DNA from: Eledone cirrhosa
Taxonomy: Eukaryota
Assembly (NCBI GenBank): GCA_964016885.1
Contig: OZ024746.1
Span: 77,438,001-77,502,000, forward strand
Length of the DNA stretch: 64,000 bases
Reading direction: 5' to 3'
This document shows, piece after piece, positions 1-64,000 of the stretch (the stretch's first letter is position 1; each line of letters begins with the position of its first letter). Under the pieces are notes generated by a model. That model ran no database searches. It had not been told where the DNA came from and worked only from the letters and a program-made list of their open reading frames with translations. Position numbers and translations under genes: made by a program.

Positions 1-619
1 TAAACAATATATATATCTTTAAATGTATGTGTGTATATATATCTGTATGCTTATCTTGAACTGTGCATGTGTGTGTGTGTGTATATATACACACACATAT
101 ATATACATAATGCATATATATATAATGCAAACCTATATATATATAATGTATGTTAACTGTTAAGTGTTTTCATGTTAGGTGCTGCTGCTTTTACTATTAC
201 TACTTCCACTACTACTGCCACTTTCTTAGACCACATTTATATATCTGTATTGTCACTTTATCATTATAATTATTCTTACCTTGTGATAATAATAGCTTGC
301 TTGTTGACACTGATTTTTCTACTATCAGTTCTTAAATAGGCAGGGAGTAGTATTGTAGGGGGAGAGGTGCTTTGTTTTGACATGGTTTCTTGAGATTTCT
401 GACCACAGGGTAGCTTTATACCAGTGAAAAGGTCATCACACACTTATTAAGTCATATAATTATACTTGAATAATCTGGGCTTTGGTTGTGAAAGATTCTC
501 TTCTTACACATTGTGTGGACTGGTGTCAATTTGATTATAATCAGTAAGGAGGAGAAGGGTGGGTGTGCGAGGAGGAAGGGGCAAAGAAATTCCTCACAAA
601 CAAAATGGTTGCATTAGAT

Positions 620-1915
620 ACATGATAAAATGCACCCAGCCAATAGCAGTAAAGTGGTAGTGCTGGATACATTATAAAATACACTCAGCCCATACTGTAA
701 AGTGGTAGTGCTGGATGGGTATATGATAAAATGTATCTAGCCCATATGGTAATGTGGAGCTGGTACCAAGATAAAATGCACCTAGTACATATTGTAAAGC
801 AATAGTGCTGGTGCCATGATAAAATGAACCCACTACATACTGTAAAGTGGTACTGCTGGTACCTAGATAACATGCACCCACTACATATTGTAAAGCAATA
901 GTGCTGGTGCCATGATAAAATGCACCCACTACATACTGTAAAGTGGTACTGCTGGTGCCATGATAAAATGCACCCACTACATACTGTAAAGTGGTACTGC
1001 TGGTGCCATGATAAAATGCACCCACTACATACTGTAAAGTGGTACTGCTGGTACCTAGATAACATGCACCCACTACATACTGTAAAGTGGTACTGCTGGT
1101 ACCTAGATAACATGCACCCACTACATACTGTAAAGTGGTACTGCTGGTACCTAGATAACATACACCCACTACATACTGTAAAGTGGTACTGCTGGTACCT
1201 AGATAAAATGAACCCACTACATACTGTAAAGTGGTACTGCTGGTACCTAGATAACATGCACCCACTACATACTGTAAAGTGGTACTGCTGGTACCTAGAT
1301 AACATGCACCCACTACATACTGTAAAGTGGTACTGCTGGTACCTAGATAACATGCACCCACTACATACTGTAAAGTGGTACTGCTGGTACCAAGATAAAA
1401 TGCACCTAGTACATACTGTAAAGTGGTACTGCTGGTACCTAGATAAAATGAACCCACTACATACTGTAAAGTGGTACTGCTGGTACCTAGATAACATGCA
1501 CCCACTACATACTGTAAAGTGGTACTGCTGGTACCTAGATAACATGCACCCACTACATACTGTAAAGTGGTACTGCTGGTACCTAGATAACATGCACCCA
1601 CTACATACTGTAAAGTGGTACTGCTGGTACCTAGATAACATGCACCCACTACATACTGTAAAGTGGTACTGCTGGTACCTAGATAACATGCACCCACTAC
1701 ATACTGTAAAGTGGTACTGCTGGTACCTAGATAACATGCACCCACTACATACTGTAAAGTGGTACTGTTGGTACCTAGATAAAATGAACCCACTACATAC
1801 TGTAAAGTGGTACTGCTGGTACCTAGATAAAATGAACCCACTACATACTGTAAAGTGGTACTGCTGGTACCTAGATAAAATGCACCTAGCTCATACTGTA
1901 AAGCATGTGCCATTG
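620..1915. repeat. 48-bp minisatellite, about 26 copies (ATGCACCCACTACATACTGTAAAGTGGTACTGCTGGTACCTAGATAAC), expanded inside an old SINE/LINE-derived element whose (GAT)n tail ends near 2172
   Basis: Direct periodicity of 48 bp (16-aa repeats in three ORF frames). Downstream 1985-2172 reads CACTGTGGTTGGCATTAGGAATGGCATTCAGCCGTAG...CATGGAAAATAGATGTAAAA...(GAT)n, matching the SINE-A / RTE-2 3' body. Confidence 0.93.
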
Positions 1916-2141
1916 TAAAATGCTCCTAGTTTATGCTGTAGAGTTGTAGTAGTATGGATGTCATGATGAAGTGTACCCAGTACTCACTGTGGTTGGCATT
2001 AGGAATGGCATTCAGCCGTAGGATCCATACCCTACTCCAGCTTGTATCAGCAGGACATGGACATCCGGCTTATCTATTCTAAGAGTGCGGCAACTCATTT
2101 TAATATATGCCATCATGGAAAATAGATGTAAAACAGTATGG

Positions 2142-2172
<31 letters not shown>

Positions 2173-2183
2173 AAACACTTTAA

Positions 2184-2378
2184 CCCTTTCATTACCATAT
2201 TTCGAATGAAAGACACTGCCTATAATTTTCAAACAATTTTCCAAGTAATCAAAACTTTGAAGAGATTTAGTAATATAACTGACTTTCACATTATTATGTG
2301 GGTGTTTTGAACGTAACAAAGGTTCTTACATAAAATTATGCTGGAAGGATTTCAGATAAATATAAACACTTTAAAACA
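2184..2378 (+). mobile_element. piggyBac-like MITE family 2, partial (other copies about 10500-10694, 16560-16665, 16820-16903, 51470-51870, 61027-61265, 63420-63657)
   Basis: Terminus TTAA|CCCTTTCATTACCATATTTC recurs in reverse complement (ATATGGTAATGAAAGGG|TTAA-like) at several loci. The copy at 61027-61265 has TTAA at both ends. Confidence 0.7.
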
Positions 2379-2554
2379 AGCATGTCCTTATGCACTCACT
2401 CAATTTACTTTACTTGGTGCTATCTTTAGATAACACAGCCATACACTTTTCTTCATGTACTTCAAAAATATTGACCTTTGGAGGTATTTATTTAATAATG
2501 GTTACCCATTAAACACTGCTACTTATCTTTACATTCCTGTACTTATGATATTTC

Positions 2555-3240
2555 TGCTATTGTTGCTGTTGTTGCTGTTGTTGATCTTGGTCTTGTTATG
2601 CATGGCAACAATGGTAGTGGTTTTAAACATGGTGATGATGGTAGTGAAGGTATTTGTGGGGTTTTTATTGGTGGTAGTGGTGGTATTGTTGGTGTTTTTA
2701 TTTGTGGTGGTGGTGGTGGTGGTGGTGGTGGTGTTGGTGGTGGTGTTGGTGGTGGTGTTGGTAGTATTGTTGGTGATGTTGCTGGTGTTGTTCTTATTGG
2801 TTGTGTTGGTGTTGGTGGTATTGCTGGTGTTATTATTGGTGGTGGAGGTATTGTTGGTGGTATTGTCGGTGGTGTTGCTGGTGTTGTTATTTGGGTAGGT
2901 GTTGGTGGTGGAGGTATTGTTGGTGGTATTGTCGGTGGTGTTGCTGGTGTTGTTATTTGGGTAGGTGTTGGTGGTGGTGGTATTGTTGGTGGTGTTGCTG
3001 GGGTTGTTATTTGGGTTGGTGGTGGTGGTGGTATTTGGGTTGGTGGTGGAGGTGTTGTTATTTGTGTTGTTGTTGTTGGTGGTGGTGGTATTGCTGGTGG
3101 TGGTGGTGGCATTGTTGGTGGTATTGCTGGTGGTGGTGTTGTTATTTGTGTTGTAGTTGAAGGTGGTAGTGATGATGTTGTTTTCTTGTTATGCCTAGCA
3201 ACAATGGGTGTGGTAGTGGTGATGGTGGTAGCCAGGTCAT
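2555..3240. repeat. (GGT/GTT)n-rich low-complexity tract with a 60-bp internal duplication
   Basis: Degenerate trinucleotide repeats giving poly-Gly/Val/Pro ORFs in several frames. Confidence 0.9.
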
Positions 3241-3454
3241 GGGTAGGTGGAGGTAGGGTGCAACTGTTGCACTCTATATCATATATTTAGCTATTGGGGT
3301 GGTTTATGTTGGTTGTTTGGTTGCTAGCCACACACACACACACACACACATTAATGCCCACACTCAAAGGAATGCAGTTATGGGTGCATGAACCATACAA
3401 CCCCTCTCCCTGTCATTATACATACATATTTGCATACATACATACATATATGCA

Positions 3455-3487
<33 letters not shown>

Positions 3488-4779
3488 GCATACATCTTCC
3501 AGTTTATGACATGTAATGTCCAACATATATTATTGATTTATTCTATTGCCCAACCAATAACCCCCATCATCCACACATCCACCCATCTACCTACTGATCT
3601 GGCAGACGAAACATTGGTAACTTTGCTGACAGCAAATATATGCTAGAATATTTTTTACATAATAATAATAATAATAATAATAATCTCCACACACAGTAAG
3701 TACCTAATAAAATAAAACAAGACTGAATTCACAGCAAATATATTCTACAAGATAAACAGTCAATAAAATAACACAACTCACAATACACATGCCATACACA
3801 AGAGAAGAAACTCTAAAATAACACAAGAGAAGAACAAACTAAACACCCCATAACAAAACATGACTGAACTCACCCCCACAAAAAAACACTCTGCTAGATT
3901 AATACCCTATATAATGACACAACACATAACCATACACAATTCAACAGACTCAAGAAATAGGTTGCTACATATATACTAAAACAACACTGGTGCAATACCC
4001 TAACAGGAGCTCGGGAGTGGGGGTGCGGTGGGGTTTATATACTCTCACACCAAAATATGAACATACTTTGCTGCACACACCTCAAGAACATAGAAGTGTG
4101 ACAGGTGATGCATTGGAAATTATAACTAAATTGAAATATAACCCCCCCCCCCCCCAAAAAAAAAATAAAGAAGGGGTATGAGATGAAGGGCTTGGGGGTG
4201 ATGGTGGCTGAATCATTTCTGTTTTCATCTGGTTATAAAGTCTTGTACTCTCAGTTGCTTCACGTCATGAAACCAAGATAAGCACTGGCCTAACGAGCTT
4301 TAACCCTTTACATTACTCTATATATACTATAGTATTTTCATAGTAAAGGCTTTAACTCACGTAATTAACTCATAAAATATTGAATCTATAAGATTTTTAT
4401 ATTATTGGTATGAGCAGCTGATTATGGCCGATTTGAGCAGAAAGAGGTGAGAGAATTCTGACCAGATAAGGCCAGTTTAAATGCTAAAGGCAACTGGCTG
4501 CTGAGAATTCCATAGATATGTGCACACTTAGTTCTTAGTGAGATTCAGCATATGATGGAGTGTGTGACAAGACTATAGTAGCAAACATTTGCTTGGAGTA
4601 CCACACATTAGGATGGAATCTGAGATGACATGGTTGCAAAGCAAACTTCTTAACCACACAGCCATGCCTGTATCTATCATGTCTGCATGTGTGCGTGCAC
4701 GGTGGGAGGGTATTATTTACCACTTATGCTTTCGAGCGAAAAGGGCTGCCTAAGGCTATAGTAGAAGACACTTGCTTAA

Positions 4780-4987
4780 CCCTTTAGCAGTTAAACCAGG
4801 TGTATCTGACCAGATTTCTCTCATCTCTTTCTGTTCAAACTGGCCGTAACTGGTCACTCATACTAATGTTAAGGTATTGTTCTCAAAACAAATAATATCA
4901 AAATCTCATAGATTCGATATTATGTGAGATAAAGTCTTTACCATGAAAATATAATAGTATATATAGAGTAATGTAAATGCTAAAGGG
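4780..4987 (-). mobile_element. piggyBac-like MITE family 1, full length, inserted in a SINE
   Basis: TTAA|CCCTTTAGCAGTTA ... TAAATGCTAAAGGG|TTAA. Removing it rejoins GAAGACACTTGC-TTAA-GGTG of the host SINE. Confidence 0.85.
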
Positions 4988-5854
4988 TTAAGGTGTTGTG
5001 TAGCAGGACTGAACTCAGGACCACGTGGCTGTAAATGGAACTCTTTAACCATTGCCTGTCAGTTGGGTTGTTGATTTCTCTTGTTCTTTTCTCTTTCCAC
5101 CAATTTTTATTGTCTTTCTTTTTATTTACGTTTCTCTTTATATTTATCTTATTGTTATTATTATTATTAATAATAATATTATTACTATTACTATTAGTTG
5201 TTATTATATGTATGTTTCTCCTTTCCCTAATATGTTTGCAAAATAATTAATAGCTGTAATTTTGCATCAGTAATAATAATAATTTTCTGTATCTATTATT
5301 GATATAGAAAAAAATGATTATTATCATTATCATAAATGAAAAGTTAAAGCTATTAATTGCTTTTCCAAAAAAAACAAAAAAACAAAACAACACCTAACAA
5401 TTAAATAAATGAATAATTAAAAGAAAATAATAAACAAAGGAAAAAAAAGAAGAAAGAAAGTGAATGGGAGAGAAGAGAAAAGAATAACAAATGATATTAT
5501 TTATTTTCCAATCTTTTGCCATTTCAGAGGAGAGAGAGATAGAGAGAAGTGTATGGTGGTGGTGGTGGGAAATAAAATAATGTGAAAAACTAGATAAAGC
5601 TGTTTGTTGGTTTGTAGACATTTTTAGAGAACAGAATTAACAAGTTGCCAGTTTTTTTATTTTATTTTATTTTGTGTTTTTCTTTTTGTTGTTGACTTAA
5701 GCAAACTTTAGATATTGACACATTGAAATCAGATTAAATAGAAAATGTCAATAGTAAAAGCAAAAGATAGCCATATATATACATGTGTATTTGTGCATAT
5801 ATATATGTATGTATATATATCATCATCATCATTTTAAGTCCGCTTTTCCCTGCT

Positions 5855-5935
<81 letters not shown>

Positions 5936-6399
5936 TCATATATATATATATATATATATATATACTTACTCACTTGAATGCATACATACCTATATATAGA
6001 GAGATAGATGTGTATATATATATATATATATATAAAGTACTTACACAGGCATATTATGTATATATGTATGTACTTATATATATTCATACACACATTGAAG
6101 TGTCTTGCATGTTTGTTGCAAGTAGTTCCAGAATGACATACTAAAATGGTCAGTGAACCCCCATCTGTCTCTTTCTCTCCCTTTATATATATATATATTT
6201 AATCATCATCCTCATCACCATTAATGTCCATCTTTCCATGCTTGTGTGTGTGTGTATATATATATAAATATATATATATATATAAATATTGGTTGTGTTG
6301 TTATTTCTGTTTACCCTTTACATATATATATATATATAGATATATATAAATATATATGTACGTATATATATATATATACACACACACATATATATATAT

Positions 6400-6900
6400 A
6401 TTGATCTAGATGAAATGCAGTTCGGGTTTGTGTCAGGTAAAAGTACCACAGACGCTCTTTTCATTGTACGACAACTACAGGAGTAGTACCTAGCTAAAAG
6501 TAAACCCCTATACTTAGCTTTTGTTGACTTGGAGAAAGCCTTTGACAGAGTCCCCCGCTCCATTATCTGGTGGGCTCTTAGAAAACTAGGTGTTGATGAA
6601 TGGCTTGTGAGAGCTATACAATCCATGTATAAAGAAACAGTCAGCAAGGTTAGAATTAACAACGAATATAGTGAAGAGTTTAGCGTAAAAGTTGGTGTTC
6701 ATCAGGGCTCCGTTCTTAGCCCCCTACTATTTATTATTGCCCTTCAGGCTATAAAGAGGAGTTCAAGACCGGCTGCCCATGGGAACTCCTATACGCAGAT
6801 GATCTAACGCTCATAGCTGAATCAATGGCCGAACTAGAGAAGAAATTCCAAACATGGAAGCATGGCCTAGAATCAAAAGGCCTTAAAATTAACCTTGCTT
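6400..6900 (+). pseudogene. RTE-clade LINE reverse transcriptase fragment (stop and frameshift)
   Basis: Translates to DEMQFGFVSGKSTTDALF..LAFVDLEKAFDRVPR..GVHQGSVLSPLLF..(frameshift)CPWELLYADDL..GLKINLA. Confidence 0.93.
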
Positions 6901-6912
6901 AAGTACAAAGCG

Positions 6913-7314
6913 CCTAAAGGCACTTGTGATCCTGGCCTTCAGATCGTCTTTTGTATTGCAGCTAGATCTGTTGGTGTCTCGTTCCACTGCGCTTCACACA
7001 AAGAAGTCGAGGGGGTTGCAGTCAGGCGAGCTGGGAGGCCAGATGTCAGGTGAAGTGTGGTCGACGAAGTTCTCTGATAGCCAGGCTTGGGTCTTTCGGC
7101 TGGTATGGCAGGGTGCTGAGTCTCGCTGCCACACGTACGGCCTACCTGCAGCTACCTGGTCGATCCAGGGCTTTACTACCTCGCTCAGAACGCAGATGTA
7201 GCCATCGGTGTTCAGCTTGAGTCACTGTTTTATGAAGACAAGAGTGACAACGGAAGTAAAAAAAATTTGCATAAAATTAGCAGTTGAATATTGTGAACAA
7301 ATATCATCCACACC

Positions 7315-7317
<3 letters not shown>
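6913..7317 (-). mobile_element. Tc1/mariner-superfamily DD37D (maT) transposon remnant, internally deleted, one terminus retained
   Basis: Minus-strand translation from 7221: LKLNTDGYICVLSEVVKPWIDQVAAGRPYVWQRDSAPCHTSRKTQAWLSENFVDHTSPDIWPPSSPDCNPLDFFV*, with 37 residues between the last two catalytic Asp. Terminus TA|CAGGGTGTGGATGAT at 7317. Confidence 0.88.
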
Positions 7318-7361
<44 letters not shown>

Positions 7362-7768
7362 ATAATATGTTAAACATTGATGATCACACACACACACACA
7401 CATCATCATCATCATCATCATCATATAACGTACACCTTTCATGCTCGCATGGTTTACATATGCATGCACACGTGCAAACCCCCTCATATATATAATTCTT
7501 TTGCAGTACACTGAGGTGTTCATAAGAACAATAGCAACATTAATTAAGCTTTGCAGTTAAACCATTTGATTACCGTTTCACCACCTCGCAGCCTTCCCAA
7601 AAGTTCTAAGAAGATTATGGTTCCAAACACTACTGTCACCAATATGGTATTACTCTTAACGATGTTGTATAGCCTATCTTTCTTTACGATTATATCGGAA
7701 CACATATATGGTGGTGTTAGGATTTGATACCCAAATGAAAGATTTCTGTTCATTATTTAGTATTGTGG

Positions 7769-8141
7769 TGGATTGGCAGTATCAGTAGAGGGTCAGACAC
7801 CATGCTTAACAGCATAGAGTTACCTCCCTTTATGATCTGAGTTCAAATCCCGCCGAAGTTAACTTTGCCTTTCATCCTTACGGGGTCGATAAAATAAAGT
7901 ACCAGTAATGCACCGGGATAATTGCTGGCCTTGTGCCTAAAGTAGAAACAATTATTTTGTATTGTGGATTGGCAGTATCGGTAGAGAGTCAGACGCCATG
8001 CTTTCCAGTATAGTTACGTCCCTTTACGGTCTGAGTTCAAATCCCGCCGAGGTTAACTTTTCCTTTCATTCTTACGGAGTCGATATTCCCACTTCAAATT
8101 GCTTCAAATTGCTGGCCTTGTGCCTCAAGTAGAAACAATTA
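7769..8141 (+). mobile_element. Two head-to-tail copies of SINE family B (TTTGCCTTTCATCCTTACGGGGTCGATAAAATAAAGTACC core, ATT tail)
   Basis: B-box-like GAGTTCAAATCC, conserved core, AGTAGAAACAATTATT end; many other copies in the window. Confidence 0.85.
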
Positions 8142-8294
8142 TCAAAGAGAAGTCTAATGAAGACATCATTCTTAAAGTTTTGAACCACCATGAATCCCCA
8201 TTAGCAAGGCATGCATGAAAAAGTACAAAACAGCACTATGACTAACTGCATCACATTAGAAATTTTAAAGTCTTTATTTTAATTTTCTGTCTAC

Positions 8295-8600
8295 CACTGT
8301 AAAGTGGTAGTGCTGGTGTCTCAATAAAATGCACCAAGTCCACTCTGTAAAGTGGTAGTACTAGTGCCATTATAAAATGCACTTAGTTCATTCTGTAAAG
8401 TGGTAGTGCTGGTGCCATGAAAAGATGTACCCACTACACTGTTAGGTGGTTGGTGTTAGGAAGGGCATCCAACTGTAGAAATCATCCCAAATATAGAATG
8501 TTTGAGGAAGATATGGTCACCTCAGAATGTGACAACCTGTCCAACCCGTGCCAGTTTGGAAAGCTGATGATAAAATGATGACAATGATAATGATGATGAT
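8295..8600 (+). mobile_element. Old SINE-A/RTE-related 3' element with about 3 copies of the ~48-bp subunit and a (GAT)n tail
   Basis: CACTGTAAAGTGGTAGTGCTGGTG repeats, then GGTTGGTGTTAGGAAGGGCATCC and tail. Confidence 0.7.
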
Positions 8601-10151
8601 GGTCGTTAAAGGATATATGGAAACACTGTATCGTTGTGACTGGAATGCTTCTGACCTTAGGTCTACCCAGTTGGGGGCCGAGTTCTGCTAAATAACAGCA
8701 ACAACAACAAAACAGAATAGTACATTTGTTTATCTTTTACTATTCTCTATTGTCTGAGTTTAAATGTTTGTAACTAATTATTTATTGATAGAAATTTCTA
8801 GATCATTTAAATGGTGCATTCTCTTGAGAACAATGTTGTCTCTGCAGTATAACTCTTTGGATAGATAGATGGGCAGTGGGGTGGCTGGTGCACTGATAAA
8901 AGCTGGGTATGATAAAGTGATATATAGGAAGTGGCATATCCCCCCCCCCCCCCCCCCCCCAAATCACCATCCTTCTTACCATTGTTATTGCCACTATCAG
9001 CATTTTTATGCTGGCTTTTCCATGCTACCATGGGTTGGATGTGACTTTTCTAAGGCAGTTTTTCTACAGCCAGATGCTGAGCCTTACTGTTATAAGTAGG
9101 GTATATACTGCTAGTCTTTATCAAAGTGTTATATTAAATTTTATCTATTTGAATTGAAATCTGCCAACGTAATTTCATTTAAATGCCATATGTTAAGTTA
9201 TTATGTTAGTAATGAAATAATTAATCTTAGTAAATCACTGAAAATTCTTCATAAATTAACTGAAGTAGTGTATTTCATTAGAAATATGATTAAAAGAGGC
9301 TTAAATCAACATCCTGTAATGATTTAGTAGAAAATACCTAAAAACAGGTTTCTTAATTTAAATGTTTATTGTGTCATATTGTGGACAGATGTTTGTAACA
9401 ATTTGCATTATTTGAGTAAAAACTTACATTTTTAAGGTGATGCTATCATTTTTTCAAGTACAATTAATGTATTATCATGTGGTATTAGACATTAAAAGTT
9501 AAAACATTCCTCAAATGTTTCATTATATTTATTTGCTGCTGGTTTTATACTGGAAGCAGCTTTAATAAGATTCTAATAGGAATGTCTCTTTTGCAATTCT
9601 AAGATATTGACTTCTTGCCGCTAATTGTATTACTTTCGTCTTTATTTTAATCTGCAACTATAACCGTATTTCAGTCCATGTAGACCAGAGAGGAATTTAT
9701 TTCATCTTATCTATTATGAGGATAAGTGTGACTAGTAAGCACAAAAGGATGTGGAATTATGCTAAATCTCTCTAAATTGATTTACAGTAATATCTCTCAA
9801 TGATTTTTGTATTTATATGCACGTTATGGCGAGAGAGCGAGAGCGTGGGGGAGGAATAATAAAGAAACGGGTTATGGTGGTGGCGGTGGTCATTGTGAGA
9901 GTGGAACCACAACCATTTATTTATCAAAGTCTCAAATGAGATAATTCCAATATGAAAGGAAATGAAGAGAAATTAATTATAGCGAATTCTTAGTAATGGT
10001 TGTATTGGGTTTTATTGTAATATCTGTAATATCTTCAACTTATACACATCTTCTTCAGAAATTAGGAAACAAAGAAAAAAATTATAAATTTATTTTGAAA
10101 CATTTTCTACTATAACTACAACAAGCATTGGTACTCCAAGCACTAGCTTAA

Positions 10152-10354
10152 CCCTTTAGCATTTACAGTACTCTATATTTACTATTATATTTTCACAGTA
10201 ATTATCTCATATAATATTGAATCTATGAGATTTCAGTATTATTTATTTTGAGAATAATACCGTAACATTAGTATGAGTGGTCAGTTATAACAAGTTTGAA
10301 CCGAAAGAGGTGAGAGAATTCTGGCTGGATATGACCGGTTTAAATGTTAAAGGG
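10152..10354 (+). mobile_element. piggyBac-like MITE family 1, full length (others 4304-4490, 17089-17280, 30621-30820, 41995-42211, 57513-57733)
   Basis: TTAA|CCCTTTAGCATTTA ... TAAATGTTAAAGGG|TTAA; internal sequence shared among copies. Confidence 0.88.
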
Positions 10355-11369
10355 TTAATAAGGAAAATGTTATGTCACTCCAAAGTCTTGATTATTTTCA
10401 TATTTATTTGAAAATCATAAGCAGTGTGTTTTATTAAAAATATTGTAATGAAACAAAAATAGTTTTAAAGCTTTCATTAGATATATAGTAATGAACTAGA
10501 TTATAATGTTTATATTTGTCTAAAAACTTTCCTTCATAATTTTCTTGTTAGAATCTTTTAAGTTTTGCTCAAAACACCAACTTAATAAATAAAGCAAACT
10601 TGTATTGCTAAATCCCTCAAAGTTCTCAATTATTTTCAAAGCTATTTGAAAATCATAGGCAGTGTCTTTCATTAAAAATATGCTGATGAAAGGGTTAAAC
10701 ACCAACAAAATCAAAGGAATATTATAAACGACATACTAATAAATTCCAGGTTTAACAAATTGAATTGTTTAAAAGACAAAAAAGAATTTAAAACAAACTT
10801 GTTTAATATTAATAATTTAATTTGTTTTGTTAAGAAAACATCTGGATTACAAATTGTAAATTTATTATCCCCTCCCCACCACTTTATTTATCTACCTCTC
10901 TTTCTAACTATCTATCTATATTTATCTCTCTAAATATTTATCTACCTATATTTATTTATTTATCTATCTATCTATCTCCCTCTCTGAGGTTGGTGATAGG
11001 AAAGGTATCCAATTATAGAACACCTGCTAAATGGACGCGAGGACTCTTCAGCTATGTCAAATACATGACAATCTCCTTAGTGCTGGGGCTGTGACAAAGT
11101 GCACCAAGTATACTTTGTAGACTGTGGCAACATATGTAAGTGAGAAACCATTCCTTGGTCCATCTGAGTGGTCAGTAGTTTTGATTATGTAGTGACTTGG
11201 TCAGTTATGGCTCATCCAGCTCTTGCCAGCAGGGGAAAAGGACATTAATTGGTGATGATAAGGATGATGAGGGGTGTACACAATAAAAGAGGAAGGGTAC
11301 CTAACTGTAAAGCACTCTCTTAAAAGTCCTGTCTAACCTATACCAGCATGGAAACGTTTATGTAAAAAT

Positions 11370-11419
<50 letters not shown>

Positions 11420-11424
<5 letters not shown>

Positions 11425-11630
11425 TCAGCTGGCAAAATTGAGTTGTGCCTGTAATTTGAAGGGCCGGCCTTGTCACATTCTGTGTCACGCTGAATCTCTC
11501 TGAGAACCACTTTAAGGGTAGGCGTGTCTGTAGAATGCTCAGCCACTTGCACGTTAATTTCATGAGCAGGCGGTTCTGTTGATCGGATCAACTGGAACAC
11601 TCGTCGTCATAACTGACGGAGTGCTAGCAT
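11420..11630 (+). mobile_element. Interspersed repeat family D, SINE-like 3' body (also about 15290-15450, 45845-46035, 57255-57330)
   Basis: Shared TTAAGGGTA..GTCTGTAGAATGCTCAGCCACTTGCACGTTAATTTCATGAGCAGGC.GTTCTGTTGATCGGATCAACTGGAACAC at several loci. Confidence 0.7.
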
Positions 11631-11632
11631 TT

Positions 11633-11693
<61 letters not shown>

Positions 11694-11694
<1 letters not shown>

Positions 11695-12255
11695 CCTGTC
11701 CCATGGTCGGGTAGTTGGCGACTAAACTGGCAACCCCACCAAGGTTTCTTGGTGAGGAGGGTGACTTTGGACATCCTGCAGGACTAAAAACAAAACCTGT
11801 CAAAGGGCAAAGGAGCTCTTAAGAGTCAATGGCCATCCAAAATCACCGGGAGAGATGACCCCTTAGCCTTTGTCAAGGCAGAATTCTAGGAGAAGGAAAA
11901 CTCTGATATAACACCTGCAACCCTGATGGTATCCAATGATGTTGACTTGTCCTTCTTTTTGGTAAATATCATCTTGGTTAAGAGAGTGGGACTGGCTTTG
12001 TGCAGTGCCTTTGCTCATTATAAAAGCTTCACGGCACAGGCATTGCTTTATATCTGGAGATCTCTCTGCACTTGTCATCACATGGTACCATGGGCCAGCA
12101 CTATGTGTCAATAATTGTCACAAGTGTAGTGTTTGTACCAGAGTTTTCAAGTCGTTGGCTGGACTAAAAAGTCACACTTGTCCAGCACATCGGTAGGGGT
12201 TCTCCTACATGGATATAAAGTAGTGGCCGTACTCGAAAACGAGTTGGCAGCCACC
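11694..12255 (+). mobile_element. Internally deleted RTE (BovB-like) LINE: 5'-UTR-like segment joined to a C-terminal zinc finger and 3' end
   Basis: CTAGGAGAAGGAAAACTCTGA motif recalled from RTE 5' UTRs; ORF 12005-12196 ends CSVCTRVFKSLAGLKSH...HR*, a C2H2-like finger as at RTE-BovB ORF C-termini; flanked by (TA)n. Confidence 0.55.
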
Positions 12256-12347
12256 ATATATATATATTGCATGTATCCATCTGTTTGTATGTGTCTGCAC
12301 ACACACACACACACTCACACTCACACTCACACACACACACACACACA

Positions 12348-12385
<38 letters not shown>

Positions 12386-12744
12386 ATATATGCTGTGTGC
12401 TTGTAGTGGCATTTGCAGATATCTAACATAATTATTTAGAAATTCACAATCTATTTCATAAAACAGCTGTTAGAAAGATGATTTATATATATATACAATA
12501 TATATATATACACACATATCCATATATTGTGTGTGTATATATATATATATATAACAATGTGTAATGCAATCACAAGATTGTATAGAACATAAAACATTTC
12601 TCACTGGTGTTTTTCTTTTACTTCCTTCTGTATTGGTTGCAAGCTGTTTATGATATTAGTAATTGGTGATAACTAGTAGAGGAAGTGTATAAACGATGCT
12701 GGGAATTAAGCTGTTCTTGGATTAGTTACTTTTTCTAGAATGAG

Positions 12745-12802
<58 letters not shown>

Positions 12803-12975
12803 TTATATATATATATTTGTTGTTATTAATTGCTTGTGTGTGTGTGATTGTATGTATGTGTGTGTGTATATGTATATGCGTGTGGTGTATGTGTGTGTAT
12901 ATATATATATAATGTAATGTATGGGTTGGTGTATATCTGTTTATGTATGTGTGTGTATGTCTGTCTATGTATGTA

Positions 12976-13011
<36 letters not shown>

Positions 13012-13534
13012 GTATGTATGTATGTATGTATGTATCATCATCATCAATTTTATACCCTCATTTCCATACTGGAATGGGTTTGATGAGATGTCTTGAGACA
13101 ATGTTTTACAGCCAAATCCCCTTCCTGATGCAATCCTTTGTGTGTGTGTGTTTGTGTGTGTGCACGTGCGTGTGCATGTATATATGCATATATGCTTTTA
13201 TATATACATACATGCAGGCACATGTATTTATATGTTATTATAGCCATGAAGCTATACTCTATTGCCAGGTGTTTCGTGCTTAAGTGCTGTTTTCTAAACG
13301 GTTTGGAGAGCGCATACCTGGGCTGCAGGCATACATCATTCTACCCATCTATTGAGTTTATTTTTCCTGCTTGCATAGCCAGAAAGACACACACGCGCAC
13401 ACACACACACGCGCACACGCACACCGTTAAATGATGATGATATTTATTGAAGCTATAATGATTTCCAGAGGTTGACTGAGGAGAATGGACTCTTCGTTTT
13501 TCTGTTTGCTTTATGTCTTGTGCACTCCTGTTGT

Positions 13535-13579
<45 letters not shown>

Positions 13580-14002
13580 CAAACATTATTATACACCTGT
13601 TTTCCCTGTTGGATGGGTCATTACAGTCTTAATCAGTTGTTATTTTCGAATCATTGCCACAGCTGGGGTTGGCCTTGCGTGACCCCCTGAAGACATACCA
13701 AATTTCTATCATGGTGTCCTTTTTCCAGGAAAAGTTTTATGTTTGCCTCCCCTTCCTGGTGCCAACCCTTTTAGTCAACTCTTATGACAAGCAGGGATTA
13801 AAGTACAATGTGCCTATTCGATGTACCTATTCTTAGCCATACAACAACCCCACCCCAATCACATATATATTCATATATAATTAATAAATGAAACAAAACA
13901 AAACACAGGAAGCAAAATTACTGTTATATTAGGTTCCTGCTTGGAATACATACACTTATTTGTATCTATACATACACACATACATATCTCTCTCTTTCTA
14001 AA

Positions 14003-14488
14003 GGCAATGTCACAGGACCGCGACCTCTAGTGCTCTGCAGTATTACAGAAAAGTCACACTCTATTATTCTCAGGACGATGCTTACACCTAGTAGGAAACA
14101 CCTACCTCAACCTTCTCCCTTCTCATTCACCTACCTTTGACGTAACCATCCCTCCCCTATTACCTCTGTCCGCAATTTCCCCAAGCTTCCTGCCCCCTCC
14201 CTAGTTCCAAGACAAAAGTGCCCAGTCCCCACTGTAAAGTGGTTGTGACGCGACACGACAAAATGTGCCCAGTGCACACTGTAATGTGGTTGTGTAGGTG
14301 GCATGACAAAAAGCACCCAGCATGCACTGTAAATGTGGTTGGTGTTAGGAAGGGCATCCAGCTGTAGAGAATCAGCCGGAAGCAGTCCTATATGAGCGAG
14401 ACACGGTCACCCGACCCAACTTGCCTTAAATGGGACAATCCTGCCTAACCCATGCTAGCGTGGAAGATAGACGTTAAACGATGATGTT
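14003..14488 (+). mobile_element. Older 5'-truncated RTE-2 3' end
   Basis: Aligns with the reverse complement of 21714-22160 (AATGTCAC.GGACCG.GA.CT ... CATGCTAGCGTGGAAGATAGACGTTAAACGATGATG). Confidence 0.7.
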
Positions 14489-14491
14489 GAT

Positions 14492-14586
14492 GGTGTTCCC
14501 AAAAAATGTAAACACACTTAAACAGCATTCTAATAAATATTGCCTGTACAGGTAATCAGTGTGTATACAATTTTGGGGACACCCTG
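14492..14586. mobile_element. Tiny Tc1/mariner-type MITE (about 95 bp)
   Basis: Imperfect ~27-bp TIRs: GGTGTTCCCAAAAAATGTAAACACACT and AGTGTGTATACAATTTTGGGGACACCCTG (CAGGGTG-type end). Confidence 0.65.
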
Positions 14587-14625
14587 TGTGTGTTTGTGTG
14601 TGTAAACACACACACACACACACGC

Positions 14626-14683
<58 letters not shown>

Positions 14684-15567
14684 TTTGTCAGACCTACTTC
14701 AGTTTCATCTTTGCATTCTAAACATTTTCGTGAGATTTATGCTTTCGAATATTTTTTTCAGACTGTTATTTACTTATGTATATTTATTAGTATTTATTTT
14801 TTTTCTATTTCATTGTAACTTTATTGTGTGTATATCACTTTCAACAATCGTTTACTATCTTGGTTTACAGAAACTGTTAATCTCTTGTTAACCATTCAAA
14901 TAAACTGGTCTGAATCAAAGTACCATATATATTCCGATATGTGACCAAAAAATCGATGGTAAAATGGTTGTGGTGGTGGTGATCGACTTATATTCACCAT
15001 CTAAATGTGTTGTTTAGTTGCCTTGTCTTATAAATGGGGTTTGGATTTTTGCCTATGTCTCAGACATAAAAGAGGTCGGGGGTGTGTCGGCTTATATTGA
15101 AGTATACATGGTAATTTATCATTGTGTCTGTAAGTATAAGGATGCAGCATGATCGAATGACTAAGAATTTTGCTTCACAATCATCTAGGTCCTGGATTTG
15201 CTCTCACTGCAGTTTATGTTGGGTAACCCTATCTTGTAAGTGAAACTAAATAGATAGAAACTGTTTAGAAGCTCATTTGGATAAAGTGTACCTGTCAAAC
15301 ACTGTGTGACACTTGTCAAACACTGTGTGACACTGAGTTATATTCAAGGTACACGTGTCTGTGGAATGCTCTGTCACCTACATGGTAATTTCATGAGTAG
15401 GCCGTTCTGTTGATTTAAACAACTGGAACACCCTACATTGAAACTGACAGGTCGACTCCTTAAAAGGATTAAATAAATTAAAATTAATTTTACAGAAAAT
15501 CCATATTACATGAACAATCATCTTCTGTTTTCCTCTTCCTCCTCCTCATGATCATCTTAGTTATTTA

Positions 15568-15885
15568 GGTGCAGGTGTGGCTGTACAGTTAATTAGTATC
15601 TTTTGCAAGCATCGGGTTTTGTGGTTGGTGCCACTGTGTGGCACCTTCGGCAAGTGTCTCTTACTATAGCTTTGTGTTGGCTAATACCTTGTAAATGAAA
15701 TTTGGTTGTGGGAAACTGTGTGGAAGCCTGTCATATGAGAGTGTGTGTGTGTGTTTACATTTTCTGTAAGTACCAGGGAATGAGCAATAAGTATTGGGTG
15801 AGATATGATCAACTAAATATCTTCAGAGCTGTGCTCCAGCATGGCCTCAGTCTAATAACCGAAACAAGTAAAAGATTAAAAGAAC
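15568..15885 (+). mobile_element. Old tRNA-headed CORE-like SINE family F (fragments also about 4520-4670, 4745-5055, 16410-16520, 29070-29190, 33960-34015, 52240-52360, 55430-55550)
   Basis: GGTGCAGGTGTGGCTGT head, GGCACCTTCGGCAAGTGTC CORE-like motif, GTGCTCCAGCATGGCC..GAAACAAGTAAAAGA tail. Confidence 0.7.
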
Positions 15886-17643
15886 ACTGAAGAAGTCTAC
15901 ATTGTTTACAAACCTAACCTTGAAGGAAAACTTCAAAGAATCCATCTTGAGTGCAAGAAATCAAAACTTTAAGTTACTTGCCTTTTAAAAATAGATTTCT
16001 ATCATTAGAAATGGAAAGGTCACGCAATTTTCCATTATAACTAAATGCCCATAAACACATTGTTTACATTGAGAGTCATGCATATAGTATAAAAGACTAA
16101 AGAATAAGATAAAACCAATAGAAGTATACTTGAATTTTTAGCAACCTTTCAAACAAGTTTATTCCTACAGTTGATGTTTACAGGAAAAGCAATAACGAAA
16201 TGAAGAATAGAAGAAAAATAAAAGTCAAATGAAAGAAGAATTATGCTACGAAAGGAAGGAAAGAGAGTGGGGAGAGAATGACAGACTCTACACCCCAGCC
16301 TGAGAAGTATTTCTCGACTGCGTTTTGTAGACAAAGTGGTGGTTGCATCGGCATGGAGAACAGCCAGCAGCAGCCACTCTGCCTTGCGGGGCCCCTTCTT
16401 ATGCAGTCAAGAAGTTTGCTTCACAAGGTTGTGGTTTCTGGTTCAGTCCTACTGCATGCTACCATGTTGTCTTCTGTTATATTCCCAGTATGCCTTGTAG
16501 GTGAAGTACCAAATTGCTTGAAACTGTCTCTGGTTCTATATTTGTATTAAAACATTCCAACATAATTTTATGTAAGCAACAAACACCAGCTTAATAATGT
16601 AACATTTTTGATTGATTTGTCAATTATAGAGCGTTTTTCATTAAAAATATGGTAATAAAAGGGTTAAATGGTAAAAACCTGTCAATCACATCCTTGCCAA
16701 ACGACGGTCATCTGGAATATTTAGTGGAAGGAGGTCATTTTAAGTCACAAGCTTGATTAAAGAGTATATCTATGTAATATTTACAAGAAACTAGTATAGA
16801 TTAGAAAAGTCATCACCAACACCCTTCAAATCCTTGGTTATTTTCAAAATGATTTGAAGATTATAAGTAGTGTCTTTCATTAGTAATGTGGTAATGTAAG
16901 GGTTAAACTTTGACATATCTAGATTGAATTGGCTTTAGATTTGAATTCTTGTGGTTTGCTGCTGCTAGAATTGGTTAATCTTTTACCGTTTTCAGTGTTT
17001 TTCTAATCATACTTGCTTTCCTTCCTTCCCAAACACTTGATGGAATTGTAGGGATGCCGTCTTGATACTGTGTGTCACTGGTGTTTAACCCTTTACCATT
17101 TACATTACTCTATATTTACTATTATATTTTCACAGTAAAGGCTTTACCTCACATAAATATCACACATAATATCGAATCTATGAGATTTTGATATTATTTA
17201 TTTTGAGAACAATACCATAACATCAATATGAGCAGATGGTTACAGTTGCTTTGAACAGAAAGAGGTGAGAGAATTCTGACAAAACTGATGGAGCCGATTC
17301 CTCTCTATGTCTGAACACAGCTGATTTTTCTCAAAGGAAGGAAAAGACCAAGAGAAATTGTTAATTACCGGTTCAGGAAGAACCAACCTCAATATACAAC
17401 TGATATTCTATCAATCAGCCTTGAAAGGATGAAAGGCAAAGTCAACCTCGGTTGGAATTGAACTTGAAAGAACGTTGGGTGCCAGAACACAAATGCTGAG
17501 GCATTTAATCTAACAGCGTAGCTACTCTGACAATTCAGCATCTTTTTTAATTACCTTCTTGTTTATCACTAGATCCTGTTAGTGCGATCACATCTTTTTT
17601 TCTCTTGTATTAATAGATTTTGTCTGTCTCTTTCCAATGCAGG

Positions 17644-17704
<61 letters not shown>

Positions 17705-19971
17705 ATACAACAAAATATTCCTGTACTTGTGAACTCCTCTTTCATTTCACTTTATTTTAGATCAGTTCAAACTTGCATGTGTTGTCACAAGGGAATTTTT
17801 AACTAACTTTTTATTTATTTGATATATTCTTGTATTTTTACATCTCTCTCTCTCTCACACGCACTTGCACACTGACACACACACACGCACACACACACAC
17901 ACACACACACTGCACTTGAAGGCATCTCCCAATAATGGAATTATGAACAATTTGACAAACAATCCCAGTGTAATTGTAGACATTAATGGATGGCATCTTT
18001 TAATAGTGTGTAGCTGCTGTGCCTTAGGATATGGCTATACTGCGATTAGGAGCAATGATTGCTTACACAAAAAAAAATAAAATAAATAAGGTGTTGGTGG
18101 TGGTGGTGTTTTTGCACAATGGAGAGGTGGGCTGATCAATTTTCTTTCTGCTTAGATTTAGTATTTTTATCAGCTGATGCTACAAGCTATGAGCGTTTAA
18201 TTTCTTCAGATATTTTATATCTTGGCGACATTTGAGAAATTCGTAATGGGTGGTATAAGAATTTTTAGATTTTTATTGAAACATGGACAAATGTGTTAAA
18301 ATTCTGCCTCACTAATTCTTCCAAATATTCGTCATTGATTGCTTTTTATTAATAATAATAATATATTTATCATCATTACAACTATTATCATCATCGTCAT
18401 CATTACCATATTTGGTAGAATTATTAGACTACCGGACAAATGCTTTGTGATATTTATATACTGAGTTCAAATCCCAACTGGGGTTGACTTTACCTTTCAT
18501 TCTTCTGGGATCAATATAATAATGTACCGGGTAATTGGGAGTGGGGAAATTAACTAAATTTCGGTCTGACTTCTAAATTGATGGCTTTGTGCCTCCCGCC
18601 GCGTATAGTTTTATCTTTCATCCTTACAGCGTTGATAAAATAAAGTACCAGTAACTCACTGGGGTTGATTTAATCGACTTTCCCTTATCATTTTTGGCAG
18701 CTTATTACCTGAAATGTTAGGACATTTAGCTACAGATCTTTATGTTGTGTGTTCAAATCCCACCAAAGTTAACTTTGCCTTTGATCCTCCTGGGGTCGAT
18801 AAATCAAAGTACCAATCCACTACAAGGTTTGATATAATCACCCTGTTTCTCACACAGACAAAAGTGAGATGTACTCACCTGCCTGTCTGGTAAGACTGTA
18901 ACTCTGACAATATACTGATTTTATTTGTGACAACCTGTCCAACCCATGCCAAGCATAGAAAAATAAATTTTAGATAATGATGATTATTATATCATCGTTA
19001 TTATTATTGCTATTATTTTAAAAACTAAATTGTTATAATACTAACAACAAGCCTATATATTTTATTTTCGTTTATATTTGTTGTCTTTTTCGAGAGAGAG
19101 AGAGAATTTCAATAAAATCTAGTATTTGCTATTTTTGTTTTATGCGAAATTCATTAAAGCTGGGCTTGTCAGCAATTTTATCGCTGCTCTTGTTAATTCC
19201 ATAATATTTCAACTTTTGAAACATAGTTTTACTGGAGAGGGGGAAAAAACAACAACAAAAAAAACTGTTGTTATAATTATTATTATTATTAGTTTGTTGT
19301 TGTTGTTGTTATAATAATCATTTGCTTGTGTAAACATCCCCTGCAAGGTAAATATTGATTAGTCGAAAAATCCATTAAATTTAAAATTCCATTTGATATT
19401 TATTTATATTATTGTATTAATTTTTTTTTGTATCATTCCTGTTATTATTATTGTTGTTGTTGTTATTATTATCATTAAAAAAATATTATTATTACCCCCC
19501 CCCTCTTTCTCATAATTTCTATTTCAAGAATTAAAAAAATAAAATAAAATAAAGAAGAAAAAAAAATGAAACAAAACATGTCAAACATATAAAAGAAAAA
19601 AAAATCATTGTAAAAACACCTATGTAAACATCATTCTAAACAGCAACAACAACAACAACAACAACATAGACATTGACATCCTTGTAAAAACAACACAAAC
19701 ATAAATAATATAATTCTAACAACAAATAACAAACATCAAACCTTCTAACTGTTATAATAGTAACTACTTAGCTTTTTTGAAAAGCTCTCTAAATTAAAAT
19801 TTGAAAAAAAAAAAAAAAAAAAAAAAAAAAATGAAAATATAAATGAGTCTAGACTTTTGGCATTTTGGCAATTTCAGATCAATCTTTGTCCGTCTAGTCT
19901 TTTCAATTCTTTTGCAAAAAATATATTGACTATTATTATCATTATTATTATTGTATGCTAGGCATGCTGAG

Positions 19972-20015
<44 letters not shown>

Positions 20016-20019
<4 letters not shown>

Positions 20020-20423
20020 TCATCGTTTAACGTCCATGTTCCACGCTTGCATGGGTTTGGACGGGGGTTTTCCCACTTGAGGCAAGAGTGGTTGTCTTGC
20101 TCGCATAGGACTGTCTGGCGGGTTTTCTACGGCTGGGTGCCCTTCCTAACACCAACCACATTTACAGTGTGGGGCTGGGAGGTTTTTACCGTGTTGCCTA
20201 CACGGCCACATTACAGCGTGGACTGTGTTTTTTTTGTCGTGACACCTACACGATCTCATTTGTTTCGGCCTGGATGTTGTGGTACCAACATAACTTTGCA
20301 TTGAAAGGGGCGGTGTGGATGGGGTGGGGGTGGTGGGATGGGGGTGTATTTTGTTAGAGATGCCTACTGACTGTAGTAGGTTTTACTTTGTATTTAGGTA
20401 AGGCGGGTCTTCTCTGTTACTGA
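20016..20423 (-). mobile_element. 5'-truncated RTE-2 3' UTR copy
   Basis: Highly similar to 33433-33850 and to the reverse complement of 35400-35730. Confidence 0.85.
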
Positions 20424-20694
20424 TATACTTACTTTCACATACATACACACACACGTACACCTACACACACACACCACCTTCAGCCCTCCCCCGCTCGGAC
20501 ACCCCACCTCCCTCTCCCCACTCCACCCGCCACCACCCCAACATGCCCCACACCCTTCCACCACCTGTTTTACTTCATGTTTATGTTTATTTTTATTATG
20601 CTTTTATATTTAATTTCATTTGTACCGTTTCCTCTCACCTCCTTTTTTCTATATGTCCCTACACACCCTTGGAACTCTCTTCCCACACACTTTT

Positions 20695-20728
20695 CACCTG
20701 AAGAAGGACTTATGCCCGAAACGTCGTT
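20695..20728 (+). ncRNA. Degenerate minimal type I hammerhead ribozyme (Penelope pLTR-type)
   Basis: ac-CTGAAGA-a-ggac-ttat-gccc-GAAA-cg-TC-gt; palindromic stem III ACGT; AATAAA at 20767-20772. Confidence 0.6.
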
Positions 20729-20831
20729 CCCCACCACCACCACCCCACTCTCAAGAGCGTGAAACTAATAAACCTTTGTTCGTACTGCCTCTCTGTTTTG
20801 TTCCCGTTCAATTTTTTACTATATATATATA

Positions 20832-21215
20832 GGCACATGGCTTAGTGGTTAGAGCATTGGCCTTGCAATCGAAAGGTTGTGAGTTCCGTTCTCTGACCGG
20901 GTGATGTGTTGTTTCCTTGAGCAAGACACTTTATTTCAAATTGCTCCAGTTTACTCAGCTGTAGAAATGAGATGATATGACTGGAGTCCTTATCATTCCC
21001 CTGCAAAGTGGTCGTGGAGGTGCCACGGCAAAAAAGCACCCACCACTCACTGTAAAGTGGACATGTAGGCGCCACGGAAAAAAAACACCCAGCACTCACT
21101 GTAAATGAGGTTGGTGTTAGGAAGGGCATCCAGCTGTAGAAATCAAGCCAGAATCAGTTCCCGTCCCACCCTTGCAAGCAGGGAAAAGCGGACGTAAAAT
21201 GATGATGATGATGAT
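20832..21215 (+). mobile_element. SINE family A, full length, with an extra internal subunit
   Basis: A box TGGCTTAGTGG, B-box-like GAGTTCCGTTC, CORE-like CCTTGAGCAAGACACTT, RTE-derived tail and (GAT)n. Confidence 0.92.
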
Positions 21216-21458
21216 ATATATCATTCATCATCATTGCTGTTTAGTGTTTAGCGTCCATTCTTCCATGCTTGCATGGGTTAGACGAGTCGTCCATGCCAGG
21301 AGGCAAGTCTGGCCAGGGTTGGTCATGTCGCACCTTGCTCCAGCAAGAACTGTCAATTTGGCCAGGTATTTTTACAGCTGGTTGCTCTTTCTAACACCAA
21401 TCAACTTTACAGTGTGAAACTGGATGGCCCCATTTTGAGGAAGAACAGGTCAGTTGGA

Positions 21459-21485
<27 letters not shown>

Positions 21486-21493
<8 letters not shown>

Positions 21494-21624
21494 GAAAACG
21501 AAAAATCAGTGATGTATCTGAACTCAATTTATTGTGTGTTACAATTACCGGCGAAACAATTGTAACACACACACACTATAAATTGAGTTCAGTTGCATCA
21601 CTGATTTTTCGTTTTCTATTATAT
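21486..21624. repeat. Long imperfect inverted repeat (arms 21486-21546 and 21558-21624)
   Basis: Arms are reverse complements with a few substitutions and a short indel; loop ACCGGCGAAAC. Confidence 0.92.
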
Positions 21625-21713
21625 CATACTCTGCTCTGTAAGAGCATAGAGTGCTCAATTGGCATACGACCTATGGAAGCATCTTAGCTACCATCAGGCA
21701 CATATATATATGT

Positions 21714-22327
21714 ATCATCATCATCATCGTTTAACGTCCATTTTCCATGCTAGCATGGGTCTGGACGGGAATTGTCCCACTTGAGGCAAGATTGGTTGTC
21801 TTGCTCAGGACTGTCTGGTGGATTTTCTACGGCTGGATGCCCTTCCTAACACCAACCACGTTTACAGTGTGGACTGGGAGGTTTTTACCGTGTTACCTAC
21901 ACGGCCACATTACAGCGTGGATTGTGTGTTTTTTTGTCGTGACACCTACACGACCTCATTTATTTAGGACTGGATGTTTTGGTACCAACATAGCTTTACA
22001 TCGAAAGAGGTAGTGTAGATGGCGGTGGGCGAAGGGTTGGAACGGGGGTGTATTTTGGTTAAGAGGTGCTTATTGACTGTAGGTTTCGCTTTGTACTTAG
22101 GCAAAGCGGGTCTTCTGTGTTACTACGTAGCGCCAAAGATCTCGGTCCAGTGACATTGTCTTGGAGAGGTGTAAGTGTGTGAGGTCGCATTTTATCAAGT
22201 CGTCTCAGGTTTTTCTGGGTCTGTCTACTCCGTAGCTACCGTCTATTTTGATCGCCCTGCACTTTTTTATACAGCTGTCATCTTTCATGTGGATCACGTG
22301 ACCATACCAACGTAGTCTTCTCTCAAG
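21714..22327 (-). mobile_element. RTE-2 LINE 3' end: ORF C-terminus (22327-22097) plus ~380-bp 3' UTR and (GAT)n tail
   Basis: Translates to LERRLRWYGHVIHMKDDSCIKKCRAIKIDGSYGVDRPRKT*DDLIKCDL..DRDLWRYVVTQKTRFA*. Confidence 0.9.
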
Positions 22328-22344
22328 TAATCATCATTATCATC

Positions 22345-22715
22345 ATCATCATTGTTTAACGTCGATCTTCCATGCTAGCATGGGTTAGATAGGAATTGTC
22401 CCACTTGAGACAAGATTGAGCGGGTGACCGTGTCTTGCTTGTATCGAACTGTATCTGGCTGGTTTTCTAAAGCTGGATACCCTTCCTTACACCAACCACA
22501 TTTACAGTGTGGACTGGGAGCCTTTTACTGTGTCTCCTACACGACCACTTTACAGAGTGGACTGGTTGTTCTGTGGTACCAGCATAACTTTACAGAGAAA
22601 GGGTGGTGTTGGTGGGAGTGGGAGGATGGAGTAGGGTAGTGGTTTGGGGTGTATATTTGGTTAGAGGTGCCTACTGACTAGGTTTAACTTCGGATGTAAG
22701 GGAAGGCGGGTCTTC
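22345..22715 (-). mobile_element. Older RTE-2 3' UTR copy
   Basis: Diverged match to 21714-22115. Confidence 0.75.
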
Positions 22716-23181
22716 AAGTTATGTTCTATTCATCTGGAACCCTTGTGGCAAATAAATGAAATCCTCCTCACCGTCATCATAATTATTATTAATATTATAT
22801 CTTGTTTAAAATTAGTATATGTTTATTTTCTATTTCAAAAAATTACTATTCTTTCCACATTCCTCCTCCTCCTCCCCCCCTCCTCTAATTCTATTTAATT
22901 TTCAATTGCATTATTTTTGGCTGATGTTCATTTCCTGTTATGAATTAGCTTTTAGAAGAAAAAAAAATTGTTTAGAAGAAAAAAAAAATATTTTACATGA
23001 ATTTCACTCATTTAAATTTAAAACTAGATAAATAAGTAAATGAACCACAAATAACCAACACACAAACAACAATATGGTCAAATACTTAAGTTTCTAAAGT
23101 TTTTCATTTATTTTATATATTTTATTTTATCTCAGAAAACAGGTATGAAGCAAATTTAATTACAACGTACACACTCACACC

Positions 23182-23219
<38 letters not shown>

Positions 23220-23428
23220 TTCCCGTCCCACACTTGCAAGCAGGGAAAAGCGGACGTAAAATGAAATGATGATATATATATATATATATACAGGCACACA
23301 CACCACATGTTTGTGTGTGTGTATATATGTATCTATCTCTATGTATGTGTAGACACTCACGCATATGTATTTCAAACAAGTTATTTTTTTAAAATTCTTC
23401 ATTGGTATTTTGGGAGTTGTATGTGTGT

Positions 23429-23530
<102 letters not shown>

Positions 23531-23531
23531 T

Positions 23532-23657
23532 GGAGGCACATGGCTAAGTGGTTAGAGCATTGGCCTTGCAATCGAAAGGTTGTGAGTTGAATTCTCAGAC
23601 CGGGTGATATGTTATTTCCTTGAGCAAGACACTTTATTTCACATTGCTCCAGTTTAC
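23532..23657 (+). mobile_element. SINE-A 5' part (tRNA head plus CORE-like region), interrupted
   Basis: Matches 59523-59648; breaks at CCAGTTTAC. Confidence 0.9.
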
Positions 23658-23913
23658 AAACAAACTGAGCTTTATAATAAATGTTCGGTAAACCGATACG
23701 TGCATTTATATATGTGTGCATGTATGTATATATATATACATACTACTGTACGTCTGTATACATATATGTATGTACGTATACATACATACTTACATTTAAG
23801 TAACTGCCATGAGAAATGAAATTTCGTTTCATTCTATTCCATTTATCGTTTTCGGTGCGCCCGGCCGACTAAACTCACTCGATATGCAAATTAGGCTGCT
23901 CAGCCGTTAATAT
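23652..23913 (+). mobile_element. Circularly permuted fragment of the HHR-containing non-coding element at 40.1-40.5 kb
   Basis: 23652-23841 matches the reverse complement of about 40328-40123; 23867-23913 matches the reverse complement of 40544-40498. Confidence 0.85.
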
Positions 23914-23951
23914 ATATGAATAAATAATATATATATATATATATATGAATA

Positions 23952-23987
<36 letters not shown>

Positions 23988-23991
<4 letters not shown>

Positions 23992-24263
23992 TGTTCTTTC
24001 CTTGAGCAAGACACTTTATTTCACATTGCTCCAGTTTACTCAGCTGTAGAAATGAGATGATAGGGACTGGGGTCCCTATCATTCCACTGCAGGGTAGTCG
24101 TGGAGGTGCCACGGCAAAAAAGCACCCAGCAGGTACAGTAAATGAGGTTGGTGTTAGGAAGGGCATCCAGCTGTAGAAATCAAGCCAGAATCAGTTCCCG
24201 TCCCACCCTTGCAAGCAGGGAAAAGCGGACGTAAAATGAAATGATGATGATGATGATGATGAT
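23988..24263 (+). mobile_element. SINE-A lacking the tRNA head
   Basis: Matches the SINE-A body and tail. Confidence 0.92.
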
Positions 24264-24270
24264 ATGAATA

Positions 24271-24307
<37 letters not shown>

Positions 24308-24349
24308 TAAATAATATATATATGAATAAATAATATATATATATGAATA

Positions 24350-24395
<46 letters not shown>

Positions 24396-24403
24396 GTATA
24401 TAT

Positions 24404-26065
24404 ATTAACGAAATGAAAAATGGTAAGGCTGCTGGACCATCGCGAATAGTTGCTGAGATGCTGAAGGCATCAGGGGACGTAGGCACTAAACTGGTTGCAC
24501 GCATCATCAATCAGGCTATATATGGTGGTGTCATACCCAAAGACTGGTGCAGCAGTATTCTCATAAAATGCTACAAAGGTAAAGGGGATGCTCTGGAAAG
24601 GAGCAATTATAGGGGTATAACACTGATGGATCAGGTTATGAAAGTGGTAGAAAGGATATTAGCACAACTAATTAGAGAAAGGGTCAAACTAGATGAGATG
24701 CAGTTTGGTTTTGTGCCTGGGAAGAGTACAACAGATGCCCTCTTCTTGGTGAGACAATTGCAAGAGAGGTTCTTAGAGAAAAATAATCCACTATACTTAG
24801 CCTTTGTTGACCTAGAGAAGGCCTTTGATAGGGTACCCCGATCTGTCATCTGGTGGTCCCTAAGGAAACTAGGTGTTGAGGAATGGCTTGTGAGGACAGT
24901 GCAAACTTTGTTCAGAGATACTCTCAGTAAAGTCAGGGTAGGAATGGAGTTTAGTGAGGAATTCCAGATACAAGTAGGAGTACATCAAGGTTCGGTCCTC
25001 AGCCCGCTCTTCTTCATTATAGTCCTCCAAGCCATAACAGAGGAGTTTAAGACTGACTGTCCATGAGAACTTCTCTATGCTGACGATCTGGTTCTTTAGC
25101 AGAATCAGTAGAGGAGCTAGAGAATAAATTCTGGCTATGGAAACAGCAGTTGGAAGCAAGAGGACTGAGAGTGAACCTAGCTAAGACAAAAGTGTTGATG
25201 AGTAGAAAAGAGAACAAAACTCTGATTCCATCAGGGAAATGACCATGTTCGATATGCAGAAAAGGAACTGGCATAAATTCTATAAAATGCACACAATGCA
25301 GATCCTGGGTATACAAGAGATGTAGTTGGATAGCAGGCAAACTAACAGGTAGGGAGAAATATGTATGCAGTAGATGTACAGGGAAATTAGACAGTAGAAG
25401 TCGCATTGATAGACACATTTTTCAAATGCAGGAGGGTGCTATAGAAGTGGTGGATAGCTTCCAGTACCTAGGAGATCAGATTAGCATGGGAGGAGGGTGT
25501 TCCGAGGCCATAGTATCTAGAATAAGGACGGATTGGAAGAAGTTTAGGGAGCTGCTTCCTCTGCTGACGAAGAAGGGTTTCTCCCTGCGTACGAAAGGCT
25601 GGTTGTATGATGCCTGTGTGAGGAGCGCGATGCTGCATGATAGTGAGACATGGGCAGCAACTGCAGAGGATATGCGACGGCTGGAGAGAAATGAGGCAAG
25701 CATGCTCCGTTGGATGTGCAAGGTGAATGTGCGTGAACGACCCAGCATAAATGTGTTGAGAGAAACTGTGTCTGAGAGGGATAGAATGTAGTGTACGGGA
25801 GAGGAGACTGAGGTGGTATGGACATGTGATGCGCTTGGAGGATGATCGATGGGTGAAGAAGTGCCAGGAAATGCTAGTTGAATGAAGACGTGGTAGAGGT
25901 AGACCACGAAAAACATGGGCGGAGGTGGTGAAAATAGACCTCAGATCATTGAAGCTCACGGTGGAGATGACGAAGGACCGTGACGAGTGGAGAGATGCTG
26001 TGCTGAATAAGACCCGTCCCACCCTTGCGAGCAGGGAAAAGCGGACGTAAAATGATGATGATGAT
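24404..26065 (+). pseudogene. 5'-truncated RTE-clade LINE (RTE-1): RT domain, PHD-like insertion, C-terminus and (GAT)n tail; several stops and frameshifts
   Basis: [94 protein letters not shown] followed by AATGATGATG. Confidence 0.96.
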
Positions 26066-26095
26066 ATATATATAAATAAATAAATAAATAAATAA

Positions 26096-26176
<81 letters not shown>

Positions 26177-26213
26177 TTTTAATTATATCTCGTATAAAAT
26201 AATATATATATAA

Positions 26214-26278
<65 letters not shown>

Positions 26279-26779
26279 AATATCTCATATAAAATACAAC
26301 TGGCCTTCCACAAAATACATATAGTTAGCACCCCAAACACAAAATTGGGATTATACTAACGTATGTCCTAATGTTTGTTGAGTGAGATGGTAGCCAGTCA
26401 GAGTTTAGCTTAAAGCTTTCTCTGTTATTGTATTAAATATATATATATATATATATAAATAAATATATATACATATATAAATAAATATATATACACATAT
26501 ATATATATAAATAAATAAATATATATATATAAATAAATAAATATATATTTATATAAATAAATATATATATATAGAGAGAGAGACTTGATACAGTATTTGC
26601 TTGTGATGTTCAATGCGAGCCATTTATTGTAAGATTCACATTTAGTAAAATGTTAATGTTTGACCACAGCTTCCAAATATGACAGTGTAGTGTACAGCTT
26701 CAATAAAGATATGTTTCAGATTATTGATAGTTTTCTACTTTGAGGCCACAACATATTTTATCGTCATATAAATCCATAG

Positions 26780-27130
26780 GGTGGTGGATTGGCAGAATCA
26801 TTAGTTAAAATCCTGCCGAAGTGTCAACTTTGCCTTTCATCCTTCCTGGGTCCCTGGTTCAATAAAATAAAGTATCTGAAGAGTACTGAGCTTGGTATAA
26901 TGTCTCCCCCACTCCCCAAATGTTGCTGGCTTTGTGCCTGAATTGGAAACCATTAATATATATAATTCATCTTTACGTTCTGAGTTCAAATCCTGCCGAG
27001 GTTAGCTTTACCTTTCATCCTTACATGGTCGATGAAATAAAGTACCAGTAATACACTGGAGTTATTTAATCGACCCCCCCCCCCCAAAAAAAAATTGTTG
27101 GCTGTGTGCCTAAATTGGAAACTATTATTA
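26780..27130 (+). mobile_element. Two tandem SINE-B copies
   Basis: Core CCTTTCATCCTT..GGTC..TAAAATAAAGTA present twice. Confidence 0.8.
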
Positions 27131-27239
27131 TATAATTGATGTGGCTCTTGGGCGACTTTGGTGGAGTCCTATCATCACCACCACCATCACCACCATCACC
27201 ACCATCACCACCATCACCACCATCATCATCATGCTACTG

Positions 27240-27445
27240 TTTTCCATTAGATCTTCTGCACCATCTCATTTTTCGCCCCTTCACTGTGGTTAGCAGGTCT
27301 TGGTGGTGTTGTTCACATGTTACCTGGTTGCTGTGAGAATTCTTTTGTTGCTTATGTGTTCCATGAAGGAGATGCTCCTTATTTTTCTCTAGCATCTCAT
27401 TTCAAATGTCAGTGTTTTCCATTGAAATTCTGCTGTGAGCATCCA
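27240..27445 (-). pseudogene. Ancient RTE LINE C-terminal relic
   Basis: Minus strand reads WMLTAEFQWKTLTFEMRC*RKIRSISFMEHISNKRIL ... DLLTTVKGRKMRW, resembling the RTE C-terminal W-T-L...FEMRCYR..I...H.TN.EV and RKLRW motifs. Confidence 0.65.
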
Positions 27446-28293
27446 CATCTCACAAAAGGGTTAAGCATGTTTTAATGTGACAGTTTGTAGTTAGAGCAAT
27501 GATATCTTGTTTGTTGAAGCTTCAGTAATTGAAATTAATGCACTTAAAAGTTCAAAGTGTTCTGCAATCGTTTTAGAACATAAATAACAAATTCTATTGG
27601 ATTATTTCACATTGCTATTGACATTGAATAATTATGTTCTATTGTCTCGAACTTTCTCCACACTTGTTTATTTCCTTCTCTTATCTTACTTACCATTTTT
27701 CTCTCTCGTCTCTGTCGTCTCTATCTCTATTCTTTAATCCCCATCCTCTCTTTTCTGTCTTTCCTCTTTCTCATCCCCCCCCCCCCACCTCCCACCCCTT
27801 CACATATGTCTTCTTTATCTCTATTGCCTCTCCAACCTCATTTTAATCTTTCTTCTTTCTCTCACAAATCTCTCTTCTTTACCTCTATCTTCTCACCGTC
27901 TTTTCTAGATTTTTCTCTTCCTACCTATCTTCTCTCTTCATCTCCATTCTCTTGCTATTGATTCAGTGGTAGTGCCTCTCTTAGTAACCCCTGTTCTCTA
28001 TTTAAAATCACACCAGTTTCAAAACAAGTCTTAGAAGCTATGCCAAAACATGGAAGAAGGTAGAAATGGGATGTAGCTTCACCAAGATGGTTGGTTCCTA
28101 TAAGATATTTACTGGTTATATAGCAAAGCAATTGCGTTGCATCAAAAGGAAGATCCAGAACTAAGCCATAAACGAACCACTGTTACCTACAACATTACAC
28201 TTACGCATATACTGTCACATCATTACATTAAGTTTGGTATCTAGAGGGAAAGTTGAAGTTTCTGTGTATAGTGTGTATGTATATATGCGAAAA

Positions 28294-28393
<100 letters not shown>

Positions 28394-28539
28394 AAATATA
28401 AGATAGAGAAAATTGGAGCAAAATAACCAAAAGTAAGAGAACAGTTTTAACAATATATTTTGATGCCTGTTCATATGTATGCTCGTATATATATAATATA
28501 TATATATATATATACACATACATATATATATATGCATAC

Positions 28540-28617
<78 letters not shown>

Positions 28618-28811
28618 TATATAAATATACCTTTTATATTGTTAACTTTCTTCAGCTTCTCTTTATTACATTAAAGCCACTCTGTAAAAGAACAGTCGCC
28701 ATTCTTCTCTATTTCCTCTGCCTAATCTACACTCAACTTACCATATGTTAGTTTCATAATTCATATCTTTTTCCTTTCATTCTTCCTTGCAGTCATGCTT
28801 GTGTGTGTGTG

Positions 28812-28850
<39 letters not shown>

Positions 28851-29521
28851 TATATATATACACACACACACATACTCACATATATATAAACTCATATATA
28901 CTCACACACTCCCAAACACATATTTACATACGTACACACGTGTGTGTGTATGTATCTATACACACACATATATAAATGAACACACACCCTCTCACGGATT
29001 TACTATACATGTGTATGTGTTTATATTTCATCATTTATGATTGCTTTTTACATACTCACACAAACATAGAGGCATATCTATATGGTTAAGAAGTTTTCTT
29101 TGCAAGTTTGTGATTACAGATTTGGTGTTCCTGTATTATGAACAAGAGTCTTCTGCTGTAGCTAGAAGTTGATCAATGCCTTGTGAAGGAAAGGACACAT
29201 GCCCCCACACGACCCCCTTCCCCCACAAACCTACAGTTACAGTAGAACAATATTCTATATTGTGTGGAAAGAGATATAAGGCTAAACAATGCAAAATGGA
29301 ATGTAAGATGAGGTAACAAAAGAGTAAGTTACCTGGTAATCTTTGTTTTGCTTTTTGTTGTTGCTGTTCTTTCTTCTGTCCAAATATTTTGGACCTAAAA
29401 TTCCTGTCTTCAGAGTTTAGGGAACTTTATAGAGAATAGTGTTTTGGTTTCTTCTCTTTGGGATTAAATCTTCATTTTAGTTTGTCGTTTTTAAGCATTT
29501 TTTTTAATGGTTATTTCGCTA

Positions 29522-30243
29522 TTCACGAGAATGACGTCAATTGACAATGTAATATTTCACAAGAATGACGTCAATTGCTAATGTAATAATTCACGAGAAT
29601 GACGTCAATTGCTAATGTAGTAATTCACGAGAATGACGTCAATTGCCAATGTAATATTTCATGAAAATGACGTCAATTGCCAATGTAATATTTCACAAGA
29701 ATGACGTCAATTGCCAATGTAATATTTCATGAAAATGACGTCAATTGCCAATGTAATATTTCACAAGAATGACGTCAATTGCCAATGTAATATTTCACAA
29801 GAATGACGTCAATTGACAATGTAATATTTCACGAGAATGACGTCAATTGCCAATGTAATATTTCACGAGAATGACGTCAATTGCCAATGTAATATTTCAC
29901 GAGAATGACGTCAATTGCCAATGTAATATTTCACAAGAATGACGTCAATTGCCAATGTAATAATTCACGAGAATGACGTCAATTGCCAATGTAATATTTC
30001 ACGAGAATGACGTCAATTGCCAATGTAATATTTCACAAGAATGACGTCAATTGCCAATGTAATATTTCACAAGAATGACGTCAATTGACAATGTAATATT
30101 TCACGAGAATGACGTCAATTGCCAATGTAATATTTCACGAGAATGACGTCAATTGACAATGTAATATTTCACGAGAATGACGTCAATTGCCAATGTAATA
30201 TTTCACGAGAATGACGTCAATTGCCAATGTAATATTTCATGAA
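29522..30243. repeat. 34-bp minisatellite, 21 copies (TTCACGAGAATGACGTCAATTGCCAATGTAATAT)
   Basis: TGACGTCA recurs every 34 bp from 29532 to 30212. Confidence 0.97.
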
Positions 30244-31014
30244 ATTAATATTTTATATTAGTTTATACACACTGTAAAGTGGTTGGCATTAAGAATGGGA
30301 TCCTTAAAAATCCTAAAAGGGAATATATGAGTAATACCTAGTGATCTAACATGTTTAATCTAAGAACATGATACCCCGTCCAGCCCATGTCAGTATGAAC
30401 AATGAGCGTAATGTGGTGGTGATGTTATGCATCTTGGTTGATTATTTCATGTGTTTCATCTGGATGAATTAGAATTCATCCAGACTGGACAAATTTGTTT
30501 CAACTGTAGACTTGGCCCAAATTCTTGTAACAGCATTGATTCTATAACAGGTGTTGAATGCCTTAGAGCAAAAAATGGAGAATGTCATGCACATGGCAGT
30601 GAAATTATAAGAATCATTAACCCGTTAGCATTCGGCCAGAATTCTTTCATCCTTTGAAACCACCAGCTCACACCAACATTAAGATATCATTCTTAGAATA
30701 AACAATAACAACATCAAAATCTTGTAGACTCGTGTAGACTATGTGAATTAATTATGTGAGATAAAAACCTTTACCATGAAAATACAATAGTAAATATAGA
30801 GTAATGTAAATGCTGAAGGATTAAAGTATGTGAAATAATAGAAGGAAAGTAAAGGAGGTGATCATTAGATCCAACCAAGGAAAATATGCTTCCATTGGTC
30901 TTTTCCCTGTTTATACAGGTTGCAACTCCTCCTGGCAGACAAGGGCAGAATTGGAACTTAGACCTCATAGTGCCAGATCAGATGGTGTAAAGCATCTTGT
31001 GTAACTCATTAATA

Positions 31015-31160
31015 ATGGTTTCAGATTTAGGCACAAGGCCAGTCATTTTGCGGAAGGGAAAAGTCAATTAAATCGACCCCAGTGCGTGACTGGTACTTTA
31101 TTTTATCGACCCCATAAGGATGAAAAGCAAAGCTAACCTCGACAGGATTTGAACTCAGAA
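31015..31160 (-). mobile_element. SINE-B fragment
   Basis: Reverse complement of the family core and tail. Confidence 0.8.
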
Positions 31161-31559
31161 AGTAGTTCAAATCCCGCAATAATAATAATAATAATAATAA
31201 TGCTTTCCTATTTAGACACAAGACCAGCACTTAAGCAGGGAGGGAATATGCAAAGGGCTGTAACTATGTGCCACAAAGCAGGGTGTCCAATGCTCTACCA
31301 ATACTGCATATCTACTGCACATTAATAATTCCAATCATCCAATGCCCCTCATCTCGTACTTTATTCATCAACCGTGAAAGCATGAAAGGGGAAGTTGACT
31401 TTGATGGGATTTGAACTCAGATCACAGAGGGCTTGAACAAGTACCAAGACATTTAATTGGTCACCCTGACTCTGGCAATTTGCTGCCACTTGCTTTTAAA
31501 CACATTAAGACACTGGTTGTTTTGTATACACGAGATGATTGTAGCTCCTATCATTAACC

Positions 31560-31960
31560 TAGCATCACCACCAACACCAACACCAACACCACCACCAACA
31601 CCACCACCACCACCAACACCAACACCACCACCAACACCAACACCACCACCACCATCACCACCACCATCATCACCACCACCACCATCACCAACACCACCAC
31701 CACCACTTCCATCACCACCACCACCATCATCATCACCACCACCACCACCACCACCGCCATCATCATCACCATCATCACCACCGCCATCATCATCACCATC
31801 ATCACCACCACCACCACCACTTCCATCACCACTATCAAATCACCTTCTCCTCAACACTACCACAACCATTAGCATCACCATCATCACTTCCATCACTATC
31901 ATATCACTCTCACCACAACCACCATCCCCACTACCACCACCACCACAATCATAGGCATCA
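31560..31960. repeat. (CCA/CAT)n low-complexity tract
   Basis: Degenerate trinucleotide repeat. Confidence 0.9.
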
Positions 31961-32092
31961 CCTCCCCCCACCTTCACATTGTCTTCAGTATCCATTATTT
32001 TCTTTTTCTTATTTCCTCTCCACTATTCATGTTTCCTATCATTTTCCTTTCATATTCTGATATTTCCTCCTTATTTCCTCCCCTTTTTCACT

Positions 32093-32157
<65 letters not shown>

Positions 32158-32357
32158 TATATATATTAGTAAAAAGGAAAAGAAAATGGTGACAGATTTT
32201 TCCCAGTGAAAAATAGTTTAATTAGGAATAAGTATAAATTAGTAATAATTATTAGTTGGTATTCAGTTTTAGTTTTAAGTTTTTACTGGTTGCACATTTC
32301 TTATGCTTTTCAAAAATAATTTTGAGATAGAGTGCTCGTGATTTTTGCTCTAATCTG

Positions 32358-32412
<55 letters not shown>

Positions 32413-32417
<5 letters not shown>

Positions 32418-32530
32418 AACCAGTAAGACCCCGACAGCTGAGCTCAAGCTGTTTCTACGGCTAATTCTAAGTCCAGAATTAGCCGTCGAAACGGCTTGAG
32501 CTCAGCTGTCGGGGTCTTACTGGTTCCTAT
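32413..32530. repeat. 56-bp-arm inverted repeat (2 mismatches, 6-nt loop)
   Basis: 32413-32468 is the reverse complement of 32475-32530; loop AAGTCC. Confidence 0.95.
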
Positions 32531-32629
32531 TACCCACTCTACTACCTCAAGTATTGAGTACTTTGGTGCGTTATGGTCCACCTGGTTCCTTACCACACTT
32601 CCTTCGTTATATATATATATATACAGAAA

Positions 32630-32663
<34 letters not shown>

Positions 32664-32666
<3 letters not shown>

Positions 32667-32897
32667 ATTTACAGTGAGTGCTGGGTGTTTTTTTTTCTGT
32701 GGCACCTACACAACCACTTTGCAGTGGAATGATAGGGACCCCAGTCCCTACCATCTCATTTCTACAGCTGAGTAAACTGGAGCAATGTGAAATAAAGTGT
32801 CTTGTTCAAGGAAACAACAAATCACCCGGTCTGAGAATTGAACTCGCAACCTTTCAATTGCAAGGCCAATGCTCTAACCACAAAGCCATGTGCCTCC
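32664..32897 (-). mobile_element. SINE-A, 3'-truncated
   Basis: Reverse complement of the SINE-A head and body. Confidence 0.9.
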
Positions 32898-33309
32898 ATA
32901 TATATATATATATAGACACACACACACATGTGTGGGTGTGTATGTTTCTATATGTATGTGCCATCCCTTACATCTCAGTTCTCTTCTCTTCTTCGCTGTA
33001 CTTCCTGTCTTCTCCCCTAACTCTTCACTTCCTTTAGTTCCATTCTTATTTCTACTGTTGCTGTGACGTTGCTGCTCTATCATACATTCTCATGTCTACA
33101 CACTAACATATGTCTTGTTGCTCTACTTACTATATTTATTTTTATAATTATTTTATCTGGGGTTTTTTTTTCTTCTTCCTACCTTTATTTATTTATTTAC
33201 CTTATGTTTTACACCTTCCCTGAACATCATCTACTAATGTAGCTCTTTGTCTCTAGCTCATTGTCACTCTTTACTCTCTCTCTCTCTCTATTCTCCCCTT
33301 TTCCCTCCA

Positions 33310-33345
<36 letters not shown>

Positions 33346-33432
33346 TGTATGTATGTATGTATGTATGTATGTATGTATGTATGTATGTATGTATGTATAT
33401 GTATGTATATATATGTATGTATGAATGTATAT

Positions 33433-33915
33433 ATCATCATCATCATCATCATCAACGTTTAACGTCCGTGTTCCACGCTTGCATGGGTTTGGACGGGGGT
33501 AGTCCCACTTGAGGCAAGAGTGATTGTCTTGCTCGCATAGGACTGTCTTGCAGGTTTTCTACAGTTGGATGCCCTTCCTAACACCAACCACATTTACAGT
33601 GTGGGTCTGGGAGGTTTTTACCGTGTTGCCTACACGGCCACATTACAGCGTGGACTGTGTGTTTTTTTGTCGTGACACCTACACGATCTCATTTGTTTCG
33701 GCCTCAATGGCGCGGCACCAACATAACTTTACATAGAACGGGGCGGTGTGGATGGGGTGGGGGGGGGGGGGTGTATTTTGTTAGAGATGCCTACTGGCTG
33801 GAGTAGGTTTTACTATATATTTAGGTAAGACGGGTCTTCTCTGTTACTGAGTACCGCCAAAGGTCTCGGTCCAGTGACATTGTCTTGGAGAGGTGTAAGT
33901 GCGTGATGTCGGTGT
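33433..33915 (-). mobile_element. RTE-2 3' end (last codons plus 3' UTR)
   Basis: Matches 21714-22185. Confidence 0.88.
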
Positions 33916-33928
33916 GTGATGTCGGATA

Positions 33929-33959
<31 letters not shown>

Positions 33960-34080
33960 ATCAAGGCCGGTGCCCCAGCATGGCCTCAGCCAGATGGCTG
34001 ATACAGGTAAAAGAGTATATATAGATATGTTGATTTAACACTTCACTGCTCGCAAGTGTTTTTTAAGCTTCATATCATGT

Positions 34081-34163
34081 CTCCCTATTTTATCTGATGA
34101 GAACGCAAATATCATGCCATGATGATATTTGTTTTTGAAATGTGCATAATAAAATACTTGGAG
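34081..34163 (+). ncRNA. Type I hammerhead ribozyme
   Basis: Stem I TATTTTAT/ATAAAATA (plus CTCC/GGAG), CTGATGA 34094-34100, stem II with perfect CAAATATCAT/ATGATATTTG, GAAA 34137-34140, stem III ATGTGCAT, AUA triplet with predicted cut after 34148. Confidence 0.8.
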
Positions 34164-34193
34164 CTCTTTTAACCATCTTTTAATCTTATATTT

Positions 34194-34250
<57 letters not shown>

Positions 34251-34287
34251 ATGTATGTATATATATATATATATATGTGTATGTATG

Positions 34288-34322
<35 letters not shown>

Positions 34323-35011
34323 GTGTTTATATGTATATGTATATATATATGTGTATATATATATATATATATGTGTATATATATATATATATATATGTGT
34401 ATATATATATATGTGTATATATATATATGTATGTATATATATTATATATATATATGTATGTATATATATATATGTGTATATATATATGTGTATATATATA
34501 TGTGTATATATATATGTGTATATATATATATATGTATGTATATATATGTATATGTATATATGTATATATATGTATATATATATATGTATATATATGTATA
34601 TATATATGTATATATATATGTATATATATATGTATATATATATATATATGTATATATATATGTATATATATATATATATGTGTATATATATATATGTATA
34701 TATATATGTGTATATATATATATGTATATATATATATGTATATATATATATGTATGTATATATATATATGTATGTATATATATATATATGTATGTATATA
34801 TATATATATGTATGTATATATATATATATATATATGTATGTATATATATATATATGTATGTATATATATATATATGTATGTATATATATATATATATGTA
34901 TGTATATATATATATATGTATATATATGTATATATATATATGTATGTATGTATATATATATGTATATATATGTATATATATACGTATATATGTATATATA
35001 TATATGTATAT

Positions 35012-35233
35012 TTTTTAGGAACGATCGACTTTCGTCAAATCGGACCGAGGGAACAATGTTTCCGTTGGTCTTTCCAATTGCTAATACTATCTATCGGTCG
35101 CAACTCCAGGTAGAAGGAGCAACGTGAAATAAAGTGTCTTGCTCAAGGACATAACGCATCGCCTGGTCCAGGAATCGAACTCACAACCTTACGATTGTGA
35201 ATCCAATTCTCTAACCACTCCGCCACACGCCTT
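35012..35233 (-). mobile_element. tRNA-headed CORE-like SINE with the SINE-A head but a different 3' region
   Basis: Reverse complement reads GGCGTGTGGCGGAGTGGTTAG..GAGTTCGATTCC..CCTTGAGCAAGACACTTTATTTCACGTTGCTCC, then unrelated sequence. Confidence 0.75.
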
Positions 35234-35399
35234 CACATATATGTATATATATACGTATATATGTATATATATATATGTATATATGTATATATATATGTAT
35301 ATATATATATGTATATATATATATGTGTATATGTATATATATATGAATTTATATATGTGTATATATATATATATATATAATATATATATGTGTATATAT

Positions 35400-35842
<443 letters not shown>

Positions 35843-35849
35843 ATATATA

Positions 35850-35924
<75 letters not shown>

Positions 35925-36181
35925 GTGTATATATATATATGTGTATATATATATATGTGTATATATATATATGTGTATATATATATATGTGTATATATAT
36001 ATATGTGTGTATATATATGTATATATATATATATGTGTATATATATATATATGTGTATATATATATATATGTGTATATATATATATATGTGTATATATAT
36101 ATATGTGTATATATATATGTGTATATATATATATGTGTGTATATATATATATATGTGTGTGTGTATATATATATATATATA

Positions 36182-36236
<55 letters not shown>

Positions 36237-36317
36237 ATATATATGTGTATATATATATGTGTATATATATGTATATATATGTGTGTATATATATGTATAT
36301 ATATATATATGTGTATA

Positions 36318-36396
<79 letters not shown>

Positions 36397-36453
36397 ATAT
36401 ATATGTATATATATATATATGTGTGTATATATATATATGTGTGTATATATATG

Positions 36454-36484
<31 letters not shown>

Positions 36485-36641
36485 GTGTGTATATATATGT
36501 ATATATATATGTATATATATGTATATATATATATATATATGTGTATATATAAGTATATATATGTATATATGTATGTGTATATATATGTATATATATATAT
36601 GTATATATATGTATATATATGTATTTGTATATATATATATG

Positions 36642-36684
<43 letters not shown>

Positions 36685-36797
36685 GTATATATATATGTAT
36701 ATATATATGTATATATATATGTATGTATATGTATATGTATATATGTATATATATATGTATATATATATGTATATATATATGTATATATATATGTATG

Positions 36798-36828
<31 letters not shown>

Positions 36829-37131
36829 GTATATGTATATATGTATATATGTATATATATATATGTATATATAACAGCGTTGAATTAGTTTTGCGAGGTT
36901 TTTCATATGAAATCGTGTGTCGAAACAAATATTGTTCTACTTGGAGAGGGTCATATTTGTATAATAATATTGCCAGAATTAATAACAGAACACACTCACT
37001 GTTTGGTTGGTTTTCGCTTCTGTGTCTTTTATATTGGTTAATTTAATTTATTCGGTCCTCAATGTTGTCATTGATTGACAAACGGTAAAAAATACAGATA
37101 CAATATAGACACAAACACATATATATAGTCT

Positions 37132-37173
37132 AACAAAGTTCTTTCGTTGCACATCTGCCACATCGTCAGTGGT
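37132..37173 (-). ncRNA. Degenerate minimal hammerhead ribozyme downstream of the GIY-YIG relic
   Basis: Reverse complement: acca-CTGACGA-t-gtggca-gatg-tgcaac-GAAA-gaac-TT-tgtt. Confidence 0.55.
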
Positions 37174-37381
37174 GCTATTATGTTTCCTCCCATTGCATTG
37201 TATGCTTACGCCATCTTTATTTAGTCTGTTTATTCATTTATTTATTTTTTTTGTCTTCTCTGCGCATGCGTTTGCGTGTGTGTATAGTGTTTTGTATGAT
37301 GTGTGTTCTTGTTTGGGTGACTGTGTATTGGTTAATGTATTCTATCTTAGTTTACTAGTGTGTGTTTATATGTGTTTGTTG

Positions 37382-37701
37382 TTATTTATTTATACTTAGG
37401 TCAGTGTTGTTTGTTTGGGTGTTGTTATTCCATTCATTTTTTCTGTTCAGCCTTGGCCTTCTAAGTTCTATTTCGCTGGCCTCTCTGATTTGCCTATCTG
37501 CTGGGTCATTTCTATGTTTAGATATTATTCTAACTTCTATGTTGTCTATGTTACCGTCGTGTTGTTGTCTGGCATGTTTGTATAGTACTGAACCGTTTTT
37601 TCGTCCTTTTAGTTCCCCCCAGTGTTGGTCTATCCTTTCACCTATGCTACGACCTGCCTGCCTATGTATGTTGTTATCATGTTTCTGCAAGTACCCTCTG
37701 T
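37382..37701 (-). pseudogene. Penelope-like element GIY-YIG endonuclease C-terminal fragment (1-nt frameshift)
   Basis: [13 protein letters not shown] (YIG at 37668-37660), frameshift, then [43 protein letters not shown], matching the PLE endonuclease pattern YIG-x-T-x-R..R..EH..S.L..H...H..R.I.E...I...LN. Confidence 0.85.
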
Positions 37702-37732
37702 ATATATATATATATATGTATGTATATATATG

Positions 37733-37763
<31 letters not shown>

Positions 37764-37780
37764 GTGTATATATATATATG

Positions 37781-37820
<40 letters not shown>

Positions 37821-37894
37821 TATGTATGTATGTATGTATATATATATGTATATATATATGTATATATATGTATGTATATATATATATATATATG

Positions 37895-37946
<52 letters not shown>

Positions 37947-38052
37947 TATATGTATGTATATATATATATATATGTATATATATGTATATATATATATGTA
38001 TATATATGTATGTATATGTATATATATGTATGTATATGTATATATATGTATG

Positions 38053-38139
<87 letters not shown>

Positions 38140-38598
38140 ATATTTGGGGAGGGTCATATTTGCGTAATATTGCCAGAATTAATAACAGAACACACTCAAT
38201 GTATATATATATATATGTATGTATATATGTATGTATATATATATATGTATGTATATATGTATGTATATATATATATGTATGTATATATATATGTATGTAT
38301 ATATATATATGTATATATATATGTATATATATGTATATATATATGTATATATATGTATGTTTATATATATGTATATATATGTATGTTTATATATATGTAT
38401 ATATATGTATGTATGTATGTATATATATGCATATATATATGTATATGTACGTATGTATGTATGTATGTATGTATATATATATATGTATATATGTATATAT
38501 ATATATATATACATATACATACATATATATACATATACATACATATATATACATATATATATACATATATATATACATACTTACATATATATACATAC

Positions 38599-38629
<31 letters not shown>

Positions 38630-38654
38630 CATACATATATATATGTATGTATAC

Positions 38655-38700
<46 letters not shown>

Positions 38701-38720
38701 GTATATATATGTATGTATAC

Positions 38721-38753
<33 letters not shown>

Positions 38754-38889
38754 TATGTATATATATGTATGTATATAAATGTATGTATATATATATATGT
38801 ATGTATATAAATGTATGTATATATGTATGTATATATATATATATGTATGTATATATATATATATGTATGTATATATATATATATGTATG

Positions 38890-38922
<33 letters not shown>

Positions 38923-39003
38923 GTATGTATATATATATATATGTATGTATGCATATATACATACATATATATATATGTATATACATATATATATATATGT
39001 ATG

Positions 39004-39044
<41 letters not shown>

Positions 39045-39061
39045 GTATATATATATGTATG

Positions 39062-39102
<41 letters not shown>

Positions 39103-39128
39103 ATATATATGTATGGATGTATGTATAT

Positions 39129-39194
<66 letters not shown>

Positions 39195-39416
39195 ATATGT
39201 ATGTATATATGTATGTATATACATACATATATATGTATATATGTATGTATATACATACATATATATGTATATAAGTATGTATATACATATATATATGTAT
39301 ATATATATATATGTATGTATATATGTACGTATATATATATATATATGTATATATATGTATATATGTACGTATATATATATATATATATGTACGTATATAT
39401 ATATATATATATATAC

Positions 39417-39483
<67 letters not shown>

Positions 39484-39812
39484 TATACATATATATGTAT
39501 ATATGTACGTATATATATCTGTGTGTGTATGTGGCTCTCAATCACTTTCCATCTCCCACCCTCTAATATCTCTATCTCTATCCATCTCTATGACTGGGAA
39601 TCTATGATCTACATATATTCATCATTTTCAATCTGTGTCTGTCTGTCTGTCTGTCTGTATCTTAGTCTGTGTCTATCACTATGTCTCTCTCTCTCTCTCT
39701 AGCACTATCTTACATTTTCTATGTTTTTAGAAACATCTCTTTCTTAGAATGTCTTTCATCTTTACTATTTACCATCCACCATGTCTACCTCTCTCTCTCT
39801 GTCTCTCTGTAT

Positions 39813-39914
<102 letters not shown>

Positions 39915-40122
39915 ACACACACACACACACGTCCCTCCGACACATCTCTCTTCATTTTGAAATTTATTTTCAACATCCATATGATTCTAAAATTCTCTTA
40001 TCTCCCCCTCCCACCACCTTTGTGTTCTTCTGGCAGCCAATAAATACATTATGTCTTCTTTAGTTTTACTTTGGTTAGCTTTTTAGTTTTTTTCTTTAAC
40101 TATATATGTATTTTTCCCCCAT

Positions 40123-40544
40123 TGGAAAAGAATGAAACGAAATTTCATTTCTCACTCTTAGTACGGCTGATACATAAATGTAAGTGTGTATGTATACGTA
40201 CATACATATATGTATACAGACGTACAGTAGTATGTATATATATATATATACATACATGCACACATATATATATATGTACGTATGGGTTTACTGAACATTT
40301 ATTATAATGTTCGGTTAGTTTGTAAACAAACAAACAACCCGAATTACGCCGTACAGTGTTCAGGCAACTATCGTCGCCTTTTTGTTCAACACTGACACAG
40401 GAAGGATGTACTAGTTTCAAGCTTATTAGCTATCGTCAGCATCATATACCTTCCTGCCAGATGGTTCGAACGTCTGAAAGTATATACTTTCCTTATGCAT
40501 ATTAACGGCTGAGCAGCCTAATTTGCATATCGAGTGAGTTAGTC
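40123..40544 (-). mobile_element. Non-coding HHR-containing retroelement monomer (retrozyme-like or PLE pLTR-derived)
   Basis: Contains the HHR, several hairpins and AATAAA; no credible ORF; repeated at 23652-23913 and inverted at 40543-40794. Confidence 0.75.
40392..40460 (-). ncRNA. Type I hammerhead ribozyme with extended, bulged stem I
   Basis: Reverse complement: CAGGAAG-gtatat-GATG-CTGACGA-t-AGCT-aata-AGCT-t-GAAA-CTAG-TA-CATC-CTTCCTG; GUA triplet, predicted cut between 40409 and 40408; palindromic stem III ACTAGT. Confidence 0.88.
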
Positions 40545-40790
40545 ACTCGATATGCAAATTAGGCTGCATTAGAACAAAAGGGTGACGATGGTTGCCTGAA
40601 CACTGTACGGCATAATTCGGGCTGTTTGTTTGTTTACAAACAAACAAACTAAACATTATAATAAATGTTCGGTAAACCCATATGTACATATATATATGTG
40701 TGCATGTATGTATACATATATATATATATGTGTGCATGTATGTATATGTGTGCATGTATGTATACATACTTATGTACATATACATACATA

Positions 40791-40841
<51 letters not shown>

Positions 40842-41113
40842 TGTGTAACAGTCTACCATTTCTGCCACTTTTCTTATGAAACAACTCTTTCAGTTGTCTT
40901 TTGTTTATCATGGTAGTTAATAAGTAATGGCTTTTCACTGGCACACACAGTAAAGTGTGTTGTCATTACTGAAGTCCTGCTCTCACCAGTGAAAACATCT
41001 GTTGTGAGAATATCTAGCTGTCTTGCATAGAGGAATTGATGTAAATTATAGGTGGATGGAAAGATGGTGACAATGGCGATTGTAGTTAGCATGACTATAT
41101 GTAGACATGATAA

Positions 41114-41153
<40 letters not shown>

Positions 41154-41192
41154 CTTATGAGGGAGACAGTGTGATGGATCAGTAGTATCGAG

Positions 41193-41397
41193 ACTAATAA
41201 TTGTTTCTACTTTAGGCACAAGGCCAGCAATTATCCCAGTGCGTTACTGGTACTTTATTTTATCGACCCCGTAAGGATGAAAGGCAAAGTCAACCTCGGC
41301 ATATTATTAGTATCCTTACGGGGGTCGATAAAATAAAGTACCAGTAATGCACTGGGTAATTGCTGGCCTTGTGCCTAAAGTAGAAACAATTATTAGT
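41193..41397. mobile_element. Two oppositely oriented SINE-B 3' halves forming a ~86-bp-arm inverted repeat
   Basis: 41193-41278 is the near reverse complement of 41312-41397; 19-bp direct repeat at 41183-41201 and 41394-41412. Confidence 0.9.
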
Positions 41398-42636
41398 ATC
41401 GAGACTAATAATATGTGGCTGCTTAATTACTTTGTATTAGCCTCTATATCGATTTATTATGATTAATCAACCTTTGGAAACGATCGTAAATCAATGAACT
41501 GATTAAACACCAATCTTTGCCTTTTGTTTATATTGTTCAACACTCACGCAGGCACGCACGCACGCACGCGCACACACACACACACACACGTGGATTGTGT
41601 GTGCCTGTATGTGTCATATATATATATATATATAGATATAGATATACATATATATACTTATATATGCTCATTATATGTGTGTGTCTGTATGTGATGCTGG
41701 TGTCCCATTTTATTCTGTTCTGGTGACTTATATATGCTCTGTTATTATTAGACTGTTTTCTATTGTTAAAATACCGTGAAAGTTACTAATTCAATTTTAA
41801 ATAATGATGATGATGATGATGATGAATGATGATGATTTCTTTATTAGCTATAAGTGTTTGCATATAGAGTAAACACTATAAAGTTATAGGTTAAAATACA
41901 TGTGGGGCTGGATAGACCAAGTTATATAAATATGAAGGTAGGGGCAAGTGTAAATGTTTGCATATACAGTAAACACTATAAAGTAAGAGGTTAACCCTTT
42001 AGCATTTACATTACTCTTATACATACTATTGTATTTTTGCAGTAAAGGCTTTATCTCACATAATATCGAATCTATGAGATTTTGATATTATTTATTTTGA
42101 GAACAATACCTTAACATCAGTATGAGCAGGTCAGTTATGGACTTATGGCCAGTTTGAACAGAAAGAGTGAGAGAATTCTGGATGAATACGGGTGGTTTAA
42201 ATGCTAAAGGGTATAAATATGAAGGTAGGCGGAAGTATATGTTATATAATCAATAGACAGATCAATTTGATAAAACATGAATTAAGTTTTGGTCAAGTCA
42301 GAACACAATACATTCCTGCTAACCCACCCTGCATTATATATTTCCTGGAGGTCACCAAAATCCTTCATAAGCATTTCTTTGTTGGCTTTATCCACAAAAT
42401 CACCCACATCTTCTGGACAGAAGTTCTTTATATGTTTGTGTACTTCTTTTGTTATTAGAAGTAAGAATGTATCATTCAGGAACTCTCGGTAACAATCCTA
42501 TTTTTCTGAACCCATTCACATATTGCATGTGTTTCCTTCCTCCAATTCATACAATTTCTTAAGCAACCTAGTATTGGTAATTCTGACTGGCATCATGTAT
42601 TTCAAGAAGTTGCACTGTTTAACTTGTATTTCTTCT

Positions 42637-42678
<42 letters not shown>

Positions 42679-42717
42679 TCCTGACAGAATTGGGTTTTTT
42701 CTTCTATTTCTTCTCTT

Positions 42718-42750
<33 letters not shown>

Positions 42751-43494
42751 TACAATAGTAAAAGTCATTATTTATTCATTTATATTTTGCATTTACACTT
42801 TACCACATTTTAGTGTATAAATTGTGTTTTTACTGCTCTTTTTGGCAAGCAAGTGCCCTCAGTAAAGCATTTTATTGTTTACACATAATGTTCATGCTTG
42901 TGGTAGCATATGGTATTATAGTTCCGAAAAACACACCCATCTTTTCTCTTCATCTATTTTAACAAGTCCTCAAGGGTATTAGATTCCTTCACAGTTTTTC
43001 AATATGTGGTGGCTGTTGTATATGTGTGTGTTTGTTTTGTAAATGTGACTTTGTTAAAGAATACTCACATACACGCATACACACTGTTCTTGAGTATGCA
43101 TATGCTCCAAAGTGTGCACACACGCGAGCACACATACATATGCACGCATGCTTTGTTTCAGAACATACACACACACTCACACATGAAGTTTATTTATGTT
43201 TTTTAGTGGATCTGAGAGCATGTTTGTAATATGTGAATGCTCTGTGAGTGTATGTTGTCTTGCAATTGTTCAGTTTTGGAACACACACACACATATTTAT
43301 ACACACGCACGCACACACACACACATACACACACACACCCACACACACACATGTAAATAAGTACTCTAGTGAATGCAACAGCATACACACACATACATGT
43401 GTGAGTGTGTGTGTGTGCGTGCATGTATACACGTAGGTCTGTGTATGTATAAGTCTAAATATGTGTTGATATGTATGCACCTCTGTATGATATG

Positions 43495-43559
<65 letters not shown>

Positions 43560-43863
43560 ATACACATGTGCAGATACTCATGTATTTACATGAGTAAGGA
43601 TGTATGAGATTGTGTGAAACAGGAAAACAAGGAGTGTAAACGTGTTGGCCTGTGTTGCTGCGTATGTGAATGTATATGTATATATTCACCTATCTCATAC
43701 TCACACACACATTCATACAACACAGGTACAGCATATACATACATACATCGTCACTGCACCCTTGTGACTCTGTCCTTGCTTTTAAGTGATTATCCAGAAG
43801 ATTGTAGAAAGTAAGCAACAAGCCAGCAGAAATACACTCACACATATACATATATACATATAT

Positions 43864-44210
43864 GGAGGCACATGACTTAGTGGTTAGAGCATTGGCCTTG
43901 CAATCGAAAGGTTGTGAGTTCAATTCTCAGACCGGGTGATGTGTTGTTTCTTTGAGCAAGACACTTTATTTCACATTGCTCCAGTTTACTCAGCTGTAGA
44001 AATAAGATGATAGGGACTGGGGTCCCTATCATTCCACTGCAAAGCGGTCGTGGAGGTGCCACGGCAAAAAAGCACCCAGCACTCACTGTAAAATGAGGTT
44101 GGTGTTAGGAAGGGCATCCAGCTGTAGAAATCAAGCCAGAATCAGTTCCCATCCCACCCTTGCAAGCAGGGAAAAAGCGGACGTAAAAAATGAAATGAAA
44201 TGAAAATGAA
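43864..44210 (+). mobile_element. SINE-A, full length, (TGAAA)n tail
   Basis: Highly similar to 59523-59867. Confidence 0.95.
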
Positions 44211-44564
44211 TATATACACTCTCACATACATATATAAATTCTCACATACATATACATATATATATGTACATATATAGATACACACACAAACATTCTCACA
44301 TACTTATAAACACACATTTACATACATACAAACATGCCACGTCGTACATACACGCAGATACTCTCACATATATTCACTCACTCATTCATTCATACATACA
44401 TACAAACACCCTCAACTTCACATACAAACACGCTAATACCCTTGTATACATATTGTCGGGTGGGTGATTAAGTGCACTTCAACAATTCTGAGAATTCATT
44501 GATTGTATAAGAAAATGTTTATGTGAGAATTATTATTATTAGTAGTATTTATTATTATTATTTG

Positions 44565-45585
44565 CTCTGTTAAAATCAACTTTACCTTTCAACTTTACCT
44601 TTCATCCTTCTGTGGTCAATAAAATGAAGTATTTGAGTTGGATGTAATCAACTGTACCCCTTCATATCCCAAAATTGCTGGCCATGCACCTAAATTATAA
44701 ACTGGCAGCATCGGTAGAAGGTCGGACACTATGCTTTGCAGCATGGAGTTTCGGCCCTTTACGATCTAAGTTCAAATCCTGCCGAGGTTAACTTTGCCTT
44801 TCATCCTTACGGGGGTCGAAAGTACCAGTTATACATTGAGATAATTGCTGGCTTTGTGCCAAAAGTAGAAACATTATTATTATTATTGTTATTATTCAAA
44901 TCTCATTGAGGTCAACTTTAACTTTCATCACTCCGGGAATCAATAAAAGAAAGTACCAGTGAAGTACTAAGGTTGATTTAGTTGACTTTACTCTCCTTCC
45001 GAAACTGTGGACCTTCCGTCTAGATCAGAAACCATTATTTTAAGAGCCATTCTGAGTTCAAATCCCGCCATGGTTAACTTTGCCTTTCATCCTTACGGAG
45101 TCGATAAAATGAAGTACCAGTAATACACTGGGTGATTGCTGGCCTTGTGCCAAAAGTAGAAACAATTATTTTAAGAGCCATGGATTGGCAGTATTGGTAG
45201 AGCATCAGACAACATAATTCACGGCATATAGTTAGAGCCCTTTACGTTCTGAGTTCAAATTCCACCGAGCTTAGCTTTGCCTTTCATCCTTATGGGGTTG
45301 ATTAAATAATGTACCAGTTACGCACTGGGGTTGATTTAAACTTCTTTCCCATCCCCCAAAATTGTAGTCTTTGTGCTTAAATCAGAAACTCTTATCATTA
45401 TGAGGGTGGTGGACTGGTAGTGTTGGACAATTTGCATTACACATAGAGTTATGGTTCTTTACGTTCTGAGTTCAAATCCCGCCGAGATTAGCTTTGCCTT
45501 CCTTACGGGGTCGATAAAATAAAGTACCAGTAATGCACTGGGATAATTGCTGGCCTTGTGCCAAAAGTAGAAACAATTATTATAA
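44565..45585 (+). mobile_element. Cluster of about six head-to-tail SINE-B copies of differing age
   Basis: Core motif recurs near 44600, 44795, 44920, 45080, 45277 and 45495. Confidence 0.88.
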
Positions 45586-46222
45586 GGACGATGGATTAAC
45601 AGAATCATTAGAGCATCAGGCAAAATTAAGGTGTTTCATTGTCAGGATCATTGGAGAATGTGGCAAAATGCTTGTTACTATTCTATCTACCTATACACTC
45701 TGGACACACAATGGCAGAATGGTTAAGATGTTTGTTTCACAATTGTTAGTTCCCTGGTTCAATCCCACTAGGTGGCATTGTGAGCAAGTGTCATTTACCA
45801 TAGCCACAGGTTAGCCCATGCTTTGTGAATCAATCACATGGACTGCACCTGTAATTTAAAGGGCTAGTCTTGTCACACACACACCCACTGTGTCTTGCTG
45901 AATCTCCCTGAGAATTACATTAAGGGTACATCTCTCTGTAGGATACTCAGACATTTAGCCATTAATTTCACAAGCAGATTGTTCTGTACATTAAACAATT
46001 GGAACACTTATCACCAAAACCGATGGAAGCCCATACCAAACTATACGCTATCGTTGACAATGAGAAAGACTCATGTACATGCACAATCCTCCTCCTACCC
46101 ATCTCTTACCACCGCTCCCCTCCCTCCTTATAATGGAACATGTTTTATCTACTAAGTCAACCTTCCATCTATCCAACTTTGCCTATTATGTAATAGAAAC
46201 GTTTTTGTGTGTGTTTTCCTTT

Positions 46223-46325
46223 AATCTGTGTACGTGTTTATATATGTATATATCAGTGTATGTGCTCATGAAAGATAGTGTTTGTGTTCTTTCTTTAATC
46301 TGTATGCATATAGGTGTGTGTATAT

Positions 46326-46373
<48 letters not shown>

Positions 46374-46379
46374 GTGTGT

Positions 46380-46419
<40 letters not shown>

Positions 46420-46440
46420 TCACACATACATATATAAATA

Positions 46441-46506
<66 letters not shown>

Positions 46507-46614
46507 ATCTGTGTACGTATTTATATATGTATATATCAGTGTATGTGCTCATGAAAGATAGTGTTTGTGTTCTTTCTTTAATCTGTATGCATATAGGTGT
46601 GTGTATATACACAT

Positions 46615-46701
<87 letters not shown>

Positions 46702-46745
46702 CACACATACATATATATACATTCACACATACATATATAAATACC

Positions 46746-46800
<55 letters not shown>
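46223..46800. repeat. Local tandem duplication, period 283 bp
   Basis: AATCTGTGTACGT.TTTATATATGTATATATCAGTGTATGTGCTCATGAAAGATAG... starts at both 46223 and 46506. Confidence 0.9.
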
Positions 46801-46994
46801 GTGTGTATATGCATCTGTTCATGAAAGTATGTTAGTGATTTTTTTCTGTATGTATATATGTATGCATGTGTTCATGAATAATAGTTTTTTTTTACATTAA
46901 TCTGTGTTATGTGTATGTTTCTCTTTAATCTATATATATATATATATATATATGTGAGCTCATGAGATTGTATGAGTATGAATTCATGAATGTA

Positions 46995-47456
46995 TCTAAA
47001 CTATAATAAAGTAAGGAATGCGGGACAGCATCCAGAATATATTTTTTTATCCCGTTTGTAAAATAAGTTGGATTACTTTGAATAAATAATGAATGAATAT
47101 CACATAATTTATCTACTAAATTTCGTTATTCTTGATTAAATATAAATAATTTTGTTGCTTATTTTAAGATTCACTTCTGGTTAACGATCGCTTAAATAAA
47201 CATTTATATATTTCCGTCACTAATTTTCCCCTAATGCAGTTTATATATAATATCGTCTTATTTAATGTATCATGGATTATGTTACTGGTTACATAAGAGA
47301 GTGTAACACAGTCTTCGTTCAATTTCTGTGTATATTGTCAATTACAATTTTATTTGATGTATCATATCTACATGTATATATATACTTGCGTATAATATCA
47401 ATATACACACTACACATGCTAGCAGAAAACCATCCGAACGGTGGTTTTTCTGCTAG
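46995..47456 (+). mobile_element. Probable non-autonomous Helitron (462 bp)
   Basis: A|TCTAAACTATAATAAAG 5' end; subterminal hairpin CTAGCAGAAAACCA-TCCGAACGG-TGGTTTTTCTGCTAG; ends CTAG|T; no TSD. Confidence 0.6.
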
Positions 47457-47620
47457 TACATGTAAAAATCCATTTACAATTTGCAGAATCTTGGTTAACA
47501 TTTCTATGACAAATAGTCTATATTATGAAAGTGTGTGTGTGTGTTTTGTGTGTATGTTATATATATATATATATATTTATTTATGTATGTATGCTTGCAG
47601 ACATACACGTACATATATGG

Positions 47621-47660
<40 letters not shown>

Positions 47661-47995
47661 GAGGCACATGGCTTAGTGGTTAGAGCATTGGCCTTGCAAT
47701 CGAAAGGTTGTGGGTTCAGTTCTCAGACCGGGTGATTTGTTGTTTCCTTGAGCAAGACACTTTATTTCACATTGCTCCAGTTTACTCAGCTGTAGAAATG
47801 AGATGATAGGGACTGGGGTTCATATCATTCCACTGCAAAGTGGTCGTGGAGGTGCCACGGCAAATAAGCACCCAGCACTCACGCACTGTAAATGAGGTTG
47901 GTGTTAAGAAGGGCATCCAGCTGTAGAAATCAAGCCAGAATCAGTACCCGTCCCACCCTTGCAAGCAGGGAAAAGCGGACGATGATGATGATGAT
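47661..47995 (+). mobile_element. SINE-A, full length
   Basis: A/B boxes, CORE-like region, RTE-1 tail. Confidence 0.95.
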
Positions 47996-48006
47996 ATATA
48001 TATTGA

Positions 48007-48040
<34 letters not shown>

Positions 48041-48430
48041 TCACTATGCACACACACACACACACGCCAAACCATATATGTTGAAGCAGTGCAACATGTG
48101 TAAACTAATAGGTCAATAATACAATTGTCACCAAAGAGCAAAGTGAGAGGAAATAGATGGATTGGTGGCGGTGATGGCAATCGTGGTGGTGGGGAAACAA
48201 CAAATAGTATACAGAAAAGAAAGAAGTTTAATTTAAAATCAGTAATTAAAATAAAAAAAAATAAGCAAATTACTTCTATTACATAAACATTTTTTCTATT
48301 ACCCTCAGTTAAAGATTCCATTATCTTCGACTTTAGATTTTTTATATATCCTTTGTATAAATTTACACACACATACATACATCCATACACATACCTACTT
48401 GTGAATGTGTGTATAATCTTAAAACGGTGA

Positions 48431-48473
<43 letters not shown>

Positions 48474-48693
48474 CATACATACAACGATATATATATAATC
48501 AGCGTTTTATGATACACATGCACACACACACACATATATGTGCGTGTACAAACACAGATACTTATGTGTGTGTATTTATAGATGTATATACATATACTGT
48601 ATGCAAGTGTATATATATATGTGTGTGTGTGGGGGGGGGGTGTAGTCTATATATATATATATATATATATAGACTACACCCCACCCCCCTACA

Positions 48694-48751
<58 letters not shown>

Positions 48752-49403
48752 CATACACACACACTCATATGCAAGCCTCTGCGTGTGTATTTGTAGATAT
48801 ATATACCTATATGTGCATACCTATACCTGTGTTTATGTGTGTGTATGGGGTGGGGGTGTATGGGGCGGGGGTGTATTCACCTCCACAAAGAAATGCAACA
48901 CACCAACGCTTTTAATATCTAAGTTGCCAATCTTAAATTAAACTGCAATTTCTGGAACCTATTTCTTTGTAACCCATTCACATCATGTCTGATGGCACAT
49001 CATAACATTTTTAAAGTGATGCTTGCTCTGTCTCTTTGTTGTTAGCACTGTTGTTGTTGCTGTTGTTGCAGTTGTCGTTTATGTTTCTATATACCTTTCA
49101 AACATTTTTTTTCTTTCTTTAGTTAATTATGTCAAAGTTTGTTTACTATCTCTGAGATTTCATTTCAGAGATCTGTCTCACTCCATTCTCCTTCTCCCCT
49201 CTCCACCTCTGCCTCCTCCCACAACTGTCAACACCACCACCACCACCACCACCACCACCATCACCCACATTAGTTCCATTTGTGGACACTTACAGCCTTC
49301 ATTGTCTATGTCACTGACATTAATGTTTCTCTCTTACAATATGAATTCTGAAATGGTATGTTAATGTTGGTACTACAAAAAAAAAAAAAAAAAATGGAAC
49401 TAA

Positions 49404-49752
49404 TCCACTCTGTAAAGTGGTAGTGCTAGTAGCTAAAATAAAGTACACCCAGCTCACTCTGTAATGTGGTAGTGCTGGTACCTAAAAAAAGTACACCCAA
49501 CCCACTCTGTAAAGTGGTAGTGCTGGTGTCATAAAAAAGTACACCCAGCCCACTCTGTAAAGTGGTAGTGCTGGTGCCACAAAAAAGTACACCCAGCCCA
49601 CTCTGTAAAGTGGTAGTGCTGGTGCCATAAAAAAGTGCACCCAGCCCACTCTGTAAAGTGGTAGTGCTGGTGCCATAAAAAAAAAAATGCAACCAGCCCA
49701 CTCTTTGAAGCAGTAGTGCAAGTGCCGTGAAAGATGCACCCAGTACACCCTG
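49404..49752. repeat. 48-bp minisatellite, about 7 copies, related to 620-1915
   Basis: Unit CCCACTCTGTAAAGTGGTAGTGCTGGTGCCATAAAAAAGTACACCCAG with period 48 (49501, 49549, ...). Confidence 0.9.
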
Positions 49753-49989
49753 TAGTTGTTGTTACTGTTTGTTATTGTAGGTGCTGTAGTAGTATTTATC
49801 AGTGGTCTGCCAACTATTAGCCAAATATTTAACTCTGATGTGCTTGTTGCCACATAATTGCCAGTTGATGTTGTTACTCTTGTTTTTTGTAGCAGGATTC
49901 ATTGTTATTGTTGTTGGTTACCATTGCCATCAACACTGCCACCACAAACCCTCACCACAACCACAACAATATAAACAAATTCTACACTC

Positions 49990-50450
49990 CCCTAAGACCC
50001 CCCCCCCCATAACCACAACAAACCATTATCACCATCATCACCTTCACCACCACCACCACTATCACTACCACCACTAACACCACCACCACCACTATCACTA
50101 ACACTACCACCACTACCACTATCAATAACATCACTACCACTATCAATAACATCACTACCACTATCAATAGCATCACTATGGTTATCACCTAACACCACTA
50201 CCACTACCGCTATCACTAACACCACCACCACCACTAACACCACCACCACTACCACTAATACCATCACCACCACAACAACAAACTACCACCATCATCAACA
50301 CCTCCACCACCTCTAACACCAACACCACCACAACAACGAGAAACTATCACCACTGCCAACACGACAACCCATCACCACCACAACAACAAGAAACTATCAC
50401 CAACACTACAACCACCACTAACACCACCACTAACACCACCATATCACCTA
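49990..50450. repeat. (CCA/CTA)n low-complexity tract
   Basis: Degenerate trinucleotide repeats. Confidence 0.85.
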
Positions 50451-50808
50451 GACAAATTCTACACAACCATTTGCCGCCATCAATCATTGTGCAATTCTGA
50501 TCATGTCTTTGTGTATTATGTCTTTCCTTCCACAGTCTATAAGCCAATCTATAGTTTGTTATTTGCTTCAATATGGTTATGGTGGTGGGTCTCCATAAAT
50601 ATGTGCTCTGTAATTACTAAAGCAAACCTTTAGTTTATCTGTCAATGTTTGGTGAGCAAAGCATAGTTTCTTTTAAGTGTTTACACAGTACTACAAATAC
50701 ACTTGAATTCACAAAGGGGAAATGAATTTGTTTAACCTCATGGAGTGAGTGCAGTTTTGTACATTTATATATGTATCTCCCTTCCTCACCCACCCGGGCT
50801 TTCTTTTT

Positions 50809-50862
<54 letters not shown>

Positions 50863-50876
50863 AGTGTGTATATATA

Positions 50877-50922
<46 letters not shown>

Positions 50923-51086
50923 ATGTATAACCCATGCTAGCATGGAAAAATGGCCAAGTAATAGTGATGATGATGATATATATGTCCTACCCATGCCAGC
51001 GTGGAAGATGGATGTTAAACAATGGTGATGATGATGATGATGATAATATATATATATGTATGTATGTGTGCGTGTGTATGTATATA

Positions 51087-51180
<94 letters not shown>

Positions 51181-53197
51181 CATATACACATATGTATGCA
51201 TATTTACACAAATATTTTTTTGAATATCTGGAACTTGACTGGTTGTTCAGGAAGTATCTGCCTCCTCCCATCACTCCTGTCCTACCCCTGCCCCTGTATG
51301 TCTCCATCCGACCCTCAGCAATCCACTCAACAGCACCACTTTCACCATCCACCCTATTGAAATCTGTATCTGAGTGGATTCAGCTCCTTGGGCTTTAAGG
51401 TCTCTCTCCGTTCCTGAGAGAAAGTGGAATGTAAGGTATTGTAGTGTTGCAGTGGACAAGCGGTGTTAACCTTTTTGATCCCAAACCACCTGAAACTGCA
51501 ACCCATTTATTTTTAATTGTTTATCATTTTCAACATCATAATTGTTGTTTTAAGTGGACTTTTCCACGCTGTCATGGGTTGGACAGGACTTTTTTGTGGC
51601 AATGTTTTATAACCAGATGTCTTTTTTGACACTAACCCGTTTAGTTGCTTCTTATGACACACATGAATATAGTATATCTACTCTAAATCATGGTTTGTAT
51701 TTATCTAAAAAAATCTTTCATCATCATTTTATATGAGAACCTATAGGTTATGTTCTAAACACTAGCTTAATAATAAGAAAGTTAGATATTTGACTAAATC
51801 CGCCCAAATTCTTGATTATTTTCAAAATCATTTGAAAATTATAAGCAGTGTCTTTCATTAGTGAAATAGTTAAAAAGAGAGTTGGTTTCTTTGTAGTCAG
51901 TTGGTATGGTATAGTATGCTAGTATGGGTACTCAACTAAGTAGGTGGCACTATATGTGAATGTGTGTGTCTTAGTGGTTAAGGTGTTGGACTGAAGACAA
52001 AGGTAGTACACTGTGTTCTTAAGCAAACTGTTTCATTCCATGTTGCTCCAGTCTCTCAGCCGAAAAGAGAAAGTGTAACAGCAACAGCAAACTGGTTACT
52101 TGTGTGATATATTGTTTATGTTGGACATAAAGAAATACCACTACCTGTAGAATTGGTGTCATTACAACAAGGTACTGTGATAAAAATACACATAACTGAG
52201 CTTCCAGAGAATTTCCATTTCACACCATTTTCACTCATATGGTATAGGTCAGACTGAGGTTACGGTAGAGATTCAGTTGGGCCTAAGGTGCATACAACAA
52301 GAGTGAACGCAAAGCAAAGTGGCTGCAAAGTGAACTTCTTGGTCACCTGGCCATGCATGCCTGTACAAAATAAAAATAAAATAAAGATCCCTTCCTTGAC
52401 ACACATAGAAACAAAAGCACAACAACAACATATATCTCCCTCCACACACACAATGGTTTGTTATGTGAGCAATAATATAATTTACATAGCATTTTCCACA
52501 ATTTACTCCATGCAGGCAGAGCCCTAAATCATATTCTTTCTCCTTTTATGCAAATGCCAGAGAATGAACTGCTTAACCCTCTTATGGCTGTCATCTTTAT
52601 TTGTATACATTGTAAAAGAAGAGTTAGTAGGACTGTTGCCCGCTGTGAATGACTTCTCCTGCACTCTGAAATACGGCCATAAAGTAATGTTTATATTCCT
52701 TTGCAGTTGGGTTGTCAATGGTACTTAACAGTTAACAGTGAAGGAGAAGGAAGAGGTGGCTAGGTGTCTGTTAAACTAATAACAGATAGTCTCTTATATA
52801 ATCATTAGAAGAATATAGTTTAGCTTAGCTTCTATAATTGTGAATATAGTCATAATTCTGAGTGCCATCATTGTCCACATCATTGCCATTTAAATGTCTA
52901 TTTTACATGCTTCCATGGATTAGATGTGTTGTCATATTCTGCGACTTGGCCAGTCAGGTGATTACACCTCCTGCTTACACATTCCATCTATGGTTAGATG
53001 CCCTTCCTCATGCTAATCACTTTACAGCATGTTCTGGAAATCATTTTACCGGATGGACTTGCTGCTTTTTGTCTTGGAACTAAAACTACCACCTTACAGA
53101 GTGGACTGGGTGCTTTATGTTGTGGCACCTGCAGGACATTGTCATCTCTGATAATCCTCATTAACATATTTATTACCCTAATATATTTCAGGGCAAT

Positions 53198-53492
53198 AGT
53201 TGCCTTAGTGGCTTGGATATTGGACTCATGATTGTAAGGTTGTGGGTTTGATTCCTTAATGGAGTGGCACATTATGTTCTTGAACAAGACACTTCATGTC
53301 ATTAAAACACCTGAGAAATCTCCTGGGTGATGCAACCTGCATATGTGTGAGCTGTAACAACAGTGTGTGTGTGTGTGATAGTTCTCGGGACCTTGGGATG
53401 TCTTTTTGTAAGTGAGACAACACATCAGAGGAACCTTGTATGCAGAACGACCTCATAGGAGGTACACGGGTGTGAGCTGTAAATTTTATTTC

Positions 53493-53495
<3 letters not shown>
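53198..53495 (+). mobile_element. Old tRNA-headed SINE family E with GAGCTGTAAATTT(CATTT) tail (relatives about 62310-62510 and 62600-62748)
   Basis: Degenerate A/B boxes, CTTGAACAAGACACTT, shared ACACCTGAGAAA and GAGCTGTAAATTT motifs. Confidence 0.55.
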
Positions 53496-53580
<85 letters not shown>

Positions 53581-55306
53581 ACACACACACACACACAGTT
53601 TAGCTTGTATGACCTTTTGCTGGTTTTGGGTTCACTTTGACAAAGCCATTGGTTTGATTCGTGGACCAAGATGTGTTTTGTTCATTTCATGTTGTGTGTG
53701 TGCCTGTATGTGTTGTTCAATATGTGTGTGTCTGCATGCACATGTATGTGTTATATATGTATATAGCGTGGATGGATGTTATTCTACATATAGCTCTGCA
53801 CACACACACACACACATTTCCACATTTACTTATGCACGTGCATTTTTATACACATGTACACTTACACATGCAGATGCAGATTTATACACATGGACATTTA
53901 GAGACGTGCACACTTACATATGCACACATTGTTGTTCATTTGGTGTTGCATGCTGTGTTTTCATTGCACCATTACATCTTGTATATGTTGGCTACAGCTT
54001 TATTTCTTTGTTCTCTTTTGTATTTATTCTGTTCTTTGGAGAGTAACATATAATGACTCTACTACTTAGTGTGTGTGTTTGTGTATGTCTGCGTGTGCAC
54101 TTGCATGTGTGTTTGTCTGTTTGCATGTGTGTGTGTGTTTGTGTGTAAGCATGTGTTTGTGCATGTTTTTGTATGTTCATGTGTGTTCATGTGTGTTCAT
54201 GTGAGTGTGGTGTGTCTATGTGTTCATGTGAGTGTGTGTGTGTTCATCTGTGTATGTGTTCATGTGAGTGTGTGTATGTAAGTGCGTTCATGTAAGTGTG
54301 TGTGTTTGTTCATGTGAGGGTGTGTTCGTGCTGATGTGAGTGTGTGTGTGTAAGTGTGTTCATGTGAGTGTGTATTTAAATAAATGCTTGCACATAGCAA
54401 TTTAGATGTTGTTTCTGCTGGCCAAAAGTGGCTGTCATAAAACGTGCCTTGAAGGCGTCTCTGGGTGCACATACATCATTACACATTATACACATGCACA
54501 CTTACACTGACAGTCAGGCACACAGTCTTAGTAAATTATGTAAACATACACACACACTTTCACGCATTAGTGCTAATACATACACACACTACTCACATAT
54601 ATACAGATGTATCTGTGTGTGTGCTTATTGTGTTATTTGTAATTCTGGGAATAGAACGATAACAATTCTGATATTTTAGGATTTATTTAATGGTTCGAGG
54701 AAAATCTAGACCACGGCTGATTGGCATTTTGGTATTGTCTAATAAACTCTGCGAGGTGTTCAACCAACCGGAAATCATGGTTGTTCTATTTTCCAAAAAC
54801 TCTGTTCATTTTTGTCTGATGAATTTTAACACCTTTTGAGAATGCAATTTTGGGGTTAGAAAACCTGTTTAGTTTAGCATGTAAATTGCTACATCCTTTC
54901 CCATGTTTTATGAATATTATCTGTATGTCTGTACATTATTCCTCTTTCCCCACACACCCCACTAGTTAGTGCTTGGATGGCTGGGTTCTTTTCTGGTCCT
55001 GTTTGGTGGTGTTTTGCACCATTCCATAGCTATACATTTGGCAGTTTATCCAATGGACTACTGCTTTTTCTAGTCACTAGTTACATGCTCAATAACCAAA
55101 TCATCCACTTATATGGTGACTTAGTGGATCGTACACAGGGTGACTTGAGAGGCTGAATGGTTAGTTTACATGATGGTTGGATGGTTAGTATATAGAATGG
55201 TTGAGTGGTTAGTATACATGACAGTTGAGTGCTTAATATATATGGTGTCTGAGTGTTTAGTATATATTGTGGCTGTGTGGTTAGTAAACATGGTAGCTGT
55301 GTGGTT

Positions 55307-55401
<95 letters not shown>

Positions 55402-57908
55402 GTCTTCTGCAGTTACTATCGACCAAATTGCATTGAACAAGGCATTGATCAACCCAATGCTATAGTATAGGTGCCACACAGCAGGACTGAACTCAGAATC
55501 ATGTGGTTGCTTAATACACCTCTTAAGTGCACAGCTATGTCTACACATATTTGGAAGGGCATTCAGCTGTAGAAACCAAGCTAGAAACAGTTCTATATGA
55601 GCAAGACATGGTCATCTGATCTGGATTGTCTCAAAGGGACAACCTGTCTAACCCATGCTAGCGTGGAAAAAATGGATGTTAAATGGTGGTGATAATGATG
55701 ATGTGTATGTATCTCTCTCTCTCTATACACACACACACATGCACACACGTGTTTGTGCATTAAACAATGAACTAACTATCTACCTACACCTGACTACTGT
55801 TTTTTTTATTGTTCTATTCATAAACACACATATGTAAATGACTCTGTAACCTGGATGGATTTTCTTTGAGGATATCTTAAGTGGTGAACACCTACCACAA
55901 AAACTAATGGTCACACTGCCGAATCTCGCTGCAACCATCCTTCCAAGGACACATTAAGTTCTAACATCGTTATCAGCCCAACCACAAACAGGTGGACTAT
56001 GACACACACGCACGCGCAACCATTATTGCTCTAATTAGACTACCAACCCTCAGCAAAAGCCCTAAACTAAGTGCCAACCTGTACCCATGACTCCCTGCCA
56101 AACAAAACCATACTACTCACCCTCCAAATTTGGCAAATCAGATGCCAACCACACATTCTCCTAAACCCAGCTTAAGCAACCAGTCTGCAATACCTGAGTG
56201 TGCGTGTGTGTGCATGTGTGTGCACAGGAGTGGGGTATATGTGAGAGAAGAAGAAAAAAGAACTAGCTTGGTTTATTGTAGGACGAAAAATAATGTCTAT
56301 TTTATAAATAGTAATAGTATACATTGTATTACAGTCCTGTAAGTAGAAGAATTTACTTTGTTGTCCATCATTAGATTATTCTGTGTAATATATTCTTGTT
56401 TTCCATCAGGGTTTTTGTTGATAGAACTTTCCTTTGATTCTTATTAACTGTAGATAAAATGCATCTTCAGACCTGGTCAAATATATTTGTTGACATATGA
56501 TAATTAATGGTATAGGTCATGTTGTATCATTTATCTCCGCTCAAATTACTTTTGTAGCAGTTAACAACATAAATCAACATTAGCTGTGTATTTTTTCTTT
56601 TCCTTCCTTCCTTTGTTTTTCTTCCTTGTTTACCAAGGGTATATCAGCAACACAAAGCTTCTTTATATACTTTGTAAACAATATACTGCACTGACATCTT
56701 TAACTGTCTGCCTACTCCACTTCTCCTCTCCCTCCATTTTGGTCTACTGTTGCTTCTTATCAGCTCATTACACACTCAAGCACATAACATTCATGTGAAC
56801 TACTTCTTTCTAGCTTTCTTTCTTTCTGTCTTGCTTGTTTGCTTTTACTTTCTTCATGTATCTCTCTTTTATTGTGTGTGTCTGTTATGTGTACATGGCC
56901 AAAAATACTCCATTCTTATAGGAAAGTTACACATACAAATGGACAGATATTCAACAATTAGGTGTCTGTCTGTCTGTCTGTCTGTGTGTGTGTGTGTGTG
57001 TGTGTGTAGGTGTCTGTCAGTTTCATTGATGATTATTCCTGTTGTTTTCATGAATGGGACAGCTGGCTGTCATGTAAGTAATTGAGCATTTCAAGAACCC
57101 TGAGTACCCCACACTCTGTAAGGGCACATGGCTTAGTGGTCACGGTGTTTCGCTCATGGCCCTGAGCTTGTAAAGTGCCTTGCTGAAAAACATGTTTTTC
57201 AGCAAGGCACTTTATTTCACATGGCTTCAATTCACTCAGCTCACAACTGTGTTAGGAGCAGGTTGTTCTGTTGGTCGAAACAATTGGAACACTCATTGTC
57301 GAAAGCAACAAAATTTCGACACACGGATGCCACTCACCACTAATCGTTGGTTATAGCCCTGTTGAAGATCTGTACAATATTTTCAGCCATAAATTACATG
57401 GCTTCTAAATATCCCCATGACATGATATATAGCATTAAAGAAAAACCCCTTAAATTTGATATCTCCAACACAAAACCCAAATATTACTGAGAAACTTATA
57501 AAGACTCTGTAACACTTTAGCATTTAAACTAGCCATATCTGGCTAGAATTCTCTCACCTTTTTCTGTTCAAACTGGCCGTAACTGGCCGCTCGTACTGAT
57601 GTTAAGGTATTGTTCTCAAAATAAATAACATCAAAATTTTGTAGATTCGATATTATGTGTGATAATTATGTAAGATAAAACCTTTACCTGAAAAATACAA
57701 TAGTATATATAGATTAATGTAAATGCTAACGAGTTAAGCTTAATATTTCAGGATATGTACACAAATTACTGGAAAGTGTTCTTAAGGACTCTGGCCTCAA
57801 GATCCTCCTCTGAATAAGTGGGCAAAGAAAAAGAATGGGTGGTTTTGTGGAGGGGATGGTTGTATCTGAATTTTATTCTGCTTGACATTTATTATTATTG
57901 GCAGTGTT

Positions 57909-58220
57909 TTGACGTATAGAGTTACGGCCCTTGCCATTCTGAGTTCAAATCCCGCCGAGGTTAACTTTGCCTTTCATCCTTACGGGGTCGATAAAATAAA
58001 GTACCAGTAATGCACTGGGTATTTGCTGGCCTTGTGCCTAACGTAGAAACAATTATTATTGGCAGTGTTGGTAGGGCATCAGGCACCATGCTCTTTACGG
58101 TCTGAGTTCAAATGCCACCGAGGTTAACTTTGCCTTTCATCCTTACGGGGTCGATAAAATAAAGTACCAGTAATGCACTGGGATAATTGCTGGCCTCGTG
58201 CTAAAAGCAGAACCAATTGT
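57909..58220 (+). mobile_element. Two tandem SINE-B copies
   Basis: Core present twice; 18-bp direct repeat at 57891-57908 and 58052-58069. Confidence 0.88.
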
Positions 58221-59135
58221 TACTATTATTTTTTTTTGTTATTCTCTTTTACTTAACTTTTTGTTTTCTTTCTTAATTCAGCTCTCCTTTCCAATGTTTT
58301 TTTTTATTATAAATTTTTTTTTAATCCTCTCTTCATCTCTCTCCTCTTCTGCCTCTTACCTCTACAGTTAGTGTTATATGATGGCTATAGGGTTAAAACA
58401 CACACAAACAAACAAACAAACAACACAGAAATGAAACACAAAAGAAAATAAAAGTCAAGAAAAGTTATATATCTTAGGTATGTTTCGACAGAAGGTTGTT
58501 AGTTTTGTAGTGGTGGATGGTTAAGATTGCTCAGGAGAAATCAACTGTATCTATGTTTTAAAGCTGTAGAGGTGTGGAATGGCATGCTAACACTGTCAAC
58601 ACTGGTTAGAATGCTTAGGGGTGGTATCAGGAAAATTCTTCACAGAGAAGATATTCAATTAGTGAGGATTTCATTCAGTAAACTGTCACAATTTGTTGTG
58701 CTTTGCGAAATTCTGTCTCGTCTCTTGTTTTAGTTTGTTTTGAGGCAAAGTGGGTTGGAGTTAGGGTAGATATACGTATACATGAATAGACATGTGCACC
58801 ACACACACGAACCCACACACACACACACTGTACACAAACTTGTGTACAATCAGGTACATACACACTACACACAAGTTTGTGAACATTGTCACACACACAC
58901 ACACTACACCACACACACACATTTGTACATTTAGATACACACACACACACTCATAGCTGTGTACATTCAGGTACACACAGATGTGTGTGTGTAAGACAAG
59001 ACAAGGAATCTAAAGAGAATAAGCAAATTGTTTTCTTTCTCAGCTGTTACAGTTATTTTAGGGTAACTGTTGGCAACCCTGTGTGTATGTAGCCAGCCAT
59101 GGTGTGTATATGTGGGTATATATGTAGATCAACTT

Positions 59136-59236
<101 letters not shown>

Positions 59237-59522
59237 CCTGCATGTTTTAAAGTACTTGATGCTTTTGTATATGTGTTAAGATGGGTTTGTTGTGTGCCTG
59301 TAACTTGGATGGAGTTGGTGTGTGTATGTGTGTTGAGATGGGTCTGTTGTGAATGTTGTGTGTGTGTTGGTCTCAGTCTAAATAATAAAATATATACTCG
59401 ACTGTTGAGTACTTTTTCTTGTTTGTTAAAACCATCACACATACATACGCACACACACGTATTTTTAAATATCAAGCTAGTGTGTACAATAGTTGTTTTG
59501 TGGGTGTGTGTAGTATTCACAT

Positions 59523-59867
59523 GGAGGCACATGGCTTAGTGGTTAGAGCATTGGCCTTGCAATCGAAAGGTTGTGAGTTCAATTCTCAGACCGGATGATG
59601 TGTTGTTTCCTTGAGCAAGACACTTTATTTCACATTGCTCCAGTTTACTGAGCTGTAGAAATGAGATGATAGGGACTGGGGTCCCTATCATTCCACTGCA
59701 AAGTGGTTGTGTAGGTGCCACGGCAAAAAAGCACCCAGCACTCACTGTAAATGAGGTTGGTGTTAGGAAGGGCATCCAGCTGTAGAAATCAAGCCAGAAT
59801 CAGTTCCCGTCCCACCCTTGCAAGCAGGGGAAAGCGGACGTAAAGTGATGATGATGATGATGATGAT
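59523..59867 (+). mobile_element. SINE-A, full length reference copy
   Basis: A box TGGCTTAGTGG, B box GTTCAATTC, CORE-like region, 11-bp hairpin, tail CCCGTCCCACCCTTGCAAGCAGGGGAAAGCGGACGTAAA then (GAT)n. Confidence 0.95.
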
Positions 59868-60232
59868 ACACATATACGGAAAGAAAATGTTAGTGATGAT
59901 CCAATAGATTGTTTAATTGCTGGAGTCTAATTCATTGCCAGCCCTTGCCCCCCCCCCATATCACCTTCATACCACCACCGTCATCCCACTCACCACCATC
60001 ACCCCCTTGCCACCATCACCACCTTCATCCCACCATCACCACCACTGCCACCCCCCCTCACCACCACCATCCTAGCAACAGCTGTTTCTTTCCACTGGGC
60101 TTGACTAATGGACTGATTTGATTTTCGTCTGCATGGTAACAAAGATGTGCTAATCCAACAACTAATTTTATATGGTAATACTTATGTCATGAAGGGTCAG
60201 ATTCCTCACCGCTACTTTTTGTCATTTCCTCA

Positions 60233-60550
60233 ACACCATGCCCACTGTCACCACCACCGACACCATGCCTACCATCACTACTGCCATTACTACCACCAAC
60301 ACCACGGCCACCATCAACACTGTCACCACCACCGACACCATGCCTACCATCACTACTGCCATTGCTACCACCAACACTACAGCCACCATCAACACTGTCA
60401 CCACCACCGACACCATGCCTACCATCACTACTGCCATTACTACCACCAACACCATGGCCACCATCAACACTGTCACCACCACCGACACCATGGCCACCAT
60501 CAACACTGTCACCACCACTGACACCATGCCTACCATCACCAACGTCACCA
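60233..60550. repeat. 75-bp CCA-rich minisatellite (about 3 copies plus partials)
   Basis: 25-aa periodicity in the ORF track (MPTITTAITTTNTTATINTVTTTDT). Confidence 0.85.
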
Positions 60551-60704
60551 CACTTTCCATCACCACTGCCCTTACCACCAAAACCCCACCACTACCAACA
60601 TTACCAATAATGTCATCTCCACTAAAACCACCACCACCACCACCACCACCACCTTGGTTTTAGAAGCTCAAGCCCGCCCCAAATATTTTGGTGTGGGGGT
60701 TTTG

Positions 60705-61005
60705 TTAAAATACCGTACCAGTCAAGTACTGGGTCCAATTTATTTAACTTTCATCTTCCCCCAAAATAATGGCCTTGCATCTAAATTAGAAACCCTTATT
60801 ATAAAGGGCAGTGGATTATCAGTATCATTAGAACAGGCTTTGCAAAAAATAGTTATAACTCTTTATGTTCTGAGTTCAAATCCCGTTGAGGTCAGCTTTG
60901 CCTTTCATATTTACAGGGTCAATAAAATGAGGTTATTTAATCGATTCTCTCCTCTCCCCAAATTCTTGGCCTTATGTCTACATCAGAAACCATTATTATT
61001 ATTAT
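60705..61005 (+). mobile_element. Two degenerate tandem SINE-B copies
   Basis: GTACCAGT..CTGG..GGCCTTG..TAAATTAGAAACC, then GAGTTCAAATCCC..CTTTGCCTTTCAT. Confidence 0.7.
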
Positions 61006-64000
61006 TGTTGTTATTTTATTTTTTAACCACTTTCGATACCAAACTACCTGAAAGAACTCGTTCTATAATATAAAACTGTTATTTTTCAAAGTGTTTATAT
61101 TTATCTAAAAACCTTCCATGATAATTTCATCTAAGACCAAGTTCCAAACACCAGATCTATAATGAGAACATTAGTTATATTACTAAATCCCTCCAAAATC
61201 TTGAGTATTTTCAAAATTATTTGAAAATGATAGTGTGTTTCATTAGAAATATGGTAACAAAAGAGTTAAAGTGAGAAATTTATTTATATTACTAAATCTT
61301 CTAAACCCATGCTAGCGTGGAAGATAGACGTTAAACGACGATGATGATGATGATGATGAAATCCCTACAAAATTCTGATTGCATTCAAAATTATTTGAAA
61401 ATTATAGACAACGTCGTTCATTAGAAATATGGTAATGAAAAGTATTATTGAAGAGAACACTGTAGATTTTGCATTGCAAAATACTTTGTTTTATTTTGCT
61501 AATGGCAGTTCATTTTATTCCTGTATTACTGGCATGGGGTGGCTGTGTAACCAACCAGCAGGACATATAGACAGCTGACACACACTAGTGATGTGTTTTG
61601 CTCAGTCAATTACTCACCTTTAATTTGTTTAGATTATTACTTGTCAGGAAACCTATAAAAATTTATCCTGCCTTATATGGGTGTGGAAGGGGAGAAGATG
61701 TACCTCCTTCGCTACTACACAAACATGTGCGCACATACGTACATACATACATACAATCACACATTGTCATAGGCACACATATATTCATACATACAGATAT
61801 ATATACATATACATACATATGTAGATCAGGTATATATATGCATACATAACACACACACACACACACACATTTGTAAAATATTAAGTGCATCTTTTATTCT
61901 TTCCATGCTTGCTCAAAGTTTTCCGTTTGCTCACATAAAATTTGATTGGAAACGGTACAAGAACAATATCTAAAAGAGATGGTTTCCTTGAAATGTGTTA
62001 GCGTAGAGCACTGTTTCTAAAGCTGCATTATATAGTTGTATATACAGTTATATATGCACACAGCAGAGGAATTAATTTCGCTAACATACAGCATACCATT
62101 ATGTAAATCAATGAGTAAATACTGAAAAGCAAGCGGTTAAACTGCCTGATTGTACCTATTGAATCTAGCTAGAACCAGCGATTCTATTATCCTCCAGAGA
62201 CCGATCTGCTGAAACCAAGTCTTTTCTTCACTTTCTTCTCTCTCTCTCTTAGATGTTCTTCTCTGTCCTTTGCCTCTTCTGCTATTAAACCAAGTAAATT
62301 ACATTAGTGAAGGCATGTGATGTACTACTTACGGGGTCAAATTCTTGATTGTAAGCTCATCGGTTCAATTCTTGAATCAAATAGTACATTGTATTCTTGA
62401 GCAAGATGTGTCATTTTGTGTTATTTTTACACCTGAGAAACCTCTTATAAGATGGCAGCCATGTAGGAGGCTAGCTCAACCTACATAGATGGGAACTGTA
62501 AATTGAATTTAAAAAAAAAAAAAAAAATTTTTTTTTTTAAATTCCATTTTCAAGTAAATTACACTAGAAAATCCACACACACACACTTGCTTACAGAAGA
62601 GTGGTCTATTGGTCAGGTTGTTAAACTCCTGATAATAATGTGGTCCTGGTAACACGTTTAGTTCTTGAAAAACACTGTATTGTATTTAATCAAACAGCAG
62701 ATCAGCTAAACCTGTGTAGGTGCGAGCTGTAAATTTCATTTCATTTTATCTGGCAGTCATTCCCAACTTATCTTTACTTCTCAAATTTATTACCAGTTAT
62801 TTCGACTATGTCTCAAAATCAGAGAAAATATAAAAAAAAAGAAAAGAAAAAAAAAAAAATTTTTTTTTTTTTCTGAAGTTTAATATATTGACATATTACG
62901 ATACATTAGGCCAGCAATCATATCTTTAGAGAAGAAAATGTTGGGTAAAATTTATTTTTCTTCTGGTGTATTCCTTGTCCCCCTCCATCTTCCACAATAA
63001 TTTATTTGTAATAGACTTGTATGTGTAAGAGACACCCAAGGTCTCTTCTAGGACATAGATGTTTTCGAAGTATGTTTTTTCTTCTTCTTTTCATTATCTA
63101 GAGGGGGTGGTGGTGTATCTTGTTTTCTATTAAGAACTGTTGAAGTACTGCAAGAAGTTTTATGCGTCAATTATTAAAGTTCTAGACACACCATTACGTA
63201 ACTCAAAAAACTGTTTTCAACTTGAGGTTAATCATCGCATTTTTCTGATTCTTATGTAAGACATGTGACTAAATTGTTTTTCATTGTTGAGCTCATGATC
63301 ATAAGGTGATGAGTTCAATTTGTAGATTGGACAAGGCATTGTTGTACTTTTGAGCAAGGCACTTTATTTCATGTTGCTCTAGTATGCTCTGGTAAAAAGA
63401 AAAGAAGGAAAATAAATATTAATAAATCCCTCTAAATTCTTGCATTAAAAATATGTTAATGAAGTGTGAATTTTTTCATTATTTTAAAATTGAATTGAAA
63501 ATTATAGGTAGTGCCTTTCATTGGAAGTATGGTAACAAAAACGTTTATAAGAAAGTAAGTTATATTACTAAATATCTTCAAATTCTTGATTATTTAAAAA
63601 AAAAGGATTTGAAGATAATAGGCAGTTTCTTTCATTAGGAATATGGTAATGAAGGGGTTAATATGATTTCTAATTTAGGCACAAGACCAACAATTTGTGA
63701 AGAGGGCAGGGTCCATTACTTCAATCTTAGTTCATGTTTGCTAATTTAGTATGTCAACCCACGGTGGGTTTTGAACTCATAATGTTAAGGGCCATAATTA
63801 ATAGCTTCTAAGCATTTTGTCTGATAGTCTAACAATTCTACCCAACATCCTCTCTGATGAAAGGGTTAATTATGAGAATGTTAATTATGTTATTAAATGA
63901 CATTCACCATAGTATTGATTTATATGGCAACTAGAACATAGATTTGGTTAGAAATGTTATTAAAGGCCTCCACATTCTTTATTATTTTTTACATGATTTG

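What the first reader, a model, noticed from the sequence alone, without database searches (positions are those of the whole stretch)
23652..23913. Circularly permuted copy of the HHR element: evidence for a tandem or circular ~450-nt monomer
Seen: this copy runs through the distal part of the 40-kb element (about 40328 to 40123, minus strand), continues through a 25-nt GC-rich linker (23842-23866, TTTATCGTTTTCGGTGCGCCCGGCC) and re-enters the element at its other end (40544 to 40498), stopping about 40 nt before the HHR. End joins start with no ORF between; monomer is about 422+25 nt. It joins the SINE-A head at a GTTTAC microhomology and about 50 bp of SINE body recurs after it. Inference: the template was a multimeric or circular RNA, as in non-LTR retrozymes.
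Basis: partly seen in the sequence, partly recalled or inferred. Interest (0 to 1): 0.75.

Follow-up and report, generated by a model that had tools for sequence, protein, structure and literature searches.

The report
Penelope-copied hammerhead retrozyme, truncated copy
This is a broken copy of an abundant 440-base head-to-tail repeat that carries a predicted self-cutting RNA, and its sister copies end at two fixed sites as Penelope jumping genes do, so it was likely copied by their enzyme from an uncut multi-unit or circular RNA.

Summary
Observation confirmed. The end-to-start junction is ordinary internal sequence of a ~440-bp monomer carrying a type I hammerhead motif. The genome holds at least 5,980 units, head-to-tail arrays of 25 and 21+ units, and no ORF between the ends in the copies examined. 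That makes it a new member of the metazoan non-LTR retrozymes.
Dispersed copies end at one of two fixed sites about 55 nt apart, mostly next to (TA)n. Mirror-image insertions use one site per arm (29 of 31; 10 of 10), as do three ORF-bearing Penelope-like families here. Copying runs through the cleavage site (30 of 33 arms), so the template was not a cut linear monomer.
Circle versus array transcript stays open. Repeats within an arm share rare variants (18 against 1.1 expected), but one site is discordant about 7-fold too often. No RNA data were available.
The window copy stops at an atypical point inside a rearranged SINE and lacks the ribozyme. The scan reported similar two-armed retrozymes on other DNA of this genome, and those notes supplied the two-arm lead.

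The parts
23652..23841 (+). Distal part of the monomer (reference positions 242-444), with internal TA/CA microsatellite, site B (~392) and the ~55-nt B-to-A tail; 9-nt deletion in the tail
23842..23866 (+). 'Linker' = reference positions 1-25, ordinary monomer sequence; site A lies in its first 3 bases
   Evidence: 783 exact 17-mers
23867..23913 (+). Start of the next monomer (positions 26-72); stops at an ATAT microhomology, before the hammerhead
23530..23657 (+). SINE head, joined to the copy through a 6-nt microhomology; tRNA-like look is recalled, ARAGORN found no tRNA
23914..23986 (+). AT-rich filler made of the same short unit plus (AT)n that follows the SINE tail at about 24263-24395; likely copied from there
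23987..24260 (+). Remainder of the SINE; its first 53 nt repeat 23605-23657 with 2 mismatches
40123..40544 (-). Main arm of the second window copy (positions 26-444), ending at site A
40397..40457 (-). Type I hammerhead motif: CUGACGA core at 40439, 4-bp stem II with U.U at its base, palindromic CUAG helix III, predicted cut between 40409 and 40408
40543..40785 (+). Inverted arm of the second copy (positions ~183-389 plus a 25-nt piece of the monomer start), outer end at site B next to (TA)n

Best explanation
The stretch is a truncated copy of a non-coding ~440-bp tandem repeat with a type I hammerhead motif (a non-LTR retrozyme), likely spread by the enzyme of an autonomous Penelope-like element that copies an RNA with uncut ribozyme sites, slightly more likely a ligated circle than an array transcript. 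Shown: head-to-tail monomers, no ORF, two fixed ends (A and B) beside (TA)n, variable inner ends, one A and one B end in mirror-image insertions, and copying through the cleavage site. Inferred: tandem units are transcribed and cut by paired hammerheads (helix III is a palindrome too short to fold alone). The Penelope protein would nick both strands of a (TA)n target, prime one strand at A and the other at B inside the RNA, and join the two cDNAs at their inner ends. Long insertions later grew into arrays by unequal exchange. The window copy lost or never had its normal end and sits in a local SINE rearrangement. Confidence: retrozyme moved by Penelope machinery about 0.85; circle as main template about 0.5.
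For: Family size and tandem form. No ORF: of 30 copies picked for an altered linker, 27 continue into the monomer start and 3 end in flanking DNA. Ends: of 96 arms, 42 A, 43 B, 11 other. Two-armed pairs are complementary in 29 of 31 classifiable, about 14 same-type expected and 2 seen (arithmetic mine), and in 10 of 10 in a separate sample. Three ORF-bearing Penelope-like families show the same A/B ends: 1 of 1, 4 of 5 and 4 of 4 two-armed loci. This matches the two RT start sites and both-strand activity of PAc (PMC11167929). Read-through: 30 of 33 arms, no pile-up at the cut site, p 0.34. One template per arm: diagnostic sites differ 20 of 444 against 39% between insertions; 18 shared rare variants against a null mean of 1.1, max 6. 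Hammerhead core 90-99% conserved in 229 rows.
Against: No partner was identified: the three Penelope-like families examined show no evident sequence match to the monomer (output cut, by eye). Position 398 is discordant in 26 of 492 adjacent-unit pairs against about 3.5 expected from background transversions; a pure monomer circle does not predict this. Only 12 of 118 arms carry a shared rare variant, and a homogeneous source array would give the same. In L015 and L057 the two arms belong to different subfamilies. The A>G excess is not significant (ratio 1.27, 95% 0.93-1.71). The Rfam score is below threshold (17.7 bits against 52). Cleavage is untested, and 8 of 9 Xenopus dimers did not cleave in vitro.
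Confidence: 0.8

Rival explanations
1. Same element and enzyme, but the template is a linear read-through transcript of genomic arrays whose hammerheads are slow or uncut; no circle is needed.
For: Position 398 is discordant about 7-fold above background and in both orders, 12 and 14. Long arrays exist. [quoted passage not shown] Arms with 2-4 units are common.
Against: Three arrays examined are 3.5-10% different between neighbours, while the youngest arms differ by 0.7-1.5% internally. Multi-unit arms look star-like. Site 398 sits in a quasi-palindrome and may be a mutation hot spot (inference).
Confidence: 0.4
2. RT copies cut linear monomers and jumps from the 5' end of one to the 3' end of another at the GUA site.
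For: Four arms stop within 3 nt of the cut site.
Against: No significant pile-up (p 0.34). The site-30 allele travels with the upstream 398 allele in only 14 of 26 discordant pairs. Diagnostic sites are concordant within arms. A jump back onto the same molecule is not excluded.
Confidence: 0.07
3. These are ordinary pLTR fragments of one autonomous Penelope-like element whose ORF-bearing copies were missed.
For: Same end structure as autonomous elements. Genome searches score only top candidates.
Against: Tail joins monomer start directly in 24 of 30 copies sampled by an internal 23-mer. There are 492 adjacent-unit pairs. No copy runs into an ORF.
Confidence: 0.04
4. This particular copy is a DNA-level patch, copied from a genomic array or another copy during repair inside the SINE, not its own retrotransposition event.
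For: Neither end is A or B. Microhomology at both joins, a 53-nt duplication and filler copied from 300 bp downstream.
Against: Atypical ends are common in the family (11 of 96; 8 of 30) and could come from later deletion between internal ATAT and the flanking (TA)n. This rival concerns the locus only, not the family.
Confidence: 0.3

Closest known systems
Metazoan non-LTR retrozymes of coral, mussel and axolotl (Cervera and de la Pena 2020, PMC7229834; parts 2-4 of 6 read, supplement not read)
   Same: Tandem non-coding repeats of 150-450 bp, GC below 50%, one type I hammerhead per unit. Palindromic tetraloop helix III as in HHR_Amex1; U.U at the base of stem II as in HHR_Amex2.
   Different: Here the dispersed copies show two fixed ends and A/B-paired mirror arms. 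The parts read propose Penelope mobilisation but do not map ends. Cleavage and circular RNA were shown there, not here.
Vertebrate non-LTR retrozymes as PLE derivatives (Li, Clavereau and Pollet 2026, bioRxiv 10.64898/2026.07.22.740005; parts 1-3 of 5 read, supplements not seen)
   Same: Monomers, dimers and multimers; co-occurrence with Penelope-like elements.
   Different: There the link is pLTR homology; here no homologous pLTR was found and the link is the insertion footprint. No mollusc among its 35 genomes.
Endonuclease-positive Penelope-like elements: PAc (Frangieh 2024, PMC11167929, parts 1-2 of 4 read); tail and inverted pLTRs (PMC8557442 and PMC3846280, passages read)
   Same: Two internal RT start sites defining a tail, tail often at only one end, inverted 5'-truncated copy, AT-rich or (TA)n targets, hammerhead in the repeat.
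   Different: No ORF; the unit closes on itself; the tail is about 55 nt rather than 30-40.

Membership tests
Metazoan non-LTR retrozyme | [quoted passage not shown] | tested here: met
   25-unit and 21+-unit arrays; 492 adjacent pairs
Metazoan non-LTR retrozyme | Type I hammerhead motif in each unit | tested here: met
   Core 90-99% conserved, inner stems 90-97% paired in 229 rows; Rfam HH9 only 17.7 bits, E 0.033, below gathering
Metazoan non-LTR retrozyme | No coding capacity between units | tested here: met
   Units abut directly
Metazoan non-LTR retrozyme | Self-cleavage of the RNA | not testable with these tools
   Needs in vitro transcription of monomer and dimer
Metazoan non-LTR retrozyme | Expression as linear and circular monomer RNA | not testable with these tools
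   No RNA holder listed; one natural monomer folds stably as a circle, z -6.5, partly from microsatellites
Penelope-like element footprint | Two fixed 3' ends (tail) and variable 5' ends | tested here: met
   85 of 96 arms end at A or B
Penelope-like element footprint | Inverted arm, tail at one end only | tested here: met
   29 of 31 and 10 of 10
Penelope-like element footprint | (TA)n target preference | tested here: met
   Flanks printed, judged by eye; no genome-wide background computed
Autonomous Penelope-like element (pLTR) | RT plus GIY-YIG ORF between the repeats | tested here: not met
   None in 30 copies with altered linker or in arrays
Derivative of a named Penelope family | Sequence homology to its pLTR | tested here: inconclusive
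   Only three of the genome's families examined; none matched; one shares the hammerhead build

The most novel reading that the evidence does not exclude
A dimeric Penelope enzyme grips one circular retrozyme RNA at two start sites 55 nt apart and rolls round it from both strands of a (TA)n break at once. That would explain the Penelope tail-at-one-end rule and the inverted repeats, and would be genomic evidence of rolling-circle retrotransposition in an animal.
Probability: 0.3. Interest if true: 0.75.

Novelty: new member of a known kind. Interest (0 to 1): 0.45.

Why it matters
Penelope enzymes have been proposed as the movers of animal retrozymes. This family shows their footprint directly, with an almost strict one-A-one-B rule in mirror-image insertions. 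It gives a 440-nt substrate and two predicted start sites, so both the two-strand priming model and circle versus multimer can be tested in vitro. The locus itself is a broken, ribozyme-less copy with no sign of function.

Tried and rejected
Whole-window self-BLAST and Rfam scan were swamped by microsatellites; no hammerhead among the 150 listed of 345 hits. RNA-editing signature: A>G looked enriched (11.0 against 6.7 per 1000) but was not significant by site bootstrap; not used. Pile-up of inner ends at the cut site: not found. Template jumping between subfamilies at the cut site: not supported. Third fixed end at position 72: rejected; of 7 pattern hits 4 stop there, against 5,980 that continue. 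Partner search: three Penelope-like families examined, none homologous. Sequencing runs: no RNA holder listed; no reads were laid, so expression and presence in the second listed organism remain open. Circular folding ran for 1 of 3 monomers. Literature searches for retrozyme plus cephalopod and hammerhead plus Octopus plus Penelope each listed only PMC8557442; a search for two-strand priming listed only PMC11167929. Subscription papers are not covered.

Full report
Observation. Window 23652-23841 matches the distal part of the 40-kb copy (86%), 23867-23913 matches its start (46/47), and 25 nt lie between. The 6-nt microhomology and the 53-nt SINE duplication are real. The AT-rich filler at 23914-23986 repeats the tract that follows the SINE tail. 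The genome is a 3.0-Gb, AT- and microsatellite-rich animal assembly; 'octopus-like' comes from earlier scan notes and recall, not from a test. Positions below refer to a natural 444-nt monomer in L026, numbered from the linker.

Family. The 114-nt junction gave 1,330 candidates, 40 scored, most near 100%. A linker 17-mer has 783 exact matches and an internal 23-mer 5,980; reversed controls gave 0. Nine exact linker pairs lie one monomer apart, and 492 adjacent-unit pairs match a tail 16-mer twice. One array has 25 full units of 416-480 bp; another has at least 21 units of a subfamily 84% identical to the reference. In 30 loci taken by the internal 23-mer, 24 have the junction by the script's rule. 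Of 120 hits with an altered linker, 30 were examined: 27 continue into the monomer start and 3 end in flanking DNA, one of them inside an unrelated Penelope fragment. So the linker is ordinary monomer sequence and there is no ORF.

Ribozyme. The unit has CUGACGA, a 4-bp stem II on a U.U pair, GAAA, a palindromic CUAG helix III and GUA. The core is 90-99% conserved and inner stems are 90-97% paired in 229 distinct rows; one pair changes on both sides in 17 rows, likely one event; two outer stem I pairs reach only 74-78%. The window motif folds with z -3.1 and scores 17.7 bits against Rfam HH9, below gathering. The build resembles the axolotl ribozymes that cut well only as dimers (PMC7229834). 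The finding's copy stops before the motif.

Ends. After dropping 8 duplicate or array loci and 3 mixed-subfamily loci, 96 arms end at 436-447 (A, 42), 374-402 (B, 43) or elsewhere (11), mostly beside (TA)n. Earlier scan notes suggested reading the 5' inversions as second arms, and I tested this. Of 40 two-armed insertions not selected for an end, 31 are classifiable: 29 have one A and one B, 1 is A/A, 1 is B/B; independent choice would give about 14 same-type pairs. The separate sample gives 10 of 10. The 40-kb copy fits: main arm at A, inverted arm at B. Three ORF-bearing Penelope-like families found in fetched loci show the same pattern with tails of about 36, 50 and 60 nt (1 of 1, 4 of 5 and 4 of 4 two-armed loci). 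Published PLE work describes a tail often at one end only and two internal RT start sites with both strands cut and extended. No examined family is homologous to the monomer; one shares its hammerhead build. The partner is unknown.

Template. Of 71 inverted arms, 33 reach the cut site and 30 pass it; inner ends do not pile up there (4 of 55, p 0.34). A cut linear monomer is thus not the main template. Repeated segments within an arm differ at 20 of 444 diagnostic sites against 39% between insertions. In 118 arms (arrays and three copies of a small subfamily dropped), 18 rare variants are shared in 12 arms against a null mean of 1.1, and divergence is 4.5% against 5.3% for same-haplotype units elsewhere. 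This fits one template unit, a circle, but also a homogenised source array. Against a pure circle, position 398 differs in 26 of 492 adjacent pairs (CC 52, CG 12, GC 14, GG 414 by subtraction), about 7 times background. It flips in both orders and both subfamily backgrounds and does not follow the pattern expected from jumping at the cut site. It lies in a quasi-palindrome, so a hot spot is possible. Two insertions have arms of different subfamilies. A>G editing is not significant. Arrays contain blocks duplicated at 0.3-2% among units 6-13% apart, pointing to later unequal exchange.

This copy. It ends at position 72, where only 4 copies stop. It is either an arm later cut back at an ATAT microhomology or a repair patch; the data do not decide.

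Verdict. A real feature and a new member of the non-LTR retrozymes. It works like the terminal repeat of a Penelope element without being an autonomous one. The paired A/B rule on a non-coding element was not found in the papers read (searches); supplements of PMC7229834 and of the 2026 preprint were not seen and may bear on this. Earlier scan notes describe similar two-armed families on other DNA of this genome; e1-8665316 (422 nt) may be a subfamily of this one, not checked. Circularity and cleavage are untested.

Noticed in passing
L070:1903-8469 (G000:C1, about 11 kb before the 25-unit array): Young two-armed Penelope-like insertion: arms 99.3% identical over 2,875 bp, a 1,011-aa stop-to-stop frame with weak RVT_1 hit and GIY-YIG-like motif, hammerhead-like motif in the 3' region, one arm with a ~60-nt tail.
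   Followed up: partly
L227-L256, L287, L288: Abundant young Penelope-like family (Neptune-like by recalled motifs; open frames up to about 775 aa) whose hammerhead has the same U.U stem II base and palindromic helix III as the retrozyme; candidate partner clade.
   Followed up: partly
L224:2390-2520: The short end of a Penelope-like element runs directly into the retrozyme monomer at about position 28, with no (TA)n between; nested insertion or chimera.
   Followed up: no
L029, L037, L005, L007 flanks: Another repeat with a GC-rich hairpin end sits next to several retrozyme copies in (TA)n tracts, sometimes as an inverted pair.
   Followed up: no
L094: Four clustered A>G changes are present in both repeated units of one arm, with no T>C; a single case that would fit an edited circle.
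   Followed up: partly
window 23215-23259: 45-nt SINE 3' fragment between AT tracts, 97.8% identical to 24190-24234; may belong to the same local rearrangement.
   Followed up: no
window 24347-25900: Broken LINE reverse transcriptase ORF (RTE-like, recalled) directly after the SINE and its AT tract.
   Followed up: no
L123-L130 (G000:C1 70.057-70.076 Mb) and L265-L269, L283-L284: Further long arrays of the monomer; the first has higher-order repeats that include identical units five monomers apart.
   Followed up: partly
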